Source: an uncultured virus (IMG/VR IMGVR_UViG_3300035520_000308)
Taxonomy: Duplodnaviria > Heunggongvirae > Uroviricota > Caudoviricetes
Direction: 5' to 3' (one strand)
IMG/VR virus record: IMGVR_UViG_3300035520_000308
Length of the DNA stretch: 64,000 nucleotides
Part shown: one piece after another, positions 1 to 64,000 of the stretch
How positions within the stretch are numbered: position 1 is the first letter of the stretch
How the letters are laid out: each line of letters begins with the position of its first letter
Translations under genes and position numbers: made by a program
Notes under the pieces: generated by a model
The model's database searches: none
Told to the model about the DNA's origin: nothing
What the model saw: only the letters and a program-made list of their open reading frames with translations

Positions 1-114
1 CATTCATCTTCATCCCTCGGATTTGCAAATTTCTTACACAGCTTAAAGTAAAGATTGAACAGTTCCCACCCATCCGAGCCTTTTGAAAAATCAGCCAAAT
101 AAAATCACTTCCTC

Positions 115-1926
115 TCAATCGTCAAATGGTGTTTCATCTCCATCGTTTGTAAATCCATCATTTATACTCCATCCATAATCCACATATAAATCATCTCCCT
201 GACCGTATATTCTCTTGGATTTTTGGTCATATTCCAGTAGATAACCTTTTGTCTCTGTCTTTCCAAACAATCGGTTTTTTGATACCTTACAAAGTCTCTG
301 ATATGGCTCTAATTCATCGTTTTTCTCATATGCAATTGTTACTGTTGCAAGATTTGGAATATCACTGGAGCCGCTTATCTCGTCATTCTCATTTGTGGAA
401 AAATTATTTTTTCTTTTATGTGCCACCAAAACAATCAAGGCATCATGTTTCAAAGCAATTCGTGACAGTTTTTTCATAAACTCGCTCTGTTTTTCATACT
501 TATCGCTACCGGAAACAGCCTCCAAGTCAATAGCTGTCATGAGGTTGTCCAATAAAACAACTTTTACCCCATACTGCATGATGATATTTTCCGTTACATT
601 AATGAGGCTTTCATGTTCTTCCCCATCAACGATGGAATTATCATACAAAAAGCATTTATCTCTGTACCATGCAGTAATTTGCTCTTTATTCGCTTTTGAA
701 ATGCTATATTGTGTTTCTCCCCACTTATTTTGATATTCGATGATATGTCTGCTGCCGGCAACTTGAAAATCTAACCATGCCTTAAACAGATAGTTTGGCA
801 GCTCTCCGGAATATGCAAAGCATTTATATCCTTGCTCTATCGCATTAACAAGTATCTGGCTTGCAAGAGTTGATTTTCCTTCTCCGCTTTTTCCAGATAC
901 CAAAGTTACCCCACACATCGGCAATCCGCCATACAGAAGTCTGTCTACCTGCTTGATACCGGTTTTTAACTTCGGAATCTGAAAGATGTCCACATCTTGC
1001 ACGTCAGCCAAATCAATAACTTGTTTTATCGGAACAGTGACTGCATTCTCAACACATTTTCTGACTTGTTCTTTCCCGTATTTCCGTAAGATATCATTCG
1101 CATCCTTGCAATCGAGATAATCTTCCTCTCTGACGTGCTTAATTTTCGTTTTTAGACGTTTTTTCAGCTCATCCAGTAAAGTTATATGCCCTTTCTCAAA
1201 ATCTCCAAAAATAACCACTTCTGCGAAGTTATTCACCCAGTTCCAACAATATGGCAGCCAAGTGAATCCTTTCGCACCGTTTGGAACACTTACGGCATTG
1301 CTGATTCCTGATTCTGCGACAGATAGGCTGTCCATCTGTCCCTCCGTGATAATCAGCCTTGAAAAATCCTTACACTGATTCATTCCAAACAGAATTGGCT
1401 TTGAATCCTTTTCAAATATCTCCTTGTATTCGCCTTTATTTGGCTCATAATCGGTCTTTCTGTACTTTACCCCAACAAGAGTACCCTTATCATCAAAAAA
1501 TGGAAATACGAGGAAATTAGGACGGTCTACGCGTACTGTGATTTGATACTCTTCTGCAACTTTCTCACTTATTCCTCTACTCTCCAAATATTTTATTGCC
1601 TCCGGTTTTGGTTTGATAGGCTCTTTAAACTGCTTAAACTGCTTGTATTTCTTCTTTGGTCTGTAATATTCATCAACCATACTTCCAAGGGAGAAATCAA
1701 AATCTTTCGACAGTGTAATCATGTTTCCCGTTACACCGCAGCTTGCCCTCAAACATTTAAACTGTCCGCTTTTAAGATTTATGGAGAATGTGTCCTTGTC
1801 TTTTCTTTGATTGCCTCCGTGGCAGTATGGACAGATTGAAAATCTCAATTCATCGCCATGTTTTCTTGTCTGCCCTCCAACGTGTCTAGCAAAGTCGTAA
1901 GCATCCTGCTCCTTAAATTCGTACAA
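115..1926 (-). CDS. T7 gp4/Twinkle-like bifunctional primase-helicase
   Basis: N-terminal Zn finger (CPYC...CLRASC), TOPRIM motifs (ITEGQMD, SVPNGA, DxD-like GDFE, KDAND), Walker A GKSGEGKS, LLDNL, VAH motifs of DnaB-like helicase. Confidence 0.9.
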   Translation of the reverse strand: MYEFKEQDAYDFARHVGGQTRKHGDELRFSICPYCHGGNQRKDKDTFSINLKSGQFKCLRASCGVTGNMITLSKDFDFSLGSMVDEYYRPKKKYKQFKQFKEPIKPKPEAIKYLESRGISEKVAEEYQITVRVDRPNFLVFPFFDDKGTLVGVKYRKTDYEPNKGEYKEIFEKDSKPILFGMNQCKDFSRLIITEGQMDSLSVAESGISNAVSVPNGAKGFTWLPYCWNWVNNFAEVVIFGDFEKGHITLLDELKKRLKTKIKHVREEDYLDCKDANDILRKYGKEQVRKCVENAVTVPIKQVIDLADVQDVDIFQIPKLKTGIKQVDRLLYGGLPMCGVTLVSGKSGEGKSTLASQILVNAIEQGYKCFAYSGELPNYLFKAWLDFQVAGSRHIIEYQNKWGETQYSISKANKEQITAWYRDKCFLYDNSIVDGEEHESLINVTENIIMQYGVKVVLLDNLMTAIDLEAVSGSDKYEKQSEFMKKLSRIALKHDALIVLVAHKRKNNFSTNENDEISGSSDIPNLATVTIAYEKNDELEPYQRLCKVSKNRLFGKTETKGYLLEYDQKSKRIYGQGDDLYVDYGWSINDGFTNDGDETPFDD

Positions 1927-1927
1927 G

Positions 1928-2755
1928 TTAAAGCACTCCTAAACTTCCCAATAATTCTATTTCATCTTCCGTCAATAAAGAGTATGTGAGACATTCTCCC
2001 TCAATAGCACCTCTTTGTGTCAGTTCCTCATAAAGTTCCTTTGGCAAATTTGAAAATCTTCCGTCTGCATTCTTGCTTTCGGATTTCTTTGGTGGTTTCC
2101 GTTTCAAGTTGTTCCTCTTCTCCCATGTGACGATTGCCGACTTCCAAGATTTCATTTTGTTCTTTCCAATCATCCATCCTTTAGATTCATAAAATGCTAC
2201 GAAAGATTCTGCATCTATCTGACTTCCAACCTCATCACAGTATTCTTTCACTTCGTCTACGTTAGGTGGGATAAAAACACTTTTCTTTTTAGTATTAGAT
2301 TTATCTAATACTTTTTCTTTTATATCTATACTATCCTCTACTATACTATACTTACCTATACTATCCTTACCTATACTGGGTATACCAACATTGGGTATAC
2401 CGATATTTGGTATACCACGTTCATAAGTACCATTTTCTGACAATGTTAGCTGTTCTTTTTCTTTGGTGCATTTGGATTCCCTATACCTGTCATTCCGCAA
2501 ATAATTATTAATTCTCCAATGCTTAATGACAATCACTCCGCTATCAAACACAATCACAAAACTTTTCGCAATCAATATGTTCATATCGTCCTGCGATGCA
2601 CCACATTGTCTCATAATTCCCTTTGGACTATTCACAAATCCGTCATCATCTGCAAACATTCCGAGAGTAAAATATAAACATCTAGCCGATAAAGGCATAT
2701 CCAAAAAACTGTCAGACAAAACTATTGTCTTTGAAAACATCCTACGTTCCGCCAA
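1928..2755 (-). CDS. Phage replisome organiser / replication initiator
   Basis: MAERRMF...FLDMPLSARCLYF..ADDDGF N-terminus; low-complexity SIGKDSIGK linker; C-terminal FYESKGWMIGKNKMKSWK motif. Confidence 0.8.
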   Translation of the reverse strand: MAERRMFSKTIVLSDSFLDMPLSARCLYFTLGMFADDDGFVNSPKGIMRQCGASQDDMNILIAKSFVIVFDSGVIVIKHWRINNYLRNDRYRESKCTKEKEQLTLSENGTYERGIPNIGIPNVGIPSIGKDSIGKYSIVEDSIDIKEKVLDKSNTKKKSVFIPPNVDEVKEYCDEVGSQIDAESFVAFYESKGWMIGKNKMKSWKSAIVTWEKRNNLKRKPPKKSESKNADGRFSNLPKELYEELTQRGAIEGECLTYSLLTEDEIELLGSLGVL

Positions 2756-2756
2756 T

Positions 2757-3110
2757 TCACAACACCACCTTTCTATCTGTAAAATTTTTTAACATTTTCC
2801 AATCATCCTCTAATGTTTGGATAGTTTCGTAAAATATCCCTTTGCCAAGTGTCTTTGCATATTTTCTTTCAAGAGTAGCACCTTCCGACCTATCCCATCC
2901 GTCCAAGAGATAGATGGCATCGCACATATCAAGCAATGTAATAGACATCTTCATGTATTCCACATAAGTAGTATCTTTCGGAAGATTCACATTTATCTTA
3001 GCTGGATTTATTACGGAATAATTCTTTTCTTTTAAATATTCTTCCGCTTTCGCAAATCTTTCCATGTAATCTGTTGTTCCTGTGATTTTCCCACTGATAT
3101 AAATTCTCAT
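2757..3110 (-). CDS. DUF4406 family (nucleoside deoxyribosyltransferase-like) protein
   Basis: RIYISGKITG, NPA, CDAIYLLDGWDRSEGATLE. Confidence 0.8.
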   Translation of the reverse strand: MRIYISGKITGTTDYMERFAKAEEYLKEKNYSVINPAKINVNLPKDTTYVEYMKMSITLLDMCDAIYLLDGWDRSEGATLERKYAKTLGKGIFYETIQTLEDDWKMLKNFTDRKVVL

Positions 3111-3553
3111 TCTTCATCGCTCCAATCTAATTTCTGTCCGCAATAAGGACAATAAAAGTAATGTCTCAATCTATACAAATAATCTCTTATTGTAAATCCA
3201 CAATATGGGCAATCAAAACTACTGTAAACTTTATATGCCTCTATTATGTTTACTGGCTTTTGAGGTATCTGTTTCTTCAACGATTCAATAGCCATATCCA
3301 AACAACCATAGGTAAATTTATTGAACTTACTCTCTTTCAGTTTATCTTCAAATTCCATGAATGAGCGGAGATTTTTCAAACCATCTATCGCATTTTTATC
3401 CGCCATATCAGCATTCTTACGCATATCGCCACTAATTGTTGGCTGTCTTTCTACCATAGGTATGATATCCCTAACAATTTCCATTGTACTTCTTTGTGTT
3501 CTTATTCGCTTTTCAAGGTCATCAATCAGCAAATCTGAATCAATCGGTCTCAC
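3107..3553 (-). CDS. Phage hypothetical protein with C-terminal Zn ribbon
   Basis: KQIPQKP followed by CPYC...CPYCGQKLDW. Confidence 0.6.
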   Translation of the reverse strand: MRPIDSDLLIDDLEKRIRTQRSTMEIVRDIIPMVERQPTISGDMRKNADMADKNAIDGLKNLRSFMEFEDKLKESKFNKFTYGCLDMAIESLKKQIPQKPVNIIEAYKVYSSFDCPYCGFTIRDYLYRLRHYFYCPYCGQKLDWSDEE

Positions 3554-3782
3554 TTATTCCACCTCGCCTTATAATCTCCATTGCTATAGATTTATGTATC
3601 ATAGGCTCATCACCGTCGAAAATCCTTAGTCCATCTCTATCTGACGGTGATTTTTTAATCTGCTCTATAACATTGTTCACGTCATATACTGTCGGCTGTT
3701 CATCGATGATTCGTTTCACTTCAATGTGCGGATATATAAAATTGAATTTTTCTAATAATGCATCAGCATCAATTATTCTCAT
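3540..3782 (-). CDS. Phage hypothetical protein (MRxIDAD...EQPTxYDV family)
   Basis: Motifs shared with 6808-7095; overlapping start/stop with neighbours. Confidence 0.6.
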   Translation of the reverse strand: MRIIDADALLEKFNFIYPHIEVKRIIDEQPTVYDVNNVIEQIKKSPSDRDGLRIFDGDEPMIHKSIAMEIIRRGGISETD

Positions 3783-3950
3783 TCAACCACCTCCAAATCC
3801 TTAAGAACACATTCCTCACACAATTCTTTACCATCATATTTGTACAACTTGTCCACTTCCTGCCTGCAATTGTCGCATTTTAAAACCTTAACTCTGTAAT
3901 GCCTGCAAGCCATTCCGATACATGGCAATCCGCAATCTACGCAACCAGAT

Positions 3951-4595
3951 TCATATTTGACCATCACAACACCGCCTATTCCATAAATCGCACGCTTTCT
4001 TTCTGTGTCCTTCAATCATTGGGTTATCTCCATAAAAATAAGGTCTTAATATTATTTCCACAGTTCTCGCGCCGCAATTGTTACATGAGACATAAAAATG
4101 TCCTTGTTGAGCATAATCGGCATACACAACATTCTCATGCAATTCTGCGTTTCCTCCACAAAACGGACATGGCTTTAATTTAATTTCATTTGTTGCAACT
4201 TTTAGCAATTCTGGATTATCAAAAATGTTTCCAACAATCTCTATGTCATTTCTAGCAATGCTTTCTTCGCCATTTCCATCGAGTATTTCTCCTACATATT
4301 CGCCATCTTTGAATACGACTTTGCATAGTATGTTTTCAAGAATCCGACTTCTATACGGAATACGGACAATATCTCCCTCAAAAATATCGTTACCGTTCTT
4401 GTCTTTTAGACCTGTGTACTGGCAAATCGTATCTTTATCAACAATATGTGCCATGCATATTACTTCACGTTCGCTATCTGCACTTGCCTGATAAAATACA
4501 GAAATCCTATATTCTTCATAATTGCTAATCAAATCGCCAGTAACCCATTCATCATCATTAACACACTTCCCTCGGAATAATATTTCTCTATTCAT
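3951..4595 (-). CDS. YopX family protein fused to Lar-like (restriction alleviation) Zn ribbon
   Basis: REILFRGK, QYTGLKDKNG..IFEGDI, IVGNIFDNPELL, then LKPCPFCGG...CNNCGA...WNRR. Confidence 0.8.
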   Translation of the reverse strand: MNREILFRGKCVNDDEWVTGDLISNYEEYRISVFYQASADSEREVICMAHIVDKDTICQYTGLKDKNGNDIFEGDIVRIPYRSRILENILCKVVFKDGEYVGEILDGNGEESIARNDIEIVGNIFDNPELLKVATNEIKLKPCPFCGGNAELHENVVYADYAQQGHFYVSCNNCGARTVEIILRPYFYGDNPMIEGHRKKACDLWNRRCCDGQI

Positions 4596-4840
4596 TGTCT
4601 ACCCCTCTTTTTTCAAAACATTCTCTAATATCAATAGGAATGTCATTAATATTTTTCTTTTCGCAAAACCATTCCCCATTATTCAATGCACCGGATATGT
4701 AATGTTTGCAATTATCGCATCTTATGTTTCTTTGGTTTTCCGCTGCAACCCTGCATAAATTATTCAAAAATTCTTCACTGAACATTTTTATTTTCTCCTA
4801 CCAATAATTTCCAAAACTTATCAAGCTGTTTCATCCAATT

Positions 4841-5206
4841 TCAATTATCAACATACACAATAATGCACTTAGTCCAGTATTTATCGTATTTTGCAATTTC
4901 TAATTCCATAAGTTCATCAAATTGTGCATCCGACAATTCGGGATAATCGTTTGAAAAATAGTCTTTCATATCCTCAGAAAATTCTTCTCGGTCACAGTAA
5001 CATAATTCTTCATTACAAGGTGCTGTATAATCGAGATATTCACCTACTCTTGCTCTTACATCTGAACAACTCATATAATTATAATCACCACTATTGCAAT
5101 TTTCTCCGGCAAATACCAAAAGAGTTAAAGACGGATTTTCAATTATCAACTTTCTTAATTCTTCGGCAGAATTTAATAAACCTCTGTTATCTTCCATTAT
5201 CATCAC
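4841..5206 (-). CDS. Phage hypothetical protein
   Basis: ORF in a tightly packed minus-strand gene run. Confidence 0.5.
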   Translation of the reverse strand: MMIMEDNRGLLNSAEELRKLIIENPSLTLLVFAGENCNSGDYNYMSCSDVRARVGEYLDYTAPCNEELCYCDREEFSEDMKDYFSNDYPELSDAQFDELMELEIAKYDKYWTKCIIVYVDN

Positions 5207-5619
5207 CTACTTTCCATATTTTTCTATACTGTTCCCTCATTTCCGTTTGATACTGTTTAATAAAATCGCAATGCTCACAATCATCTTGTTTATTATTATC
5301 GCAACCATATTTCGGGCAATCAGCCATAGTATCTCCGCAATGTAAGCATTCAGTATTGTCACAATCCACACATAGATTCTTTCTGTAACATTCGCTTATT
5401 TTTACCTCATTCATTCTTTCCTCCCGACAGTAAATATCCAATCAATAAATTTGTAAATATATTTAGTTCGTCCATACTGTTATAAACTGTTAGTAACTGT
5501 TAGTAAACAACCATACAATCCAAACAATAAAAGCAAACACAAGATAAATCCCTAACCCTACTTGCATTACTATCATTCTTTCTTACCTCCCAACAGTGCC
5601 TTAAACTTCTCAAAATGTT

Positions 5620-5949
5620 TCATTGCAACTCTACAACCTCATATTCATTGTGAAAATTTTGTTCTAAACTATTTCCAAAATGAAACGCATAAACATGGCA
5701 ACTTCTTTTATGCTCTTTATATTCCAACCACCATCCAACTACTGGCTCGTTATCTTCTGAAATTCCTGCTCTATGCCGTACATAAGCATCTCGAATGAAT
5801 AGATATTTATAACCCTTCCACTCATCTTCCAACTGTTCTTTTACGATTTCTAATGCCTGCTCTTTTGTATATTTTTCTTTTGATACCGCAAAGCAATCAT
5901 ATCCGCCACCGACAAAATAATCGAAATCAAATTTGCTCATCGTTACCAC
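5620..5949 (-). CDS. Phage hypothetical protein
   Basis: ORF in operon. Confidence 0.5.
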   Translation of the reverse strand: MVTMSKFDFDYFVGGGYDCFAVSKEKYTKEQALEIVKEQLEDEWKGYKYLFIRDAYVRHRAGISEDNEPVVGWWLEYKEHKRSCHVYAFHFGNSLEQNFHNEYEVVELQ

Positions 5950-6544
5950 CTGCCTTTAACAACTCTTTGAATTTCTCAAACTGTTTCTGCGATACCTTGT
6001 TGCTTACCTTTTCAGGCTTTAATGTCACAACTAAATGCTTGTCGATTATATTTGACAATTCTTTTGCAAGGTTTTTTTCGCCTTGTTTTAAGCCATCTCT
6101 ATATCCTTTACTTGCTCTCTGTTCATTTATCTGTCCGCTGCTTCGATTTTCTCCTTGTCCGCCTAAACTGACATTTCTAAGCTGGTAACCAAAATCAGCA
6201 TATTGCTTAATGTAAAACTTTTCCTTTTCGTCTAATTCGTCTTTAGGAAAATTTACAAAATACAATTTCCAACCATAAGGGTTTTTATCCTCATCATACA
6301 ACCCATGTTTCCGTATGGAAAGGTCAATATGCTGTGAATATCCTGTTAAATGACTGCAACACCTCTGGAGTATATTGACTGCCTGACCTATATACGCAAA
6401 CTTAAATCCGTTTTCATCGATTCGCAAAAAGAAATAAATGCCGCTTTTGTCGTTCAACTTAGGATTCAGTTTCAGTAATCTTTCCTTATTCTTCTTCTCG
6501 ATAGCGTAAATCTGTCTGTAATTAGGTTTCCCCATCAATTCCAC
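5927..6544 (-). CDS. GIY-YIG nuclease family protein
   Basis: SGIYFF...AYIGQAVNILQR, conserved E (LDEKEKFYI) and N (LRNVSLGG). Confidence 0.8.
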   Translation of the reverse strand: MELMGKPNYRQIYAIEKKNKERLLKLNPKLNDKSGIYFFLRIDENGFKFAYIGQAVNILQRCCSHLTGYSQHIDLSIRKHGLYDEDKNPYGWKLYFVNFPKDELDEKEKFYIKQYADFGYQLRNVSLGGQGENRSSGQINEQRASKGYRDGLKQGEKNLAKELSNIIDKHLVVTLKPEKVSNKVSQKQFEKFKELLKAGGNDEQI

Positions 6545-6551
6545 CTCGCTT

Positions 6552-6827
6552 TTATGGTAATGTTTTTTCTAACATTCCTGCCTCAATCAAATCAAATATT
6601 ATGTCTAAATACGTTCTCGTGTCTCTGTATCTGCAATTTGCGTCTTTGTGTATTCTATAATCGTCCTCGTCCCATTCGTTCACATCGAATGTTGCCGGAC
6701 TTACAAAAAGCATTTTACAACCCCTTGCAACGCATAAGTAGTAACATCTAAGTTCTTTTGATACGCCCTTGCAACGCTTAAATCCGAACTTTTCAAATTC
6801 TTCTACATCAACTTTTGGTCTTAACAT
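6552..6827 (-). CDS. Phage hypothetical protein
   Basis: ORF in operon. Confidence 0.5.
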   Translation of the reverse strand: MLRPKVDVEEFEKFGFKRCKGVSKELRCYYLCVARGCKMLFVSPATFDVNEWDEDDYRIHKDANCRYRDTRTYLDIIFDLIEAGMLEKTLP

Positions 6828-7095
6828 CTTCTATCCCACCTCGCTTTACAATTTCGATAACACCTCTCATCATTGCCCAGTGTTCACAATTTATACAGTC
6901 TTTTTCGCAACCTACGCTATCGCAAAATCGTTTACCTAGTTCTGTTATTTGTTCCACAACCTCATCCACGTCATACGCTGTTGGTATACTGTCTAATATG
7001 TCCTCCCATTTATCACCACTGTATACAAGCATAATATTGATACCTAAGCTATCTTTAATACCGTCTCTTACGTCATCAATATCTACTAACCTCAT
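6808..7095 (-). CDS. Phage hypothetical protein (PTAYDV family)
   Basis: Paralog-like of 3540-3782. Confidence 0.55.
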   Translation of the reverse strand: MRLVDIDDVRDGIKDSLGINIMLVYSGDKWEDILDSIPTAYDVDEVVEQITELGKRFCDSVGCEKDCINCEHWAMMRGVIEIVKRGGIEDVKTKS

Positions 7096-7561
7096 TTTCT
7101 ACCTCTCTTTCCATCTTTGCCAACGCCTGATCTGCTTCGGATTTTGTGAGAAATACAGTTTTTCCAAAATCTTCAATTCTTAAATACGCACCTATAAATT
7201 CGCCATTAACTTCAAATCTGCATTGTGTTTCCTTGTTGGCATAATATGTATAAGACACAAATTTTGCTTTATACACTTTCTTTTGTTTCCCAAAATCATT
7301 TTCATCCATTGTTATATTAAAAGGTGCTGTGATAACATAAACTTCATCTCCAACCCTACAAGGCAACCGCAGTAGCAACCCTTTCTCATCTAAGTCCTCG
7401 TATTCTGCTAACTTGTCAACAAAATCTCCATTCACTGTATACACATTGCCTGTTATATCTTTTGAAATAAACCATGCCTCACCTCTTCCGTCAAACGGGT
7501 TATTTCCTGACGCTAGTACAAGTTCATTAACTCCGTAGTCACTCTTCGTTGTAAATCTCAT
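7076..7561 (-). CDS. Phage hypothetical protein
   Basis: KLAEYEDL..GLLLRLPCRVGD and GKTVFLTKSEA motifs common in clostridial phages; start placed at MRFTT after GGAGG. Confidence 0.55.
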   Translation of the reverse strand: MRFTTKSDYGVNELVLASGNNPFDGRGEAWFISKDITGNVYTVNGDFVDKLAEYEDLDEKGLLLRLPCRVGDEVYVITAPFNITMDENDFGKQKKVYKAKFVSYTYYANKETQCRFEVNGEFIGAYLRIEDFGKTVFLTKSEADQALAKMEREVENEVSRY

Positions 7562-7840
7562 CTTCACCGCCTCCATTCTCCAAAATAGCCAAATATCCCT
7601 CCAAAGTGCTGATAGCCGATATGTAGCCTGTTTGATAATTTTGGTCTGTGAAATTATCAGCATCATTTTTCGTTGATTTCATTTCGGCTTTTAGTTCTTT
7701 TATAGTTTTTAATGCTTTAATTGCCATGTCGTATGATTCATGCCTAAGTTTTTCATAAAACTCTCTGTTTGAGAATTTCCTACGATAATAGTCGGAATCA
7801 TTTTTCTCACATTCAATAAAATGTATTATCTCTTTTTCTG

Positions 7841-8107
7841 TCATTCTTCATCACTCCATTTCAACCGCTGACCACATTCCATGCAATACTTCTTGTTTTC
7901 ATAAAATCTGTTATACCAAGTTTCACAATTTGGACAACATATACCTTTTTCTTTTGTCATCATATTCGTTGTAATAATAGGCTTTTTCGGTATCTGATTT
8001 TCCAATGCTCCAATCGCTATGTCAGTAGCTTCAATTGCTTTTTCTGTAAATACTTTGTAAGTATCCTTGAAAGCCTCTTGCCATTTAATTGATTCATCTA
8101 TCGTCAT
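7841..8107 (-). CDS. Zn-ribbon phage protein
   Basis: QIPKKP, CPNC...CMECGQRLKW. Confidence 0.55.
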   Translation of the reverse strand: MTIDESIKWQEAFKDTYKVFTEKAIEATDIAIGALENQIPKKPIITTNMMTKEKGICCPNCETWYNRFYENKKYCMECGQRLKWSDEE

Positions 8108-8113
8108 TGTTCA

Positions 8114-8467
8114 TCACTCCTCATATCCACAATCTTCGCAAGCTCCGTCAAAAACATATGCGTTATTCACAGTGCCACATCTTGGACATTTATATCCGCC
8201 CTGTTCATGAGTTCCTACCATCCTAAATTTTCCGACATCAATGAAATTCCCTTTACTGTTACAGTGTGTTTTGAAATAATCAGTACTCCTTATGAAATTT
8301 TCAACAGCAGAATTTACAGCATTACTATATCTTCTAAGACAGCTATCGCAAATCTCAATATCTCTTTTACGTTCTATGCCATTGTAAACATCAACAACAA
8401 TGTTACGTTTATAAAGTCCTGCAACTTCTTTCCCACAGAAGTCGCATTGATATATTGTTTTTATCAT
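8114..8467 (-). CDS. Cys-rich phage protein
   Basis: Several CxxC pairs; AGAAAGGAG RBS. Confidence 0.5.
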   Translation of the reverse strand: MIKTIYQCDFCGKEVAGLYKRNIVVDVYNGIERKRDIEICDSCLRRYSNAVNSAVENFIRSTDYFKTHCNSKGNFIDVGKFRMVGTHEQGGYKCPRCGTVNNAYVFDGACEDCGYEE

Positions 8468-8589
8468 TATAAAATCTCCTTTCTATGTTTTCTAATCCCT
8501 CATATTTCCGATTTCTAGCCACTTTACGACTGCCAACCGACAAATTATCGTTAAACGACTAAAAATCGGATATGGGGCATTTCTGCGTG

Positions 8590-9351
8590 TTACATAAAGT
8601 CATAAATCGTCATTTGTGCCATTTCATCATCAAGTCGCTGTTTTGACAATTTGTAGTAATATTCGTCAAGTTCAAATCCGATAAAATTTCTTCTTGTTCT
8701 ATGTGCTGCTATCCCTGTCGAACACGAGCCACAACAACTATCTAAAACCAAATCTCCAATATCTGAATATGTTTGTATGAGATATTCTATTAAAGGAACT
8801 GGTTTCTGCGTGCTATGTATTCTGCCATCCTTTCTATTTCCATTAGAAAACGTAAGTATGCTTTTTGGGAAATACTCATTATTGTATGATTTTATAGCTC
8901 CGTAATCTCCGTAACAAGTTTTCCCATCTGCAGTTGTATTTTTGTTTCTACCTTTTTGCCTTGGCTTTCCTCTAATTTCCATAATAGGATTGTATTTCGG
9001 AGGCTTTTTGTAAAATACGCATATTGTTTCATGCGTTCTCATAGGCATTTTATGAGCATTCAGGAAACCGCTCGATAAAACTTTATCCCAAACCAAATCA
9101 TACCTAAACAATTTTCTATTGCTGTTTATAAGGTCTGTGGTAAAAGGCTGCGCTGAAAATAAAAGTATTGCTCCATTATCTTTGATAATTCTTTCGTATT
9201 GCCCCCACAACTTATCAAATGGAATAATGCAATCCCATTTATTTTTAGTCGTTCCGTATGGCAAATCAGTTATGATTAAGTCAATACTTCTATCATCAAT
9301 TAGCTTCATTCCTTCTATGCAATCCATATTGTAATAGCCAAAATCTAACAA
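8590..9351 (-). CDS. Site-specific DNA methyltransferase (N6A/N4C, beta class)
   Basis: TDLPY catalytic motif, HSTQKP, VLDSCCGSCSTG SAM-binding motif. Confidence 0.9.
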   Translation of the reverse strand: MLDFGYYNMDCIEGMKLIDDRSIDLIITDLPYGTTKNKWDCIIPFDKLWGQYERIIKDNGAILLFSAQPFTTDLINSNRKLFRYDLVWDKVLSSGFLNAHKMPMRTHETICVFYKKPPKYNPIMEIRGKPRQKGRNKNTTADGKTCYGDYGAIKSYNNEYFPKSILTFSNGNRKDGRIHSTQKPVPLIEYLIQTYSDIGDLVLDSCCGSCSTGIAAHRTRRNFIGFELDEYYYKLSKQRLDDEMAQMTIYDFM

Positions 9352-9360
9352 TATTACCTC

Positions 9361-9777
9361 CTACGCAAATGGCAAACTGTTTTCAATTCCATCAGGAATA
9401 TCCATAAAATTTCCCTCAGGTGCAGTTGGTCTGTTGCTATAATTGTTTTGCTGATTAGCATTTTTGCTTTCGCAAAATTCCTGTTCCTCAATGACGACAT
9501 CAGTTGTGTAAACTTTATTGCCGTCCTTATTCGTATAACTTCCTGTCTGTATTCTGCCGACAATGGCTATCTTTATGCCCTTGTGCAGATATTTTTCAGC
9601 AAACTCTCCCAGCTTGCCAAATGCTATACAGTTGATAAAATCGGCTGTCGGCTGTCCTTCGGTCTTGAATTTTCTATCGACGGCTAGTGTGTATCTTGCA
9701 ACCGCCGTATTGTTCTGACCGCCATATCTTACTTCGGGGTCTTTGGTTAATCTACCTATTAAAACTACCTTATTGAT
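9361..9777 (-). CDS. ssb: Single-stranded DNA-binding protein (ATC start, absent from ORF track)
   Basis: Own translation: INKVVLIGRLTKDPEVRY...ADFINCIAFGK..GRIQTGSY...acidic tail ending LPFA; AAAGGTGG RBS 8 nt upstream of ATC. Confidence 0.9.
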   Translation of the reverse strand: MNKVVLIGRLTKDPEVRYGGQNNTAVARYTLAVDRKFKTEGQPTADFINCIAFGKLGEFAEKYLHKGIKIAIVGRIQTGSYTNKDGNKVYTTDVVIEEQEFCESKNANQQNNYSNRPTAPEGNFMDIPDGIENSLPFA

Positions 9778-9799
9778 AAGTCATTCCACCTTTCTGTTA

Positions 9800-10165
9800 C
9801 TATTCTTCTTTATCTTTATCAGCAAAGAACTCTCTAATATCAAACCACTTATCCTTTGTGATATGTCCGATTTCCGTTATCACATTTCCCCAGTCCGCAT
9901 CAGCAATCCTTACATACTTGCCTTTCAAATCTTCCCATCTATGAACCCCTACCGTGTCCATAATTCGCATAAGACACTCAATGCCTGCACTATCTCCTTT
10001 AAATTCTTTCGCACCTAAATATCCCTTGCCTATCGCATAACCGCCTAAATTAGTGCCCCAACCATCGCCATCAAGTGTTAGGTAAAATGTCAAAACACCG
10101 TGGTCTGCCATACTGATAGACACATTCTTGATAAGTGCATTTTTAAATTTCTTTTCTTCCATCAA
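9800..10165 (-). CDS. Phage hypothetical protein
   Basis: ORF in operon. Confidence 0.5.
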   Translation of the reverse strand: MMEEKKFKNALIKNVSISMADHGVLTFYLTLDGDGWGTNLGGYAIGKGYLGAKEFKGDSAGIECLMRIMDTVGVHRWEDLKGKYVRIADADWGNVITEIGHITKDKWFDIREFFADKDKEE

Positions 10166-10180
10166 AACCTCGTTTTCTTT

Positions 10181-10432
10181 TCAATACCCACCATTGTTTT
10201 CCAAAAGCCAATCCTTCAACTCGACCTGTGCTCTTGCAAAGCATAATTCCATATCCTCCTCTTGCACATTACATATTTCCAAATCACCACCATCTTCTCT
10301 GTAACCTTTCCTGTAAATGTGGATTTGCCAACTACAAATTTTACCGTAGGAAACAGATAAATGTAGTGGATATGATTCTACTAATTCGTCAAAAAATTTA
10401 AGAAAATCGCTCAATTTCTCACTTCCTTTCAT
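10181..10432 (-). CDS. Phage hypothetical protein
   Basis: ORF in operon. Confidence 0.5.
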   Translation of the reverse strand: MKGSEKLSDFLKFFDELVESYPLHLSVSYGKICSWQIHIYRKGYREDGGDLEICNVQEEDMELCFARAQVELKDWLLENNGGY

Positions 10433-11165
10433 TCTCCACCAAATAACACATAATTGAGCAATCAGGGAAAATTTCGGTGTTCATATTTCCCCTGTTGGGT
10501 TCTAATTCATCAAGATAAATCAGCTTGCCGTTGCTGTCTTTCAGAATTGTGTAACCTAACAATCTTTCAAGTTTTGCTCTGCTCTCAAACACTTCGGGAA
10601 AATCAACTCTTATCCGATTCCAATAACCCATACCACCACGAATACAACCGACACAATTATTATTTGCGTAGCCCATCTCGTACATTTTCGGTCTTGCAAA
10701 ATCAAAATTCCTGTCGAATAATGCGTGAACATCGGCTTTTGTCAAATTTCGTTCAATTAACGGAAATTCGTGCTTTGCCTGTGGGTTATATTCAATCGTG
10801 CGTTCAGCCCTCGCTTTTTCCGTACAATCGAATCCCCATACATAGGTTAGTTCGCAATCCTTATGTTGTTCTTCCCATTCTTTTCTTACACGCTTCTTTA
10901 ACCAGTTTGTGCAAGGTGCAAAGCCACTAGGCATTTTAAAACCGCCGAATACTCTCACACAATCCTCAACACATCTGTATTCCCTAGACTGCACTATCTG
11001 TATTTCTTTTCCAATTGCTTTTTCACAATCCTTAATAAATCTAATACTGTCTTCGTGCTGGTCTGCTATGTCAATGTATATCCATTCATCAACATTCTCC
11101 GCCAAATATCCTGCCATAAAGCTAGATATTCCTGCCGATACCCAACATACTTTTAATTGTTTCAT
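10419..11165 (-). CDS. PAPS reductase-like / PP-loop adenine nucleotide alpha-hydrolase (possible DNA modification)
   Basis: VCWVSAGISS PP-loop variant, PCT..LKK, NNCVGC; start placed at MKQLKV. Confidence 0.7.
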   Translation of the reverse strand: MKQLKVCWVSAGISSFMAGYLAENVDEWIYIDIADQHEDSIRFIKDCEKAIGKEIQIVQSREYRCVEDCVRVFGGFKMPSGFAPCTNWLKKRVRKEWEEQHKDCELTYVWGFDCTEKARAERTIEYNPQAKHEFPLIERNLTKADVHALFDRNFDFARPKMYEMGYANNNCVGCIRGGMGYWNRIRVDFPEVFESRAKLERLLGYTILKDSNGKLIYLDELEPNRGNMNTEIFPDCSIMCYLVENERK

Positions 11166-11390
11166 ACCAACCACTAACACTAATCCGTGTCGTGGTTAAT
11201 CGAATAACCGGGCTGGACTATTTATTAAGGCTTGCAAGGCTGTGTTGCGCTCTTATGTCACAATCGGCAAACCGCCCACTCCATTAAATTTTACTGATAC
11301 ATTCACCATGCTAGTCTGTATCAAACCTAGTTTCACTAGGATTAGGTATTACTCCTTTCTCTGATTAAATATTTCATTTCCAATTACCTC

Positions 11391-12080
11391 TCAAAACGGC
11401 ACTTCGCTCAAATCAACTGTCAGCCCTCGCTCTGCGATATACACATTTGCGTTTCCTGCGACTTTTTTGACCTCTGCGAGTATTTCTTCCTTGTCTGCGT
11501 TAGATGTGCTTAAATGGCACACTATGACGTTTCTAAGGGCATTTGATACATTGTCTTTTACTATCCCTATCGTTGTCTGCAATTCCGCATGACCTCTAGC
11601 GACATGAGAAAAGTTCTTCTTGTCCCTGTCAACCATGCTCTTACAGTAATTGCACTCTACCAACAAGATGTTGATTTTCTGCTTAGCGAAACTCACAGGG
11701 ATATACTCAAAGTCAGTCGCATACACCATTCTCTGTCCGTCTGGACAAACTATGTAAAATCCGCAGCAAGCTACATTGTCGTGTGGGACTTCAAAGCTTT
11801 GCACCTTGAATCCTCCAAACTTCCTCACTTGACTTTTGTTAGCGTCCAGATAAGGTGTAAAACAGTCAATCCCCATTCTCTGAAACTCTGGTAGACTTCT
11901 TGCATGGTCTTGGTGTCCATGTGTGACTAATACAGCATTTACATTTGACACATTGTAATCTAAGCCTTTTTTTATCTCCTTAATTGGTATTCCGCAATCA
12001 AGGATTAGCGTTTCTGTTTCTGTGGAGAGCAGATAGCAATTTCCAGATGAGCCACTTGATAAAGTAGTTAATCTAAGCAT
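11391..12080 (-). CDS. Metallo-beta-lactamase fold nuclease
   Basis: SSGSSGNCY, LDCG, THGHQDH, HD, TD, ECNY, HLS. Confidence 0.9.
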   Translation of the reverse strand: MLRLTTLSSGSSGNCYLLSTETETLILDCGIPIKEIKKGLDYNVSNVNAVLVTHGHQDHARSLPEFQRMGIDCFTPYLDANKSQVRKFGGFKVQSFEVPHDNVACCGFYIVCPDGQRMVYATDFEYIPVSFAKQKINILLVECNYCKSMVDRDKKNFSHVARGHAELQTTIGIVKDNVSNALRNVIVCHLSTSNADKEEILAEVKKVAGNANVYIAERGLTVDLSEVPF

Positions 12081-12729
12081 TTTTAAACCTCACTTCCCCA
12101 TTGTTCAGCCATAGCCTTTGCAATTCCTTGAAATGTTTTTGCTCTGTTTTTCTGCCTATCCTTGCCCCACTATTAAACCAATTTCCTGCAATCTTTGTAC
12201 TTTGTCGTTTTTCAATCGGCAAAATGTCTGTCGGCTGCAATTCTTGTAATCCTTTCAACCATAAGCAAGTTTTCTTTTGAAATGGGTGTCCGTATTCATA
12301 AGGTTGTATAGTTTGCGTATATGTAGGCAATCCGTAAACCTTACTAGGAATAGGATTTTCTATTGCTATCCTCTCGCAATCAGCATTATAGAAATTCATA
12401 AAAAACTCTTTCGCTGCCATTCCAAGTTTGAGACGTTCTTCATTCAACACTCCCTTAGGATATAAAAATCTCGCTCCTGCATTTGAAAGATATGTGCAAG
12501 GTGGGTGTGCGATAATCAAATCCCACTTTCCGTTAATTTTATGTTCTACTCCGTCTACTGTCCGAAAACTGCAATTTCCATTCAGTAAAGGCAATACATC
12601 GGTCTGTATATGCCATTCTTCGTGTCCTCCGCTGCAAGGCTCAATGTCACAAGAATATGCCTCGTGTCCTAATTTCCGAAACTCTATGCACACTCTTTGA
12701 CTTTCCTCACAGGCTACTAATACTTTCAA
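12073..12729 (-). CDS. Phage cytosine methyltransferase-like protein, C-terminus frameshifted
   Basis: VLVACEES, AHPPCTYL, IENP, KKTCLWL; the family-like ending RAKTFQGIAKAMAEQWG is in the -1 frame after a G4 run at 12165-12168. Confidence 0.75.
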   Translation of the reverse strand: MKVLVACEESQRVCIEFRKLGHEAYSCDIEPCSGGHEEWHIQTDVLPLLNGNCSFRTVDGVEHKINGKWDLIIAHPPCTYLSNAGARFLYPKGVLNEERLKLGMAAKEFFMNFYNADCERIAIENPIPSKVYGLPTYTQTIQPYEYGHPFQKKTCLWLKGLQELQPTDILPIEKRQSTKIAGNWFNSGARIGRKTEQKHFKELQRLWLNNGEVRFKNA

Positions 12730-12743
12730 AATTCAATCACACC

Positions 12744-13142
12744 TCACTTTCCGAAAAATGTCTCCCTCATGTTTACAACATTTGCTTTCATAGCGTACTC
12801 AATATCAACTGGCGGTCTTTCTGACGGACAACATATAAAGTCTCTGCACACACGCGGACGCGATTCATATATCGTACACTTATGATTAGGCTTACTATCG
12901 TCCAGAAACGGACAACACATATCTATATATGGTTGTAACATTGCAAATTGCCCCATACCATGCTTGCACTCCTTGATATTGTGTACCTTGATGTATCTGC
13001 GGATTTCCTTTATCTCTTCTTCTGTAAGTGGGAGATATACGCTACAACATTGACCACATTCCGTACACTTCCCATTGTCCGTCAAATCGTAAGTCCCATT
13101 GTTAAAATCATTCAGCATTTCCGATATGCTTGCGGTTTTCAT
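12744..13142 (-). CDS. YkgJ family Cys-cluster protein
   Basis: CTECGQCC...CPFL...CTIYESRPRVCRDF. Confidence 0.85.
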   Translation of the reverse strand: MKTASISEMLNDFNNGTYDLTDNGKCTECGQCCSVYLPLTEEEIKEIRRYIKVHNIKECKHGMGQFAMLQPYIDMCCPFLDDSKPNHKCTIYESRPRVCRDFICCPSERPPVDIEYAMKANVVNMRETFFGK

Positions 13143-13145
13143 ACG

Positions 13146-13472
13146 CTACACCTCAATTTCATCATCAGCCGGAAACTGAAAAACCTTGCAAGGTTTGTAA
13201 TACCCCTCGTTGACAATAACAAAGTTACTATCATCAGGACTATAATTACCGCCGGGAACAAACACGCCCTTGTCGTAAACCTCATGCAACATTTCCAAAA
13301 CTTTCAAGATTTTTTCCTTACCGGAATATGTACCCATATTCAAAATTAAATCTTCATTGTTGTAGTTAGAAGCTATCACACTATATGGTGGCTCATTACG
13401 ATAAAAGTTAACGTTCAACATAACACGGTCATAATCCAAATCGTATGTTTTATTTTGGCTTATCAATCTCAT
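13146..13472 (-). CDS. Phage hypothetical protein (paralog of 13475-13798)
   Basis: RLISQ...FQFPADDEIEV. Confidence 0.6.
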   Translation of the reverse strand: MRLISQNKTYDLDYDRVMLNVNFYRNEPPYSVIASNYNNEDLILNMGTYSGKEKILKVLEMLHEVYDKGVFVPGGNYSPDDSNFVIVNEGYYKPCKVFQFPADDEIEV

Positions 13473-13474
13473 TC

Positions 13475-13798
13475 TTACACCTCAATTTCATCTTCCTGCG
13501 GAAACTGAAAGATTTTTGGAACATTCCATATATTAGGTTGCACATATCCTCCACCTTTCAGCAAATCTGCACCTCCATCAACTTTCATGTATTTCAGATA
13601 TTTCTCACGCAACATCTCCATAGCCTTGATTGCCTTTTCTCGTGTAGAATATTTAGCAATAGTGCTTTGAGCAAATACACCGGGTGGGTCTGCAATATTT
13701 CTTGACGCAACAATGTAGTTATCATTAGTAATACCAACTACAAAATTATCGTAAGGAATGTCAATTCTTCCATCTTGGCTTATCACACGCATAATCAA
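13475..13798 (-). CDS. Phage hypothetical protein (paralog of 13146-13472)
   Basis: RVISQ...FQFPQEDEIEV. Confidence 0.6.
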   Translation of the reverse strand: MIMRVISQDGRIDIPYDNFVVGITNDNYIVASRNIADPPGVFAQSTIAKYSTREKAIKAMEMLREKYLKYMKVDGGADLLKGGGYVQPNIWNVPKIFQFPQEDEIEV

Positions 13799-14499
13799 TC
13801 CTCCACATCTGCCACAACGAAATCTTCCTTGTTGGCGTTCTGCTCAATGGTACTCTGTACGGATTCCATCATGTCATCAGCAGAATATTCCTTGAAATCT
13901 CCGTCAATAATTTCATCAGAGGTATAAATTCCCATTGAAATTTCCGGGCAATTCATTCTTGAGAAGAATGACGCTGCACGATATCTCAACATTACTTCTG
14001 GCATGGTTTTCCATTTGCTACCATTCTTTGAAGTCCATCCCTCGGCATTTGCCATATCCATATCAATTACTGGTCCTTCTACTCTCCTACCGTCTTTCGT
14101 AGTCCAGCACTGGCATGAGAACGGCTTGTTTTTCTCATCACGCTTTAAGTCAAACTGCAATTCCATGTCATATTTTCGGCTTGCGTTAATAGTTCCAATA
14201 AGCCACTTCGCATTCCATCCCGGCTTTCCTTGTATAACGTCAAGATTCTGCATTACCAAGAATGGACTTGTTTTCATTCTGATAGAAATATCAATCGCAA
14301 TCATGCAGTTTGCTTCGTTCTTCTGATACTCTTTTGGAACAAGCGTAGACTGCGACAATGCTTTCGCCATCTGATAAGCCATTGTAAAATTATCAGATGT
14401 TCCAAAAATCCCAAGGCTAAAATCCGTAACCTTTTTTTCTACCGATTTTACTTCTTTCTTTTCTTCTGTTTTTGCTACCTCATTCTTTGTTTCGCTCAT
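13795..14499 (-). CDS. RecT/Redbeta-like single-strand annealing protein
   Basis: VPKEYQ..ANCMIAI, VMQNLDVIQGKP, W..MPEVMLRYRAASFFSR; between MBL nuclease and SMC-like ATPase. Confidence 0.7.
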   Translation of the reverse strand: MSETKNEVAKTEEKKEVKSVEKKVTDFSLGIFGTSDNFTMAYQMAKALSQSTLVPKEYQKNEANCMIAIDISIRMKTSPFLVMQNLDVIQGKPGWNAKWLIGTINASRKYDMELQFDLKRDEKNKPFSCQCWTTKDGRRVEGPVIDMDMANAEGWTSKNGSKWKTMPEVMLRYRAASFFSRMNCPEISMGIYTSDEIIDGDFKEYSADDMMESVQSTIEQNANKEDFVVADVED

Positions 14500-14751
14500 T
14501 TTCTATTCCTCGCTTTCACTTAAATCTTCGTCAATTCCATCTTTTTCCGCTTTTTCTTCTGAAATTTCTTCATACGAACCCGATGACGTTAATTGTTCAT
14601 CGTACCATTCGTCAAATGTCTCTGATACTTCATTCTCCGTGACATTGTCCGGAAATTTGAATATTTCATCAACATCTGTTCCAACATATCCAGCAGAATA
14701 ATGAAATCTGTAATATTTTGCCATAATACCTATTCCTCACTTTCTTTTTGT

Positions 14752-15225
14752 TTATTTTCCCATTTTTACATCTTCCAGACTAATCATTGACATACCGTCA
14801 TATACTTTCTCAGGATAGAAAATACCTATCCAAAAATTATCTGAATATACCTGATATTTTGCAAATTCTTCATTCCACTCTTGTACTTCTTGCAGATATT
14901 CTTTATTGGTAATCCCGAAATCATCACGAACATTTTCGCTTTGTGCTTTATAAACAAGCGCTTCATATCTTTGCTCGTTTTGTGCCCTTGTACCGTTAGC
15001 ACTTATTTGAGCAGAGATAATAAAACTTAGCATTGCAAGTGTTGTGATTAAAAATACAGCTGAAAAAAGTGCAGATATAGTGCAGATTATATCTTCATTG
15101 TGGCACACCCATTCTACAAATCGATTGTTGCTTTTGCACTTTCTACCTATAATCAATGTGGCTACAATAATCATTGATGTTATTATTGTCAAAATGCCAA
15201 ATAACCAAAATATCACTTTTCTCAT
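14752..15225 (-). CDS. Membrane protein
   Basis: Two hydrophobic segments. Confidence 0.55.
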   Translation of the reverse strand: MRKVIFWLFGILTIITSMIIVATLIIGRKCKSNNRFVEWVCHNEDIICTISALFSAVFLITTLAMLSFIISAQISANGTRAQNEQRYEALVYKAQSENVRDDFGITNKEYLQEVQEWNEEFAKYQVYSDNFWIGIFYPEKVYDGMSMISLEDVKMGK

Positions 15226-15446
15226 TCCTCGCTTTCAACATACAAACTTCCATCTGCATTTAGTCTAGGTGTGATACCACCTTTGTAATTATCATGGAAG
15301 ATTATATATTGCACTCCTGTCTCTTCATCAGTCCAAATTGATATATTACTGTTTTCCGTGGCAGACATATTTGTATATTCTGAACAACCAATAAGTCCAA
15401 AACACAAAGCAATCACAGACATGATAATAATAATTTTCTTTTTCAT
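15222..15446 (-). CDS. Small lipoprotein
   Basis: Signal peptide with LIGC lipobox; DEETGVQY...GITPRLNADG. Confidence 0.6.
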   Translation of the reverse strand: MKKKIIIIMSVIALCFGLIGCSEYTNMSATENSNISIWTDEETGVQYIIFHDNYKGGITPRLNADGSLYVESEE

Positions 15447-15668
15447 TCTCCCACCACCTTTACAAAAGACCTTTGTTCAAATCCGAAAGACTTATCATAA
15501 TTCCATCTCTTTCGTCATTTTTCAGATACCTCTCTTTGTCAATGAAACACAGCTTTGAATTGTTAATGTCTTTTTTATCCACAGCAATCCCGAAAATCAG
15601 TCCGTTGTTTTTCATATGTTCCTTTATAAAACCTAAGTGAAGTTTTAACATCTGTTTTGTTTCGTCCG

Positions 15669-15971
15669 TCATGCAATATCCCCTCTTTCTAAATAATGAT
15701 TTCTAATCCTCTCATACACGTTTTCAGCCGTCAGCCAACCTTGAACGTCATCACTATTTGTTAGCCCGCATATCTCAATCAAATCCTCTGCATGACCGTA
15801 ACTACCGATATGCTCAATCGCCGAGCAAACGCAATCGTCCCATGCCGGGTAATGGATAATATAACCTGCCATTTCACATCTGCACTCATAAGGTATTTTT
15901 GCCTCGTCAAGCATGGATTTCAGACGTAATATTTCTCTAAATCTTGGGTCAGGCGTATTAAAATCAATCAT
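15669..15971 (-). CDS. Phage hypothetical protein
   Basis: SYGH..DLIEI.GL...DVQGWLT motif. Confidence 0.55.
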   Translation of the reverse strand: MIDFNTPDPRFREILRLKSMLDEAKIPYECRCEMAGYIIHYPAWDDCVCSAIEHIGSYGHAEDLIEICGLTNSDDVQGWLTAENVYERIRNHYLERGDIA

Positions 15972-16328
15972 TTATTCACACTCCTCATCATCCTTTTCTT
16001 TCACGTCAAGAATTTCAATTATTTTCAATGCCTGCTCATAGGTCAGATTATTACTTTGTGTTGTTGCCCTCATCAGATTTAACGCTCTGATTATCGTTCC
16101 TCTTTTTTTAATTCTTTCTATGTTATCTTCCGTTGGCACTGATAAATAATTTCTCGTTCGCCACCTATTATAACCTATCATTTCCCAACCATATTTATCA
16201 AATTGCGAATCAGATTTATCAATTCTAATTCTTCCAGTCGGTGTAATTCTCGTGACAGTTACAATGCGTTCTGTCCTTTCGTGTAATATCAATTTATCCC
16301 CAACATTTACGTTTAATGGTTCTCTCAT
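15972..16328 (-). CDS. Phage hypothetical protein (SH3-like beta barrel)
   Basis: VGDK...VTRITPTGRI. Confidence 0.5.
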   Translation of the reverse strand: MREPLNVNVGDKLILHERTERIVTVTRITPTGRIRIDKSDSQFDKYGWEMIGYNRWRTRNYLSVPTEDNIERIKKRGTIIRALNLMRATTQSNNLTYEQALKIIEILDVKEKDDEECE

Positions 16329-16981
16329 TATTCCACCTCGCTAACTTCTTTTCCGTAGTCAAAATCTGTGTTTTTGATAAAGCAATCAATCTTTCCGTCC
16401 TTAATAACAACAAATTCAGCTTCAAACTCTTCACAATCTTTAAAACTTAATTTATCATTATCGTCTGTATCTTCGTTGTATTTAAAAAACATTCTCTCAA
16501 CACCATCATCAACGCTTGTATTCTTGAAAATGAAATATGGATATTTATTTTCGTCCAATTCTTCAATACTGTTTGCGATTTCCTCAAAGCGTTCAATAAT
16601 ATGTTCCTGCTCAAGTGGATAAGTTCCATCTTCAAATCTGTCGAATTTCGCATTGTCTTTTAAAAATTGCCGTATTCCATCAGCTACAATCTTTCTGTCT
16701 TTTGTAAAGAAAATCTGTTGATTACTCATTTCCCATACAATACGGTCTGACATAGATTCACAATTATTGATACATCTGTTCAAATCAATATTAAAGCTAC
16801 TATCAGAATGGCATAAATATATAAAACTTAACTTGAATCCATTTCTCGTTATTCTTTCCGTAAGATATTTTTCCGACAAAACGTCCCATGCAATAGGGCT
16901 AAAAAGCCAACTATTCTTAAAATCACATAAACATTCTCCGTAAAAATCCTTGTTCATAACCCATAAACTGCTACAACTCAT
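16328..16981 (-). CDS. Phage hypothetical protein
   Basis: 217-aa ORF abutting its neighbours. Confidence 0.55.
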   Translation of the reverse strand: MSCSSLWVMNKDFYGECLCDFKNSWLFSPIAWDVLSEKYLTERITRNGFKLSFIYLCHSDSSFNIDLNRCINNCESMSDRIVWEMSNQQIFFTKDRKIVADGIRQFLKDNAKFDRFEDGTYPLEQEHIIERFEEIANSIEELDENKYPYFIFKNTSVDDGVERMFFKYNEDTDDNDKLSFKDCEEFEAEFVVIKDGKIDCFIKNTDFDYGKEVSEVE

Positions 16982-18892
16982 TTATTCCACCTCACTCACT
17001 TTCAATTTTTTATCATCTGACCGCCTTATCATGATTATTTGATTTTCCATCTCCGGCACTCTCCAACTGTCAAGGCTTTCTGTATCGTCCGTAATAATCG
17101 GAAGTGTTACATTATTCGCCCTCTGAAATGCCCGACAAATATCTATCTCTGCTAAAATCTTTGCACCATGATTGAGATTTCTGTCGTAGCTTTCGCCCTG
17201 CACTACTGGTTGGCAAATGTCTTTCAATTCGCCATTTAACTGTGGCTCAAACATCTTAAACTGGATATACTCAAAATTACTATTCACGCTTTCTTCCAGT
17301 AATTCATTTTTCTTCCGGTCAAACTCTTTCAGATAATCCAGTGTTCGTTGTTCATCTGCAATCTTCTGTGACAGTTCCCTCTGTTCTTTCCGTAATTCTG
17401 CAATTCGTTCATCAATCGCCACATTGTTTTCAGATTTTGCAATCTGCTTTTCGATTTCAAGAATTTGTGACTGCAAGTCGGATTCTTCATTTTTCAAATT
17501 CTGTCTTATTTCGGAAAATGAATTGTTTTCAGACATAGCCTTTTCTTTTTCATCAATCTTCTTATTCAGTTCCACAATGTCCGCTCTATCCGAAATATCT
17601 ATTGATTGTGGAAGTGCTGCTAATTGATTTTCAAGGTCTGCAATTTGTGACTTCACATCTTCTTCTTTTCTGTGCATATCCAAAACAGACTGTTTCAGTT
17701 TTTCAACTCTGTCACACGCTGCGATGATATCGTTTTTCAATCGGTTTCCTATGTTAGTGATATCATCAAGAGTATGTTTTCTATTCTTTTCAAATTCATG
17801 CACAAGAGTTTCAATCTCATCTTCCGGCAACCTCTTACCACACATCTTGCAAAACTTGTCATTTTCATCAAAAGTCATATTGTTGGTTGATTTCCATGAA
17901 TCCCTTACCTTTTCCAGTTCTATCTTGTTACAATCAATCCGTTCCTGCTCTTTGCTGATTTCAAACTCAATAGACAAACCACGGTCAGAGTTGTTTGAGA
18001 GTGCACATTTGTAACTGGAAATAGTATTTTCAAGTTCCATGCGTTTTAAAACCAGTTCCTCATTCGCATGACGCACTAAATCGTTGGCTTGGAATTTCAG
18101 TTCCAGTATTCCGTCACTTTCTTTGTCGATTTCTTCAAGCTGTTTAGATAAATCGTCCTGCTTTTCCTGATTTATTTTCATCATTTCTTCTATGGCTTTT
18201 TTCCCTAATTCCAGTTCAGCAACATCAATATCAACTCTCTGCTTTTCGACTTCATCAATTCTTGCAGGAATTTCATCAAGCTGTTGTTCCAAACCTTTGT
18301 GGTTCTCATCTCCCTTAATTGCCACATTGCACCGTTTTTTCAGTTCTGCAATCGTGCCAACTTTCAACATTTCCCTAATCGGCTCAAACTCTGGATAAAG
18401 GTCAACAATTTCATCTGTAGTATGCTTTCCGAAAGTTTCTTCGAGTAATGACCTACGCTTGGAAGTATCCATTCTCAAGAAAGAATGCGGATTCACACAT
18501 AAGTCACTAGGAATTAACTCTGAAACATATTTCGCATATTCTCCGCTTTGTTTTGGAATATCAGCCACATAACAGTCCGTCACATTTCCAGTGATTTCAC
18601 CCTTTTTGTTGCGTTTCTGGTAGTATGACTTTTTGAGTGTCACGCCATTGCCAAGTGTCAACTCAACCTCTGTCACAACATCATCAATGTCATTTCCATC
18701 TTTATCATGTGGTCTAATGCCTGTGATTTCCTTGCCATTTTCATCCTTCAAATTCAAAATCCAGTAGATAGCACGCTTAATTGTGGATTTTCCAACTTCG
18801 TTGCAACCGCTGATTGAGGTTGTATCATATAAGTCTGTTTCAAATGATTTATGCTTACAGAAATTCTGTAAACGAATATGTATGAATTTCAT
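16982..18892 (-). CDS. SMC/SbcC-like AAA ATPase of recombination module
   Basis: LQNF, Walker A GCNEVGKST, long coiled coil with central CxxC hook, LNHG signature, ITDDTES Walker B-like. Confidence 0.85.
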   Translation of the reverse strand: MKFIHIRLQNFCKHKSFETDLYDTTSISGCNEVGKSTIKRAIYWILNLKDENGKEITGIRPHDKDGNDIDDVVTEVELTLGNGVTLKKSYYQKRNKKGEITGNVTDCYVADIPKQSGEYAKYVSELIPSDLCVNPHSFLRMDTSKRRSLLEETFGKHTTDEIVDLYPEFEPIREMLKVGTIAELKKRCNVAIKGDENHKGLEQQLDEIPARIDEVEKQRVDIDVAELELGKKAIEEMMKINQEKQDDLSKQLEEIDKESDGILELKFQANDLVRHANEELVLKRMELENTISSYKCALSNNSDRGLSIEFEISKEQERIDCNKIELEKVRDSWKSTNNMTFDENDKFCKMCGKRLPEDEIETLVHEFEKNRKHTLDDITNIGNRLKNDIIAACDRVEKLKQSVLDMHRKEEDVKSQIADLENQLAALPQSIDISDRADIVELNKKIDEKEKAMSENNSFSEIRQNLKNEESDLQSQILEIEKQIAKSENNVAIDERIAELRKEQRELSQKIADEQRTLDYLKEFDRKKNELLEESVNSNFEYIQFKMFEPQLNGELKDICQPVVQGESYDRNLNHGAKILAEIDICRAFQRANNVTLPIITDDTESLDSWRVPEMENQIIMIRRSDDKKLKVSEVE

Positions 18893-18894
18893 AA

Positions 18895-19539
18895 TTACAC
18901 CGCCTTTACTTCTGAAACATGGTATCTTCCATAACCGCTTGACCTACCGCTGCCAATTCCAAGTCCAAATCCTGCAAGATTAATAATGTTCATAATCTGT
19001 TCTGCACTATACACATTTTCCATATAAGAAACTGTAAATGTAGCACTCCAACCGCAAAACCTATTGAGATATACCAATACCGGACTTCCCTTTTTAGGGG
19101 ACATAAGTTTTTCATCTATAAAATGTTGTGTAAAAATAACAGGAACTAAGTCCTCAACAACATTCACACTTGCATCAATCTTTACCTTATACTTGTCAAT
19201 CTCATTTCTGACAACTGCATCACCAAATGACTTTTTAAGTCCGAATCCAGTAACGCAAGGTGCATTTTCCTTTAATGCCTGTTCCAATCCTTTTTCTGAA
19301 AAATCTGTAGGTTTCCCGTTCTTCCAGTGCATAGAAGTAATAATGCCCTCCCATACATTAGGTTTGGTTGTGTCCTTTGCTTTGTCCTTGCGTTTGTCAA
19401 TCAGTTCTTTTGCATTGATGTCATTCATCTTGTTAAGAACTAAATCTCCGTCACCTACGATTGTTACTTGCATATACTGTACTGCAAGCGGTTTTAATTC
19501 AATTACCTGTTCATTTTTTTGCTTTTTAGCTGTTCCCAT
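18895..19539 (-). CDS. RAMP/Cas7-like RNA-binding protein (putative guide-RNA effector, Vipr-like)
   Basis: First strand VTIVGDGDLV, helix GLKKSF, F.GW.ATF strand, C-terminal G-rich loop LAGFGLGIGSGRSSGYGRY typical of RAMPs; directly downstream of the pentamer array. Confidence 0.75.
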   Translation of the reverse strand: MGTAKKQKNEQVIELKPLAVQYMQVTIVGDGDLVLNKMNDINAKELIDKRKDKAKDTTKPNVWEGIITSMHWKNGKPTDFSEKGLEQALKENAPCVTGFGLKKSFGDAVVRNEIDKYKVKIDASVNVVEDLVPVIFTQHFIDEKLMSPKKGSPVLVYLNRFCGWSATFTVSYMENVYSAEQIMNIINLAGFGLGIGSGRSSGYGRYHVSEVKAV

Positions 19540-19577
19540 TTTAAAATCCTCCTTAAAATTTGATTTTTATTTCCACA

Positions 19578-20173
19578 TCTACCGCTTTGTCCGTGACATA
19601 ACAACTTGATATATTCTGTTCTATCCTGCGTTTTCGTTTTCTATATTGCTCTGTCCTGTTCAATCGTTTAGTATGGTTAGTGGCTATGCCACCGATAAAA
19701 CGGTAGAGTATGGTATTCTGTGCTATGGCTTGCTGTCCTGTTATAAATTAAACTGTATTAAAGTGTGTTATCTGCCTTGATAGGCATTGGGCTGACCTTA
19801 AAGTTTTGCAATATTTTGTTCTGTGTTGTCATGTTTTGTATTGTATTGTTACGTTGTATCATGCGTTATACTTTGTCAACTTTAAAGTCAACCGAATACC
19901 TACCAAAATTGCCCCATAATTCGTGAGTAAAGTGTTTTATGTTTTATTGTCTTGTTATGTATTTTTTTGTAATGTCCTATGATATCGTGTCTTTGGCAAG
20001 CTTTACTCACCAACTATGAAGCAATCGTCACTTGCATAAATATCGACTTTAGCAGTAAAAATAAAATTATGTTCTTTTTTATATTGTGATGTCGTGTTTT
20101 ATAGTTTCGTGTTCTATAGTGTTGTGTATTATTCTGTAATTACCGACCTAAAGCCGATATCTATACAAGTGAC
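19578..20173 (-). ncRNA. Array of five putative guide RNAs: (NN-AYA)12-14 pentamer tracts, four enclosed by unique long stems
   Basis: Period-5 tracts at 19612-19676, 19709-19773, 19807-19876, 19933-19997 and 20070-20139; inverted arms 19578-19602/19683-19707, 19777-19805/19878-19906, 19908-19932/20001-20025 and 20027-20052/20148-20173; most mismatches are G-U on the minus strand. Confidence 0.85.
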
Positions 20174-20190
20174 TAGCAGATATTAAATTG

Positions 20191-20619
20191 TCAAAGTGCC
20201 TCTATTTCTGAAAAAATCTTTTCAAGCTCTATAAGGTTTTCATATCTTCGCTTGAAAGCCTGCAATTCCATTTTCGCCCGCTTTAACAATGATTGATATT
20301 CATCCTCATTCTTAAGAATCATTGTGACAGGCTCATAAACCGATGTTGTCGTAGTAATCTGAAATACTCTTGTTGGCTCACTTTTTTCCTCAATCGGAGT
20401 AAACACAAACATTTGTATCATTTCTCTCGCTTGTATGTTCCTGTATTTATCTCCTGCTATCGTATCATTCCATTCAAAATCATTGTGTATGACCGAGTTT
20501 TTATCTCTTGCCAACTCCACAACGTTCTGCGGTGTAATGCTTTCAAGTTTGGATATTTCCTCATAGGCTTTATTTGCATCAGCCTTATATTTTGGGATTT
20601 TCCATGATACTTTTTCCAC
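20191..20619 (-). CDS. Conserved phage protein upstream of the array (putative accessory protein)
   Basis: ITPQNVVELAR..NSVIHNDFEWND..AG.KYR..QAR motif; stop codon about 17 nt before the first stem. Confidence 0.7.
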   Translation of the reverse strand: MEKVSWKIPKYKADANKAYEEISKLESITPQNVVELARDKNSVIHNDFEWNDTIAGDKYRNIQAREMIQMFVFTPIEEKSEPTRVFQITTTTSVYEPVTMILKNEDEYQSLLKRAKMELQAFKRRYENLIELEKIFSEIEAL

Positions 20620-20897
20620 TAATTCACACCTTCTTCCGTTTCTATCTCGCTCCTAAATCTTGCATCAATCATTGCAAATAAAACTTCATGTGCAAGTTTA
20701 TACATAAGCAAATCAAGTTCCTTGTCTTGCAGTGTAATCAACATCGTTGTAAGTTTTAAAAACTCAGCGCTGTCTTCTCTGTTTGGATTCTCTTGTAAAA
20801 ATTTTCTATAATTCTTATAAACTGGACTTCTTTTAATTTCTTGAATAAAATCTTCCAAATTCAGTTTATCTACTTTTTCAAACATTTCTTCATCCAT
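20619..20897 (-). CDS. Hypothetical protein
   Basis: Overlapping start/stop with neighbours. Confidence 0.5.
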   Translation of the reverse strand: MDEEMFEKVDKLNLEDFIQEIKRSPVYKNYRKFLQENPNREDSAEFLKLTTMLITLQDKELDLLMYKLAHEVLFAMIDARFRSEIETEEGVN

Positions 20898-21172
20898 CAG
20901 TAAACCTCCCTATCGTCAAAATCCTTTTTAATCGCATTTGCAATAACCGTAGGTGCATCATCCAATCTGATACAGTTAAACAGCTTTTCGGCATTGTAAA
21001 ACGTATCGTGCGGATGTCCTGCCTCTGTGCAAGTGTTCCAGTTTGGCATAGCAATAAACCAACCGTTAATGTGTCTGCCGTAGATGATAAGGAAGTTATT
21101 TCCATTCCAATCAAGCGAAAACTCATAGCTTTCCTTCTGTTCATACGTTCCTCTGATTTTTCCATCCATCAT
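20897..21172 (-). CDS. Hypothetical protein
   Basis: IYGRHINGWFIAMPNW; in operon. Confidence 0.5.
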   Translation of the reverse strand: MMDGKIRGTYEQKESYEFSLDWNGNNFLIIYGRHINGWFIAMPNWNTCTEAGHPHDTFYNAEKLFNCIRLDDAPTVIANAIKKDFDDREVY

Positions 21173-21345
21173 TTAAAATTCCTCGCTTTCTTATTGATTT
21201 TTAATCATCAGTTAATACTTCGCAGGAATATGCACTTGCAGGATTTTCATCAAAATATATCCGTGCCATGCAACTTCCATCATTCTTTGTTAAAACAACT
21301 TTTGATACTGGTTTATCCTCATTCATTGTCAGAAATGCCAGTTCG

Positions 21346-22071
21346 TTAAGCGATATCGGACATCTCACCTTGATTTTGCTCAATATGTCCATCAATTTGT
21401 TCCTCATCTTCATCCACCTCTGTTATGTCTTTCACTACAGAAATACTTAACTCATAAGCAGTTCTAGTCTCGTATTCTCCATTTTCCAGTTTCTTGTCAT
21501 ATTCACGGCTTTGGATTCTTCCGCAAACTTCCAATTTTGTTGATACCGGAAGTTCTGCTATGTATCTAGCGTTTCTTCCCCATGCGATACACGGAAGATA
21601 ATCACTTTTCCCGCGTGCCTGCCTATTTACTGCTAAAAATAGGTCGCAAATCTCTCTCCCTTGTGGGGTGTTTCTAAATACAGGCTCTTTGCAGATGAAT
21701 CCTTTCAGAACTACATCGTTTCTACAATAGTTTGCTCCAAAGATTGTGTCTAAAAACTCTATTTCTTTTGCGAAAACATTCAAAGATACCCTATTCTTTC
21801 CCTCTGAATGTACGTTGAATGACCTGAACTCCCCAGTGATTAAAACTGGCTTCCCGATGATTTCCTCATTTGTATCAACCAATCTGTCCGAAAGTAATAC
21901 AGGTATCTTATCTGCTGTTCCACTGTATCTGTATACTTCCACTATCACAGCATCGAACGTTTCTCCGTAATTCGATTTGTGACTGTAATTCCGTGAAAGA
22001 ATTGTACCGGCAATCGTAACATTGTTGTTCATTTCCATTTCTATTTTCTCCTCCATTGATTCTTTCCCCAT
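21346..22071 (-). CDS. Tandem OB-fold SSB-like protein
   Basis: Two SSB-like repeats (NNVTIAG...GEFRS; NDVVLKG...SDYLPCIAWGRNA...GRIQSREY). Confidence 0.85.
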   Translation of the reverse strand: MGKESMEEKIEMEMNNNVTIAGTILSRNYSHKSNYGETFDAVIVEVYRYSGTADKIPVLLSDRLVDTNEEIIGKPVLITGEFRSFNVHSEGKNRVSLNVFAKEIEFLDTIFGANYCRNDVVLKGFICKEPVFRNTPQGREICDLFLAVNRQARGKSDYLPCIAWGRNARYIAELPVSTKLEVCGRIQSREYDKKLENGEYETRTAYELSISVVKDITEVDEDEEQIDGHIEQNQGEMSDIA

Positions 22072-22255
22072 ATAGGCTCCGCGTATTCCCTGTCAAAGCC
22101 AATGAGTTTTCCGTCATTAATAGTTGCGCGTAAGTCTTTTTTTTCATACATGTCAAGTATATCTTCCAAAGTAATGATATCGTAGTTCATGTCTAGTCCT
22201 CTCTTTCTGTCTTCCGTTCCCCTAAAAACTTATGACAAAGATGTATCTGTTCCTA

Positions 22256-22975
22256 TTAGAAACGCATCTGTGCGTTTTCGCTTTCGATTTCCTCTCTTAG
22301 ACACAATGGCAATTCATAAGAATTGATAATGTCAATTGCTTTTCCTGTCTGGTTTCTGTGTATAGCCTTGTAGGAAGTCACACCAAACTCACGTCTTAAC
22401 TGGTTTTCCAAATCTCTGTAAACTCTGCCACGTAAACTTGCATTATGATAAGCCTCGGAATCCTTGCCGCCTAAAAGCGGAACAATCTTTTTATTCTTTG
22501 CCTCTGTAATCTGCTGACACTCAATCGCAAGCAACGGCATTTCCTTTTTGAACTCTTGTAAATCTTTGTCTACTTCATCAATCTTCTGTTCCAGTTCCAT
22601 GTGTCCTTGTGCCAATAACTGTATCTGCCCCGCTGTTGTCTGTGGCACTGTGTATGTTCCTGTTCTTCTTAATGTTGGTAACACTTCGGATGTTATCCAA
22701 TGCTTAAATTTCTTTGCGTTAGGTAATTGACTTCCAATAATCAATCCATACAATCCTGATTCGTTTATCAATACTGTTTTTCTATTTTGTGTTCCGTCAA
22801 ACACTGTAGCAATTTTTCTGTCTTCTTCATCCGTATGACGTTTGATATCTCGACTACCGTTTCGGTACTCCAGCTTTTCTGTTATGTCTTTAGCGACAAA
22901 CCACGGCTCGTCATCAATAGTCACTGTTCGGATTTCTCCAAAGTCTTCATTGTTAAAAATCTGTAATTCGTTCAT
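22256..22975 (-). CDS. BRO-N / ORF6C phage antirepressor
   Basis: FNNEDFGEIRT..PWFVAKD, INESGLY, FKHWITSEVLP; C-terminal FGVTSYKAI. Confidence 0.9.
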   Translation of the reverse strand: MNELQIFNNEDFGEIRTVTIDDEPWFVAKDITEKLEYRNGSRDIKRHTDEEDRKIATVFDGTQNRKTVLINESGLYGLIIGSQLPNAKKFKHWITSEVLPTLRRTGTYTVPQTTAGQIQLLAQGHMELEQKIDEVDKDLQEFKKEMPLLAIECQQITEAKNKKIVPLLGGKDSEAYHNASLRGRVYRDLENQLRREFGVTSYKAIHRNQTGKAIDIINSYELPLCLREEIESENAQMRF

Positions 22976-23023
22976 GCGTTCGCCTTTCTATTCTGTTTTC
23001 AATTTCTCTATGCATATGGCATA

Positions 23024-23212
23024 CTATTCTAACCACTTTTGCATTAAAATTCCTGTTGCTGATTCAATTTTCCTAAGTGTTCTTAATTTAGGCTCTTCTT
23101 TTGCATTTTCCCATTTGCTTACAGTTCCGTTCGCTAAGCTACACTTTTGTTCAAATCCTGATATAGATAACCCTTTATCTTCACAGTATTTGATTACATT
23201 TTCATAAATCAA
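23024..23212 (-). CDS. Cro-like XRE HTH regulator
   Basis: Short HTH (SISGFEQKCSLANGTVSKW), divergent from the cI-like gene. Confidence 0.75.
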   Translation of the reverse strand: MIYENVIKYCEDKGLSISGFEQKCSLANGTVSKWENAKEEPKLRTLRKIESATGILMQKWLE

Positions 23213-23260
23213 ATAAATCTACTCCTTTCTACATAGTTATGTAAAATTTTTTATATGGAT

Positions 23261-23432
23261 TTAGAGAAAAATATTGACATTTATTAGAGAGTAGTCTAAA
23301 ATATGAATTGTCCAGAAACATATTTTCACGAGAACTCTTTTATATATGATTTAGGCTTTTCTCTAAATCCTAAGCTCATTATATAGAGTGTTCTCTAATT
23401 TGTCAAGCATAAATTTAGGTTTTTCTCTAATT
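23261..23432. promoter_or_regulatory. Divergent cro/cI control region with TTAGAG/CTCTAA operator half-sites
   Basis: Repeated ttagaga / tctctaa at about 23261, 23285, 23360, 23391 and 23424; TTGACA-like hexamers on both strands. Confidence 0.6.
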
Positions 23433-23451
23433 TTTTTAAGGGAGGATATTT

Positions 23452-23781
23452 ATGAATACTGTAGAGAGGATAAAGTCTATATGTAAAGAGCGAAAAATAC
23501 CGATTTCTAGATTGGAAATTGGCTGTGGTTTTAGCAATGCTTACATTAGCGGATTAAAAAAAGGTACACTTCCTAATGATAGACTGATTAAAATTGCTGA
23601 ATATCTCGATGTAAGTGTCGAATATTTGTTATATGGGGAAGATTATTCAATAGAAGGAGCGAAATTGCAAAACTTAATCAGAACAGATATGGAACTCTCA
23701 AAAGCACTGCTGAAATATTTCAATCTGTCAGATGAAAAAAAGAAACACGTTGTTGAATTAATCAATCTGTTAAGTGAGTGA
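23452..23781 (+). CDS. CI-like XRE repressor
   Basis: HTH_3-type sequence ending KIAEYLDVSVEYLL; GGAGG RBS. Confidence 0.8.
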   Translation: MNTVERIKSICKERKIPISRLEIGCGFSNAYISGLKKGTLPNDRLIKIAEYLDVSVEYLLYGEDYSIEGAKLQNLIRTDMELSKALLKYFNLSDEKKKHVVELINLLSE

Positions 23782-23797
23782 TTTGGGAGGTGATTGT

Positions 23798-24817
23798 ATG
23801 TCTTTTACTTCGCTTATAGTTATCATTGTTTTATACATCACATACAAAATAATGGAAATCACTATAAAAGCCACGATTTCTTTATGGAAAGCAATATTAA
23901 GTCCATTCAATGGAACGAAAAAGTCTAGGATAGAAAGAAAATGCGATAAGTACTTTGAAAGTAATGGTTTTATCCAATTGAAGAAATCGCATAGCGGTTT
24001 TATTGAGGATATGAATGATTTGAGTGACCATATAGAAGAACTAAAGAAAACTTCTGAATACTTTTCAAAGGCATATTATGGAGTGTCAGAATATAACGGT
24101 GGGAACAATAATTACAACTACAGGCATCCTAATCAGAATGATATTGAATGTTCATCAAGCACATATGATTGTTCTTTAAGTGTGCTTAACAATGCTCGTG
24201 TGCAGCCTTTTAAATATGTCTGCAAATACTTCAATATCGACAAAAGTGAGAGAACTCTGAATGTCCTTCAAGATATCCTGAATGCTTATCTTTCCATTGA
24301 GGATGCCAAGCAAATATTGATAAATAAGAAAGAAATCCTTATGAATGAAATTGAAAGATTCGTTCCGGAAATAGTAAAGAAAAATCAAAGAAACAGGATA
24401 GAGAAAGAATTAGGTCTTCCAAGTATCAGCTTTGAAGAAATCTATATCCATAGATTCATCTTTCGCTACACAAGCGCAGGTGGAAACAGCGAACAAACAA
24501 AGATAATTGAATTAACAACAGATACTTTGGAAGATTTCATATCTTATATATCTGAAAACATGGGAAATAAAGGGAATATGGTATATCAGCATCCTCTCAT
24601 GACAAGAACATTAAGAGCAAAGATAAAGCAGAGAGATGACTTTACTTGCAAGATATGTAAAAATTCTATCCTCAATGAGCCGAATCTTCTTTTGGAAATC
24701 AATCATATAATACCGCCATCCAAAGGAGGAACGTATTCAGAGGACAATCTTCAAACTTTATGTTGGAAATGCAACAGAATTAAGAAAAATAAAATTTTTA
24801 GTGAGGGAAGAATATGA
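23798..24817 (+). CDS. Membrane-anchored HNH endonuclease domain protein
   Basis: N-terminal TM helix; C-terminal RDDFTCKIC...EINHIIP.SKGG....NLQTLCWKCN; ATG after GGAGGTG. Confidence 0.8.
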   Translation: MSFTSLIVIIVLYITYKIMEITIKATISLWKAILSPFNGTKKSRIERKCDKYFESNGFIQLKKSHSGFIEDMNDLSDHIEELKKTSEYFSKAYYGVSEYNGGNNNYNYRHPNQNDIECSSSTYDCSLSVLNNARVQPFKYVCKYFNIDKSERTLNVLQDILNAYLSIEDAKQILINKKEILMNEIERFVPEIVKKNQRNRIEKELGLPSISFEEIYIHRFIFRYTSAGGNSEQTKIIELTTDTLEDFISYISENMGNKGNMVYQHPLMTRTLRAKIKQRDDFTCKICKNSILNEPNLLLEINHIIPPSKGGTYSEDNLQTLCWKCNRIKKNKIFSEGRI

Positions 24818-25010
24818 TTTTGAAAGGTTTTTGTAAATCTCAAAATAAAGAATATGCTATTGATGTAGATGCGATAAATGCAAAATGCCATGATGACAAT
24901 GGAAAAGACACTTTCATCTTTGGGAGAATAAATTGTGAATATGCAAGTAATACTATGGATTGTGATGGGAAATGCACAATTTTGGATGAATACAAAAAGA
25001 GACTAGGGCT

Positions 25011-25355
25011 TTAATCCCTAGCCTCCACTTTCATTCCGTTTTTGAACTCAATGCTCTTAATCTCTCCCATGCCGATTTGGTCTACTTTGGTCAATGGTGT
25101 TTCCAAGCAAAGGTCAAATGCGTTTATGTCGATTGTTAGGATTGGATATCCTGTATCAATATCTGCCTTTAAGCAAAAGCTCCTTACTCCCTTAATCTGA
25201 TTTCCATCAAAGAAAATTTTCGTGTTAAAAGCACTTCCTTCTTGAAGTTCGGATTTTATTTCAATTTTGCTCCTACTGACATTGTCACCAATCATACTTT
25301 GCGCTCCTTTACAATATCTTCTACCATGATATAAATATACCTCAAAATTCTCCAT
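25011..25355 (-). CDS. Hypothetical protein
   Basis: ORF with protein-like composition. Confidence 0.4.
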   Translation of the reverse strand: MENFEVYLYHGRRYCKGAQSMIGDNVSRSKIEIKSELQEGSAFNTKIFFDGNQIKGVRSFCLKADIDTGYPILTIDINAFDLCLETPLTKVDQIGMGEIKSIEFKNGMKVEARD

Positions 25356-25826
25356 TCGTCAATGGAATTAACCATCTTTGCAATACCATCCCTGTATGCT
25401 ACATTCTGTTTCTCTTGTGGATATTCTTCCGTTGTAACTTTCATGCTTTCGTTCTCCCTTGTTCAATTATACTTTATTTCCAACCAACCAAAAACCTATG
25501 CTCTATGTTCTCTTTTCATACTTCTTCACTACGTCATACACCATGACATAGATAATTCTCAATACCCTCCGATTCTCGATTCCCTCAATCATTTTCATAA
25601 TCTCATCTTTGTACGAGATGTGTTCCATTTGTGAATTTTGTAAATTTTCTTTTGTCTTCATGAATTTTGCCCTCGCTCTGTTGACTTTTTGATTTTACAT
25701 GATAAAATAGCGATTAAGGTTTTGGTAGGGTACGCTGTAACCCATACCCTACCACCGAAAATCGAATTATCTCACCTTATGATAAGACATCCTTATTATA
25801 GCAACACAGAAAGGATAGTAAACACT

Positions 25827-26609
25827 ATGGAAAAAGAAAAACTCAAAAAATTATCGAGGAATCTGACGAACAATGAAGATAGTTATATGAAGTCATTCCG
25901 TAAGAATTTGGATATGTACCTCTCGCAGAGCGACATAACAATCCGCAGTTTGTCAGAGGATGCAGATATACCGCAAAATACGCTGAACAGCATACTTTAC
26001 AATAATACATCTGATTGCCATCTATCTACCGCTATTTCTTTGGCAAAGGCACTCAATGTAAGTCTTGATGAATTAATCGGTGCAAACACAATCAATAATA
26101 TCACTCTTGAAAGTCTTCAAATATGCAGAAATCTCCCTGACAACATTTTATATCTGATTCGTTGGTTTATCCGACACCAAGAAAAAATCTACAATGACGT
26201 GGCAAACAAAGAAAGATATATTAATGTCATGTCTCCCGAATACATGGGAAATGGAAATCTGAAAGTCGTTTATGATTTTACACAAGTGAATATCAGCAAT
26301 ATTTCCGATGATATCAAACATAAAGTATTTTTAGGTATCCAACTTCCATGTGGCAATTATATGCCCACATACAGTCCATATGATATACTGTTGATTGCCA
26401 ATGACAGAAACCCAAAGCAGAACGAAAACTGTATTGTTATCTGCCGTGGAAATATGTATATCGGAAAAAGGGTTGTTGTAGGGAATAGCGCAAAATACTA
26501 TTCGATTCGTGACGGAAAATTCCGTGTAAATGAAAATGAGATAGATGAGTTAGTTGGATATGTTGCAGGGGTAAAACAAGATTTAGATACGTTTCTGCAA
26601 AGAATATAA
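25827..26609 (+). CDS. XRE HTH regulator with C-terminal S24-like domain
   Basis: ITIRSLSEDADIPQNTLNSIL...LAKALNVSLDEL; GNYMPTYSPYDILLI; start after AGAAAGGA. Confidence 0.7.
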   Translation: MEKEKLKKLSRNLTNNEDSYMKSFRKNLDMYLSQSDITIRSLSEDADIPQNTLNSILYNNTSDCHLSTAISLAKALNVSLDELIGANTINNITLESLQICRNLPDNILYLIRWFIRHQEKIYNDVANKERYINVMSPEYMGNGNLKVVYDFTQVNISNISDDIKHKVFLGIQLPCGNYMPTYSPYDILLIANDRNPKQNENCIVICRGNMYIGKRVVVGNSAKYYSIRDGKFRVNENEIDELVGYVAGVKQDLDTFLQRI

Positions 26610-26616
26610 GAGATTT

Positions 26617-26643
26617 TAAGGGATGGAATTTCACCATCCCTTA
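26617..26643. terminator. Bidirectional intrinsic terminator
   Basis: taagggatgg-aatttca-ccatccctta between convergent genes. Confidence 0.7.
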
Positions 26644-26650
26644 TTTTGAT

Positions 26651-27628
26651 TTATTTTACCAGTTTTCCACTCTTTAAAAGTGTGAGAAGTTTCGTGTTCT
26701 GATCTGCACTTCCTCGGTAGTTTGAAATTCCGTTTTTCTCAGCAATCTTCTTTCTGTTGGCAAATGAGCTGTCAACTCCCAGTGACTGTAATGCATCTGC
26801 GATGCTGGTGCTATTTCCAGTGTATTTTGCATAATACTGCGCCGTGGATGTGGTAGCCGTGTATAATCCGCGGATATCACCATCGTTAACATATACCCCT
26901 GTTGACAGTTTGTATTTTGCCTGTCCGCTCACGATTGCAGTTATTGTTCCATGTCCTGCGCCGCTTGTTGCGTTCTTGGTGCTGCACGCAAGAGTCGGAG
27001 ATGGATAGGAAGTGCTATAGGTTACGACCTGTCCTACGCTGTATTTATTTGTTGTGGTAGTAGTTGTTGCACTTGTGGTTGCCGTGGCACTATTCCCGGT
27101 AAGAGCCTTGTAAATTGCCTGTGCGCATTTATTTGGATTCCATACATTTGCATCGTCTTTATCATCTACAAAACAGCACTCAATCAAGATTGCCTGACTT
27201 TTCGTATTCTTTAAAACATAAAGACCTGTATTTGTCTTGAATCCACGATTTGTGATTCCAAGAGATGATGAGATTTCGCTGCAAATCTTTTCCCCGATTG
27301 TTTTTGTGTTTGCGTCATATCCATATACTTCTACACCGCCTGTTTTTCCATCGCCTGTGCTGTCATTTCTGCCACTGTTCAAGTGGATAGAGATATCCAA
27401 GTCCACAGAGTTTGCGTTGCATTTCTTTACAATCTCTGAAAGAATCGTGTTTGCACTTGCATTTCCGTTATAAGTACAATCATAAACTGTGTGACCGGTG
27501 TTCTGCAAAAGGGAAATCAGAGAATCTTTCACTTTTCTGTCTTCCACAGATTCATCCAGAATACCTACTGCGCCACATCCTGTTCCGTTTGCAAGTCCAT
27601 GTCCTGCGTGAATATTGTATTTACTCAT
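26651..27628 (-). CDS. Endolysin, N-acetylmuramoyl-L-alanine amidase (Amidase_3) with cell-wall binding domains
   Basis: HAGHG, E, SIHLN, LIECCFVD; Thr-rich linker; C-terminal SIADAL...NY.GSA.QN domain. Confidence 0.92.
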   Translation of the reverse strand: MSKYNIHAGHGLANGTGCGAVGILDESVEDRKVKDSLISLLQNTGHTVYDCTYNGNASANTILSEIVKKCNANSVDLDISIHLNSGRNDSTGDGKTGGVEVYGYDANTKTIGEKICSEISSSLGITNRGFKTNTGLYVLKNTKSQAILIECCFVDDKDDANVWNPNKCAQAIYKALTGNSATATTSATTTTTTNKYSVGQVVTYSTSYPSPTLACSTKNATSGAGHGTITAIVSGQAKYKLSTGVYVNDGDIRGLYTATTSTAQYYAKYTGNSTSIADALQSLGVDSSFANRKKIAEKNGISNYRGSADQNTKLLTLLKSGKLVK

Positions 27629-28061
27629 TGTCTTCTTCCTCGCTTTCTTCTTTTCCTTTTAATACTTCAATTGCCTTTGTAATTTGGCTTGGAATTGGCA
27701 CACCCATCAAGCCTGCATTTTCCACGATAGAAATCACTTCATTTGTGATGAATGCGATGCACACGCCGTCTCTGATATAATTTGTTCCGAGAGTAATATC
27801 TAATCTTACTGCCACAAGTACAATCAAGAGCGACATTCCTTTTCTGCACAATCCTTTCCATCCGGCACGGCTTTCCAACGAGCCATTCTGTGTTTTATTG
27901 CTCTTCTGAAATACACCGGCTACAACGAGACCTGATATGTAGTCTACAGCCATAAAAATCAATAATGTAACCATAGCCGCATCAAAACCTCCAAACAATG
28001 AAGCAATCAGGCTCCCTAATATTCCTACTGTTGCACATAAAGTTTCTTTCAATCTTTCCAC
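27621..28061 (-). CDS. Phage holin (toxin secretion/phage lysis family)
   Basis: DYISG, GWKGLCRK, NEVISIVENAGLMGVPIP. Confidence 0.9.
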   Translation of the reverse strand: MERLKETLCATVGILGSLIASLFGGFDAAMVTLLIFMAVDYISGLVVAGVFQKSNKTQNGSLESRAGWKGLCRKGMSLLIVLVAVRLDITLGTNYIRDGVCIAFITNEVISIVENAGLMGVPIPSQITKAIEVLKGKEESEEEDNE

Positions 28062-28064
28062 CTC

Positions 28065-28457
28065 CTAATCTTCCAACATAAAATCAATTGCTTTGATTTC
28101 CTCTGCCGTGAAAACATCATATCTGTCACTTTCTGTCTTTTCCAGTTCTGTGAATCCTACTTTCCGCACATTCAGTTCTGTATTGGAATTGAGGTATTCC
28201 TCGTATTCCGTTATAAACTTGACTTTGTTTTCTCCGAGGTCATATGTGCCATTTTCTGTCTTTGCTGTTCCATCATCATTTTTGGTGCAGTATGTCTCAA
28301 TCAGCTCCATACGTTTTTTTTCGATGATTTCAATGTCTTCTTCCATCGTTTTCATGTTTTTAGAAATCGCATAGGATAATGCCGGAGGAAGTTTCTTCAC
28401 TGCCAGTTTGGATAAATTTTGATACAGTTCGATTTCTTTTTTTAACGTGATATCCAT
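28065..28457 (-). CDS. Phage tail-associated hypothetical protein
   Basis: Position between fibre and holin. Confidence 0.55.
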   Translation of the reverse strand: MDITLKKEIELYQNLSKLAVKKLPPALSYAISKNMKTMEEDIEIIEKKRMELIETYCTKNDDGTAKTENGTYDLGENKVKFITEYEEYLNSNTELNVRKVGFTELEKTESDRYDVFTAEEIKAIDFMLED

Positions 28458-28477
28458 CTTTTTTCACCTCTTTTCTA

Positions 28478-28711
28478 TTAATCTTCCACCAGTTTCCATG
28501 CCTCTTCTTCAAACGTGTCCATGTCTGTCTTAACAGCCTCTTTGTTTTCCAAATATGCCTGTCTGTCCGTGATGGTCTTTGTGATGTTCGGATTTCCGCC
28601 ATTCTCGCTGATATTTGCACTCATGATTACTACATTCACCTTGTTTCCGGTTGCAGAATCCTCAATTGTGCTTGTACCTGTCAGCGTGATACTTTTTCTT
28701 GTTTCTAACAT
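28478..28711 (-). CDS. Small phage protein
   Basis: Position; RBS. Confidence 0.55.
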   Translation of the reverse strand: MLETRKSITLTGTSTIEDSATGNKVNVVIMSANISENGGNPNITKTITDRQAYLENKEAVKTDMDTFEEEAWKLVED

Positions 28712-28741
28712 TTGTGTTACCTCTCTTCCTTTATATGTGTC

Positions 28742-30910
28742 TTACAGGCTCCCACTCATGGAAATTCCTATAAGATGTGTTACTATGTCATTTAAATTAT
28801 TGATTCTTTCCTCTTGCATCTGCAATTTTCTAATGATAAGTGGAATGAATCTCGTGTAGTCAACTCCCTCCGGTAATCCGTCATATCCGAAAGATACTGC
28901 GTTTGGATGGATAGATAGTACATCTTCTGCTATTACTCCGTACATATCCTTATCTCCGTATTCTGACTTGTAGTCGAAATGCACGATTTGTATATCCAGA
29001 AGTCTGTCTGCGACATCATCATTGATATTTTCGATATTTTCCTTATATCTGCGTGAGGAACGATTTGTAAGTGATGCCACAGAAAAAGCACCTGTTGTAA
29101 GATTCAGATACGCTCCATTTGAAGATTCATATCCGCTTGATGATGTGTACGGAACTAACCACAAGTATTGACTTGAATCTATTTTTATATATGCCTTTCT
29201 GTCGTAATCGTTATGCAGTATTACTTGCGATTCATTGAATCCGCTTGTAAGGACTTCCATTGTGCCTTTACATCTCATATGTGACCCTGATGCAATTCGA
29301 GAACTTGCATATATCTCATTACCTATAGTTAATTTTCCTTCTATATACGCATGCCCATTGCATGTAAACTTACCGTCTTCGTAATAGGAAACGCCACCGG
29401 TCACCAACATCCCAGTTACAACAGCTTTCCCGTTACATGTGAATTTACTGTCGGTGTAGTAATTGTCTCCTCCGGCTGTTAATACTCCAGTAACGAATGC
29501 GTCTCCGGTAACAGATGCAGCTCCATCAATGAATGCGTCTCCGGTAACAGATGCAGCTCCATCAATGAATGCATTCCCATGTATATTCGCATCTTCAGCT
29601 ACTTCAATGCTATTTGCATATACATATCCACTAGCAGTAGCAATAAATTTTCCTTGAAGTTCCCCATTCAAATCACCATACTGTGTAGAAAAACACCATG
29701 TATCTTCATTTATTGGCTTTTGGATATACATACGATATCCAGTTCCGCTTGCAACTGAATCTGCCTGTACATAATTGCCCGATATTGTTAAGCATCCAAA
29801 TTTACCCGCCGTAGCCTCCATACTTCCGTCTGTGTTTATTCTGAAGTAATTATTTGCCGTAACTGCGCCATTCAGATTTATCTTACTCGCATTTATCGTC
29901 ACGGATTCCGCTGTCTGGTTAATTGCAGATATTACACCGTCTTTCGATACTTTTGAAGATATCTGGTCTGCCTGTTGCGTGATTGTACTCTCTGCAGCAG
30001 TTACCCGCGTCGCCAATGATTCTACGTTAGATTGTGTTGCATATGTTTTACTTACTTCGGATGTTATGGAATCAGCTTTCTGCTCAATCGCAGAGTTCAT
30101 CTGCGTTGTAGTGCTGTAACTTTTCAATTTTTCATCGGTGTCGGAAATAGCGTCGGATTTTGCGGTGTCTGCGTAGGACTTTGCGGTGCTTTCAGCATTG
30201 CTTTGTGCCTCACCGGACACTGTGTCCGCGTAGGATTTTGTTTCTGTTATCTGCTTGTTCACAGTACTTGTAATGCTGTCAGCCTTTTCCTCAATTGCGG
30301 CATTCATTTGTACTGTGGTGCTGTATGATTGCAATTTCGTGTCCGTGTCTGCAATCGCAGAATTAAGCGCATTATTCGCTTTATTTGTTGCATCTTCACT
30401 AGCCGCACTCATTCCGTCATTAAATATCGAAATTGTGGTATAAGTCGCTGATACCTCACTTCTTATGCTGCTCATCGTCTGTTCGATTTTGCTGTTTACT
30501 TCCGAAGTGGTACTATAATTTGTCAGTTTATTATCCACACTGTTTTCATAATCGTATGTGGATTCTTTCCAACTCGATATGACAGAGCCATTTTCAAGTT
30601 GTGCTTCATAAAGATACACTTTAGACGGCTCAAATTGCAATGTCAGTGTCTTTGCAGTCAATAATACTGGAAAATCAATTCTTTTCCATCCGTTTTGTAC
30701 AACAATACCCACGCCATTTTTAGTTCCACCGATTAATTCAACTGCCATTTGCTTTGTCGGATTTACATATATCGTGAAGACATACTCTTCTCCTATAATT
30801 ACACTGTCATCGAGTGGGATGTCTACAAATATTTCTTCATCTGTGCTTTCTATTACCGCACATTCTCCGCTTAATCCGTTTGGCAATGTTGTTGTAGTTG
30901 TTGCTATCAA
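28742..30910 (-). CDS. Tail fibre/spike with C-terminal intramolecular chaperone (peptidase S74-like)
   Basis: Coiled-coil repeats, ISAINQTAESVTINASKINLNG, beta-helix repeats, SSRRYKENI...GVIAEDV...VDY. Confidence 0.85.
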   Translation of the reverse strand: MIATTTTTLPNGLSGECAVIESTDEEIFVDIPLDDSVIIGEEYVFTIYVNPTKQMAVELIGGTKNGVGIVVQNGWKRIDFPVLLTAKTLTLQFEPSKVYLYEAQLENGSVISSWKESTYDYENSVDNKLTNYSTTSEVNSKIEQTMSSIRSEVSATYTTISIFNDGMSAASEDATNKANNALNSAIADTDTKLQSYSTTVQMNAAIEEKADSITSTVNKQITETKSYADTVSGEAQSNAESTAKSYADTAKSDAISDTDEKLKSYSTTTQMNSAIEQKADSITSEVSKTYATQSNVESLATRVTAAESTITQQADQISSKVSKDGVISAINQTAESVTINASKINLNGAVTANNYFRINTDGSMEATAGKFGCLTISGNYVQADSVASGTGYRMYIQKPINEDTWCFSTQYGDLNGELQGKFIATASGYVYANSIEVAEDANIHGNAFIDGAASVTGDAFIDGAASVTGDAFVTGVLTAGGDNYYTDSKFTCNGKAVVTGMLVTGGVSYYEDGKFTCNGHAYIEGKLTIGNEIYASSRIASGSHMRCKGTMEVLTSGFNESQVILHNDYDRKAYIKIDSSQYLWLVPYTSSSGYESSNGAYLNLTTGAFSVASLTNRSSRRYKENIENINDDVADRLLDIQIVHFDYKSEYGDKDMYGVIAEDVLSIHPNAVSFGYDGLPEGVDYTRFIPLIIRKLQMQEERINNLNDIVTHLIGISMSGSL
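29495..29572. repeat. 36-bp perfect tandem duplication in the fibre gene
   Basis: gaatgcgtctccggtaacagatgcagctccatcaat x2, encoding AFIDGAASVTGD. Confidence 0.9.
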
Positions 30911-30975
30911 TTATTTCACCTCACAATCGAGCAGATGTGTAAAATAATTATCCATGTTTTTTATTTCAGATTCCG

Positions 30976-31085
30976 CTATGCTAGGACGAAGCGGGGACGG
31001 ACACAGCAGCCCGCGTAGGAAGCGCTGTCGCAGCCCGCACCGCCGTCGCGGCCCGCATCGGCGAAACTCGAAGCCGAAGCAACAT
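30976..31085 (-). other. Putative DGR variable region (VR)
   Basis: Abrupt GC-rich 3' end built of NNY codons (GAT GCG GGC CGC GAC GGC GGT GCG GGC TGC GAC AGC GCT TCC TAC GCG GGC TGC TGT) followed by GTCCGTCCCCGCTTC. Confidence 0.7.
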
Positions 31086-31908
31086 CTTTTAACCAGTAAT
31101 AACTACTTCGATTATTTATTGTTCTCTCATCCATAGCGAACACTTCAAATTGTCGTTTAGCTGTTCCTATATCATATCCGCTACTAGACCATACTACCGA
31201 GCCATAAACCTCAATTTCACTCATCAAACAAGCCTGTACATTCTTCCATGTAAAACCACTTGAGCAACCACTATTCGTTCCAAAACGATTGTAACCTGTC
31301 GCATTAATAGCATTTGACAACAATTCATTTGTGGTTTTTAAATGACTTCCGAAAATATAGTAGAGCTGTTGATTGATGGTTGCTCCGCTGTCAACAGAGC
31401 CACTTGTAACGACATCTCCAAGTATTTTTGTATTCATTTCAGATGCAACGTAGCCACCTACTGTGGTATTGGAACTATTCATTCTATGTCTGCCAAAATG
31501 AAAACTTCCGCTATATCCTTTACCCGGTATCATTACAAGGTGATTATAACTAGCTACGCTTGCACTACCATTGTTGTATAATCCTCCTAAACTTGCAATC
31601 GTCACCCACTGTGAGCCAGTTGTATTGTATGTGTCTCCCTGTATATTCGGAGCAGTCACAGCACGTCCCATATCGAAGTAATCACCTGGGTATAAGTCCT
31701 CGTATTCACTATAACCATTCGTTCCCGCGATACGATTCCACAAACTTCCATCCGTAAAGTAACTCGTGATATCCTTGTATCTTGGTCTCAACAGCCCTCT
31801 AATAAGCTGATATTTTGATATTTGGACAAGTTTGTTTCCTTGATTGACAAATATCTTGTCGCTGTCTTTTATGTCTGTGATTGTTGAATATTCCGTGATT
31901 TTTCCCAT
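30976..31908 (-). CDS. Receptor-binding protein with C-type lectin-like C-terminus (DGR target type)
   Basis: GGYVASEM, LMSEIEVYG, YYWLKDVASASSFA...VRPRFVL ending typical of DGR-diversified CLec proteins. Confidence 0.8.
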   Translation of the reverse strand: MGKITEYSTITDIKDSDKIFVNQGNKLVQISKYQLIRGLLRPRYKDITSYFTDGSLWNRIAGTNGYSEYEDLYPGDYFDMGRAVTAPNIQGDTYNTTGSQWVTIASLGGLYNNGSASVASYNHLVMIPGKGYSGSFHFGRHRMNSSNTTVGGYVASEMNTKILGDVVTSGSVDSGATINQQLYYIFGSHLKTTNELLSNAINATGYNRFGTNSGCSSGFTWKNVQACLMSEIEVYGSVVWSSSGYDIGTAKRQFEVFAMDERTINNRSSYYWLKDVASASSFADAGRDGGAGCDSASYAGCCVRPRFVLA

Positions 31909-31925
31909 ATCTGTTTACCATCCTT

Positions 31926-34805
31926 TTATAAAATAATTGCATATATCTGCTGTGAGTTTTGGTCTATGAGTAATTCCCCATTTTCATCCCTCAACACTTC
32001 ATATGCCGTTGCCAGACTTAACACTTTTGAGCCGTTGATTTTATTTGCAGTTCCGACAGAAAGACTTGCAAATTCAAGTTTCGTGGTATATGTCGCAGAT
32101 ACCTCACTCTTGATGTCCGTGCTTGTCTGCGATATCATACTTCCTACATCTTCCGTGGTACTGTAGGATTTCAATCGGCTTACTGTGTCTGCTATTGCAT
32201 CCGCTTTCGCTTGGTTTGCTTTTGTCGTTGCATCACTGCTTGCTGTGCTTACCGCCTCTTTTACACCACTGGAAATAGCACTTGTCATATCTGCCGTATT
32301 TGTGTAATTCTGTAACAAATCATCCGCAACGGAATTAGCTTTCGCCATAGCCTCCGCCGCATCCTGTATTGCTTTTGTTACTTCGTTATCTTTCAGTAAT
32401 TGCCAATAATATTCTCCATTGCTGTGTTGAAAACGGTAGCAGAATCCCTGTTCTTCGCTGTCTTCGCTTTGAACGTAATACAAGTCTCCAACATGGATAT
32501 TTTTTGTTTTATCATCTGTCCACTCATTCGCCGGATAATTGTCTAATGTCGGTGTCTCACTTCCAAACCATGTCTCAATCGCACCATCAATCTGGCTTTG
32601 CAGATTGTCAATGTCATTATTTACACTGTCCTGCGTTGCGTAGGTGCTGCTTACCACACTTTTGAATCCGTTCAAATCCTGTGTCAGTTCGGAATACTGC
32701 GTGGATATCTCGGAGAAATTTTTGTCCGTCTCATCTGCAAATTCCACAAGTGTCGCAGAAAAGGAATAGAGCTGTTCTCCGTTTTCATCCGTCAGTAAAT
32801 TACCGCTCTCATCCTCAATTGTTTCTTTGGAAAGATTGTCCACTGCCGTTGTAATATCCTGTTTCCAAATCTTACTTGATATCTGCCCCTGTATTGCAGA
32901 TATCTCTGTGCCTTGCGTGGATATCTGTTCGCTGTTTCCATCTGTTTTATCTGTCAGATTCTGAAACGCAACATCCAATGTCTGTCCATCCGCATTTACA
33001 TAGATTTTGTTTGAACTAAGCGTGTGAGAGCCATCTGTGTTTATCACATCGAACAGACTTCCAATGTCCAGTTTCGCCGCTGAAATGTTCGCCGTGTCAG
33101 ATACCATGTCATTTCGGATAATCGCTGTCTTTATGGCACTGTCTGTGATTCCTCCCTCGGAAAACATCAGGTTTCCATCGCTGTCCCAGATGTTGATGGA
33201 ATAGTCATTCTCTGCATCTTTTCCAATCTGTACTCTTACATTCGTTCCGTCTGATATCTGAATGGTATTGTCAGAAATCACCATGTTTCCGCTATTGGAT
33301 GTGATATCGACTTTGTTGGTATTCAACGTTCCGCTTGTAACCTTGTTTGCGCTGATTTCATCAATCATTGCTGATTTAATCTGCGCATTTCCAAGCTGTG
33401 CAATGACGGCATTGGCAAATTCCGTCTGAATCACATCTCCTGTCGCAGAGCCGAAGATTAAAGTATTGATATCTGCAACTCCACTCTGCAATGTCTGTAT
33501 CACTGCACTTCCGGCTGTAAGGGCATTTGCTTCTAATGTTCCAACTCTCGCATCTGTTGCATTTAAGCTGTTGATTGTCGCATAATCAGATTTCAAAGTT
33601 TCAATCGTGGCATACGTTGCAGATATGTTGGTGATTATGGCATTTTCAATATTCGCCTCTATTACATCCATCTTATCTGCGCTTATGTAATTTGCCTCCA
33701 AGTATTCAATACTTGCCTTTGTGGCTACCAGACTGTTTACTAAAAGCAGTTCTGCATTTGTACGTTCTAATGCTTTTGTAGTCGGACCTTGATATTTGTC
33801 AGAGACATCTTCATCATCCGTGCTTTCTGCCTTTACTGTCGTGGTCAGACCACCGTCAATTTCATGTGTGATTTCCATTACCGGTATCTTATATTCATTT
33901 CCAAAAATATCCGTTCCGGTGATGATGTCCCATACATCTATCCGGCAGTCTCCCAAGAATTTTATTTCTGCTCCACGATAAGTAAATCCATTAAATCTTT
34001 CGTAGATACTGTCTGTGATGTCCTGTGTCACAAATGGATTGCTGAAAGATATACCGGTATTGCCACCTCCGGATGTGTATGTGGTATCATTCTCTGCGAT
34101 TCCGACTACTTTATTTACTGTATAATCACTTTCATTCCTTATAAAATCATAGGTCTTGGATATCGGTACTGTGTAACCGGAATCCTCATATGTCTTAAAT
34201 TCCAGTTCTCCGTCTCTGTTTATCACAGCGAACATTCCGTATAATCCGGCTATATATCCTACTGCCTCACGCATAGTGTAACCGGCAAATGCAGTATTGG
34301 ATGCTGATTCATCCGTGGATGGATTATTTAATGTAATCGGAGATAGTGTGGAATTTGCAAATGTGATTCCGCTCTTACTTGCGATTTCATTCATCACACT
34401 TACTGTATCTGTCGGATAGCTTAAATCTGATACATAATTCTTCTCCAAGTTCGACATCCGGTCATATGCCTTGAATGTAATGTCATAGTCTGTCACTTCC
34501 GGTTTATTCGCTTTGAACAATCCCATCGGAACATATTCTTTTTCTTCTTCAATCTGCAAGCCGAGGGAGAAAGTGAACTCTTGTCCTGTGATGACGTGTT
34601 CTGTTTTTTCCATTGTAACTTCGATATAGGCAGATACTGCAGAGCCGACAGTGATTCCGCTTTCGGAATTTGAGCCGCCAGTGTAGGTTATTTTCTTGAT
34701 GCCTGATGTGATGGAAAAAGAGGAACATTCCAGTTTCGGATAGAATGTTCTGCCGCCCGCCTGTTGGATTAAGTTGTTGAATGAATCTGATGATTTTTTG
34801 TACAT
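31926..34805 (-). CDS. Tail-associated baseplate hub/spike (Tal-like) protein
   Basis: YVPMGLF, AYDRM, NPF, coiled coils, RVQIGKDA; position after the Dit-like gene. Confidence 0.75.
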   Translation of the reverse strand: MYKKSSDSFNNLIQQAGGRTFYPKLECSSFSITSGIKKITYTGGSNSESGITVGSAVSAYIEVTMEKTEHVITGQEFTFSLGLQIEEEKEYVPMGLFKANKPEVTDYDITFKAYDRMSNLEKNYVSDLSYPTDTVSVMNEIASKSGITFANSTLSPITLNNPSTDESASNTAFAGYTMREAVGYIAGLYGMFAVINRDGELEFKTYEDSGYTVPISKTYDFIRNESDYTVNKVVGIAENDTTYTSGGGNTGISFSNPFVTQDITDSIYERFNGFTYRGAEIKFLGDCRIDVWDIITGTDIFGNEYKIPVMEITHEIDGGLTTTVKAESTDDEDVSDKYQGPTTKALERTNAELLLVNSLVATKASIEYLEANYISADKMDVIEANIENAIITNISATYATIETLKSDYATINSLNATDARVGTLEANALTAGSAVIQTLQSGVADINTLIFGSATGDVIQTEFANAVIAQLGNAQIKSAMIDEISANKVTSGTLNTNKVDITSNSGNMVISDNTIQISDGTNVRVQIGKDAENDYSINIWDSDGNLMFSEGGITDSAIKTAIIRNDMVSDTANISAAKLDIGSLFDVINTDGSHTLSSNKIYVNADGQTLDVAFQNLTDKTDGNSEQISTQGTEISAIQGQISSKIWKQDITTAVDNLSKETIEDESGNLLTDENGEQLYSFSATLVEFADETDKNFSEISTQYSELTQDLNGFKSVVSSTYATQDSVNNDIDNLQSQIDGAIETWFGSETPTLDNYPANEWTDDKTKNIHVGDLYYVQSEDSEEQGFCYRFQHSNGEYYWQLLKDNEVTKAIQDAAEAMAKANSVADDLLQNYTNTADMTSAISSGVKEAVSTASSDATTKANQAKADAIADTVSRLKSYSTTEDVGSMISQTSTDIKSEVSATYTTKLEFASLSVGTANKINGSKVLSLATAYEVLRDENGELLIDQNSQQIYAIIL

Positions 34806-34815
34806 ACTGAATCAC

Positions 34816-35184
34816 CTACTGTTCTATCAAATCGAATGACATTTGTTTGTACCGCACATGGTCTTTGTAATAGCTGTAAATCTCCTGCGCAGGGGAACTC
34901 GTGTAGAATGTCGCAGATGTTATCTTGTCTGTTGACACATTTGGTGGGATAAAAGCGACATTAAAAAAAGCACTCTGTTCAAGTAATCCTTGAATCAAAG
35001 CACTTTCTGATTGTTTCAATGGTATCGTTGTTACGGATAGTTTCCATTTCTTCGCCACGATATCCCCAACAAATGTCGCATCCAATGTTCGCCCCGCATT
35101 TGTTGACCATACGATTTCATGTGAAAATGAAAGGGAATTGATATATTGTGATATATCAATATTATTTACTTTTAAAAAAGCCAT
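34816..35184 (-). CDS. Distal tail (Dit-like) protein
   Basis: WSTNAGRT..ATFVGDIVAKK..FDLIEQ; start after AAAGGAG. Confidence 0.65.
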   Translation of the reverse strand: MAFLKVNNIDISQYINSLSFSHEIVWSTNAGRTLDATFVGDIVAKKWKLSVTTIPLKQSESALIQGLLEQSAFFNVAFIPPNVSTDKITSATFYTSSPAQEIYSYYKDHVRYKQMSFDLIEQ

Positions 35185-35218
35185 ATTCTCTCCTTTCAGT
35201 TCTTGGAATTGTTGCATA

Positions 35219-35258
35219 AAAAAAAGAAAGCTACCTCGATTTTGAGAATAGCTTTCCT
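35219..35258 (-). terminator. Intrinsic terminator
   Basis: gaaagcta...tagctttc hairpin with an A run (U tail on minus strand). Confidence 0.55.
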
Positions 35259-35269
35259 GTTATCATGTT

Positions 35270-36007
35270 TTAAAATTTGAATGTCTGCTGTCTGTTGGTA
35301 TTTTCAATCTGTTCTGCAATGAAGAATGGTGGCTCATACTTCTGTATCACTTCAATAGCGTTTTCGCACTGGCTACGCTTGATTGACTTGTACGATTTTA
35401 CACCGAAATTGTATTTCAGATTGGCATATAGGCTGTTATACAGTTTCGCCCGAAGACGTCTGTCATTGTATGCGTTTGATTGCTTACCGCCTAAGATTGC
35501 CACACCTTTCTTTTTCACTGCCTCTGTGATTTTATCTGCCTCTATCGGAAGTATTGGCAAATCCATTTCTAATTTGTCGATTCTGTCTGACAGATTGTCT
35601 ACTTTCTTATCAACTTGCTTTATTGCCTCATAATGCAGTTCAAGAAGTTTCATTGGATTATCTTGCAAGTTCTCCATTTGATATGTTCCGTTCTTTCGGA
35701 TAGATGGAAGTACCTCGGATGTTACCCATCGTTTGAATTTCTTTGCTCCCTCTAATTTACTTCCAAATATAAGAGAATATAATCCGCTTTCATTAACGAC
35801 AACCATATCTCTAAGCTGCCCCGCGTATTCCATTTGAAAATTTCTCCTATCATCTTTTTCAACTCTTTTAGCGGTAGCTGTTTTGGGTACCGCATAACCT
35901 AATGCATTAGCAATCTCGATTCCGACAAACCACGGCTCTCCATCAATAATAACTGTTCTGATTTCACCGAACTCTGAATTACTAAAAATCTGAATATCAC
36001 TCATCAT
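35270..36007 (-). CDS. BRO-N / ORF6C antirepressor (second copy)
   Basis: FSNSEFGEIRT, VNESGLY, FKRWVTSEVLPSIRK, FGVKSYKSI. Confidence 0.9.
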   Translation of the reverse strand: MMSDIQIFSNSEFGEIRTVIIDGEPWFVGIEIANALGYAVPKTATAKRVEKDDRRNFQMEYAGQLRDMVVVNESGLYSLIFGSKLEGAKKFKRWVTSEVLPSIRKNGTYQMENLQDNPMKLLELHYEAIKQVDKKVDNLSDRIDKLEMDLPILPIEADKITEAVKKKGVAILGGKQSNAYNDRRLRAKLYNSLYANLKYNFGVKSYKSIKRSQCENAIEVIQKYEPPFFIAEQIENTNRQQTFKF

Positions 36008-36020
36008 CAACACCGCCTTT

Positions 36021-36263
36021 CTAAACGACTGGAACATATTTGTCTTCCATAATACTGATTGCCAGTTTCATTCCAGAGATACCATAATACTTAACACATT
36101 CAACTGCGCAGTTTAAAACGATATCTCCAAGTTTTGAACATTCCTCTTTGTCCAACATCTTTTCCAGTTCGCTCATGAGCGGTTTGAAATAATCGTATGC
36201 GTCTCTAACGTCTTCATTGTTCATAATCTGCGTTACATACGCAAGCTCTAAAAATTTGTCCAT
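36021..36263 (-). CDS. Hypothetical protein
   Basis: AGAAAGGA RBS. Confidence 0.55.
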   Translation of the reverse strand: MDKFLELAYVTQIMNNEDVRDAYDYFKPLMSELEKMLDKEECSKLGDIVLNCAVECVKYYGISGMKLAISIMEDKYVPVV

Positions 36264-36391
36264 ACAATACCATTCCTTTCTGTAAAAAATACTTGATTTT
36301 CCCTAGAAAGGATGATACTATAATTGAGTAAACATCCTTTCTTGGGTGTTGCGGTTTAAGAAGTTGTTTTGATTGCTAGTCGGGCAACTTC

Positions 36392-36574
36392 TTATTTTTT
36401 GTCTATTTCCTCCTTGACTCTGCTAACTCCGATGTTTATAACATCCGTTCTGCTCACATTCAGCTTTTCGGCACAATATTGTAAATCATCTGCCTCTTGC
36501 TTTGTAAGTCTTAAATCTAATCTTACGTTTTTTGGGTTGTCAGTAAGTTTCTGCCCCTTTTTTATAGGAGACAT
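36392..36574 (-). CDS. Ribbon-helix-helix regulator
   Basis: DNPKNVRLDLRLT...SRTDVINIGV; palindrome TTGCACGTGCAA upstream (36598-36609) with a second partial copy near 36634. Confidence 0.7.
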   Translation of the reverse strand: MSPIKKGQKLTDNPKNVRLDLRLTKQEADDLQYCAEKLNVSRTDVINIGVSRVKEEIDKK

Positions 36575-36739
36575 ATTATCACTTCCTCTCTTTATGATTG
36601 CACGTGCAATCTTTATATTCCATATATTACAACGCACGTGCAAACTTGTCAATAGGAAATTTGAAATTTTTTCAAAATAAAATTAGCACCCACGATATGC
36701 AAGTGCTAATTTGTGTTCGTATGTGAAATTTATCTTGTA

Positions 36740-37387
36740 CTAAGCAACCAACAGTTTCTTTTCTCCGTTTGTGATAAATCCCTTTATGTCATTATATCCC
36801 CAACCGCAATTTACCAGTCCGCTTACAATCATTTCTATTGACTGCACTTTTGCTAATTCTTCTTCGCTGAACAAATCTCTTAAGTTATCAGTTTTGGATA
36901 TTCCGTATTCTTCCCTTAACTGCTTTGCGCTTTTCCCAAACACCACTTTGTATACAATGTCCGTATAGGTTGAATATGCGTGACCGTGCATACGCTCATT
37001 TTCATTTGATTGCTGAATAGCCTTTGTTAATGATTGTCTGACCGCTATTCCTTTTTCTCTCTCAATGAGTTTCCCTTTCAGCACTTCTTCCATAGCATTA
37101 AACTGACGGATATATGCCTCTTTGAACTGCATGGCTTTCTCGCCAGTATACCCCATAGCTAAAAGCGTAAATCCATCTCGTGTCATGTAATACATTGGAA
37201 GCTTTTTGTTCTGCTCTGACATATAAGAGGAGAGCACAAAATTGTGCTGTCTAAATTCTTCACTACACCCTAACTCTCGTATATCCTGTAAAATACGCTT
37301 ATGTTCTTTTACAAATGTTTCAGCCACATCAAGGCTTGTTACCACATTTACCTCTCTTTTGTTCAGCTTTCTTGTTTCTACTAACAT
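36740..37387 (-). CDS. Rha family phage regulatory protein
   Basis: TSLDVAETF.KEH..ILQDIR, YYMTRDGFTLLAMGYTGEKA..FK..YI.QFN.ME. Confidence 0.9.
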   Translation of the reverse strand: MLVETRKLNKREVNVVTSLDVAETFVKEHKRILQDIRELGCSEEFRQHNFVLSSYMSEQNKKLPMYYMTRDGFTLLAMGYTGEKAMQFKEAYIRQFNAMEEVLKGKLIEREKGIAVRQSLTKAIQQSNENERMHGHAYSTYTDIVYKVVFGKSAKQLREEYGISKTDNLRDLFSEEELAKVQSIEMIVSGLVNCGWGYNDIKGFITNGEKKLLVA

Positions 37388-37675
37388 ACTATCATTCCTC
37401 CTGATGATATAAATTGATGTTATATTTGTGTGACAATTTATGATTTTTAATAAAATTTTTTTGCGTGTATCTTTTAAAAATTATTTCGTTTCTTTTTTAT
37501 ATATATCTTTCGATGAAAAGTAAAAAACGCATACAAAAAAGAAAACATAATCAACTAATGGTAATCCTTTTGTACACGTTATATGGCATTTTTTACTTTT
37601 CGTAAGTATACTACCACATTTCTGTTTTGTCAAGCATAATAAAATAGAGAGTGCGTTATGCACCCTCTAAGTAAA

Positions 37676-37918
37676 TTATATCTTTTTCTCGAAAACATTT
37701 CCACATTTTGAACACACAAATGTTGTTTTTCCGTTCTTCCCTTTTATTCCAGTAGCCGCTCCAACAACTGCACCTACTGGACCGCCAAGAAGACCTCCTA
37801 CCGTATTTCCGACGATACATTTACCGAAAGAAAATTTCTTCTTTGTATCGACTGGAATACCTACTCCATCGCAACTCCATTTTGGGCATATAATTTGTCT
37901 TCCCATGTTTATCACCAT
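37676..37918 (-). CDS. Small Gly-zipper / Zn-ribbon membrane protein
   Basis: CPK..C, GGLLGGPVGAVVGA, CSKCG. Confidence 0.6.
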   Translation of the reverse strand: MVINMGRQIICPKWSCDGVGIPVDTKKKFSFGKCIVGNTVGGLLGGPVGAVVGAATGIKGKNGKTTFVCSKCGNVFEKKI

Positions 37919-37924
37919 CCTTTA

Positions 37925-38578
37925 TCATTCCACTTTTGTAAATATAAATTTTGTATCGCTTGTATCTAATCTTATATGCTGATTATCATTGACTTCTATG
38001 ATAGTTCCTTCATAATAATTTGCATTAATATATTGAATATTATCATATTCCAAATATCCATCTTCTTCATAAATAGAATTATCTTCTATGTAGAATAATC
38101 CGTTTTCTCTAGGATATTTATAACCATAAGTAACACTATATTTGCCTGTTGGTAATACATAGATGTATGAATATATTTCTTTCTTAGGTACTTGTGAATT
38201 GTCATAGTACTTCATTCCATTTGTACATTCATCCGTTTGCGAATATTCGTTCTCTTTTCCAAACTCTAATGTAATGGTTGAGCTATCTTCTTGCACAGGA
38301 TTAGTATTTGATATTTCATTGTTTATTTCGTCAATGTTATCATTGACATCTACATTAGACGTTTCACCAATCGTTGAATCAATTTCCGTTTCTTGATTTT
38401 CAGCTTTTTCATTATGTCCAAGCATAGTAGGAATTACAAAAAACACAACAATTGCAACAATAATCCATGTTATAGCATGACTTTGTTTTTTACAACAATT
38501 TGGACATATCTTTGCTTTCTTCGGTATTTCTGATTGACAATATTTACATAATTTCGTTCCTTTTGACATACTCGCCAT
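37925..38578 (-). CDS. Zn-ribbon membrane protein (moron, possible superinfection exclusion)
   Basis: CKYC...CPNC, TM helix, AT-rich extracellular domain. Confidence 0.6.
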   Translation of the reverse strand: MASMSKGTKLCKYCQSEIPKKAKICPNCCKKQSHAITWIIVAIVVFFVIPTMLGHNEKAENQETEIDSTIGETSNVDVNDNIDEINNEISNTNPVQEDSSTITLEFGKENEYSQTDECTNGMKYYDNSQVPKKEIYSYIYVLPTGKYSVTYGYKYPRENGLFYIEDNSIYEEDGYLEYDNIQYINANYYEGTIIEVNDNQHIRLDTSDTKFIFTKVE

Positions 38579-38632
38579 CTCCTTTTCGTTTTTCTGACAT
38601 TATAATGGAAATGGCTGTATATGTCAAGTATC

Positions 38633-41600
38633 TTATATCAGCAGAGGACTTGTGCCTGTCGATATTGTTCTCTTATTGATTCCGTCTATCATTATGTCTT
38701 CAAGTTCTTTCGTACCAACATAAACCTTTATAACTTGCTGATTATTTGAGCTTGTTGCATTTGCACTTCTAATAGCATTATATACGGCTGTTGCAATACC
38801 TTGCGTTATCTGCTCATTGTTTGCTACGGCTGTCTTTCCGTTTGAAAATTTACCAACCAACTCACCTTGATTTGCCATGAATAATCCATCTTCTGGAAAA
38901 CCGCCAGTTTTGAATGTCGGTATTTGTGGCACTGGAAGAGGATTCTTGCCCCACAAACCGCTGAATGGCTTAACACTAAGAATCGTTACATCTCGTATTG
39001 AGTTGAGCAATCCATTAATTTCATCAAATGGGATTTTTATAACCTTATTAATTCCCTTAATTATTGTATTTGCAATTGTTTTAAATACACTCGATATAGC
39101 TCCTACAACTCCGCTAAAAATTTTACCTCCATTCTTGAACAAAGATAAAATTGAATCCCATACTCCGGACACAACATCTTTAAGCGTATTCCATATTCCG
39201 GAAAAGATTTCCTTTACTCCTTTCCATGCTCTACTCCAATCATTAGTAAATATGCCGAGTACAAAATCAATGATTCCATCAAGAATTGTTCTTGCATTAT
39301 TTATAACTTTTCCTATCGTTTCAAAAACATTTTTTACAATAGGCTCGAATGTAAGTTTTAATACGTTTGCAACTGGAAGAATCGCTCCATTCCATAATTC
39401 TTGTAACTGTTCTATTAAAAATTTGACAATTGGAATAACAGCAGTATTTAGAACAGCGACTAAAGTCTCAAAAGTTTTCGCAAACACGTCTCCAATGAAT
39501 TTAGCTAATGGAACACCTACTTTTTCCCACAAAAATGTAAGGGAATCTGAAACAACTTTAACTATAGGGGTAAATATACTGTCTAAAAGTTCTCCGAATG
39601 GAACAAATACGTTTTCCCATAAATTCTTAAGCACGTCTGTTAACATCGGAATTACAGTCTCACCAATATACATCAATGCAGGATTAAGCATATCTTGCCA
39701 TATACTTGTGAAAAGTCCTCCTACAAAATCTCCAATTGGTGATAATATTTCTAATAGCCTTTCCCATGCTCCTTGCAAATCTGGCAAAATAGTGCCAGTG
39801 AAATATTCTATTACTGGTTGTAAACTGTCAGAAATTGCATTAGCTGCTTCAAAAAAGCTGTCTCTTACCTCTTCATTCGTTGCGAATACTATCGCTAATC
39901 CTGCCGTAAGTGCCGATAATGACAATGCCACAATTCCACCTACACCAAAAACAGCCATAAAACATTCACCAACGCTGCCAGCACCGCCAGTAAGAAGAGC
40001 GAAAAATTCTCCAATTCCCCCTAAAATACCACCTTCCGCAAATAGACCTCCTATTCCAGAAATAATTCCAGAAATAACGCTAAAACTATTTTTAAACGGA
40101 TTTACGAAAAGTGTTACAAGTGAAGTACCAAACCCAACAATTGCAGGAAGAGCTAATATCCCAAGTATAGATGTTTCTATCGGTGCTACGCTAAACATTC
40201 CTTTCCATAGTTCTATTCCTGCGTTTATTGCCTCCCATATTAATTTACCAACACTTGATAAAACTGCTATCCAATTTATACCAGATAAAAACCCTCCAAT
40301 ATTTTGTCCTATTTTATACCAATTAACACTTGCTATTGCTTGTGCGAAAAAATCATTGAGACTCACGATTAGACTAGATACGTCTTGACCTGCTTTGAAA
40401 TAATCTCCGACAGAAAAATCAATTACGATATTTTTTAACGGCTCAAATGATTTTTCGATTGTATCTGCAAGCTCTTGCGCTCGATTCTCCATGTTATCAT
40501 ATGCTCTCTGCCAAACAGATTGATATTTATCAACAGTACTATTGAACGCACTTTCAAGTAATGCTCTTTCAGAATCATCAATTCCATTTGCCGAAGATGA
40601 AGAACTACTTGTACTGTCTGTCAGTTTCGTAGCCTCATCGAATCCAAGCATTTGGTTTTTGTATTCTTCTGCCGAACTTGCCGCATCCTCTAAATTGTCT
40701 GCCAAATCCTCGGTATCTTCAAGCAAGTCAGAATAATCTGCTCCTCCTACTGCGCTTGTTGTGTCCTTTAGCTTATCTGTTAATCCAGTAATTTCTCCAA
40801 ACCAAGAGAACAATCTTTGCAATGCAATAACAAGACCATTGATGTATGGAAGTACTTTCTGCAACATTGGAAGAAATAAATTTCCTATCGTCTGTCCTAG
40901 CAACTCAAAATTCGCAGTAATCAATCTTAACTGGTTTGCAGGCTGATTAATCGTATCAGCCAAATCTCCCCATGAATATTGAGTATCTTCAATCAAAATT
41001 ATTGTTCTTAAGAGTGCTTTGTCATTCTGATTTAAAGCTGTTATATTCGCCTCGATACCTAACTCATTCAGTTTTTGTTGCATATTTACATTTCTGATAT
41101 TTGCGCCATACTTGTCGACCGTTCTGCTCATACCTGCCAATGCCGAAGCCATATCGTCCCAAGTGTCTGCATAATCAAGATTTTTTACAGATGCCAAATC
41201 AGCTCCAAGCATTGTTAATGCCTGTGACATTTTCGTTGCCGTATCACTTGCAACACCCATAGATGATGACATCTGTGCGAACATGGCTTGATAATTCATT
41301 GTCTCTGACGGATTCATACCTAAACTTTGCTGACCTGTGGATTGCAGTGTTCCGCTTGATGAAACTGTAAATCCTGTCATTTTCTCTGTCAGTTCTTCTG
41401 TTCTTTCTTGGAATGAATTGGCATATTCTTCCGCACTCGCATAACCTAATTCTTGGAATGCGCTCAAATCTGCATTGCTTGATACCTGTTCAAATGCCGC
41501 ATCGAAATAGTTCAATACTTCAATGTAGTCCATTGATGATTCAATCGCAGACCATAATTTCTTTATTCCACGTATTACAAGGAACATCTTCGCATAAAAC

Positions 41601-42499
41601 ATTCCAAATGCAGAGGCTAACCCTTTTGTCTTCTTTGTCGCATTGGTCATGGATGTGGACATTGCATTCAGAGACCGAGTTGCCCTACTTCCATTCGCCG
41701 CGATATTGCCAAGTCCTTGTATCGTTGTTGCGATATTTGAATTAAGCTGTGGTGCGCTTTGAAGTCTCTGTAAAAGCCGCACAACACCATTTCCAAGTGC
41801 ATCAAGATTTGAAACTGTTGCCGCGGCTTTCTCACCTGTATTCGCTAATCGTGCGATAGCCTCTATTGTGGCTGAAATGCTTGAATCTATACTGTTTGCA
41901 CTTGATAAATTATTTGCAAGGCTTACCAATGCAGTACCAAGTCTCGGAAGTTCCGTTGTAACATTCCCGATATACTGACCGCTTTTCGCCAAAGTCGCAA
42001 GAGATGATACAAGACGTACAACATTTGAATTGATGTTATTTACGGAAGACATCTTATTCGCAAATGAGGATAATGCATTCCCCATTGCATTCAGCTTTGA
42101 GACGTCAAATCCGCTCATATCCACTCTTGCAAGGTTTTTGATTGCATTTATCGCAGGAGTGACACTTTGCAGATTTGCAACATTCCCAATCGCATTTAAG
42201 CCTCTACCTATCTGATTCATGGAGCTTGCAACTGTATTCAGATTGGAAGTGTTGATTTTTCCTAATTTCTCGATATTTGTCGCAAGCCTTGTGAAATCTG
42301 CCGTCTTTACATTTTTCATCCCTTGCATGGCATTGGACAGCTTGTTTACACCATTCGCAAGTCCAGTGATTGCACTTCCGTTAATTTTTCCAAGTGATGT
42401 AGAAAGAGTATTTAATTTTGTACATAATTCTTCAATTGATTTACTTGCTTTCGTAACTTCCGCTGATATTTTTATGTCCAAAGTGTCTATCGTAGCCAT
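38633..42499 (-). CDS. Tape measure protein
   Basis: 1288 aa, helical Ala/Asn-rich, periodic W/F repeats, C-terminal FKTGGFP..GE.VG...TAVANN.QI. Confidence 0.92.
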   Translation of the reverse strand: MATIDTLDIKISAEVTKASKSIEELCTKLNTLSTSLGKINGSAITGLANGVNKLSNAMQGMKNVKTADFTRLATNIEKLGKINTSNLNTVASSMNQIGRGLNAIGNVANLQSVTPAINAIKNLARVDMSGFDVSKLNAMGNALSSFANKMSSVNNINSNVVRLVSSLATLAKSGQYIGNVTTELPRLGTALVSLANNLSSANSIDSSISATIEAIARLANTGEKAAATVSNLDALGNGVVRLLQRLQSAPQLNSNIATTIQGLGNIAANGSRATRSLNAMSTSMTNATKKTKGLASAFGMFYAKMFLVIRGIKKLWSAIESSMDYIEVLNYFDAAFEQVSSNADLSAFQELGYASAEEYANSFQERTEELTEKMTGFTVSSSGTLQSTGQQSLGMNPSETMNYQAMFAQMSSSMGVASDTATKMSQALTMLGADLASVKNLDYADTWDDMASALAGMSRTVDKYGANIRNVNMQQKLNELGIEANITALNQNDKALLRTIILIEDTQYSWGDLADTINQPANQLRLITANFELLGQTIGNLFLPMLQKVLPYINGLVIALQRLFSWFGEITGLTDKLKDTTSAVGGADYSDLLEDTEDLADNLEDAASSAEEYKNQMLGFDEATKLTDSTSSSSSSANGIDDSERALLESAFNSTVDKYQSVWQRAYDNMENRAQELADTIEKSFEPLKNIVIDFSVGDYFKAGQDVSSLIVSLNDFFAQAIASVNWYKIGQNIGGFLSGINWIAVLSSVGKLIWEAINAGIELWKGMFSVAPIETSILGILALPAIVGFGTSLVTLFVNPFKNSFSVISGIISGIGGLFAEGGILGGIGEFFALLTGGAGSVGECFMAVFGVGGIVALSLSALTAGLAIVFATNEEVRDSFFEAANAISDSLQPVIEYFTGTILPDLQGAWERLLEILSPIGDFVGGLFTSIWQDMLNPALMYIGETVIPMLTDVLKNLWENVFVPFGELLDSIFTPIVKVVSDSLTFLWEKVGVPLAKFIGDVFAKTFETLVAVLNTAVIPIVKFLIEQLQELWNGAILPVANVLKLTFEPIVKNVFETIGKVINNARTILDGIIDFVLGIFTNDWSRAWKGVKEIFSGIWNTLKDVVSGVWDSILSLFKNGGKIFSGVVGAISSVFKTIANTIIKGINKVIKIPFDEINGLLNSIRDVTILSVKPFSGLWGKNPLPVPQIPTFKTGGFPEDGLFMANQGELVGKFSNGKTAVANNEQITQGIATAVYNAIRSANATSSNNQQVIKVYVGTKELEDIMIDGINKRTISTGTSPLLI

Positions 42500-42537
42500 A
42501 TCTCACTCACCTGCTAAAAATAAAATAGGATGATAGA

Positions 42538-42930
42538 CTATAACGCGCTATCATCCTTATGATGTCTTTGATTCCATGCCATTCTCGCCGATTTATGCTT
42601 AGCGAAGAACAAATCTACTTCTTTCTGTTTTTCTTCCTCTGTTAATTCTGCATTTCTCTGATTTGTGATTAAATCTTTTATGTATTCTGTCTTTGCTTTC
42701 TTTCCATTCAAACATATATCAAATGACGTAATAAAAGATGATATAGCATAATTCCCATATACGGCATGGATATACATATCTTTTTCCTTTAATTCCATCA
42801 TGTGTGCCTTTGCATATGGCTCTAAGTCAGCCGGACACATCCAATTGATATCATCTACTGTTATTCCATATCCTTTTGTTACATAAAGCCAAAATGGAAG
42901 CATCTCTTCTTGATATACTTCCCATGTCAA
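42538..42930 (-). CDS. Tail assembly chaperone, downstream frame (gpT-like)
   Basis: In the -1 frame from the slippery site in the upstream gene. Confidence 0.75.
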   Translation of the reverse strand: MTWEVYQEEMLPFWLYVTKGYGITVDDINWMCPADLEPYAKAHMMELKEKDMYIHAVYGNYAISSFITSFDICLNGKKAKTEYIKDLITNQRNAELTEEEKQKEVDLFFAKHKSARMAWNQRHHKDDSAL

Positions 42931-42962
42931 TTCCTTACGTTCTTCAAGGCTTTCTGATTCTT

Positions 42963-43352
42963 TTACTTCTTCTCCATTTCCTTGTTGAACAGACTTGATA
43001 AAAAACTGTTTTTCATCATTTCTTCTGTCAAACCATTATATAATTCTAAAAGGTCAGAAGTTTCATCATCGAAGTAATCATCAATCATGCCGAACACTTT
43101 CGATAACTGTTCATCTTTTCCCTCATTATTGTCATAATTATAACCAAACTCATCTCTGTGGAATTTCTGCAATCCCACTAAGAGAATCTCCGGCAACAAC
43201 AACATCATATCCTCAACCTTTAACAGATTTTCTTCTGTGTTCTTCGCCTCTTTCTCCATTTTCGCCAACTTTGAAATCAATCTTCCCTTTAATGTTGGCT
43301 CATATGCAAACTGCACGTTAAATTCCTTATCTCCGATTTTCAAATTCATCAT
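42963..43352 (-). CDS. Tail assembly chaperone (gpG-like)
   Basis: Between major tail protein and TMP; T TTT TTA slippery heptamer near the 3' end. Confidence 0.8.
   Translation of the reverse strand: MMNLKIGDKEFNVQFAYEPTLKGRLISKLAKMEKEAKNTEENLLKVEDMMLLLPEILLVGLQKFHRDEFGYNYDNNEGKDEQLSKVFGMIDDYFDDETSDLLELYNGLTEEMMKNSFLSSLFNKEMEKK
42999..43005 (-). other. Programmed -1 frameshift site TTTTTTA
   Basis: -1 frame reads open (IKSVQQGNGEEVKESESLEERKELTWE) into ORF 42538-42930. Confidence 0.8.
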
Positions 43353-43513
43353 ATCTTTTTACCTTTCCCTTTCACTATTTCTTTTTATGGGGAAAGGGGC
43401 AGTATTTCTACCGCCCCATAACCTTGCTAAATTTTAAATATAGTCCTCTCCAGTGTTAATGGTATTTGTGCTATCCTCTGCCACTGGCTCATCATCATTC
43501 AGAGAATAGCTTG

Positions 43514-43996
43514 TTATTCCCCCGATGCTGTCGGAGCTGTTGGCTTAACTGCCTTGATATCATCCGGTAAGTCAACAAGTGTGTTTGTTATGCTGTACTG
43601 CAATACGTTTCCAACTGCAAATTCTGGTTTCGGAAGTGAGCCCGGCTCTACGATATATACGCACATATTTGTTTTTCCCGGATGATATGCGCAAAACCAC
43701 ATAGCCTGCGTACTTGTTTTAGAATTATAGGATGCCAGCATTTCTTTCCACTGGGTATCGAAAGTATCAGTATCATTGAATACTGTTGTCAGCTCACCGC
43801 CAGTGTCCTCATGTCCACCAACATATTTCTTTCTTTTTGATTCAAGCGGTGTTGCATCGAGATTATCCTTAGACACACTAACTTCGCTAATGCTGATACA
43901 TTCCTCAATCTGTGTCCACGTTGTAGGAGCTGTTGTCAATGTGCCAAGTCCCCAACCGAAGATAACCCCAATGGTGCTTAAAGCCTGTTCTGCCAT
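43514..43996 (-). CDS. Major tail protein
   Basis: LDATPLE...YVGGHEDTGG motif; position. Confidence 0.8.
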   Translation of the reverse strand: MAEQALSTIGVIFGWGLGTLTTAPTTWTQIEECISISEVSVSKDNLDATPLESKRKKYVGGHEDTGGELTTVFNDTDTFDTQWKEMLASYNSKTSTQAMWFCAYHPGKTNMCVYIVEPGSLPKPEFAVGNVLQYSITNTLVDLPDDIKAVKPTAPTASGE

Positions 43997-44056
43997 AATT
44001 TATTACCTCTTTCTTTTTCACAAAAAAATAAGAGCATTTCTGCTCTTGATTAATAG

Positions 44057-44476
44057 TTACCACTTTATGATGTCTGAAGCTCCAATCAATCTTGAATACC
44101 TCGCAACATATCTGTATTCATCTGTGCTTTCATAATCCGGATATGGCTCACCCATCACGGAAAACTTTAGATTTCCTGTCATTATATCTGCTATGTAATT
44201 GGAGATTTCATCACAGATACTTTCACTTACATTACTGTACACTTCAATCTGGAATGTTGTAAGAATGGCATTTACGCCTTTTTTGTCAAGTGTCTGTCCT
44301 TCCTCTGTTCCTGGCAATTTCTTAATAAGCACATATGGAAATTTCGGTGTGGTCTTCCGTTTTAATTCTGTACCGCAGTTAATGTTTGAGTACTTGCTTT
44401 TGAATTTCGCAAGTACCCTTGTATTAATCGCAGTATACACATTACTTTTTATGGCACTTGTCCACATTTTAATCAC
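44057..44476 (-). CDS. Tail terminator-like protein
   Basis: FPYV, FQIEVYS, RYVARY; position. Confidence 0.65.
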   Translation of the reverse strand: MIKMWTSAIKSNVYTAINTRVLAKFKSKYSNINCGTELKRKTTPKFPYVLIKKLPGTEEGQTLDKKGVNAILTTFQIEVYSNVSESICDEISNYIADIMTGNLKFSVMGEPYPDYESTDEYRYVARYSRLIGASDIIKW

Positions 44477-45036
44477 CTACTCCCAAATACTTCTTTTATC
44501 ACACTTGGTGCTTTTTTACACATAAGTGTTAAAGCATTGTACATAGGCATTGTGGCTTTTGTACCATGCGTAAGTATTAAATCTCCACTTTCATTCCTAT
44601 AACCCCAAACTTTCTTTTTTCCGTTTCCGTCTCCATATGAGCCTATGACTAAACCAAGTTCATTTCCCTTTGGATTTGGACTTTGACCGACTGCACCGTT
44701 ATAAAATACACCGGAGCCAAATTCTATGAATGCGATTTCTTTTCCACTGACAATTAAGTCTGCGTGTGCATATCCACTCAATGATGTTACATTGATTGTG
44801 GAATAATGTTCAACATTTGAGCCACTTTCAATATAACTTCCATTTTCCGTCATTTCATAAGTAGTACCGGCTTTTGCGATATCTTTTTCAGCCTCTTCCA
44901 ATCCGATTTGCGCAAGTTTTTTCACAACTTCCTCACATTTCTTTGTGAGGTTATTTGAATATGATTGCAAGTCTTTCTTTAGTTGTTCAATGGATGATTG
45001 GGAAAGAAGATTGCATTTGAATGTTTTCTTTGCCAT
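44473..45036 (-). CDS. Neck/tail completion protein (HK97 gp10-like)
   Basis: AFIEFGSG, THGTKATMPMYNA. Confidence 0.65.
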   Translation of the reverse strand: MAKKTFKCNLLSQSSIEQLKKDLQSYSNNLTKKCEEVVKKLAQIGLEEAEKDIAKAGTTYEMTENGSYIESGSNVEHYSTINVTSLSGYAHADLIVSGKEIAFIEFGSGVFYNGAVGQSPNPKGNELGLVIGSYGDGNGKKKVWGYRNESGDLILTHGTKATMPMYNALTLMCKKAPSVIKEVFGSR

Positions 45037-45043
45037 ATTCCAC

Positions 45044-45478
45044 CTACTTTGTTAATGCTTTCAGCGCATATTTTGTAAAATTAATGCTTTCAGAAACTTT
45101 CACAACGACATAATCGGCACTGGAACTGTCCACAATGGTCTTATTTTCGTCTTTATAGACAATTTCTGACTTATGCCATATTAATGTACCCTCTACTATC
45201 GGATATGCGTTTTTAGGGCATATACACGTTGCATCATAGTCACTTGTGGAAATTCCATAGGCTTTATCTTCCGTTTCCCCACCACTCATGGAAAGACTTG
45301 AATGGAACTCTTCCGGCTCGGAATATCCAATTTCTGTTTCCCCTGTCGTAACCGGTACAAGATTTCCGTCAATCGGTACGTATTGGATATTCCCATCATC
45401 ATCCGTTTCATAAACCGGCACTTCATCTGTTTGCACAGAATAGTACATCTTCTGCTGATTTCTCCTAGAAAGTCGCAT
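45044..45478 (-). CDS. Head closure protein
   Basis: Position and size. Confidence 0.55.
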   Translation of the reverse strand: MRLSRRNQQKMYYSVQTDEVPVYETDDDGNIQYVPIDGNLVPVTTGETEIGYSEPEEFHSSLSMSGGETEDKAYGISTSDYDATCICPKNAYPIVEGTLIWHKSEIVYKDENKTIVDSSSADYVVVKVSESINFTKYALKALTK

Positions 45479-45484
45479 ATGATA

Positions 45485-45739
45485 TCACTCCTCAAAAAGA
45501 ACAACATCTTCCATGACCGCTCTTGCCTCCAAAACTGCAATGTAATCCGTCATTGCTTTTATCTGCATATTGTAAGTGCTTCTTGGACAAGTAGGGTTAA
45601 AGTTCAATTCTCCATTATCCCACTTGTCAAGCATTGTTTTCAGTTTCTGATAGCGAATAACAACTTGCTGATATTCAGCTTTAAATCTTTCTTTATAATC
45701 AGCACTATTCATCATTTCAATAGTATCTTTCAATTCCAT
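45485..45739 (-). CDS. Conserved phage protein (crAss001_48-like)
   Basis: MMNSADYKERFKAEYQQ...QIKAM..Y..VLEARA; start after AAAGGAG. Confidence 0.65.
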   Translation of the reverse strand: MELKDTIEMMNSADYKERFKAEYQQVVIRYQKLKTMLDKWDNGELNFNPTCPRSTYNMQIKAMTDYIAVLEARAVMEDVVLFEE

Positions 45740-45855
45740 AATTTGCTCCTTTCTGATTTTAGATAAATTCCACAGCCCACCTCCGCTTAATGTGAAATAC
45801 CCTGCAACATTCTGCCATATAAAATATAACAAAACATCACGCACAGACTTCTTAT

Positions 45856-46227
45856 CTAAAATCTTGATAACGGAATGATTCCGCTAAACAATTTATCTCT
45901 GTCAATATTTGTTCTGTTGACCGAATTTTCGCTGTGGCTTGATTCAAATTCACTTCCGGTGTTGTTATAGTCATACAATGCGATATTTCTGATATTGGAA
46001 TAGTAATCATACATATCCTGATTGACCATATCATCCGTATAATGTGAAGGATATTTTCTTGCTCGTTTTACTTCTCGCAATGCGTTCCGGACTTTTAAGA
46101 GCAGGATTTTTTCATTGAACAACTCATCATCCTCGGATATTTCATCTGTCAAATCTGCAACAATTTCCTGTTCCAAAGTCAAATTCATCCCATCGTCAAT
46201 ATCTGTCGTTTCCATTGATTCATCCAT
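45856..46227 (-). CDS. Head-tail adaptor
   Basis: YN..G.E..SSHSENSVNRT motif. Confidence 0.7.
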   Translation of the reverse strand: MDESMETTDIDDGMNLTLEQEIVADLTDEISEDDELFNEKILLLKVRNALREVKRARKYPSHYTDDMVNQDMYDYYSNIRNIALYDYNNTGSEFESSHSENSVNRTNIDRDKLFSGIIPLSRF

Positions 46228-46248
46228 GCTCTCACATCCTCTCTGTGT

Positions 46249-46542
46249 TTATAATCCGTAAAACTCAATCAGTTCCTTTTTCAAGTCGCTGCCGCTCTTG
46301 TTCTCCACGTCTGAAAGATTTTCCTTTGTCGCAAGTTCTTTCAGTTCTGCGGTGGATAATCGGTTGATGTCAGTTTTCGTGTAATTTGTTTCTGCGTTTT
46401 CTACTGATGGATCCAAAACAAGAGCAGATTCGACTTTAACTTCATTCTCTTCAATCCTAACCCATCCGTTATTTAAAAAGGCGGCAAGCTGATTTTCATC
46501 TCTTACCGCCATAGTTGCATTGTCTTTTCTAAGTCTAATCAC
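46249..46542 (-). CDS. Small head-associated protein with HeH/Rho-N-like C-terminus
   Basis: LSTAELKELA...KKELI. Confidence 0.55.
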   Translation of the reverse strand: MIRLRKDNATMAVRDENQLAAFLNNGWVRIEENEVKVESALVLDPSVENAETNYTKTDINRLSTAELKELATKENLSDVENKSGSDLKKELIEFYGL

Positions 46543-46565
46543 TATGGATTACCCCCATTTCCTGA

Positions 46566-47417
46566 TTATTCTGCACTCTTATGTACTGCAATGGCATCTG
46601 CCTTCTTGTCAAGTACGAAAGCATCATATCTCACTCTCGCCTCTACAAGTGCGCCGCTGATTCCTGGTGCATCATAATTGATTTTGAACTCCTGTAATTT
46701 AACCGGGGATGGTGTGGCAATTGGATTTGTGATGAAGAAATCTACATTAGCCGGCATATAGGATGTCGGTACTTTGATAGCCGGAACTCCATCAATATCT
46801 CCAACAATTCCATTGATTGCCAACTGCGTTGCCATATCGCCCCACTTTGTGAAGTGGTCATCCAACTTAATCTTGTTCAGATATGCCGGTGTAACGACTG
46901 CAATTCTTCCGCCCTGCGGAGCTTTATCATCGTCAAGAATCTCCTGCAATGCAAGAAACTCTTCATATGCATTTGAAGAAGTAACTGCCTTAACGATAAT
47001 GTGGCTCGCTTTGGAAACTGTTCCTTCTGTCGGAGCCTTTGAAACGATAACTCCAATTCTGTATGCATCCATTGCCGGAATAACAAGATTGTCAATATTC
47101 TCTGCCAATGTAGCGGCTGCTTCCATTGTTCCATTGGTATCCTGTTCGGATGCCGCATCAATGGTATAGGTAAATGCCTTATCCTGCGTTACTGTCATTT
47201 CCTGCTCTGCGTTGCCAAGTTCGCCCGGGTCGCCGTATCTGTTGCTTCCTGTCAGCTTATAGTCATTTAATGTCGCCAAATTCCGGCTGAATACTTTTAC
47301 TGTCTTAACTCCAAGCCAATCAAAACTGTCATTGATTAATGCCTCTGTAAGTGAGCCTAACTTGAATCTTTCATCTACGATGTTACTATACTTTGTTGCG
47401 TAATTAATTGTTGCCAT
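46566..47417 (-). CDS. Major capsid protein
   Basis: TVTQDKAFTYTID, RIAVVTP, GDIDGVP, RVRYDAFVL; follows scaffold. Confidence 0.88.
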   Translation of the reverse strand: MATINYATKYSNIVDERFKLGSLTEALINDSFDWLGVKTVKVFSRNLATLNDYKLTGSNRYGDPGELGNAEQEMTVTQDKAFTYTIDAASEQDTNGTMEAAATLAENIDNLVIPAMDAYRIGVIVSKAPTEGTVSKASHIIVKAVTSSNAYEEFLALQEILDDDKAPQGGRIAVVTPAYLNKIKLDDHFTKWGDMATQLAINGIVGDIDGVPAIKVPTSYMPANVDFFITNPIATPSPVKLQEFKINYDAPGISGALVEARVRYDAFVLDKKADAIAVHKSAE

Positions 47418-47433
47418 AGTCTTTTACCTCCAA

Positions 47434-48033
47434 CTATTTTTTATTTGCTTTAAATCTAGGATTTACGGAACTAAAGCCTTTTACAAACGCATCTTCCGGC
47501 TCTTCTCCGCCTCCGCTACCTGCCTGTACCGGTGGTCTGTTCTTAATGAACTCCGCCTCATACTCTTTATGTTTTCTAGCCTCTACTTCCGCCATGATTT
47601 TGATTTTTGCCTCTTTGTCATCGTCAACCTCTGCGATAGCCATTCTTTCTGCTTCACTGGCGGTATATTTCATGATTCCGAGATATTCCTTTTCGAGTTT
47701 GAAAATCTTATTTTCCCGAACAGTTTTATTCCACTCTTCTTCTCTCTCTGCCTCTTTTTCAGCCTTTTCAATGCTTGCCTTTTCCTTTTCAGAAAGAGTT
47801 GCATTATATTTTTTCTTGTATTCAGCAGCCTCACTTGCTGCCTTTTCCTGCGCCTTTTTCACTTTTGCCAATTCGTTCATTAATTCCTGCACGGTTGGCT
47901 CTTTTGGCTCTTCAACTACAGTTTCCTCAGGCTTTACTTCCTGTTCTTCAACTACAGTTTCCGGTGCGTTTTCTTCTGCTGATTCAGCAAAAAGTTGCAA
48001 ATGCATTGGGATTGTTTTGATTTCTTTGCTCAT
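47434..48033 (-). CDS. Capsid scaffolding protein
   Basis: LQLFAE N-terminal motif, charged coiled coil. Confidence 0.8.
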   Translation of the reverse strand: MSKEIKTIPMHLQLFAESAEENAPETVVEEQEVKPEETVVEEPKEPTVQELMNELAKVKKAQEKAASEAAEYKKKYNATLSEKEKASIEKAEKEAEREEEWNKTVRENKIFKLEKEYLGIMKYTASEAERMAIAEVDDDKEAKIKIMAEVEARKHKEYEAEFIKNRPPVQAGSGGGEEPEDAFVKGFSSVNPRFKANKK

Positions 48034-48186
48034 TTTTAATACCTCGTCTTTCTGCGTTTTTATGTGTTCCCTCACAATTTTGTTTGCGATTTGCGGTTTC
48101 CCTACCGTTTTCTTTGCGTTTGATTAATGTCAGTTCCCTCTGACAATATAAAAAGAGAGATGTAAATGCATCTCTCTTGATAATCA

Positions 48187-49767
48187 TTATTCTTCCGGCT
48201 CTGTTAATTCCTCGTTGCCTTTCCCATCAACATATGGGCTGTTTGTAATCTGTGCCAACATGCCGCCGTCTGCGTTTCCACTTTCCTCAACATCTTTTTT
48301 GTTGTCTGATTTGTCAAATATGGATGATTGGTATTTATCAATCAAATCTTTGCTATCTGCGTAAACTTGATTTGGGTCTTCAAACAGATTTACGCTCTTG
48401 ATTGCATGGAGACCATCAATTCCGTGCGAAAGCAGATTTCCAAGTGTTGTACTTTTTGTAACCATCTCATAAGTTTTCTGACGTTTGAAGTTCGGCTGCA
48501 CATCGCATGGTTTTAATTTCAATAGCGGACTATCTTGTGGAACAAACTGCGATACCTCTATTGCCTTTAAAACCACCCTGACTTCCTCCATTTTGCATGA
48601 ATCGGAAATACTCTGTTCTTTGCACGCATCATTTTCTGCATCTTCCCATCCGGCAGCCTGCGATGTTGCCATTCCGGTTGAATTACTCGCATCTGTTCTG
48701 TTCGGAACATGGCATTTTTCAAGTATTCTACTTCTTGCATACTGGTAATTCCCAAGCATACCGGAATAATTATACTCAACAGTTAGTGGCTTGATAAATG
48801 GAGTTTTCCCATCCTGTGATGTGAATGTGAGTAACCAATCTCCATTGCTCGGATGTTTCTCATTTCCATTTTCATCAACTGGAAATTCCACATCATTTCC
48901 ATGCCATACAGCCTGCGTTGTTTGGTCTACATCATTAAGCAAGTCGCTCCACAAGAGATTCAGATGATTCATTTCATCAATCTGACGTTCAAAGCATCCC
49001 ATCCTGTCATGTGACCGTTTCCATTCGATAATTGGAATCATTCCTAATGGATTTTTTTCTCCACTCCTCTGTTCTTCTTTCCATCTGTCAGAATCTTCCC
49101 AGTCTCTCTTGGATTCATTTACTACTTTCCCATTCTCAAATCTTGCCATATTCAGTATTTCAAATCTGTCATCCTTTGTAAAACAGGTAAAGTGGTAATT
49201 TCCAATATCATCTTTCCGGAAAGTAACTCCAATCATTGGTCTGTGGTCAATATAATAGCTTGATTGAATAATAAATGCACATCTTGGGTCTAAAACATTG
49301 ACATTGAAATAGCTATCTCCGTCTGCATACTCTATGTTGATGTCCACAAATGTATAGCCAATTCCGCAGATTTCTATGAATCTTGCAAGCTGTTGTGTTT
49401 TTGACTTATTTCCGTCTGTTTCGTAGCACTCATTCAGAAGTGAGATTGCAAGCGCCTCATTTTCTCCACCGCTATCTTTTTCGCCTCGCTGCACCAATGT
49501 GATAGGATTTCCCCAATTGAATCCCAGTTTAAACTCTGTGATTTCATTCGCCACATTATCCACATTCTGAAAATCAATATCAGGCCTGTATTTCTTTTCC
49601 ACTTTCCTCTGTAAAGGCTGTTCCCCCTCTTCATATCGAAGAAGAAAATCACATTCACTGGCAATCTGCGTAAAAACCAGCATAGCCTTTTGAAGAATCG
49701 GTATGATATTTTCTCTCGTTATCACATTCTCATACGTGAATATTTGCTTTCTTCCTCGTTTCAGCAT
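48187..49767 (-). CDS. SPP1-like portal protein
   Basis: 526 aa; NVANEI.EFK.GF..GNPI, CG.GY, IPIIE, STGMA. Confidence 0.85.
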   Translation of the reverse strand: MLKRGRKQIFTYENVITRENIIPILQKAMLVFTQIASECDFLLRYEEGEQPLQRKVEKKYRPDIDFQNVDNVANEITEFKLGFNWGNPITLVQRGEKDSGGENEALAISLLNECYETDGNKSKTQQLARFIEICGIGYTFVDINIEYADGDSYFNVNVLDPRCAFIIQSSYYIDHRPMIGVTFRKDDIGNYHFTCFTKDDRFEILNMARFENGKVVNESKRDWEDSDRWKEEQRSGEKNPLGMIPIIEWKRSHDRMGCFERQIDEMNHLNLLWSDLLNDVDQTTQAVWHGNDVEFPVDENGNEKHPSNGDWLLTFTSQDGKTPFIKPLTVEYNYSGMLGNYQYARSRILEKCHVPNRTDASNSTGMATSQAAGWEDAENDACKEQSISDSCKMEEVRVVLKAIEVSQFVPQDSPLLKLKPCDVQPNFKRQKTYEMVTKSTTLGNLLSHGIDGLHAIKSVNLFEDPNQVYADSKDLIDKYQSSIFDKSDNKKDVEESGNADGGMLAQITNSPYVDGKGNEELTEPEE

Positions 49768-49776
49768 TTCACACCT

Positions 49777-49971
49777 CTAATAAAAAGTCATTCCGGAACT
49801 ACAAGGTCTTTTCGGAATATTCTTTAATTCCACCTTATCAGTATCTACATGGTACACAATTCGTTTCTTACACTTTTTGCAGTTTGCGATTATATTTATT
49901 TGCGATTTTCCGTCATAGCGTGCAACTTTGTGTTTGCACCTCGGACAGTATATTATCTTTTCTCTTCCCAT
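49777..49971 (-). CDS. Com-like Zn-ribbon protein
   Basis: CPRC...CKKCK. Confidence 0.55.
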   Translation of the reverse strand: MGREKIIYCPRCKHKVARYDGKSQINIIANCKKCKKRIVYHVDTDKVELKNIPKRPCSSGMTFY

Positions 49972-50118
49972 ATTTCATTTCCTTTTTAAGCAAAAAGAAA
50001 ATGTGCCGCAAAACTGCGACACACTTCTTGTACACGGGGGATTTTGGTTGCCGATGTTCAATCTCGGTTTCCTCGATTTTAATTATATAAAATTTTTCCG
50101 TGACATATAGGACAACTT

Positions 50119-50559
50119 TCAATCTTTTTCCATAAATCTGTAAAATGCTTTTTTTACACTATCTTCCGTATTCCCTCCAATCCGGTTTGCTACCTGTTGC
50201 CAAGATAATCCCTCAACAACTCTAAGGTTTATGATTCTTCTCATTCTGCTGTCATCTATCGAAGAAATGAACTCTTCCACCTTGTTCAGAGTTTCCAGTA
50301 ATTCAAATTCAAGGCTTTCCAGTGTCGCTTTCCGCATATAGAGAAGTGTTTTCTTCTTGCTATACTCCGGATATGGGAATCCCTCAATGCGGAATGATTG
50401 CAATCCTCCATCTCCACCCATCACTTTATCAACGACTGTTCCATCTTCTTCAATTTTCTCAATCTGCTGTTCGTTCCTTTCAATTCTTTGTCTTAATTCC
50501 TTTACTTCCTGTTGCAAATCTGAATATTGTGTTAAGATTTCCTTGTTCATCAATTTCAC
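50119..50559 (-). CDS. ArpU/RinA-like late transcription regulator
   Basis: Coiled coil then RRIINLRVVEGLSWQQVA sigma4-like HTH. Confidence 0.75.
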   Translation of the reverse strand: MKLMNKEILTQYSDLQQEVKELRQRIERNEQQIEKIEEDGTVVDKVMGGDGGLQSFRIEGFPYPEYSKKKTLLYMRKATLESLEFELLETLNKVEEFISSIDDSRMRRIINLRVVEGLSWQQVANRIGGNTEDSVKKAFYRFMEKD

Positions 50560-50563
50560 TCCT

Positions 50564-52267
50564 TTATATAGGGCTTGACATGATAAATGCTTCTTTTCTT
50601 CTTTGCGGTTTTGTTACAAATAACGCAAAATTCGCCAGTCCATCCGGGACATCATCATGCTCATTTTTGCCAACTACTGAATACGTCATTAACCAACTCA
50701 TCATAATTCCATAATCATCTTTGGGCTTATAATTTTCTCTATCTTTAAACAATATGTGTTTTTTTACCCAATCTGCGTTTACGATAATTCTTGTTTCTTT
50801 GTTTGTTTCTGTCGGCTTATCTGTAATGTTGCATCTTCCGCCTTTTTTTTCTACCCTCTTATTAACTTCATAAGATACTCTGTCTCCACCGGAATTACTT
50901 TCAAACTCGCATTGTTGCATATTGTGTTCTACAATAATATTTGATAATCTTTCATACTGTACTCCATAATCCGTATTATCATCACATATACAATCAAGCA
51001 AATAAAAATCGTCATCATATTGATACATACAAGGCAAAAACATAAAGTCTGTTCCCTTGTTTTTGACATCACATACACCAATTATTGCATCCGGCTCACG
51101 AATAGGCATTGATATAAATCTTCGTATATCATCTTCGTGGTATAGCAATCCCTCACGCTCAATCGGCTCGTTTTTATATAAACATTTATATGATATTTCA
51201 TCCATGCAGGATTCTTGGTCATGGAAAAATTCAACCGACATCCCATTGTACTTATAATCAAAATTACTTTTCCCAGTAACAGGGTCTATATCCGGAACAG
51301 CTATAAACCTAGCGCGCTCATCTCCTGCATATATTTGTTTTAATCTGCCGATAACATCATGTACACTCCACCTTGTAGCAATATGTATTTCTTTTACTTT
51401 TTCATTTAATTTTCTTTGCCTTGCATCGGTTCCGTATATTCTCCATAATTTATCAAGTGTTCGCTTGTTTAATGCTTCTTCGATACCACCAATAAGGTCA
51501 TCACAATACAAATATCTGTTACAACGAACTTTTCCGGCATTTTTACTTCCTACTGATGTGCATTGTATATTTGCATATGACTTTTCTTTGTCGAAGTTTA
51601 TTCTCTGTCTTTTTGCATCTGTGTTTTTTAACTTTACTTTTGGGAAAATTTCGTTCCAAGTATATTCTTCAAAATTAGTAGTTATATCAAGAACTCCATC
51701 ATAAAACATTCTTGTTATATCATCAGAGTGTGAGAAAAAAAGGCTATAATCTTTTGGATGCTTTCCTATTATCCATGAACAAAAGAATTTTTCGAGAGTT
51801 GTTTTTTGTGTGCCGGGTGGCATGGAAATTGACAAAATATCTAACTTATCATCTTCCAAGTCCTGCATGGCTTGTATAAGACCATGTCTGTTTAATTGTT
51901 CTCGTTTTGGTGCGTAAAATTTCTCGCTTTCTTCCCTGTTTTTTTCAAGATACAATAAATAACTATCAAACAAATACGGTGCTTCTGAAAGCAATATTTC
52001 GTACCATACTTCCAACATTTCATAACTTGCATTATTTTTATTGCAATATTCGTCTAAATCAAAGATAGTTCCTCCCGTTAATTGCAATACAAACAGTTCT
52101 ATAATTTCTTTTGCTCTTTTAGACAAACATAACGCATAGTCAACATCATTTTCCAAAAATGCCACTTGTACAGCTTGACTATATGCTTTAATAACATCCT
52201 CATCTATCCCATGTTTCTCTATGTAATTTTCATAACTTTTTATGGTATTTTTCAATTCGATTGACAT
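50564..52267 (-). CDS. Terminase large subunit
   Basis: SMPPGTQKT Walker A, YCDDLI, ATRWSVHD, CDV..KG.D, HDDVPDG nuclease motif. Confidence 0.88.
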   Translation of the reverse strand: MSIELKNTIKSYENYIEKHGIDEDVIKAYSQAVQVAFLENDVDYALCLSKRAKEIIELFVLQLTGGTIFDLDEYCNKNNASYEMLEVWYEILLSEAPYLFDSYLLYLEKNREESEKFYAPKREQLNRHGLIQAMQDLEDDKLDILSISMPPGTQKTTLEKFFCSWIIGKHPKDYSLFFSHSDDITRMFYDGVLDITTNFEEYTWNEIFPKVKLKNTDAKRQRINFDKEKSYANIQCTSVGSKNAGKVRCNRYLYCDDLIGGIEEALNKRTLDKLWRIYGTDARQRKLNEKVKEIHIATRWSVHDVIGRLKQIYAGDERARFIAVPDIDPVTGKSNFDYKYNGMSVEFFHDQESCMDEISYKCLYKNEPIEREGLLYHEDDIRRFISMPIREPDAIIGVCDVKNKGTDFMFLPCMYQYDDDFYLLDCICDDNTDYGVQYERLSNIIVEHNMQQCEFESNSGGDRVSYEVNKRVEKKGGRCNITDKPTETNKETRIIVNADWVKKHILFKDRENYKPKDDYGIMMSWLMTYSVVGKNEHDDVPDGLANFALFVTKPQRRKEAFIMSSPI

Positions 52268-52841
52268 AAGAAAAGCACCTCTTTTCTGTAAATACAAAAA
52301 TAAAGGTGCTGCTTCACCGATACACATTCCTGCTTGAATGTGCCATTAGAATTTATAATAATTTCAATGTTTGAGTTACGATTTCATTGTCTTTGATAAC
52401 AACTAATCCATCATCATTAAAAACATTTTGAGTTAAAGTGCAAGTAACTCTGTATGGCTCATCGTCAAAAACATCGTGTCGGAAATGAAAATCAATCATT
52501 GTTCCAGTTTTCACTTTTTCTCCGTTGATGTAAACTTCGGTTTTCTGTCCGTCACTCTCAATTCTGATTTTTGGATTTTCCATGCTTAAATACCTCACTT
52601 TCATATATTTCTTTATATTCACCGCACAGTTTGTCAATGGTAATTGTACCTAATCCTGTATCTGCGTTATAATCGCAAAATCCATTATCAATCCATTTTC
52701 TTAAGTAATACAATAGCTGTTTCTTTGGAAACCCTAATTCTTCAAATGTATAGATTATATCCCATATATTCCTACTACCCCATAGCTGATAATCCCAACT
52801 ATTTATACAAGCCATAAAGAATATTCTTTCAAGTGGTTTCA

Positions 52842-53297
52842 TTATTCATTCCTCATAAATTTTGAAAAATCTTTCCGACAATCTCCGCAGAATGCTATCT
52901 CACAATTTCGTATACATACCAAACTGTCTTTAATATATATCAATGCCGGCTCATCGGATTCTTCATATCTCATATATCCGATAAATCCGTCCGTTTCCAC
53001 ATATGGACTTATAAAATCCAAAAAGTTTTCTATTTCTGAATCATAGTTCTTCAGATTACTTCTCACATTCAAATGATATTTGCAATCTGTATTATTGTAT
53101 TCCATTTTGCTGTCTGTAATACTGTCAAAATAATAACTGTCACAAGTTAAAACCATTCTGTGCCTATCACAACTAAACAGTTTGTGTTCTATACAAGGCT
53201 TTTTGTCTGTCTCATACAATAGATACTTAACAGCATCTATAACTTCTTTTGGTGTATCCTCTTTAAAGGCAACACCGATATTGAACTCTGTATACAT
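52842..53297 (-). CDS. Phage hypothetical protein
   Basis: MYTEF...LKNYDSEIE.FLDFI...GY.RYEE. Confidence 0.55.
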   Translation of the reverse strand: MYTEFNIGVAFKEDTPKEVIDAVKYLLYETDKKPCIEHKLFSCDRHRMVLTCDSYYFDSITDSKMEYNNTDCKYHLNVRSNLKNYDSEIENFLDFISPYVETDGFIGYMRYEESDEPALIYIKDSLVCIRNCEIAFCGDCRKDFSKFMRNE

Positions 53298-53307
53298 TCC
53301 CACTATG

Positions 53308-53898
53308 TCACCTCTTTCCGTTCCATTCAAAACCGAAGTCTGTACGCTTAATCTTGCATTTAGGTTCTCCGTCTTTCCAAAACACAATGCCTTCGATGTA
53401 ATTATCATGGAGATATTTTTTTATTCCCTCAAATGTGCGTTCAACAAAAATAACATGGTTTCCATGACACACTAATAGTTCTTCCTCTAAGTTATATGGA
53501 TTTCCTTGAAAATGCTTTCCAATAGCCTCATACGTTCCATCATGAAGTGTAAAATCTTGGTTATCGTCGCACATCACTGTGTTATAATATGCTTCTTTAA
53601 ACCACTTATCAGCAGGATTATTTTCATCAACCTTTACCCAACAAGGCAAATGTCCTGTTACTTTGTCCGGCTCGTCTTGGCACTTAATAGCACCGTCAGG
53701 TATAGGTTTACCTTTCTTTGCATCGTAACGTTTATAAAACTCTCCGTCGATAACCGCACAGCATGAGCCGTCGTACTTAATTGTGGCTATGCCATCGCCA
53801 TTTAGCACCCATTCCATACCATTTGTAATGTTTGGAAGTATATCAATGACTTTATGATTTTCATAAACTCTCTCAAAGAGTGTTGGTATCTTCTTCAT
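53308..53898 (-). CDS. RNA ligase-like nucleotidyltransferase (DUF5565-like)
   Basis: KYDGSC (KxDG), GTYE, EGIV, KIK motifs. Confidence 0.7.
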   Translation of the reverse strand: MKKIPTLFERVYENHKVIDILPNITNGMEWVLNGDGIATIKYDGSCCAVIDGEFYKRYDAKKGKPIPDGAIKCQDEPDKVTGHLPCWVKVDENNPADKWFKEAYYNTVMCDDNQDFTLHDGTYEAIGKHFQGNPYNLEEELLVCHGNHVIFVERTFEGIKKYLHDNYIEGIVFWKDGEPKCKIKRTDFGFEWNGKR

Positions 53899-54123
53899 CT
53901 TTCCACCTCACATTAATTTCTTTTTTGCCACTTCCTTAATCGCTATACCATTGGAAGTTTTCGTAATTTCGACATCTTTTCCTCTTGATATAGCCTTGCT
54001 CATTTCTGCCAGTTTGTCCGCAAGTTGCATTTTGATTTCTCTTTCTGTCATTATTTCCCTCGTTTCTGCTTGCTATCAGTCTTAAAAACTGCTCATTTGA
54101 AATCCCAAGTGCTGTTGCCATGC

Positions 54124-54582
54124 TCATTTTTCCATTATCTCCATAATTCTTCTGTATTTCTCGACCATCACATCAAGCGCTGTGTTTAATCTGTTTATCC
54201 GTATGCATTCTTGCTGATATTTATTGTCTAACTGGTTATATTTTGCAACCAATTCATCAAATGTGTAATTCTCGGACAAATCACACGCATCTACTATTTT
54301 ACTTTCTATTTTTTCTTTTTCTTTAGGTTTCATACTTACGATAAGTGCTTTCAACTTATCATTTTCCTCTTCCAGTTCCATGATTCTGTCCATGAGCATT
54401 TGGTCGTGTTCTTCAAAGCTATAATTTTTCACCTCGTACCCATATACGCATCTCAATATCTTTATTCCATCTTCATTTGTGAATTTATTTTCTGCTGTTC
54501 TTACAATCTCTAGTTCCACTCCATGATTTTTCATTAAGTTTATAAGACTTTTTAATTCTTCCGGATTTGGAAATTTTTCCAT
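54124..54582 (-). CDS. Coiled-coil hypothetical protein
   Basis: ORF with GGAGG RBS. Confidence 0.5.
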   Translation of the reverse strand: MEKFPNPEELKSLINLMKNHGVELEIVRTAENKFTNEDGIKILRCVYGYEVKNYSFEEHDQMLMDRIMELEEENDKLKALIVSMKPKEKEKIESKIVDACDLSENYTFDELVAKYNQLDNKYQQECIRINRLNTALDVMVEKYRRIMEIMEK

Positions 54583-54604
54583 CTTTTCGCCTCCACTAAT
54601 ACAA

Positions 54605-54982
54605 TTATTCAATTTCCTCTATCTTTATAATATTCTGATACATACTAAAAATTGGAACTCTATAACCGATAACTGTAATTTTATAAATATGTCCTTCTTT
54701 TAGTTCCCCTTGCATATTGGAACTATTCCATTTTCCTCTAATGAAACAATCCGTATTTTCAAAAACCAAAGAATTTCCATTTTCATCATCAGCAAATACC
54801 AGATATTTTGAATACGAATTTTTACCATTCTTTGAATAAATTCTATCTTTGTCTGTAATTGTAACTGTATAATCAGTATCGTTAAAATTAAATATCGCAT
54901 TATCCGTAATTAAAATGGCTATAACCAGAATGAATAATCCTATCAGTTTTAATTTCCCAATGTTTAATTTCATTCTTTCCAC
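54605..54982 (-). CDS. Membrane-anchored phage protein
   Basis: TM helix; VFENTD...NSS; GYRVPIFSMYQNI. Confidence 0.6.
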   Translation of the reverse strand: MERMKLNIGKLKLIGLFILVIAILITDNAIFNFNDTDYTVTITDKDRIYSKNGKNSYSKYLVFADDENGNSLVFENTDCFIRGKWNSSNMQGELKEGHIYKITVIGYRVPIFSMYQNIIKIEEIE

Positions 54983-55668
54983 CTCCCAATTAGATTCGCA
55001 TATTTGCTATGCCATAATGCATAAGACAATCTCGGTAACTTCTTCATTTTCCATGTATTGCAGAATCCCATGCCTTTTTCTTCTAAGTATTTTTCCATAA
55101 TTGGATAATACCGGTATGATTTTATGAAATCTGTGATTCTTATCAGCATATAAAACTCCTTAATATAGCTTTCTTCCACATTTTGGACAGAATTTCACGA
55201 TAAAACTCTCATCACTGTAATAGCTTGGTCTGTCTACGTCATGAACGCATAGAAGATACATTCCTACTCCACGTTGCAAATATATTTCCGTGTCAACATC
55301 TCTGTCTCTTTTTCCTTTTTCGCAAAACTCACACATATCATTCCCTCAATCTTCTCCCACACATAGGACAAAATTCAATTTCTAAAAATGCACCACATCC
55401 AAATCTGTCAAATATCATCAATGCTGGACTTTCTTTTTCGTGTAAGAATATCTGACAGTCTTTCATATCTGTTTCACTTGCTGTCTTTTTAAGTTTCATT
55501 ATCTTGCAACATTCAACAGTTTTATTTTTCTGTCCATGGCAAAACTCACATTCATTTTCTTTTATCCCAAGCACAGCATTTGCAACTCTTTTGCACTCCG
55601 CTCCGTTATCCTCATGCGTACATTTATCATTTTCATTAAATCGGCAAGTTGTGAAATGGCAGTCCATA

Positions 55669-56403
55669 TTATCCTATCTCCCCGGTTATCAATTCTGAAT
55701 ATGGTAAATTCTCTATCCACTCACAAAATGTCTGCCATTCCGTTAATTTGTGGTTTTTCCTGCTGTGATAGATGCTCGCCAATACCTCATAATTCAACAT
55801 GAAAGTTGATTTCTGATTGTAGCTTGACGGTAGAATCTGTATAATTTCATGCCAGTATTTTTTATTTTGAGTTTCAGCATACATCTCTCTAAGGATATTC
55901 AAACTTCCAATAATGGATTTCAACATATTACGAGTAGAGAATGTCGTAGTTGGAATTGGTTCATCACCAATTAAATTTTCACAACTAAAATCATCAAGTG
56001 TAAATTCCTTGTTTGTTATGGTGTGCATAGTCGAACAACTGTTTCTAACAGTTCCAACCTTGTAAGCATCAAGTTGTTTATAGAAATATATCGGTGCTGT
56101 GATATCCATATAAACTACAATCATCCGCATAAATTTTCTGTGGTCTGCACCAGATTTGCACAGCTTTTTCATGAGTTTTAAGTCATTCTTTCCAACTATG
56201 AAGTTTGACATATGTAAATCATACTTATTGCATTCCGCATATTCTCCATTTTCTCCATCCACTGTAAAATAAGGACATAAACCCTTTTGGCAATCATCAT
56301 CACACTCAAAACTGTCCGATTTATCCCAACTGTTATACGGATTTCTCATGCCACGAATAGCAGCCTCCCAACCGACAACCTCGACATTTTCAATCTTAAT
56401 CAT
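55669..56403 (-). CDS. ThyX-like (FAD-dependent thymidylate synthase fold) protein
   Basis: H.KF.R, NSCST, LPSSY, R.NHKL.EW; next to dUTPase; canonical RHR absent. Confidence 0.6.
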   Translation of the reverse strand: MIKIENVEVVGWEAAIRGMRNPYNSWDKSDSFECDDDCQKGLCPYFTVDGENGEYAECNKYDLHMSNFIVGKNDLKLMKKLCKSGADHRKFMRMIVVYMDITAPIYFYKQLDAYKVGTVRNSCSTMHTITNKEFTLDDFSCENLIGDEPIPTTTFSTRNMLKSIIGSLNILREMYAETQNKKYWHEIIQILPSSYNQKSTFMLNYEVLASIYHSRKNHKLTEWQTFCEWIENLPYSELITGEIG

Positions 56404-56406
56404 TCC

Positions 56407-56823
56407 TTACCTCCCTGTACTTCCAAATCCATTGTTTCCACGTTCTGTGTCAGACAAATCATCAACAACTTTCATTTCCGCTTTCAGAATCGGCAAAATC
56501 ACAAGTTGGATAATCTTGTCACCCTTTTCAAAAATGTAATTCATATTGCTATTGTTATACAGTTTCACTTTGATACTTCCAGTGTAACCACAATCAATCA
56601 CTCCCTCGCCTGTGATATCATGATTCACATTAAGTCCACTCTTGCTTTTCAGAAATCCAACATACCCGTCTGGAATTTCTACATGAACGCCTGTGTCAAT
56701 GACTTCGCTTTGTCCTCCCTCAAGAAGAAAATCATGTGGTGTACGCAAATCATATCCCGCATCTTCCTCATGTGCCTTTTCTGGCATATACGCTCCATCA
56801 TCAAGTTTTACGTTAATCGTCAT
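56407..56823 (-). CDS. dut: dUTPase
   Basis: AGYDL, KSGL, GVIDCGYTG, GDKIIQLV, RGNNGFGSTG. Confidence 0.95.
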   Translation of the reverse strand: MTINVKLDDGAYMPEKAHEEDAGYDLRTPHDFLLEGGQSEVIDTGVHVEIPDGYVGFLKSKSGLNVNHDITGEGVIDCGYTGSIKVKLYNNSNMNYIFEKGDKIIQLVILPILKAEMKVVDDLSDTERGNNGFGSTGR

Positions 56824-56843
56824 TTTTTAAACTCCTTTTAGTT

Positions 56844-57728
56844 TTATGCAATGTCATTCTCAAATTCAATGCCATATTCTCTGCACTTTTCGACTAACTC
56901 ATCAAGGCTCTTTCTTCCAAGATTTCTAATTTGCATAAGTTGGCTTAAACTGTAATCTTCAAGTTGGCGCGATTGAGTAATTCCTGCGCGCTTAAGGCAA
57001 TTATATGCTCTTACGGATAAATTCATCTCCTCGATATATACGTTAGGGATAGGTACATCAAAACCGTCTTTGTTTAATTTTGCTATTTCTGCAAGTTTTT
57101 CTGTGCGTTCTTTTATGTCTTTTAATCTATTTGCGCTTTTTACCGTTTCTGCACACCTTTTCCGATATTCTTCCTCGGCTCTTTTAATCTTTTCTTGATA
57201 AGCCTTTTGCTCATCAATGATTTGTTGATACTTTTCAAGATATTCCTTGCCGATTGTAAATATTTTCACTCTGTTTGGGTGACGCAATTTTCTATGTGCC
57301 TTATGTTCAACTTGTCGTATTCTCTCTCTTGTGACATTAAAAATCTTTCCAATTTCCTCATACGTCATACCGTCTTCAAATCGGTAGCGGACTATCTTTG
57401 ATTCTCTGTCCGTAAGAGTTTGCAATGCAAATTCATAGCACTCGTCAAAATCAGATGCATATGCAACTTTGCCATCAAATACAGTATTTAAAAACTTCTC
57501 TTTCCAGTCGTATTCGATTTCAACATCTGCAACTGGAATATCCTCTTTGTACGCCCATTCTCTACGCACAAACTCTCTAAACTTGTCTGAGTTAATATTT
57601 TCCAATCTACAAGCTGATTGTTCACTTTCTCCACTCTCAACATGTTCAACGATATTCAACATACGAGTAAGGATATCTTTTGCGTTTGCATAAATCTCTT
57701 TCTTTTGCACTTTTTGCTTTCCTGCCAT
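56844..57728 (-). CDS. Sigma70 region 4 fused to RNA polymerase alpha-CTD-like domain
   Basis: [49 protein letters not shown]...[11 protein letters not shown]. Confidence 0.85.
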
Positions 57729-57759
57729 ATATCTCTATCCCCTTTCGGCAACCAAAAAT

Positions 57760-58812
57760 TCAATCATCATCCTTTTCGTCTATTCCTCCATAACAAGTCC
57801 TGTAAAACAGATTCTCAATTATGGTATCATTCCAGAAATAGCACAATGTCTTGTCTATTTCTCCGTCAAATCCACCTCGCTTGTTATATTCCGTGTTAAA
57901 GAATTTGTCTATCATCATGCGATAGCTTTCAATTATCTCGTCCTCTTCCATCGTTGCCAATAGTTCTGTTGGCTCTATATACTTCCTGACTAACTTCTCT
58001 ATCGTTTCCGGTTTCAGAAATTTATGCGGTTTTCCAAGCCTTAATTTATATTGTTCGCAAAAATATGAGACTATATTGACAAATTCTTCTGTCTTAGATT
58101 TGCTATCTTCCACACATTCAGATTCTATGTACTGCTCTGCTATGTTCTTCACATACTTCATGTCTAGTCCTTTGTTCGGTTTGGTTTCAGAATCAGAAAA
58201 AGCATAAGATTCTTTCTTTTTCTCTTTGGAAAAAGCATTATTATATTTATTTTCCTTTGGAAAATCATTATAGGTATTCTCTGTATTGTAATCTCTGTTA
58301 TTGTTATATATATTATATATATTATTATAAGGCTCTGTCACATTGTCTGATTCCATTCCGTCATTTTGTCTGTATCTGGAATTTTCATTGTCTTTTGTCT
58401 CTTCTTTTTCTTCTCGATTTTGTGATTCTTCTGTATCTTCTCCTGCAAGTTTTTTCAGTAATTTTTTCAGTTCGTCTTTATTTATCGTATACCAGTTTGG
58501 TCTTTTAGTCCTGTCTTCGCTATAATCTCCTACGATGATAAGATTCTTTTCTCGCAAAGATTTAAATGCTCTCTCAATTGTCTTTTCAGAAAAAAACGGA
58601 AAGTTATCTTCTTTCCATTGTTTCATGGAATTATATACCCAGTATTTTCCATCTCGGAAATTTCTGTTTTCAGATTCATTATGTTCTACCCAGTAATAAA
58701 CTTGCCTTAAAACGATTGTCTCATTTAGACCAATTTCTGTTGCTAATTCCGTGTTTACTGGGATGTTGTTTTTACTCGACAAGAGCAATTTTATGTAGTC
58801 ACTCATTTTCAT
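57760..58812 (-). CDS. Phage replication initiator (winged-helix)
   Basis: LATEIGLNE.IVL.Q..YW, DGKYWVYNS..QW...FPFFSEKTI.R, WYTI; N/Y-rich linker. Confidence 0.75.
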   Translation of the reverse strand: MKMSDYIKLLLSSKNNIPVNTELATEIGLNETIVLRQVYYWVEHNESENRNFRDGKYWVYNSMKQWKEDNFPFFSEKTIERAFKSLREKNLIIVGDYSEDRTKRPNWYTINKDELKKLLKKLAGEDTEESQNREEKEETKDNENSRYRQNDGMESDNVTEPYNNIYNIYNNNRDYNTENTYNDFPKENKYNNAFSKEKKKESYAFSDSETKPNKGLDMKYVKNIAEQYIESECVEDSKSKTEEFVNIVSYFCEQYKLRLGKPHKFLKPETIEKLVRKYIEPTELLATMEEDEIIESYRMMIDKFFNTEYNKRGGFDGEIDKTLCYFWNDTIIENLFYRTCYGGIDEKDDD

Positions 58813-58931
58813 ACCTCCTGTGTTGATATTAAATGCCCACGCATATTTCCTGTGAATTATAAAAACAACGGACAGGCAATCACAGGTTTTGCTTTTCGCC
58901 CCGTCGGGCTATTCCGTTGGTTTTACCAATT

Positions 58932-59153
58932 TTACAGATAACCGAGATTTTTTAGTCCTTGCATAGCTGAAGTCAACCCATTCTTGCTTATGCCATGAAA
59001 TTTTGCTTTCTCATCGTCATTTGCAAACTGAATGTCGTTGTATTTTTCAACTCCAAGTATAAATCTCTGTTCTGGTGTAAGTTTCGTGTCGTAAAACACG
59101 CTTTCTGGAATAAATATTCCTTTACCCTGTTTCTTAAACTCTGTTACTGTCAT
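58932..59153 (-). CDS. Small HTH-like protein
   Basis: GIFIP...D.KLT...GYL; AAAGGCGG RBS. Confidence 0.5.
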   Translation of the reverse strand: MTVTEFKKQGKGIFIPESVFYDTKLTPEQRFILGVEKYNDIQFANDDEKAKFHGISKNGLTSAMQGLKNLGYL

Positions 59154-59254
59154 AGCATTACCGCCTTTCTTGTAATCTGCCTTATCAACATTATGGCAAG
59201 GAAGCGACTAAGGCTTGTCGCTTATCGTGTTGCAATCACTATCCCTGCCAGAAA

Positions 59255-59311
59255 GGAGATGCGGGATTTGCACCCACGCATTTTATGTTCTGGCTAACTG
59301 AACTAATCTCC
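59255..59311 (-). ncRNA. tRNA-like element lacking an anticodon arm
   Basis: GGAGAT/ATCTCC acceptor, TAGTTCAGTTAGCCAGAAC D-arm, GTGGG-TGCAAAT-CCCGC T-arm. Confidence 0.55.
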
Positions 59312-59537
59312 TGAAATGCCTCTATGGCTTTGTATTTTCAATTTTTAGACCTGCTTTCACTATTGGTCGATAATTTACCATCCGCAATAAAAACGTGCCT
59401 TAAAATCGAAATTTGAGTGGTTTCAGACAGATGTAGTAGGCGAAGAAAAGAAAATGGGACTACACCTGTCAGCATTATTTTGTTTTCGACAGCCTGTAAC
59501 CGCAAAGTCACTGTCTAGTCGGTAATGAGCCGACAGA

Positions 59538-59690
59538 TTGCTATGGTTGGGACTTGCACCCAACAATGTAGTTTTGATACGCAAGAAAAGTTTTGTGTGT
59601 TTCCTCCTACTCACTGGCTCATCAATATTGCACTACTTCAATTCTCTGTAACAACGTATCAAATAGCGTCTTATTCCGCCACATAGCAAT
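59538..59690 (-). ncRNA. tRNA-like element with greatly expanded anticodon domain
   Basis: GCTATG/CATAGC acceptor, GCGGAATAAGACGC D-arm, TTTGATACG/CGTATCAAA stem, TTGGG-TGCAAGT-CCCAA T-arm. Confidence 0.5.
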
Positions 59691-60078
59691 TTGATGAATG
59701 AGGTTTCCAACTGGAAAGTTTTTTAAATAGCACTTATTACCCGTGACCATCTCGACCTCGCGCAACCAGTTGACATTATTTTTGGTTTTAGCAGCCTTAA
59801 CCTCAAAAGTACGCTGCCATTTGATGAAATTTTTGATTATCTGGACTATCAGATAATCATTTCCGAACTCTCACCCAGCAAACTTTATAGTCAAAGAGTA
59901 ATGCTAGTTACGTGAGATTATTCATCAAAATCATGGTATGTTTCTTATACAACCCATGCATTAATTCTGTCTACCACATACCAGCCAAACAAAATCTTTT
60001 ACGGAGCTGAAAAGAATAAAAAACAAATTTCTGTAATGCAGAAATTAGATTCCTTTTCTACACTTGGTAGATAGGGAA

Positions 60079-60153
60079 TGCGCATAATGAGAATCGAACT
60101 CATGCTTCCAAACGCTGCCTCATAGAGGCGGACAGAATTACTGCCGTATGCGC
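60079..60153 (-). ncRNA. Degenerate tRNA-like element
   Basis: GCGCATA/TATGCGC-A acceptor, TGAG-TTCGATT-CTCA T-arm. Confidence 0.5.
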
Positions 60154-60230
60154 GCCAATCAATTTTGAAAGGAATTTAAATGAAAAAATGTTTGCCCTCT
60201 GACACTGCGCGGGGTTTTGACAGTATCAGA

Positions 60231-60326
60231 TAGTTGCGGTTTGGATTTGCACCAAACAATTTGAGGATGTGAATCACTTTCTCAAGGCTCTTCAACATTT
60301 GTGTTTACCTTTTCCACCACGCAACT
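60231..60326 (-). ncRNA. Degenerate tRNA-like element
   Basis: AGTTGCG/CGCAACT acceptor, GTGGAAAAGGTAAACAC D-arm, TTTGG-TGCAAAT-CCAAA T-arm. Confidence 0.5.
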
Positions 60327-60724
60327 ATTTTGTCCATTTTATGACTATGTGGATGCATAGGATTTAACTGTCTCAGAGGAGTATCCGCCGGTGCTACCGA
60401 CTTGCAGGAATCAAACCGCCCGCCCAAGCTATAAGGACTAGACCACTATGTTTGCTCTTGCCAGTTTTACAGTTTACTCTGTTTGACAGCTATGCGCTCT
60501 GCCAAAGCGTGATAATCCATTCTGATTATACAATCTGTCTGTGATATCACTCACCGACTTTGAAATGGATTACTTCTTAGGTGATTATACGTTTGTCATA
60601 CGGATTTTAACGTCTTTTTCTGACGGTTTGTGGTATATTATTCCGTGACGTCTTTGGATAACATCCTCTTCCGACGGACAACTAGCACTCATCCCCATTA
60701 ATATACAGGAATGACCGTCAGAAA

Positions 60725-60787
60725 TGGCAATCCGGAGAATTGAACTCCGGTCCTATGAGTTATCATCGCGCCCATACACCAATTGCC
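60725..60787 (-). ncRNA. Short tRNA-like element
   Basis: GGCAAT/ATTGCC-A acceptor, CGGAG-TTCAATT-CTCCG T-arm. Confidence 0.5.
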
Positions 60788-61400
60788 ACTAAAAATGATT
60801 AAAAAGGAGGTCCGCCAAATAATAAAATTTATCTGAACGAATAGTCATTATGGAGCTTGAATCCATCATGACCTTTTGGCTATTTCTTCTTCTCCTTGTA
60901 CCCGCTTGCGTATATTGCCCTTGCCTGTTTCTCGGCTTGACTTTTTGTCTTATATGTCTTTCCGGTATTTCCAAACTTGTAACCGGATTTTGTTTTATGT
61001 ACTGGCATTTCTCATCACCTCCGTGTAGTTATCATGTAAGGCTTATTTATATTGTTCCAATATAGAAATATTATAGTTTATATGAGTTATGTATTAATAT
61101 TGGATGTGTTAATGGAGTATTTATATATTATAATAAGCCTCTTTTTGTTTTTGAGAAAATTTAAGGCACTAACTAGGCGCGATTTTCGGCACTCGGAAAA
61201 CCCCTGTACCGGTCATCTGCGCCGGCATCTGTCCCCATGCTCCGTTCCATTGTTGAATTGTGTGAATTTTAATTCAATTCACCTCATATGCCGCCTATAT
61301 AGCGGTTAAACAATAATTTATCTGCTAAAACCATGATGTGAAATCACTACAACCCTTGATTTTGCTGGGGTTTGAATTGTGTCTAAATTGTACATGGCAT

Positions 61401-62045
61401 TTAACTGCTGTTCGTATCGGTTTGCTCGATGAATTGTGTCTGTTTTTCGCTCAAATTTGGCAATTCTGCGGCGCTTAAAACCTCTGTTTTTTTCGGAGCG
61501 TTTGACACATACGGACTATTCCAACCATGCCTGCGGTTGAGGATGGCAATCACACCAACAGGATTCTTGTTGCCGGTCGCTAATTTTGCCTCCAGACTAT
61601 CTTCGTTACCTTTGGAAAGTTTTTTGTAAATTTCAGAAGTCGATACACTTAGCTCTCTGCTTCCATTACCCCAACCATACAATGTATCTTGTGATATACC
61701 TGTAAGATATCCAAATCCACTAAATGTTATTTCTTTATCATTTACTAAACAGAGATATATATAATAGTCAAGTACATCATTAACATTATTTACATCATAA
61801 GCATTACAAGTACATTTATTTAAGTTACTATTGCTATTATTAACATATCCATTTAAAGGCTTATTGGATTTTAATTTATTTGTACCCTTGAATACATGTT
61901 TATTTATATATATAAGGGCGGCTGTCCATCTGCTCTGTGGCTCTTTGGTCATATCCTCGATTCTGTTCTCTTTGCAGAACTGGGATAAATATAAATCTAT
62001 GTCATTTTCAAAGACTTCAACGTCCTGCTCTTGTATCTTCTCCAT
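61401..62045 (-). CDS. Putative terminase small subunit
   Basis: FSGFGYLTGISQDTLYGW HTH; NPVGVIAILNRRHGW motif of gp3-like packaging proteins. Confidence 0.65.
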   Translation of the reverse strand: MEKIQEQDVEVFENDIDLYLSQFCKENRIEDMTKEPQSRWTAALIYINKHVFKGTNKLKSNKPLNGYVNNSNSNLNKCTCNAYDVNNVNDVLDYYIYLCLVNDKEITFSGFGYLTGISQDTLYGWGNGSRELSVSTSEIYKKLSKGNEDSLEAKLATGNKNPVGVIAILNRRHGWNSPYVSNAPKKTEVLSAAELPNLSEKQTQFIEQTDTNSS

Positions 62046-62083
62046 CTCTCATCACCTCTTTTCTGGAGCTTAAAAAAATAAAA

Positions 62084-62141
62084 AAATCCGCAGAAACTAA
62101 AGTGAAAAAAAATAAAATATACTTTTAGTTTCTACGGATTT
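62084..62141. repeat. Long inverted repeat upstream of the TerS-like gene
   Basis: aaatccgcagaaactaaa...tttagtttctacggattt. Confidence 0.6.
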
Positions 62142-62234
62142 AAAAAATCGTAGTGTCATTTGATTAATGTTTTAAATTGCTTGTATTATACCACACTGAA
62201 ATAAAATGTCAACATCAAATTTTATAAAATATAT

Positions 62235-62489
62235 TCACGAGAAAGGCAGATCAGGCAAATCGTCATTGCTGCTGTAAAAATCCGGATGCCTGATATCGCG
62301 CTCCTGAATCTTCTGTCTTTCCAGTCTTTCCAATTCTGCCAAAACAAGCCGATTCACAAATGAATTTATGCTTTCTCCTTGCGCTTTTATGCGCTCCTTT
62401 GTTCCCTTTGGAAATGCCACGTTTACAATATCTTTCTTTTCCTGATATGCCCTTATTGCATTTCTTGTATATTCCGGAGTTTTTCCCAT
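62235..62489 (-). CDS. Arc/RHH-like DNA-binding protein
   Basis: AIRAYQEKKDIVNVAFPKGTKERIKAQGESINSFVNRLV. Confidence 0.7.
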   Translation of the reverse strand: MGKTPEYTRNAIRAYQEKKDIVNVAFPKGTKERIKAQGESINSFVNRLVLAELERLERQKIQERDIRHPDFYSSNDDLPDLPFS

Positions 62490-62509
62490 GTTTTTCCTCG
62501 CTTTCCATA

Positions 62510-62698
62510 TTGTTATATAACGGCATTATATAACAACGTTATATAAAAGTCAATATAACATTTTATATAAAATTATATATAACAATGTTATATAAATGGT
62601 TATATAAAAAGATATATGATGTTGTTATATAAAATGATATATAAAAAGTTATATGACAATATTATATAAAATGCTTATATAAACACGTTATATAAATA
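62510..62698. repeat. Cluster of TTATATAA-type palindromic repeats
   Basis: Roughly ten exact or near copies of (g)ttatataa(a) in about 190 bp. Confidence 0.8.
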
Positions 62699-62709
62699 CG
62701 TAAAAAAGA

Positions 62710-62736
62710 AAACCGCCCGGAGGCGGTCATCTTTTT
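62710..62736. terminator. Intrinsic terminator
   Basis: accgcc-cgga-ggcggt flanked by A and T runs. Confidence 0.65.
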
Positions 62737-62968
62737 ACCGGATATCTGTAATTTCAACTAATGTTTTCGCTGCATCCTCATTTTGTTCAATTACCATAAA
62801 CTCTAAAATGTTTTCATTGTCCGTGCTAATCGTTCTGCTCTCTAAAAGCTCGTCAGCATCACCGGAGCCGTTCCAAAGTTCATCGAAATAAAATTCATCC
62901 CCGATTTCATTTTTTTTCACCGGATGCTGCAAAAACTTCTCTTTCATCTGGAATTTCAATCTTATCAA
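62735..62968 (-). CDS. Hypothetical protein
   Basis: ORF; start uncertain. Confidence 0.4.
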   Translation of the reverse strand: MIRLKFQMKEKFLQHPVKKNEIGDEFYFDELWNGSGDADELLESRTISTDNENILEFMVIEQNEDAAKTLVEITDIR

Positions 62969-63185
62969 TGTTCAACCCTGTTTCGTATTTCAAACATCTC
63001 TTTACTTCTTCCTCGGAAAGGTATAATTCTTCACCGGTCAGCCTAAAACAATCGTTTCTGTCAAATTCTCCGACTTTCACGGTGCAAAATGCTCCGTCTC
63101 CAAAACCTACGATTTTGTAAAATCCTTCTGTGTCCTGTAAAATCTGTCCTAACTCAACTCTTCTTGTTCTCATAATCTTCACCAT
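62907..63185 (-). CDS. Hypothetical protein
   Basis: ORF with upstream AGAAAGG. Confidence 0.5.
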   Translation of the reverse strand: MVKIMRTRRVELGQILQDTEGFYKIVGFGDGAFCTVKVGEFDRNDCFRLTGEELYLSEEEVKRCLKYETGLNIDKIEIPDEREVFAASGEKK

Positions 63186-63230
63186 TTCAGCCTTGCCGAC
63201 TGCCTTTCTTTTGATAGCTTAATTATATCA

Positions 63231-63607
63231 TAAGTGCATTATAATGTCAATACTATAAGTGCATTATTTTTTATATTTTTTCATTCTTTCTAATTCAGCG
63301 GCAACAACTTCTTTTATAAAAGCATTAGGCTTTTCAATTCCTAATGCTTTCATAGTGTTCTTTGTTCCAGCTGGAAAGATAACGTTAATTCTATCATTCT
63401 TCTTTTCGTACTCTCTTACTGCTTTTCTCTGCGCTTCTGTTGTTTTTAATTTAGTTTGTTCCATTTGTTTTCTCTCCCTTCTTTTTGTGATATTTATATC
63501 ATTATACAATAAGTGCGTTATATTGTCAATAGATAAGTGCATTATACAAAATGTACAAAATATAAGTGCATTATTTGTTTATTTTGCCTATTGTATAAGT
63601 GCATTAT
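63231..63607. promoter_or_regulatory. Six TAAGTGCATTAT operator-like direct repeats
   Basis: Copies at about 63231, 63257, 63510 (one mismatch), 63534, 63563 and 63596. Confidence 0.75.
63264..63464 (-). CDS. Arc/RHH-like DNA-binding protein (paralog of 62235-62489)
   Basis: AQRKAVREYEKKNDRINVIFPAGTK...AELER; start at MEQTK. Confidence 0.7.
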   Translation of the reverse strand: MEQTKLKTTEAQRKAVREYEKKNDRINVIFPAGTKNTMKALGIEKPNAFIKEVVAAELERMKKYKK

Positions 63608-63670
63608 ATATGCTATTATATATACAGAAACAAAGAACAGCAGAACACATAGAAAGGAATGGTGGTTATC

Positions 63671-63925
63671 ATGAAAGAAAACGCAAAAGTAAAAGTACAT
63701 TTATTTGACACAGTTGGAAAGGAAATCAAAACCAGAAATTTTGATAAGGTTTTTACAGTCTATAAGAAAAATGGAAGATATGGGATTGATTGGGTTGTTG
63801 ATAATGCTGACGGTGACGCTTTTGTTCCATTCTATCATTTCACAAGCGCAACAATTTTTGAAGATGTAAGCACTGGGAAGAAATATTATTTCGACAATAT
63901 AAAAAGATACATGGCAGAAATTTAG
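63671..63925 (+). CDS. Hypothetical protein
   Basis: ATG downstream of AGAAAGGA. Confidence 0.55.
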   Translation: MKENAKVKVHLFDTVGKEIKTRNFDKVFTVYKKNGRYGIDWVVDNADGDAFVPFYHFTSATIFEDVSTGKKYYFDNIKRYMAEI

Positions 63926-63979
63926 TCGAAACGCCTTCGGGCGTCTGGGGTAGGGCGGCAACCTTCCCACTGATGAGAC
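63925..63979 (+). ncRNA. Hammerhead ribozyme (type II permutation)
   Basis: GUC-GAAA-CGCC-UUCG-GGCG-UC^-UGGG...CCCA-CUGAUGA-GAC: intact core with stems I-III; predicted cleavage after 63945. Confidence 0.85.
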
Positions 63980-64000
63980 AAGCCGAAAAGAAAGAGAGGT

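Follow-up and report, generated by a model that had tools for sequence, protein, structure and literature searches.

The systems closest to the locus reported here are the VIPR (Viral Interference Programmable Repeat) systems, a mechanism class published in 2026. Beside the two VIPR preprints cited below, a third 2026 bioRxiv preprint on these systems reportedly concerns satellite competition. A VIPR system is described as a RAMP protein of about 20 kDa, Vipr, together with vrRNAs of 9–16 YNNGG pentamers, the NN dinucleotides of which pair with DNA by a "1-nt skip rule" that places the skipped base on the codon wobble; the natural targets are competing phages and satellites, matched on both strands, and anti-phage repression is reported (bioRxiv 10.64898/2026.04.26.720920). 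The same source allows for "related" repeat consensus forms, with NNNGG, YNNNG, and NNNNG as alternatives, and for RNA architectures that vary between types, which are numbered I–VII. In VIPR systems, the vrRNAs are expressed at about 100 nt and co-purify with Vipr, and the accessory vap gene codes for a DNA-binding or nuclease fold. In the cryo-EM structure of the SUSP1 system, there is one protomer per repeat and a gapped R-loop, the GGY trinucleotide is flipped into pockets (G1 contacted by H17 and D177, G2 by R138 and W178, and Y3 by R179 among others), and NN pairs with the target while the skip base is extruded (bioRxiv 10.64898/2026.04.26.720927). According to these two preprints, VIPR shares with Class 1 CRISPR systems the use of one protomer per guide segment and a thumb that interrupts the guide-target duplex at regular intervals (bioRxiv 10.64898/2026.04.26.720920, 10.64898/2026.04.26.720927). 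A screen with a genomic language model has added 21 clusters with non-canonical trinucleotides, for example GAC, CAC, WGT, and TGH (bioRxiv 10.64898/2026.10.21.760802).

Organization of the array locus

The window, i.e., the whole stretch of DNA analyzed here, is 64,000 nucleotides long. Its region 19540–20190, taken with the two minus-strand genes that flank it, is most probably a VIPR locus of a temperate Clostridia-type phage (probability about 0.88), an assignment that follows from a homologue of Vipr, the protein by which these systems are defined, together with a pentamer RNA locus and skip-rule matches to other phages. The order of the locus is candidate vap (142 aa), four vrRNAs, and vipr (214 aa), with the following features.

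18895..19539, minus strand: vipr gene, 214 aa, encoding a RAMP-fold protein homologous to SUSP1 Vipr (family profile, AF2 model, Foldseek)
19578..19707, minus strand: vrRNA hairpin U1 ("Guide A"), stem 19578–19606 / 19679–19707 (inverted repeat I2 and unit table)
19681–19607, minus strand: U1 tract of 14 (+1) pentamers, with the 14-unit core at 19612..19681
19708..19776, minus strand: U2–U1 linker, a short degenerate pentamer-like run with a sequence partly conserved in relatives
19777..19906, minus strand: vrRNA hairpin U2, stem 19777–19805 / 19878–19906 (inverted repeat I1, MFE fold); loop of 14 pentamers, about 19807–19876
19908..20025, minus strand: vrRNA hairpin U3, stem 19908–19932 / 20001–20025 (inverted repeat I4, MFE fold); loop of 13 pentamers, about 19933–19997
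20027..20173, minus strand: vrRNA hairpin U4, 26-bp stem 20027–20052 / 20148–20173 (inverted repeat I3, pentamer phase, MFE fold); loop of about 15 NN-AYA pentamers, tract about 20070–20144
20191..20619, minus strand: 142-aa gene next to the array on its upstream side, candidate accessory gene (vap) by synteny

The array occupies the 650-bp intergenic gap between the 142-aa and 214-aa genes (19540–20190), abutting the stop codon of the upstream gene on one side and the ribosome-binding site of vipr on the other. It contains four inverted repeats with arms of 25–29 nt enclosing 68–95 nt, and all four loops share, on the minus strand, the same 5-nt period of a dinucleotide (NN) plus a spacer, with 13–16 pentamers each. 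In a scan of both strands of the 64-kb window, pentamer tracts of 15–20 units occurred only in the 19,540–20,190 region and six tracts of 8–10 units lay outside the array; block-shuffled copies of one strand gave 0–5 tracts per copy. Searches for known elements returned no Rfam family between 18500 and 21000 at E-values up to 1 and no blastn match of the locus in the GenBank phage collection. The MFE prediction also pairs the sequence 5′ of U4 (20176–20183) with GGCAGATA located 3′ of U2, in the 5′ part of the linker, and this predicted pairing would enclose U4 through U2 in one multi-branch structure.

The 142-aa gene belongs to PHROG 15946, a family of unknown function, and 78 of the 80 related Vipr loci have a homologue in the upstream position with the same orientation. 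The protein has no match in Pfam, NCBIfam, or PADLOC, no PDB sequence match, and no Foldseek match at E 0.001 or better; its AF2 model has a pLDDT of 81, and its best VIA Z-score of 4.2 covers the C-terminal helices only.

The Vipr homologue

The 214-aa protein has no family in Pfam, NCBIfam, or PADLOC, and its homology to Vipr was identified through a profile. A 75-sequence family profile matched the PDB entry 36pp_D ("SUSP1 Vipr protein") with an E-value of 2.8e-15 over residues 20–211 against 3–188, whereas the single 214-aa sequence reached only E 0.54. The AF2 model (pLDDT 96.7) has as its top Foldseek matches the Cas7-type subunits of Cmr and Csm complexes, at E 8e-7 to 1e-4. The family is large: of 2617 candidates, 2371 scored E 0.001 or better, one of them named from a Lachnospiraceae MAG, and there are 569 representative clusters.

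The G-loop (residues ~194–199) reads GIGSGR here and GVGDWR in SUSP1 Vipr in the HMMER alignment, in which S, G, and R stand opposite SUSP1 D177, W178, and R179, respectively; this residue-level correspondence comes from the pairwise alignment with its weak E-value, and the profile alignment supports the region. Two residues that contact guanines in SUSP1 are thus replaced by S and G, and RNA recognition must differ in detail from that of SUSP1. As read from the alignment, the change in the G-loop fits a spacer other than GGY. The broader family consensus keeps E-W-R at the G-loop positions in the profile alignment.

The RAMP fold (Foldseek E ~1e-6) is the likeness to the Class 1 CRISPR backbone, in which Cas7, Csm3, or Cmr4 assembles on crRNA. 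The two differ in period: VIPR has a guide period of 5 and a target period of 3, whereas both are 6 in Class 1 CRISPR. The locus described here is also phage-encoded and lacks a CRISPR array as well as cas genes and an adaptation module.

The U1 guide and its predicted target

The U1 pentamer consists of a variable dinucleotide followed by a 3-nt A-rich spacer with the consensus A-Y-A on the minus strand. The reverse complement of 19612–19681 reads ACTAA CCATA CTAAA CGATT GAACA GGACA GAGCA ATATA GAAAA CGAAA ACGCA GGATA GAACA GAATA, and a fifteenth unit, TA TCA, follows directly after unit 14 at 19611–19607. The preliminary description had read from this tract the series AC CC CT CG GA GG GA AT GA CG AC GG GA GA, which matches 19681–19612 on the minus strand exactly, and had proposed that every third base is skipped. 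The latter applies to the presumed target; the guide itself has a period of 5, with two variable bases and three of spacer. Read as codon positions 1 and 2, the NN series spells T-P-L-R-D-G-D-I-(D/E)-R..., which the preliminary description gives as a conserved motif of the DUF2815 (gp2.5-like) single-stranded DNA-binding protein (SSB) of Firmicute phages.

Units 2–10 of U1, written as codon positions 1 and 2, give the pattern CCNCTNCGNGANGGNGANATNGANCG, which matches at least 113 stretches in IMG/VR. Among the 113 matches listed, 111 have an open frame and the motif PLRDGD[IM][DE]R..D..Y..F.N, with the core K[TL]PLRDGDI[DE]R; the two exceptions are one truncated copy and one PAPS-reductase gene. 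When 42 of the matched ORFs were sent to Pfam, 41 were above the gathering threshold for PF10991 (Enc34_ssDNA-bd, formerly DUF2815) with E-values of 1e-67 to 1e-83, and the outlier was the PAPS reductase. As a control, reversing the order of the nine dinucleotides left 4 matching stretches, which belong to a single unrelated family. The motif is real, and the enrichment of in-frame DUF2815 matches that had been proposed as a check was found. Matches were also present in bacterial genomes: the 10-unit pattern, which includes the leading Thr codon, gave 59 exact contig matches in a one-genome-per-species collection, with the motif in frame in 57 of them. These contigs, presumably prophages, come mostly from Clostridia, including Acetatifactor and Butyrivibrio, which we take to be Lachnospiraceae genera.

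Over the full 15 units, the best targets of U1 match 27 of 30 NN bases (90%), compared with 19–22 for 10 shuffles, although units 11–15 match the DUF2815 consensus only in part. This best match lies above the cutoff of 80% of NN bases given for targets in the VIPR preprint (bioRxiv 10.64898/2026.04.26.720920). The natural matches follow the 1-nt skip with the skipped base on the codon wobble, and the in-frame matches support the proposal that the guide matches a conserved SSB motif of other phages or prophages while passing over the wobble base. The accompanying argument, that escape by synonymous mutation would fail, is the one made by the VIPR authors themselves (bioRxiv 10.64898/2026.04.26.720920). 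U1 is most probably a VIPR vrRNA, of the published mechanism class and with non-canonical features.

Related Vipr loci

The same arrangement was found in five close loci and in 80 further Vipr loci (56–86% identity). In a search that covered the A-Y-A pattern only, NN-AYA tracts were present in 73 of 81 sequences (the 80 loci and the window). All of them lay on the vipr-sense strand, a single locus carried as many as 13, and the totals were 359 tracts and 126 unique NN series. Across the 80 relatives, pentamer positions 3–5 are A (75%), C/T (81%), and A (89%), and positions 1 and 2 are near-uniform. The stem sequences are wholly different between subclades while their complementarity is kept: the true flanks fold with a median energy of −28.3 kcal/mol, and 88 of 145 reach −20 or lower, compared with −13.8 and 15 of 142 for permuted partners. 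Some relatives, on contigs of about 80 kb, have up to 13 tracts located on both sides of vipr, and some tracts are low-complexity "CA CA CA..." series, which may be degenerate or decoy guides. An SbcC-like ATPase is encoded in only 42 of the 80 loci, usually on the far side of vipr, and is probably a mere neighbor of the VIPR locus.

Some guides of the relatives match the same replication module. The comparison covered 255 kb around DUF2815 genes and 105 guides that had 12 or more units and 6 or more different dinucleotides. Eight of these guides reached an NN match of 80% or higher, compared with 0 of 315 shuffles, and in all 8 the first variable base (N1) falls on codon position 1. These 8 matches represent about 5 separate target sites. 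Read in frame, these guides yield conserved motifs, namely NGNKGIAAGLG of DUF2815, KPxGKPTLVPxSDKRPE of the upstream gene, KPTKxNGGRTRNLPE of a downstream gene, and ADFSAIEARVIAW, a motif in DUF2815-module DNA (PolA-like ADFSAIEARV). We take ADFSAIEARVIAW, or ADFSAIEARV, to be a PolA-type motif.

Strand of the guides and proposed mechanism

The vrRNAs are very probably transcribed from the minus strand, in the same sense as vipr. This reading is based on the asymmetry of G.U pairs, duplex energies, folds of whole regions, the tight spacing of the genes, and the lack of a terminator-like site on the minus strand in a scan of the array. In a strand-neutral, ungapped comparison of the transition mismatches in the stem arms of 56 hairpins, 188 would be G.U pairs on the vipr-sense strand and 45 on the other. 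Of 92 cases compared by duplex energy, 75 had the stronger stem on the sense strand, 16 had it on the antisense strand, and one was tied; whole-region folds showed a sense-favoring asymmetry in 4 of 5 loci. The promoter and terminator scan did not rise above shuffled sequence, with 10 promoter-like sites compared with a shuffle mean of 10.6. A look-up of sequencing runs for the locus listed no RNA run and one DNA run with 5% of the sampled words.

An alternative, which we consider unlikely, is plus-strand transcription of the guides as U-R-U/NN units, which would be complementary to the target mRNA and would operate either on RNA or on the coding strand of the DNA. All 8 above-threshold matches of the guides are in the coding sense of the target, and a single orientation would be natural for mRNA targeting; this bias is only suggestive, as no more than about 5 independent sites underlie the 8 matches. 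The plus-strand unit T-R-T/NN also resembles the published YNNNG, TGH/NN, and WGT/NN forms (bioRxiv 10.64898/2026.04.26.720920, 10.64898/2026.10.21.760802), and SUSP1 VIPR is described as forming a guide duplex with ssRNA in vitro (bioRxiv 10.64898/2026.04.26.720927). Against the plus strand stand the G.U asymmetry and the stem stabilities given above, as well as the position of the array, which is closely flanked by two minus-strand genes and has no terminator-like site on that strand. Moreover, SUSP1 vrRNA1 was cloned together with the vipr CDS (bioRxiv 10.64898/2026.04.26.720920); an outside promoter and a shared direction are our interpretation of the Methods.

Under the preferred minus-strand reading, U1 is of the same sense as the DUF2815 mRNA, and its expected pairing partner is the template strand of the DNA. 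We infer transcription, strand, assembly of a ribonucleoprotein, targeting of DNA rather than RNA, and repression, as follows. Most likely, transcription of the minus strand yields each vrRNA as a long hairpin with a 68–95-nt loop of 13–16 NN-A-Y-A pentamers. By analogy with the SUSP1 complex, one Vipr protomer would bind each pentamer, bury the constant trinucleotide, and present the NN. The NN pairs would then base-pair with DNA reading NNx NNx..., with every third target base flipped out. In this way, U1 may bind the template strand of the DUF2815 SSB gene in competing phages or prophages, and because its NN bases correspond to codon positions 1 and 2, it would bind whatever the synonymous codon usage. 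The expected effect would be the silencing of the replication module of competitors.

Guides U2–U4 and other possible functions

No convincing target was found for U2, U3, or U4 in exact 9-unit scans of IMG/VR and in the surroundings of DUF2815 genes, where no match above the shuffles was present within 1.5 kb on either side. The exact scans returned 6 (U2), 9 (U3), and 1 (U4) stretches with extension at chance level, and blocks with one mismatch would escape such scans. The U3 matches were rejected as targets: they all represent a single repeated sequence that has stops in frame. Of the six U2 matches, five lie at the C-terminus (VTCHYIIKWLD) of a single family of small proteins, and the 9-unit block of U2 corresponds to codon positions 1 and 2 of VTCHYIIKW in a small, apparently hydrophobic protein on 5 IMG/VR contigs. 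They give at most a putative target: the extension of the U2 matches beyond the forced 18 bases is at chance (20–23 of 28), and a control pattern also matched one family four times.

The missing external targets of U2–U4 would suit guides that regulate the phage's own genes or those of its host rather than competitors. This is very improbable for several reasons. There are no self-targets: the best match in the window covers 62–71% of NN bases for U1–U4, which is within the shuffle range. The gene matched by U1 is also absent, with no PF10991 gene among the 98 of 99 window ORFs scanned, in keeping with the earlier remark that the window holds no DUF2815 gene, and the U1 matches lie in other phages and prophages.

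TRAP-type ring proteins bind RNA triplets spaced by two variable nucleotides, and the loops could in principle be sites for a TRAP-like ring or filament protein that reads AYA, with the NN unconstrained and the DUF2815 match a coincidence. Unconstrained spacers would look much like those seen here, as NN is hypervariable between relatives and the AYA trinucleotide is conserved. Even so, only the slightest probability attaches to this explanation, given the at least 113 stretches, nearly all in frame, for U1 against 4 for the control, the 8 of 105 related guides that match the same module, always in codon register, against 0 of 315 shuffles, and the neighboring protein, which is a Vipr homologue. 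Compared with TRAP, the variable dinucleotides here carry the target information and the partner protein is a RAMP. A retron, DRT, or DGR template was rejected as no reverse-transcriptase family matched among the 98 ORFs scanned, and a replication origin or ssDNA hairpins and an Hfq- or TRAP-type protein sponge were dropped because Vipr homology and codon-register matches explain the data better.

Relationship to known VIPR types

The locus resembles the type II VIPR systems of Escherichia phage SUSP1 and a Pseudomonas fulva prophage in having a small RAMP-fold Vipr next to pentamer guides, guides of 9–16 pentamers with three constant and two hypervariable nucleotides, one skipped base on the wobble, targets in competing mobile elements without self-targets, and a minimal locus with one accessory gene (here a candidate). 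On the other hand, the constant trinucleotide is A-Y-A rather than the G-G-Y of type II, so that the canonical GGY/NN (YNNGG) consensus does not apply; the tract ends in a 25–29-bp closing stem, in contrast to the 3′ tail/pseudoknot of the SUSP1 clade; the targets found are all coding-sense; and the hosts are Clostridia phages. With the arrays of the language-model screen it shares a 5-nt period, a fixed trinucleotide other than GGY, and an adjoining Vipr-like fold (bioRxiv 10.64898/2026.10.21.760802). The text of the screen does not name AYA/NN, although the complement T-R-T may equal its "TGH" or "WGT", a comparison made with the text (bioRxiv 10.64898/2026.10.21.760802).

The Lachnospiraceae-phage clade could tentatively be regarded as a mechanistically distinct VIPR type, in which the guanine-binding residues are lost, AYA is read, guide loops are closed by stems, and the identifiable targets are all coding-sense and lie with the replication module (SSB, a PolA-like gene, and neighboring genes) of DUF2815-type phages, although this is less likely than not. 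If true, it would imply strand-specific action, such as a block on the template strand, or guides derived from mRNA-sense copies, neither of which has been described for the characterized type II systems. As judged from sequence, the non-contiguous VIPR code, so far experimental in E. coli and Pseudomonas systems, would extend to gut Clostridia phages. The guides of the clade appear to be directed against the best-conserved protein motifs within a replication module that is widespread (DUF2815 SSB and the PolA-like gene). The clade also offers a natural set of guides with another trinucleotide and matching changes in the Vipr G-loop, which may be useful for studying how Vipr reads the repeat and for obtaining orthogonal programmable DNA binders. 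Finally, the wobble-skipping code could be recovered by a reader from the raw sequence alone.

Phage context

The window represents a temperate siphovirus-type phage. It encodes a portal protein, terminase, holin, and amidase, and the minus-strand early operon includes an HTH regulator, a Bro/ORF6C antirepressor, a PF00436 SSB, RecT, and the SbcC-like ATPase. A region of about 1.2 kb (59615–60849) lacks ORFs of at least 50 codons as well as tRNAs and Rfam matches. The sole Rfam match in the whole window is an int-alpA RNA (RF02996) at 58849–58919 on the minus strand, with 52.5 bits compared with a gathering threshold of 35.8, and it adjoins a 350-aa ORF without a Pfam match. At 56844–57728, the minus strand encodes a 294-aa protein in which sigma-70 region 4 (E 1.5e-19) is joined to the C-terminal domain of RNA polymerase alpha (E 7e-21), a fusion that is unusual for a phage transcription factor.

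What the first reader, a model, noticed from the sequence alone, without database searches (positions are those of the whole stretch)
20065..20139. Guide E decodes to a ParB-like N-terminal helix
Seen: NN series TT GA AT CA CT GA CG CT AA CG TC AT AA GA TA, giving (F/L)(D/E)(I/M)(Q/H)L(E/D)RL(K/N)RS(I/M)(K/N)(E/D)Y, e.g. QLERLKRSIKEY. This resembles the L..SI.E[FY]G motif of ParB/Srx-like domains common in phage packaging and methylase modules (recalled knowledge). It is a second, independent example of the codon-phased code.
Basis: partly seen in the sequence, partly recalled or inferred. Interest (0 to 1): 0.82.

Follow-up and report, generated by a model that had tools for sequence, protein, structure and literature searches.

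The report
Phage VIPR guide with ACA anchors
This stretch is one guide tract of a phage VIPR system, a CRISPR-like RNA-guided DNA silencer first described in 2026, written here with A-C/T-A instead of G-G-C/T as the fixed letters, and the proposed ParB target could not be found.

Summary
A ten-unit ANANN pattern matches 21 times in the window against 0.12 expected.

The tract is the loop of a hairpin with a 26-bp stem. It is one of five such tracts in the intergenic region 19578-20173. That region lies directly upstream of a 214-aa Cas7-like RAMP gene (18895-19539).

A profile of this protein family finds one ORF in Escherichia phage SUSP1 (E 1.1e-15). That ORF is flanked by GGYNN arrays, so it is the published Vipr. 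The locus is therefore a VIPR system (bioRxiv 10.64898/2026.04.26.720920). In VIPR, NN dinucleotides pair with DNA while skipping one base, usually the codon wobble.

New here are the G-free AYA anchor, the stem-closed guide loops and a different conserved partner gene. The architecture recurs in 56 of 57 distinct related upstream regions.

The ParB reading is not supported. Shorter seeds gave only chance-level hits. No target was found for any guide.

The parts
20068..20137 (-). Guide tract E: 14 pentamers A-Y-A-N-N. This is the finding.
   Evidence: All 14 units have A at positions 1 and 3.
20148..20173 (-). 5' arm of the stem that closes hairpin E
   Evidence: I3, 26 nt, 88% complementary. 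(34 pairs between the flanks). One search shows it about 90% conserved in L004 while the loop differs.
20027..20052 (-). 3' arm of the stem that closes hairpin E
19908..20025 (-). Hairpin D: stem arms 20001-20025 and 19908-19932, guide tract 19931-19990 (12 units)
   Evidence: I4.
19777..19906 (-). Hairpin C: stem arms 19878-19906 and 19777-19805, guide tract 19805-19874 (14 units, 2 irregular)
   Evidence: I1. This hairpin is absent from the closest relative L004.
19707..19771 (-). Tract B: 13 pentamer positions, 9 of them regular. It lies between hairpins and has no closing stem of its own.
   Evidence: phase 4.
19578..19707 (-). Hairpin A: stem arms 19679-19707 and 19578-19606, guide tract 19610-19674 (13 units)
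   Evidence: I2. Covariation of this stem across 18 loci is shown.
18895..19539 (-). vipr gene: 214-aa Cas7-like RAMP with G-rich loop GLGIGSGRSSGYGRY
20191..20619 (-). Conserved 142-aa partner gene (candidate vap), directly upstream of the array
   Evidence: Present on the same strand upstream of the array in 80 of 81 loci. Matches phrog_15946, unknown function. No Pfam family. No clear fold match. No similarity to SUSP1 vap1 (E 0.1).

Best explanation
Guide E is the variable tract of one vrRNA of a VIPR (Viral Interference Programmable Repeat) system carried by a temperate phage of Lachnospiraceae-type gut bacteria.

The minus strand of 19578-20173 is transcribed with the early operon into a multi-hairpin RNA. 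The Cas7-like Vipr protein (18895-19539) polymerises along each pentamer tract, one protomer per A-Y-A-N-N unit. It sequesters the fixed AYA triplet and presents the NN dinucleotides. These pair discontinuously with a DNA target, most likely skipping one target base per unit. That puts NN on codon positions 1-2 and makes the guide blind to wobble changes. The outcome is silencing of a competing mobile element.

Shown here: the periodic tract, its strand, the closing stems and their covariation, the homology of the protein to the SUSP1 Vipr and its Cas7 fold, the recurrence of the whole module in related phages, and the swapping of guide tracts between conserved stems.

Inferred from the published family: filament assembly, DNA binding, the 1-nt skip rule and silencing.

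Inferred by me: the 25-30-bp stems either cap both ends of each filament or are host RNase III cleavage sites that release the single guides. I also infer that the change of two G-loop residues (SUSP1 D177-W178 against S197-G198 here) underlies the switch from GGY to AYA.
For: Protein:
- A 60-sequence profile of the P0001 family hits a single ORF in phage SUSP1 (KT454805.2 28498-29052, minus strand; E 1.1e-15; model positions 21-212 of 216).
- That ORF has one GGYNN array upstream and three downstream, as the paper describes for the SUSP1 VIPR locus.
- hhalign gives probability 98.6%. BLASTP gives E 1e-5.
- The AF2 model has pLDDT 96.4. All top structural matches are Cas7-type RAMPs.

RNA:
- The minus strand folds at -166.5 kcal/mol, z -14.2. 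The plus strand folds at -136.2, z -2.5.
- Four tracts are closed by stems of 25-29 nt.
- 56 of 57 distinct upstream regions of related loci carry such arrays. The one miss was my coordinate error.
- From 137 unique tracts of 8-21 units: pos2 is C .63/T .21/A .14, and pos4 and pos5 carry 0.03 and 0.09 bits.
- 123 of 176 tract contexts have at least 15 pairs between their flanks, against 31 of 176 mismatched controls.
- Covariation score is 0.194 against 0.121 shuffled (0 of 500 shuffles reach it), with slid controls at 0.07-0.12.
- Between the window and L004, stems are about 90% identical while the NN of the aligned tract agree at about chance level.

Weak support:
- NN composition of the 137 tracts fits codon positions 1-2 (sense) better than the null by 79 bits. 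The other phases score negative.

Literature:
-.
Against: - The fixed triplet is AYA, not GGY. It is not one of the alternative motifs named in the text I could read: NNNGG, YNNNG, NNNNG and GAC, CAC, WGT, TGH.
- There is no 3' tail or pseudoknot as in the SUSP1 clade.
- No target was found under the 1-nt skip rule:
  - 6 exact IMG/VR scans found nothing, or one chance-like hit.
  - 2 metagenome scans gave nothing convincing.
  - A 14-unit pattern with up to 3 mismatches found nothing in 50 related phage genomes.
  - A 1.5-Mb local test of skips 0-3 showed no excess over shuffled guides for skips 0-2. The skip-3 hits inspected (8 of the 21 guides at 0.9 or more) were homologous arrays.
- The window's own four guides show no individual codon-phase preference.
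- Among homologous tracts, NN columns vary more (12.9%) than triplet columns (7.5%). That fits guides and neutral spacers alike.
Confidence: 0.85

Rival explanations
1. One reading: guide E is aimed at the conserved L..L..SI...G helix of ParB/Srx-like genes of rival phages, read in frame with NN on codon positions 1-2.
For: The decoded peptide [DE][IM][QH]L[DE]RL[KN]RS[IM][KN][DE]Y follows from the sequence. The resemblance to the ParB box is recalled knowledge, not tested by any search. None of 50 VIPR-carrying relatives, nor the window, has a ParB_N gene, so there would be no self-targeting.
Against: The 12-unit regex has 0 hits in IMG/VR, in metagenomes and in the window. The 9-unit core gave 22 hits in all. 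Each scores 19-24 of 28, none shows the predicted Gly after the Tyr codon, and the two best inspected are out of frame with the longest ORF. The antisense reading of the same NN series also gives an open peptide, so 'decodes to a plausible helix' discriminates little.
Confidence: 0.07
2. It is a VIPR-type guide, but this AYA clade uses another pairing rule or another kind of target than the published 1-nt skip on double-stranded DNA. Examples would be a different skip length, RNA or single-stranded DNA.
For: No target was found with the 1-nt skip rule in any scan. The residues that read the fixed triplet differ from SUSP1. The guide is presented as a closed loop, not as a free-ended RNA with a 3' cap.
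Against: The local test gave no excess for skips 0, 2 or 3 either. NN composition fits the wobble-skip phase best. The collection scans were exact-match only, so their silence is weak. The paper itself found IMG/VR targets at 80% or better for only 44 of 63 type III guides and 23 of 39 type V guides.
Confidence: 0.2
3. It is a protein-binding scaffold or sponge RNA. The AYA triplets are the ligand of an oligomeric RNA-binding protein, as the (G/U)AG triplets with 2-3-nt spacers are for TRAP (recalled), and the NN are meaningless spacers.
For: There is a fixed triplet plus a 2-nt variable spacer with 12-14 units per loop. NN columns drift faster than triplet columns. No target was found.
Against: The adjacent, always-linked protein is a homologue of Vipr, for which NN-directed DNA recognition was shown experimentally. 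Whole tracts are exchanged between conserved stems, which looks like reprogramming rather than drift.
Confidence: 0.06
4. It is a DNA-level element, such as an origin, iterons or bent DNA, and not an RNA.
For: The region lies in the replication/recombination module, near SSB, RecT and an SbcC-like ATPase.
Against: There is a strong strand asymmetry of folding energy: z -14.2 on the minus strand against -2.5 on the plus strand. Compensatory changes occur in the stems. The region is homologous in context to a system with sequenced vrRNAs.
Confidence: 0.02

Closest known systems
Type II VIPR of Escherichia phage SUSP1 and the Pseudomonas fulva prophage (bioRxiv 10.64898/2026.04.26.720920 and 10.64898/2026.04.26.720927)
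   Same: Both are phage-borne and have a single small Cas7-like Vipr. The Vipr proteins are homologous: profile E 1.1e-15 and hhalign probability 98.6%. The guide RNAs lie next to vipr on the same strand. They are built of about 9-16 five-base units with a fixed triplet and hypervariable NN. A small accessory gene is present. There is no CRISPR array.
   Different: The fixed triplet is A-Y-A, not G-G-Y. The G-loop residues aligned to SUSP1 D177 and W178, which read G1 and G2, are S197 and G198 here; R179 aligns to R199 and is kept. Each tract is the loop of a hairpin with a 25-30-bp stem, instead of being followed by a 3' pseudoknot tail. The partner gene lies upstream of the array and shows no similarity to vap1. 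The host is a Gram-positive gut anaerobe. Targets are unknown.
Non-canonical VIPR arrays reported from entropy periodicity (bioRxiv 10.64898/2026.10.21.760802; passages and section 4.22 read)
   Same: They have period-5 arrays with a fixed triplet other than GGY, next to a Vipr-like fold. The preprint reports 21 such clusters with 6,318 sequences.
   Different: The motifs named in the readable text are GAC, CAC, WGT and TGH. AYA is not named. Fig. S10, which lists all patterns, could not be seen, so prior publication of this exact motif cannot be excluded. No hairpin-closed architecture is mentioned in the passages read.
Class 1 CRISPR backbone (Cas7/Csm3/Cmr4 on crRNA)
   Different: The period is 5 with 2 paired bases, not 6 with 5 paired bases. 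There is no repeat-spacer array. No Cas5, Cas6, Cas10 or adaptation genes turned up in the 80 window ORFs scanned. Each guide has its own unique stem rather than a shared repeat.
TRAP-type triplet-repeat RNA recognition (recalled from textbooks; no call)
   Same: A fixed triplet plus a 2-nt spacer is repeated 11-14 times in unstructured RNA.
   Different: No TRAP-like protein turned up in the Pfam scans. The linked protein is a RAMP. The published family uses the NN, not only the triplets.

Membership tests
VIPR system (Vipr + vrRNA) | Vipr protein: minimal single-RRM RAMP with G-rich loop and thumb, Cas7-like fold | tested here: met
VIPR system (Vipr + vrRNA) | Sequence homology to an experimentally characterised Vipr | tested here: met
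   Profile A1 against the whole SUSP1 genome gives one ORF at E 1.1e-15. That ORF is flanked by GGYNN arrays. hhalign gives 98.6% over 68 C-terminal columns. BLASTP gives E 1e-5.
VIPR system (Vipr + vrRNA) | Adjacent non-coding tandem 5-nt repeats: a conserved trinucleotide alternating with hypervariable NN, about 9-16 units, same strand as vipr | tested here: met
   See for the tracts. In one search, pos4 and pos5 carry 0.03 and 0.09 bits, and tracts have 8-21 units. settle the strand. Arrays occur in 56 of 57 distinct upstream regions.
VIPR system (Vipr + vrRNA) | Canonical GGY (YNNGG) consensus, or a published G-containing variant (NNNGG, YNNNG, NNNNG) | tested here: not met
   The consensus is A(.84)-C/T/A-A(.96)-N-N, and G at pos2 is 0.02. 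Positions 1 and 3 were partly imposed by my detection rule, but the raw tracts show the same pattern.
VIPR system (Vipr + vrRNA) | Conserved structured 3' tail (pseudoknot) after the repeat tract; this is a feature of the SUSP1 clade | tested here: not met
   Instead, the 5' and 3' flanks pair with each other into a 25-30-bp closing stem. Stem sequences differ between hairpins of one locus.
VIPR system (Vipr + vrRNA) | Non-CRISPR context: no CRISPR array and no other cas genes | tested here: met
   The 80 window ORFs scanned against Pfam gave no Cas family above cut-off; the only related hit is a sub-threshold Cas12f1-like TNB match at 3107-3553. TRF on 15-26 kb found no CRISPR-like array. No dedicated CRISPR finder was run on the whole window.
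VIPR system (Vipr + vrRNA) | Conserved accessory gene (vap) | tested here: inconclusive
VIPR system (Vipr + vrRNA) | vrRNAs are expressed and co-purify with Vipr | not testable with these tools
   This needs small-RNA sequencing and a pull-down.
VIPR system (Vipr + vrRNA) | NN match natural targets in rival mobile elements under the 1-nt skip rule, with the skip on the wobble position | tested here: inconclusive
   No hit passed beyond chance. The collection scans allow exact matches only. NN composition weakly favours the wobble-skip phase.
   There are 0 regex hits. None of the 22 core hits shows the predicted Gly after the Tyr codon; their ORFs were not scanned for ParB_N. ParB_N is found in 0 of 50 related phages.
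CRISPR-Cas class 1 effector | Repeat-spacer array plus Cas5, Cas6 and a large subunit | tested here: not met
   No such genes or arrays were found. Only the Cas7-like fold is shared.

The most novel reading that the evidence does not exclude
The AYA/NN clade is a further, not yet classified VIPR type of Gram-positive gut prophages. It has a G-free anchor read by a remodelled G-loop (S-G-R in place of D-W-R). Its guides are displayed as 60-95-nt loops closed by unique 25-30-bp stems. These stems either cap both filament ends or are cut by host RNase III, a maturation route not described for VIPR. It has its own 142-aa partner protein. Its pairing rule or target class may differ from the published 1-nt skip on double-stranded DNA, since none of nine scans found a target.
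Probability: 0.3. Interest if true: 0.7.

Novelty: new variant of a known kind. Interest (0 to 1): 0.45.

Why it matters
VIPR was described only in 2026, and its code was worked out on GGY-type guides of Proteobacteria phages.

A large natural clade uses A-Y-A anchors with changed G-loop residues. The family has 2,371 protein clusters at 90% identity, mostly from gut metagenomes and Lachnospiraceae. This clade is a ready-made specificity swap. It points to the protein positions that probably read the fixed triplet, and it offers an orthogonal Vipr/vrRNA pair for multiplexed programmable silencing.

The stem-closed loop layout raises a concrete question about how guides are matured and how a filament on a closed loop engages DNA.

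For gut ecology, it suggests that temperate Lachnospiraceae phages carry 2-7 programmable silencers each, whose targets are still unknown.

Tried and rejected
Target searches, all negative or chance-level:
- The guide E 9-unit core found 1 hit in IMG/VR (L094, 22/28, in the shorter overlapping frame). It found 21 hits in metagenomes at 19-24/28. The best, L096 at 24/28, is out of frame with a 430-codon ORF. About 0.4 such hits are expected by chance among 21.
- Guide D, 12 units.
- Window guide A, units 4-13.
- The two commonest family guides.
- Guide E, 14 units with up to 3 mismatches, in 50 related phage genomes.
- A local 1.5-Mb database with skips 0-3 for 137 guides against shuffled guides. 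The only excess, at skip 3, was unmasked homologous arrays in the guides inspected.

Other searches that led nowhere:
- tblastn and blastn against 50,697 GenBank phages: no match.
- The genome-contig scan with the single protein gave only one weak Selenomonas hit without an array.
- Rfam: nothing at gathering score in the region. At E up to 1 there is only a chance match to a plant miRNA hairpin.
- No RNA holder listed among the public runs.
- RNAalifold on a crude 18-sequence alignment predicted no pairs. Covariation was then counted on a structure taken from the window's own fold, which biases the paired-cell measure.
- The position-wise substitution test does not discriminate guides from spacers.
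- The downstream AAA_15/SbcC-like ATPase was rejected as the accessory gene. It is found in only 33 of 81 loci and at varying positions.
- A whole genome for the window is not held. The genome search could not be centred on Lachnospiraceae.
- The supplementary PDF of the VIPR paper has no text hit for Lachnospir*, Clostridi*, Bacillota or ACA. Its figures S16-S17 and data tables could not be seen.

Full report
**What is there**

The finding lies in a 650-bp gene-free stretch (19540-20190) between two minus-strand genes of a phage-like window. The window carries portal, terminase, tail, endolysin, SSB, RecT and anti-repressor genes.

A ten-unit ANANN pattern with up to 2 mismatches matches 21 times in the window, against 0.12 expected. 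Twenty of the matches fall in 19612-20142 on the minus strand. The remaining one is a 15-nt coding repeat.

**Anatomy of the region**

There are five such tracts, here called A to E:
- A: 19610-19674, 13 units.
- B: 19707-19771, 9 of 13 units regular.
- C: 19805-19874, 14 units.
- D: 19931-19990, 12 units.
- E: 20068-20137, 14 units.

Four of them (A, C, D, E) are the loops of hairpins whose stems are 25-29 nt long and 79-88% complementary on the DNA.

As RNA, the minus strand folds at -166.5 kcal/mol (z -14.2). The plus strand folds at -136.2 (z -2.5). So the many A·C mismatches of the plus strand are G·U pairs on the minus strand, and the RNA runs in the same direction as the genes.

A Shine-Dalgarno sequence and the ATG of a 214-aa gene (18895-19539) follow directly. 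Rfam holds no family for the region.

**The neighbouring protein**

The 214-aa protein (P0001) ends in a glycine-rich loop and touches Pfam RAMPs below the cut-off.

The family is large. It has 2,371 clusters at 90% identity and 569 clusters at 50% identity with E up to 0.001. None carries an informative name: the few names shown are 'hypothetical protein', one from a Lachnospiraceae MAG.

**What it is**

A literature search led to the 2026 preprints on VIPR systems.

I read the Results and four Methods sections of 10.64898/2026.04.26.720920. A phage-encoded minimal RAMP (Vipr) binds vrRNAs of 9-16 YNNGG units. The NN pair with double-stranded DNA while one target base per unit is skipped. The skipped base mostly falls on the codon wobble position. 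Natural targets are rival phages and satellites.

I read two sections of the cryo-EM preprint 10.64898/2026.04.26.720927. One protomer sits on each repeat. G1 is read by H17 and D177, G2 by R138 and W178, and Y3 sits in a pocket with R179.

I tested membership directly. The 60-sequence profile of the P0001 family finds exactly one ORF in the 90.7-kb SUSP1 genome (E 1.1e-15). That ORF has one GGYNN array upstream and three downstream, as the paper describes. hhalign gives 98.6% probability.

In the pairwise alignment, the SUSP1 G-loop G-V-G-D-W-R corresponds to G-I-G-S-G-R here. The two residues that read the guanines are replaced, and the arginine is kept. This fits a switch of the fixed triplet from GGY to AYA. 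That link is my inference.

**Is the architecture general?**

From 80 IMG/VR loci encoding relatives of 67-86% identity, plus L002 at 60% identity, 56 of 57 distinct upstream regions carry arrays. The one miss was a coordinate I had mistyped.

The 137 unique tracts of 8-21 units give this logo:
- pos1: A .84, G .12.
- pos2: C .63, T .21, A .14.
- pos3: A .96.
- pos4 and pos5: 0.03 and 0.09 bits.

My detection rule required A/G at pos1 and A at pos3 in most units. Only pos2, pos4 and pos5 are therefore free estimates.

In 123 of 176 tract contexts, at least 15 base pairs form between the 50-nt flanks (median 23). In controls with a foreign 3' flank the figure is 31 of 176.

For the hairpin next to the gene, 18 loci give a covariation score of 0.194 against 0.121 in shuffles (0 of 500 shuffles reach it). 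Slid controls give 0.07-0.12, and 18 pairs change on both sides. The structure was taken from the window's own fold, which favours it.

Between the window and its closest relative L004, stems are about 90% identical. The tract in hairpin E keeps only the A-frame, and one whole hairpin (C) is absent from L004. So there are conserved scaffolds with exchangeable guide tracts.

**The partner gene**

The gene always linked to the module is the 142-aa gene upstream of the array (20191-20619). It is present on the same strand in 80 of 81 loci.

The downstream AAA_15/SbcC-like ATPase is found in only 33 of 81 loci, and at varying places.

The 142-aa protein has no Pfam family, no similarity to SUSP1 vap1 and no fold match. 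I call it a candidate vap, function unknown.

**The ParB claim and the code**

- The regex has no match in IMG/VR, in the metagenome collection or in the window.
- A 9-unit core found one IMG/VR hit and 21 metagenome hits with totals of 19-24 of 28. That is the number and quality expected by chance, and the two best inspected are out of frame with the longest ORF.
- Fourteen units with up to 3 mismatches match none of 50 related phage genomes.
- ParB_N is absent from the window and from those 50 genomes.

Three other window or family guides and guide D also found nothing.

A local test of skips 0-3 on 1.5 Mb showed no excess over shuffled guides, apart from homologous arrays.

One weak positive remains. 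The NN composition of all 137 tracts fits codon positions 1-2 in sense better than a strand- and phase-averaged null by 79 bits, while the other two phases score negative. The tracts are not independent, and an A/G-rich loop could mimic this.

All collection scans were exact-match only. The VIPR paper used an 80% threshold and still found targets for only 44 of 63 type III guides and 23 of 39 type V guides in IMG/VR. So the silence is weak evidence.

**Comparison and novelty**

The system is a member of the VIPR family by protein homology and by RNA design. It fails the canonical GGY feature and lacks the SUSP1-type 3' tail.

The readable text of the first preprint lists NNNGG, YNNNG and NNNNG as alternatives. 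A later preprint (10.64898/2026.10.21.760802; passages and section 4.22 read) reports 21 clusters with other triplets and names GAC, CAC, WGT and TGH. AYA and stem-closed loops are not named in what I could read. The figures and data tables that would settle this were not visible.

This scan has met other VIPR variants on other DNA, but none with this anchor among the notes returned.

My verdict is a new variant of a known kind. The guide idea is right, the ParB target is unsupported, and the target is unknown.

Noticed in passing
window 2327-2374 (-), inside ORF 1928-2755: This is the only other period-5 signal in the window. It is a coding 15-nt repeat translating to SIGKD SIGKY SIVED SIDIK. 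It is not a guide tract.
   Followed up: yes
window 56844-57728 (-): A 294-aa phage protein combines Sigma70 region 4 (E 1.5e-19) with an RNA polymerase alpha C-terminal domain (E 7e-21) in one chain. This is an unusual fusion for a transcription factor.
   Followed up: no
window 58849-58919 (-): An int-alpA RNA (Rfam RF02996, 52.5 bits, above gathering score) lies next to a 350-aa gene with no Pfam match.
   Followed up: no
window 15972-16328 (-): A Phage_ProQ_C_like protein (E 2.9e-5, just below the Pfam cut-off; phrog_9662) lies three genes downstream of vipr. It is not linked to the module in relatives: 1 of 81 loci.
   Followed up: partly
window 22256-22975 and 35270-36037 (-): There are two Bro-N + ORF6C anti-repressor paralogues in one phage, one in the early region and one among the tail genes.
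   Followed up: no
L004 9290-10000 versus window 19540-20200: The closest relative lacks hairpin C altogether. It shares only the first six or so units of tract A before diverging. This points to gain and loss of whole guide cassettes and to recombination inside a tract.
   Followed up: partly
L002 2500-2780: A 60%-identical relative uses mostly GCA/ACA as the fixed triplet, with runs such as GCAGG GCAGA repeated three times. The first anchor base is therefore R rather than A in part of the clade.
   Followed up: partly
G001-G050 (50 IMG/VR phage genomes with this module): None carries a ParB_N domain, although the same search rings in 11 of 14 control genomes.
   Followed up: no

What the first reader, a model, noticed from the sequence alone, without database searches (positions are those of the whole stretch)
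19578..20173. Four unrelated 25-29 bp stems with G-U bias delimit the guides
Seen: the arms share no sequence between units, yet each pair is complementary (e.g. gtcacttgcataaatatcgactttag / ctaaagccgatatctatacaagtgac). Most mismatches are A-C on the plus strand and so G-U on the minus strand, which points to selection on RNA structure and fixes the transcribed strand. Stems C, D and E abut with about 1-nt gaps. Inference: structure-based maturation, for example by host RNase III, replaces repeat/Cas6 processing. Imperfect arms would also limit DNA cruciform deletion.
Basis: partly seen in the sequence, partly recalled or inferred. Interest (0 to 1): 0.75.

Follow-up and report, generated by a model that had tools for sequence, protein, structure and literature searches.

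The report
Stem-closed guide RNAs of phage VIPR
Four long RNA hairpins in a gut-bacterium phage each carry a guide RNA of VIPR, a CRISPR-like viral system first described in 2026, here in an unusual form that uses adenine-based repeat units and a unique stem to frame each guide.

Summary
Four inverted repeats with unrelated 25-29 nt arms lie at 19578-20173. Thirteen non-Watson-Crick stem positions are G-U on the minus strand and one on the plus strand. Stems E, D and C abut with 1-nt gaps.

Each loop is a run of 13-19 five-base units with a fixed A-Y-A and two variable bases. The downstream gene (18895-19539, minus strand) is a homologue of Vipr, the Cas7-like protein of VIPR systems (profile E=5e-15 to PDB 36pp, SUSP1 Vipr). 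The locus is therefore a divergent VIPR system of Clostridia phages.

It differs from published VIPR in three ways:
- The scaffold is AYA instead of GGY.
- Three RNA-contact positions of the protein differ (N/S/G instead of H/D-E/W).
- Each guide tract is closed by its own 22-40 bp stem instead of ending in a shared 3' tail.

Compensatory changes in relatives show the stems are selected as RNA helices on the vipr-sense strand. RNase III processing is plausible but untested. No target was found.

Non-GGY VIPR repeats, including TGT-compatible motifs, were already mentioned in an October 2026 preprint. This scan has also met VIPR on other DNA. Verdict: a new variant of a known kind.

The parts
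20191..20619 (-). Gene A, 142 aa (phrog_15946), conserved accessory gene directly upstream of the array; candidate vap
   Evidence: PHROG hit. No Pfam, NCBIfam, PADLOC or PDB match. AF2 model pLDDT 81 with no Foldseek pdb hit at E<=0.001. A homologue lies upstream of array plus vipr in 19 of 23 loci rows, which is 18 of 22 distinct contigs.
20175..20182 (-). 5' half of an 8-bp closing helix (P0) that encloses hairpins E, D and C; pairs with 19769-19776
   Evidence: MFE fold. In relatives 83% of cells are paired, with one-sided changes only (helix 1), so support is weak.
20027..20173 (-). vrRNA hairpin E: 26-bp stem (20027-20052 with 20148-20173) and a 95-nt loop of 19 pentamers, 14 of them well formed
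   Evidence: -40.1 kcal/mol, z -7.7. 9 pairs show changes on both sides in relatives.
19908..20025 (-). vrRNA hairpin D: 25-bp stem and a 68-nt loop of 13 pentamers
   Evidence: z -7.0. 7 pairs show changes on both sides and 100% of cells are paired.
19777..19906 (-). vrRNA hairpin C: 29-bp stem and a 72-nt loop of 13-14 pentamers, the most regular ACA/NN tract
   Evidence: z -6.8. 4 pairs show changes on both sides.
19769..19776 (-). 3' half of closing helix P0
19708..19768 (-). Linker between hairpins C and B; holds a short A-N-A pentamer tract that is not enclosed by a stem
   Evidence: The tract caller marks 19701-19760. The stretch is conserved in the alignment.
19578..19707 (-). vrRNA hairpin B: 29-bp stem and a 72-nt loop of 13 pentamers; ends about 38 nt before the vipr start codon
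   Evidence: z -4.9. 7 pairs show changes on both sides.
18895..19539 (-). vipr: 214-aa Cas7-like RAMP protein, homologue of SUSP1 Vipr, with G-loop GIGSGRSSGYGRY
   Evidence: A profile of 84 relatives against the PDB hits 36pp_D 'SUSP1 Vipr protein' at E=5.4e-15 over residues 20-211. AF2 model pLDDT 96.6. Foldseek top hits are Cmr4/Csm3/type VII Cas7, E 9e-7 to 1e-4, prob 1.0. G-loop residues.
16982..18892 (-). ABC/SMC-type ATPase (AAA_15; AriA/LmuB-like), often but not always next to the VIPR core; possible accessory gene or part of the recombination module
   Evidence: Its position varies among relatives.

Best explanation
This is a divergent VIPR (Viral Interference Programmable Repeat) locus in the early operon of a temperate phage of gut Clostridia. 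The four hairpins are four guide-RNA (vrRNA) genes, transcribed with the operon from the minus strand. Each loop is the guide tract: 13-19 five-base units in which a fixed A-Y-A alternates with two variable bases. By homology with the SUSP1 system, one Vipr protomer (gene 18895-19539) binds each unit, hides the fixed trinucleotide and presents the two variable bases, which together read a target DNA. The stem of each hairpin, unique in sequence, takes the place of the shared 3' tail of published vrRNAs and marks where a guide begins and ends. The stems are maintained as RNA helices. Most likely they are cut or opened during maturation, RNase III of the host being the obvious candidate. The reason is that a loop held shut by 25-30 bp could not wind about 2.6-3.8 turns round a long DNA, as the SUSP1 guide does. 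Shown here: the Vipr homology, the pentamer code, its co-variation with the protein G-loop, the strand, and selection on the stems. Inferred: filament assembly, the target rule, cleavage, and the role in conflict between phages.
For: (1) Loop periodicity. In 13 loops the CA dinucleotide autocorrelation at lags 5, 10, 15 and 20 is 70, 67, 69 and 61, against 0-22 at other lags. The position matrix from 65 unique loops is A 77%, C 59% (Y 80%), A 85%, N, N. Some relatives show A-N-A.
(2) The downstream gene is a Vipr homologue.
(3) The association is conserved. Of 120 viral loci that hold six ACANN units in a row, 21 have a flanking stem of score >=19. Of those 21, 19 have a gene A or vipr homologue in the <=600 nt held. 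15 of 17 genome loci with a vipr relative have hairpin arrays just upstream.
(4) Protein and RNA co-vary. In 23 loci of this clade (G-loop N-S-G-R) the tracts are AnAnn in 19 loci and never GG. In 80 loci of relatives with G-loop GEW the tracts are GGnnn in 62 loci and never AnA. All tracts lie on the vipr-sense strand. The changed positions align with H17, D177 and W178, which hold G1 and G2 in the SUSP1 structure (paper 10.64898/2026.04.26.720927, Results).
(5) Strand and selection on the stems. Across 74 distinct hairpins defined strand-symmetrically there are 265 G-U on the vipr-sense strand against 75 A-C; the window has 13 against 1. On the 4-sequence alignment, 94.9% of 334 cells pair, against 38-44% when partners are slid. 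29 pairs changed on both sides, against 1-8 when slid and 10.9+/-2.5 in shuffles, with 0 of 500 shuffles reaching the observed value.
(6) Variable positions change faster: substitution rates per site are 0.055, 0.044 and 0.010 for A, Y, A against 0.091 and 0.067 for N, N in 20 related loop pairs (p=5e-4). Stems are 88% identical and loops 72% in the same hairpin pairs.
(7) There is no excess of promoter-like sites and no terminator-like site inside the array, which fits co-transcription.
Against: No RNA data exist for this locus, so transcription, strand and processing are unproven. No target was found. Ten-unit exact patterns of guides C, E and B had 0 hits in viral contigs. Guide D had 2 hits in metagenome contigs, but each matched 0 of 6 flanking guide bases and neither put the skipped base at the codon wobble position, so they look like chance. 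Guide C with up to 3 mismatches had 0 hits in 5 and then 401 genomes. 117 guides scanned against 0.71 Mb of held phage DNA showed no excess over shuffled guides at skip 0, 1 or 2. The 1-nt skip rule is borrowed from a distant relative. 75 A-C positions and 97 other mismatches show the stems are not perfect on either strand. The hairpin set was selected for pairing, which inflates its counts; one search does not have that bias, but its structure comes from the window. An October 2026 preprint lists WGT/NN and TGH/NN repeats beside Vipr-like genes. If those are this family and were oriented by the gene, they would point to the other strand.
Confidence: 0.68

Rival explanations
1. Same VIPR reading, but the stems are not cleaved. 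They stay in the mature RNA as caps that bound the Vipr filament and block exonucleases. This would be the functional counterpart of the 3' pseudoknot tail of SUSP1 vrRNAs. Release from the operon transcript would be by other nucleases in the 1-nt or 69-nt linkers.
For: In SUSP1 a structured 3' pseudoknot caps the filament. The stems here abut with 1-nt gaps, so a cut between hairpins would be enough to separate them. There is no fixed register between stem and pentamer phase and no conserved bases at the loop ends, as expected if only the helix matters.
Against: A loop closed by 22-40 bp cannot interwind several turns with a long DNA unless the stem opens. This is my inference from the figure of about 25 nt of vrRNA per turn. 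Stems of this length are classic substrates of double-strand-specific RNases (established knowledge, not tested here).
Confidence: 0.25
2. The guides are made from the plus strand as UGU/NN (URU/NN) repeats, antisense to the operon. The minus-strand helices would serve only the mRNA.
For: U-G-U keeps the G2 and Y3 of the canonical GGY. A preprint lists WGT/NN and TGH/NN arrays next to Vipr-like genes (10.64898/2026.10.21.760802, passages read). The promoter-like matches in the array are mostly on the plus strand, but they are not above chance: 6 found against 4.0+/-2.2 expected.
Against: In the GEW relatives, about 320 of about 326 tract calls have the G-rich (RNA-sense) motif on the vipr-sense strand, and all AnA tracts of this clade are on that strand too. 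G-U asymmetry is 265 to 75. Plus-strand hairpin folds reach only z -1.7 to -3.5. In many relatives the middle base is U or A, so no G is conserved on the plus strand.
Confidence: 0.07
3. The loops are not DNA-targeting guides. They are decoys or sponges that soak up Vipr (their own or a rival's) or another host RNA-binding protein.
For: No target was found. Satellite-encoded vrRNAs that redirect a rival's VIPR are on record (abstract of 10.64898/2026.10.15.759431).
Against: The array sits in an operon with its own vipr gene in nearly all relatives. The two variable positions change about twice as fast as the scaffold, which is the pattern of specificity-bearing guides. The target searches were of low sensitivity, being exact matches or small samples.
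Confidence: 0.08
4. The inverted repeats act at the DNA level, as cruciforms or recombination sites that let guide cassettes be swapped between phages.
For: Hairpin modules are present or absent as whole units among close relatives: E-D-C-B in the window, E-D-B in L001, D-C-B in L004 and E-D-C in L005.
Against: A DNA cruciform needs both strands to pair, yet mismatches are strongly biased to G-U on one strand. Compensatory changes keep RNA-type pairs, including G-U. This reading could hold in addition to the RNA role, not in its place.
Confidence: 0.05

Closest known systems
Type II VIPR of Escherichia phage SUSP1 and the Pseudomonas fulva prophage (bioRxiv 10.64898/2026.04.26.720920 and 10.64898/2026.04.26.720927; PDB 36pp)
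   Same: A small Cas7-like Vipr protein (profile E=5e-15). Several guide RNAs per locus, built of tandem 5-nt units with three fixed and two variable bases. A similar number of units: 13-19 here against 9-16 published. Phage-encoded, with a small accessory gene alongside.
   Different: The fixed trinucleotide is A-Y-A, not G-G-Y. Protein positions aligned with H17, D177 and W178 are N, S and G. There is no shared 3' tail or pseudoknot; each tract is instead the loop of its own 22-40 bp stem. The array lies upstream of vipr, between the accessory gene and vipr. The hosts are gut Clostridia. Targets and skip rule are unknown here.
VIPR-like arrays with non-canonical repeat units (GAC/NN, CAC/NN, WGT/NN, TGH/NN) in bioRxiv 10.64898/2026.10.21.760802
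   Same: Period-5 arrays with a non-GGY fixed trinucleotide next to a Vipr-like fold. TGT/NN, the plus-strand reading of ACA/NN, fits both WGT and TGH, so this family may be among those 21 clusters.
   Different: In the passages I read there is no mention of stems around the tracts, of the strand, or of changes in the protein. Fig. S10 is not readable here, so identity with this family could not be checked. My data put the scaffold on the vipr-sense strand as A-Y-A.
VIPR arrays punctuated by hammerhead ribozymes (types I and V; legend of fig. S19 of 10.64898/2026.04.26.720920)
   Same: Structured RNA between guides that would separate them without a Cas6-type enzyme.
   Different: Here there is no ribozyme: Rfam gives no match at E<=1 in 18500-21500. 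The structure encloses each guide and does not sit between guides. Any cleavage would need a trans-acting nuclease.
Class 1 CRISPR-Cas backbone (Cas7/Csm3/Cmr4 on crRNA, Cas6 processing of repeat hairpins)
   Same: RAMP fold with a glycine-rich loop (Foldseek prob 1.0) and periodic binding of a guide.
   Different: There is no direct repeat shared between units. No Cas or defence family matched among the 17 neighbouring ORFs scanned with Pfam and PHROGs, and PADLOC run on 5 of them gave only weak ATPase matches. The period is 5 nt, not 6. Pairing is noncontiguous in the published relatives.
RNase III-processed precursors: stems flanking 16S/23S rRNA, T7 early mRNA sites, tracrRNA:crRNA duplexes (recalled textbook knowledge)
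   Same: A long, nearly perfect double-stranded stem brackets the functional RNA inside a polycistronic transcript.
   Different: Cleavage has not been shown here. Stems of 22-40 bp with G-U pairs are compatible with it but do not prove it.

Membership tests
VIPR system | A Vipr protein (minimal RAMP: RRM core, thumb, glycine-rich loop) encoded at the locus | tested here: met
   Profile of 84 relatives against the PDB: 36pp_D SUSP1 Vipr, E=5.4e-15, query residues 20-211 against 3-188. The single sequence alone gives only E=0.54. AF2 model pLDDT 96.6. The best Foldseek matches are Cas7-type RAMPs.
VIPR system | Non-coding RNA of tandem pentanucleotide units with a fixed trinucleotide and a variable dinucleotide | tested here: met
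   Period-5 autocorrelation. Position matrix. Faster change at the two variable positions.
VIPR system | The fixed trinucleotide is GGY, or one of the published relaxations NNNGG, YNNNG, NNNNG | tested here: not met
   The fixed bases are A-Y-A on the vipr-sense strand. 0 of 23 loci of the clade show a GG tract. On the opposite strand the motif is U-R-U, with G in only 59% of units.
VIPR system | A conserved 3' tail (pseudoknot in the SUSP1 clade) after each repeat tract | tested here: not met
   The arms of the four window stems share no sequence. There are no conserved bases at loop ends or stem ends across 116 loops.
VIPR system | A vipr-accessory (vap) gene beside vipr | tested here: inconclusive
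   A conserved 142-aa gene lies upstream in 18 of 22 distinct related contigs, but it has no detectable similarity to anything named. Sequences of vap1-6 were not available to compare.
VIPR system | Viral or proviral location | tested here: met
   Phage genes surround the locus: anti-repressor, SSB, RecT, endolysin. Relatives lie on IMG/VR contigs and in Clostridia MAG contigs.
VIPR system | Guides match natural targets under the 1-nt skip rule | tested here: inconclusive
   No convincing target. The two metagenome hits look like chance. The searches were exact-match or of small samples.
VIPR system | vrRNAs are expressed and co-purify with Vipr | not testable with these tools
   No RNA run was listed.
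CRISPR-Cas | An array of identical direct repeats with spacers, plus cas genes (Cas1/Cas2 or effector modules) | tested here: not met
   No shared repeat between units. No Cas family matched among the 17 neighbouring ORFs scanned with Pfam and PHROGs; PADLOC was run on 5 of them and gave only weak ATPase matches.
RNase III substrate | Double-stranded RNA of about two helical turns or more that is cut with 2-nt 3' overhangs | not testable with these tools
   Stem length of 22-40 bp, median 27.5, meets the length requirement. Cleavage was not observed.

The most novel reading that the evidence does not exclude
These loci define a separate VIPR type of gut Clostridia phages. In it the protein has been re-specified from a guanine scaffold to an adenine scaffold (H/D-E/W to N/S/G at three RNA-contact positions). 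Guide maturation has been handed to a host double-strand-specific RNase through guide-specific stems. Guides can then be gained, lost or swapped as self-contained hairpin cassettes without any shared repeat or tail. The stems also settle the strand of the TGT/ACA-type repeats. Because the scaffold is read differently, this type would be orthogonal to GGY systems, both in nature (immune to rival decoy vrRNAs) and as a tool.
Probability: 0.35. Interest if true: 0.75.

Novelty: new variant of a known kind. Interest (0 to 1): 0.58.

Why it matters
VIPR was described only in 2026, and its guide code is known structurally for the GGY scaffold alone. This locus gives a natural case in which the scaffold letters and three protein contact positions have changed together. 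That is a direct, testable handle on how Vipr reads its RNA and on whether orthogonal VIPR systems can coexist. It also shows a third way of delimiting guides, after shared tails and ribozymes: a private stem for each guide. The G-U pattern of those stems fixes the transcribed strand from sequence alone. The family is abundant in gut metagenomes: 2371 protein clusters at E<=0.001, with Lachnospiraceae, Oscillospiraceae, Blautia and Ruminococcus MAGs. VIPR-type conflict between phages may therefore be common in the gut microbiome.

Tried and rejected
Searches that led nowhere:
- Rfam at E<=1 over 18500-21500: no match.
- tRNA/tmRNA scan of the window: none.
- blastn of 18895-20619 against the phage collection: no match.
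- No whole genome is held for the window.
- A 21-nt leader motif conserved in four relatives found 21 viral loci, but only the 3 already known contigs had the period-5 signal. The rest are chance matches.
- RNA runs: no RNA holder listed.
- Promoter and terminator scan: 6 promoter-like sites against 4.0+/-2.2 expected, and 0 terminators.

Target searches under the published 1-nt skip rule:
- Viral contigs with exact 10-unit cores of guides C, E and B: 0 hits each.
- Metagenome contigs with guide D: 2 hits. For each, 0 of 6 flanking guide bases matched and the paired bases fell on codon positions 3 and 1. I judge them chance.
- Guide C with up to 3 mismatches in 5 and then 401 genomes of one family: 0 hits.
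- 66 guides against the window at skips 0-3: only the trivial self-match at skip 3.
- 117 guides against 0.71 Mb of held DNA at skips 0-2: no excess over shuffled guides.

Gene A: no family, no PDB sequence hit, no Foldseek hit, and only unnamed phage clusters in the Atlas.

Supplement: the supplementary PDF of PMC13142463 could not be read.

Ideas held before the Vipr hit and then dropped: a TRAP-like ring-protein binding site, an Hfq/Crc or CsrA sponge, a MazF (ACA) decoy, a Rho utilisation site, a replication origin, and a retron or DGR template. None explains the conserved Vipr neighbour.

Apparent long stems around GGY tracts in the GEW relatives (16 of 326 tract calls) turned out to be pairing between the G-rich repeats themselves in the 5 examples inspected.

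Full report
**Observation**

The region 19578-20173 holds four inverted repeats with arms of 25-29 nt that are 79-88% complementary and 68-95 nt apart. The arms of different pairs share no sequence. Pairs E (20027-20173), D (19908-20025) and C (19777-19906) abut with single-base gaps. Pair B (19578-19707) follows after 69 nt.

With stems defined symmetrically for both strands, the four window stems hold 91 Watson-Crick pairs, 13 positions that are G-U on the minus strand, 1 that is G-U on the plus strand, and 4 other mismatches.

The minus-strand RNA of 19540-20200 folds to -166.5 kcal/mol (z -14.2). The plus strand folds to -136.2 kcal/mol (z -2.5). Taken singly, the minus-strand hairpins give z -7.7, -7.0, -6.8 and -4.9, and the plus-strand versions give -3.1, -3.5, -2.0 and -1.7.

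Across the whole 64-kb window the same hairpin search finds only one other site on the minus sense.

The loops are A/C-rich on the minus strand and are built of five-base units. In 13 loops from the window and four relatives, CA dinucleotides recur at lags 5, 10, 15 and 20 with counts of 70, 67, 69 and 61. Other lags give 0-22.

Over 65 unique loops the unit is A (77%), C (59%; pyrimidine 80%), A (85%), then two positions of mixed composition. In some relatives the middle base is free, giving A-N-A.

The window loops hold 19, 13, 13-14 and 13 units. Across 116 loops the median length is 72 nt.

**Context**

The array lies in a minus-strand early operon of a temperate phage. The genes in order are:
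- anti-repressor (22256-22975)
- SSB (21346-22071)
- DUF6618 (20897-21172)
- a 142-aa gene A (20191-20619)
- the array
- a 214-aa gene B (18895-19539)
- an AAA_15/SMC-like ATPase (16982-18892)
- further genes down to RecT (13795-14499)

Rfam, tRNA and phage-collection searches found nothing for the array.

**Identity of gene B**

Gene B ends in a glycine-rich loop. Alone it gives a weak PDB hit to 'SUSP1 Vipr protein' (36pp_D, E=0.54). A profile of 84 diverse relatives hits the same chain at E=5.4e-15 over nearly its full length.

The AlphaFold model has pLDDT 96.6. Its best structural matches are Cas7-type RAMPs: Cmr4, Csm3 and type VII Cas7.

Vipr is the protein of VIPR systems, described in three 2026 preprints:
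- 10.64898/2026.04.26.720920: I read the Results, the Discussion, the type-classification method and the figure legends.
- 10.64898/2026.04.26.720927: I read the first part of the Results.
- 10.64898/2026.10.15.759431: I read the abstract and selected passages.

In those systems vrRNAs of 9-16 units alternate a fixed GGY with a variable NN. One Vipr protomer binds each unit. The NN bases read double-stranded DNA, skipping every third base. A shared 3' tail caps each guide.

**The association holds outside the window**

Of these, 21 have a flanking stem of score >=19, while the others reach 15 at most. Of the 21, 19 have a homologue of gene A or gene B (40-86% identity) in the <=600 nt held. 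The other two are filled by their arrays.

Of 17 genome loci with a gene B relative, 15 have hairpin arrays directly upstream. The hosts are MAGs labelled Lachnospiraceae, Oscillospiraceae, Blautia, Faecalimonas, Eisenbergiella, Ruminococcus and others. Arrays reach 7-8 hairpins.

Gene A lies upstream in 18 of 22 distinct related contigs. The ATPase moves about.

**Co-variation of protein and scaffold**

In this clade the positions aligned with SUSP1 H17, D177, W178 and R179 are N, S, G and R. In the wider family they are mostly H, E/D, W and R.

According to the structure paper, H17 and D177 hold G1, W178 stacks on G2, and R179 contacts Y3.

I fetched 80 loci of relatives with the GEW loop and ran one tract caller on both sets:
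- The GEW loci have GG-type tracts (GGnnn in 62 of 80 loci) and no A-N-A tract.
- The 23 loci of this clade have AnAnn in 19 and no GG tract.

All these tracts lie on the vipr-sense strand.

**Strand, and selection on the stems**

Over 74 distinct hairpins defined strand-symmetrically there are 265 G-U positions on the vipr-sense strand against 75 A-C. The hairpins are related to one another, so the p-value of 5e-26 overstates independence.

On the alignment of the window with three relatives, I used the window's stems as the structure. 94.9% of 334 cells pair, against 38-44% when partners are slid by 1-3 columns. 29 of 112 pairs changed on both sides, against 1-8 when slid and 10.9+/-2.5 in shuffles; 0 of 500 shuffles reached the observed value.

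A wider count over 77 related hairpin pairs gave 79 double changes that keep pairing against 4 that lose it. That set was selected for being hairpins, so the count is inflated.

Loops diverge faster than stems (72% against 88% identity). Within loops the two variable positions change about twice as often as the scaffold.

There is no fixed register between stem and pentamer phase and no conserved handle.

Long stems of this kind are particular to this clade. Those detected in GEW loci were pairings between the G-rich repeats themselves in the five cases I looked at.

**Mechanism**

Shown here:
- a Vipr homologue
- a pentamer code with fixed and variable positions
- matching changes in the protein
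- RNA-level selection on guide-specific stems on the vipr-sense strand

Inferred:
- Vipr polymerises on the loops.
- The NN bases read DNA.
- The system acts against rival mobile elements.

On processing I have only an argument. In SUSP1 the guide winds with the DNA at about 25 nt per turn. A 65-95 nt tract would therefore make 2.6-3.8 turns. A loop held shut by 25-30 bp cannot do that on a long DNA, so the stems must be opened or cut.

RNase III is the natural candidate for stems of 22-40 bp. I put this sub-claim near 0.45. The rival, that the stems persist as caps, I put near 0.25.

**What speaks against, and what is open**

There are no RNA data and no target was found. Three exact-core scans of viral contigs were empty. 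Two metagenome hits failed to extend. A mismatch-tolerant scan of 5 and then 401 genomes was empty. Scans against held DNA showed no excess over shuffles. These searches were insensitive, and the skip rule may differ in this clade.

**Novelty**

VIPR itself is known. A fourth preprint (10.64898/2026.10.21.760802; passages and section 4.22 read) reports 21 clusters of period-5 arrays with non-GGY units beside Vipr-like folds. Its examples include WGT/NN and TGH/NN. TGT/NN is the plus-strand reading of ACA/NN, so this family may already be among them.

In the texts I could read, the searches came out as follows:
- 'hairpin' appears once, for the tail, and 'stem' 0 times.
- 'hairpin' 0 and 'stem-loop' 0.
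- 'adenine' 0, 'A-rich' 0 and 'inverted repeat' 0.
- Library searches: 8 papers hold 'vrRNA'.

I found no description of guide tracts closed by private stems, of an adenine scaffold on the gene's strand, or of the matching G-loop changes. Figures and supplements (Fig. 5A, S16-S19, data S4; Fig. S10) were not visible to me and could change this.

Earlier notes of this scan record VIPR systems on other DNA with GGY, CAC, GAY and GY-NNN units, and one with tRNA-like spacers. None of them shares sequence with this Vipr.

I therefore rate the finding a new variant of a known kind, of moderate to good interest.

Noticed in passing
window 62500-62700: A dense array of a dozen or more TTATATAA-containing repeats at irregular 11-17 nt spacing, overlapping one of the few other long hairpins of the window (62526-62654). 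It looks like an iteron or operator cluster, perhaps a replication origin or a partition site.
   Followed up: no
window 19708-19776 and 20175-20182: The 69-nt linker between hairpins C and B carries 6-7 A-N-A pentamers outside any stem. An 8-bp helix (20175-20182 with 19769-19776) would close hairpins E, D and C into one multi-helix junction. Support from relatives is weak: 83% of cells paired, with one-sided changes only.
   Followed up: partly
window 16982-18892: A 636-aa ABC/SMC-type ATPase (AAA_15; PADLOC AriA 2.5e-10, LmuB 2.8e-8) lies next to vipr here and in L001, L004 and L151, but upstream of gene A in L147, L152 and L154. It could be a VIPR accessory gene or part of the RecT recombination module.
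   Followed up: partly
window 15972-16328: A 118-aa protein with a sub-threshold match to the phage ProQ C-terminal-like domain (25.1 bits against a cut-off of 27), a possible RNA-binding protein in the same operon.
   Followed up: no
L165:2641-4287, L170:2580-4480 and L176:2559-3388: Relatives with the canonical GEW G-loop carry very long GGY/NN arrays downstream of vipr, with up to 18-20 overlapping tract calls over 1.6-1.9 kb. This is probably the 'staggered' architecture of the VIPR paper.
   Followed up: no
L002:2519-2610: One guide loop of a 60%-identical relative contains three tandem copies of a 10-nt unit (CAGGGCAGAG), an internal duplication of two pentamers. This suggests guides can grow by slippage.
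   Followed up: no
window, L001, L004, L005 (alignment A1): Whole hairpins are present or absent as units among close relatives: E-D-C-B, E-D-B, D-C-B and E-D-C. Guides therefore seem to be gained and lost as cassettes bounded by their stems.
   Followed up: partly
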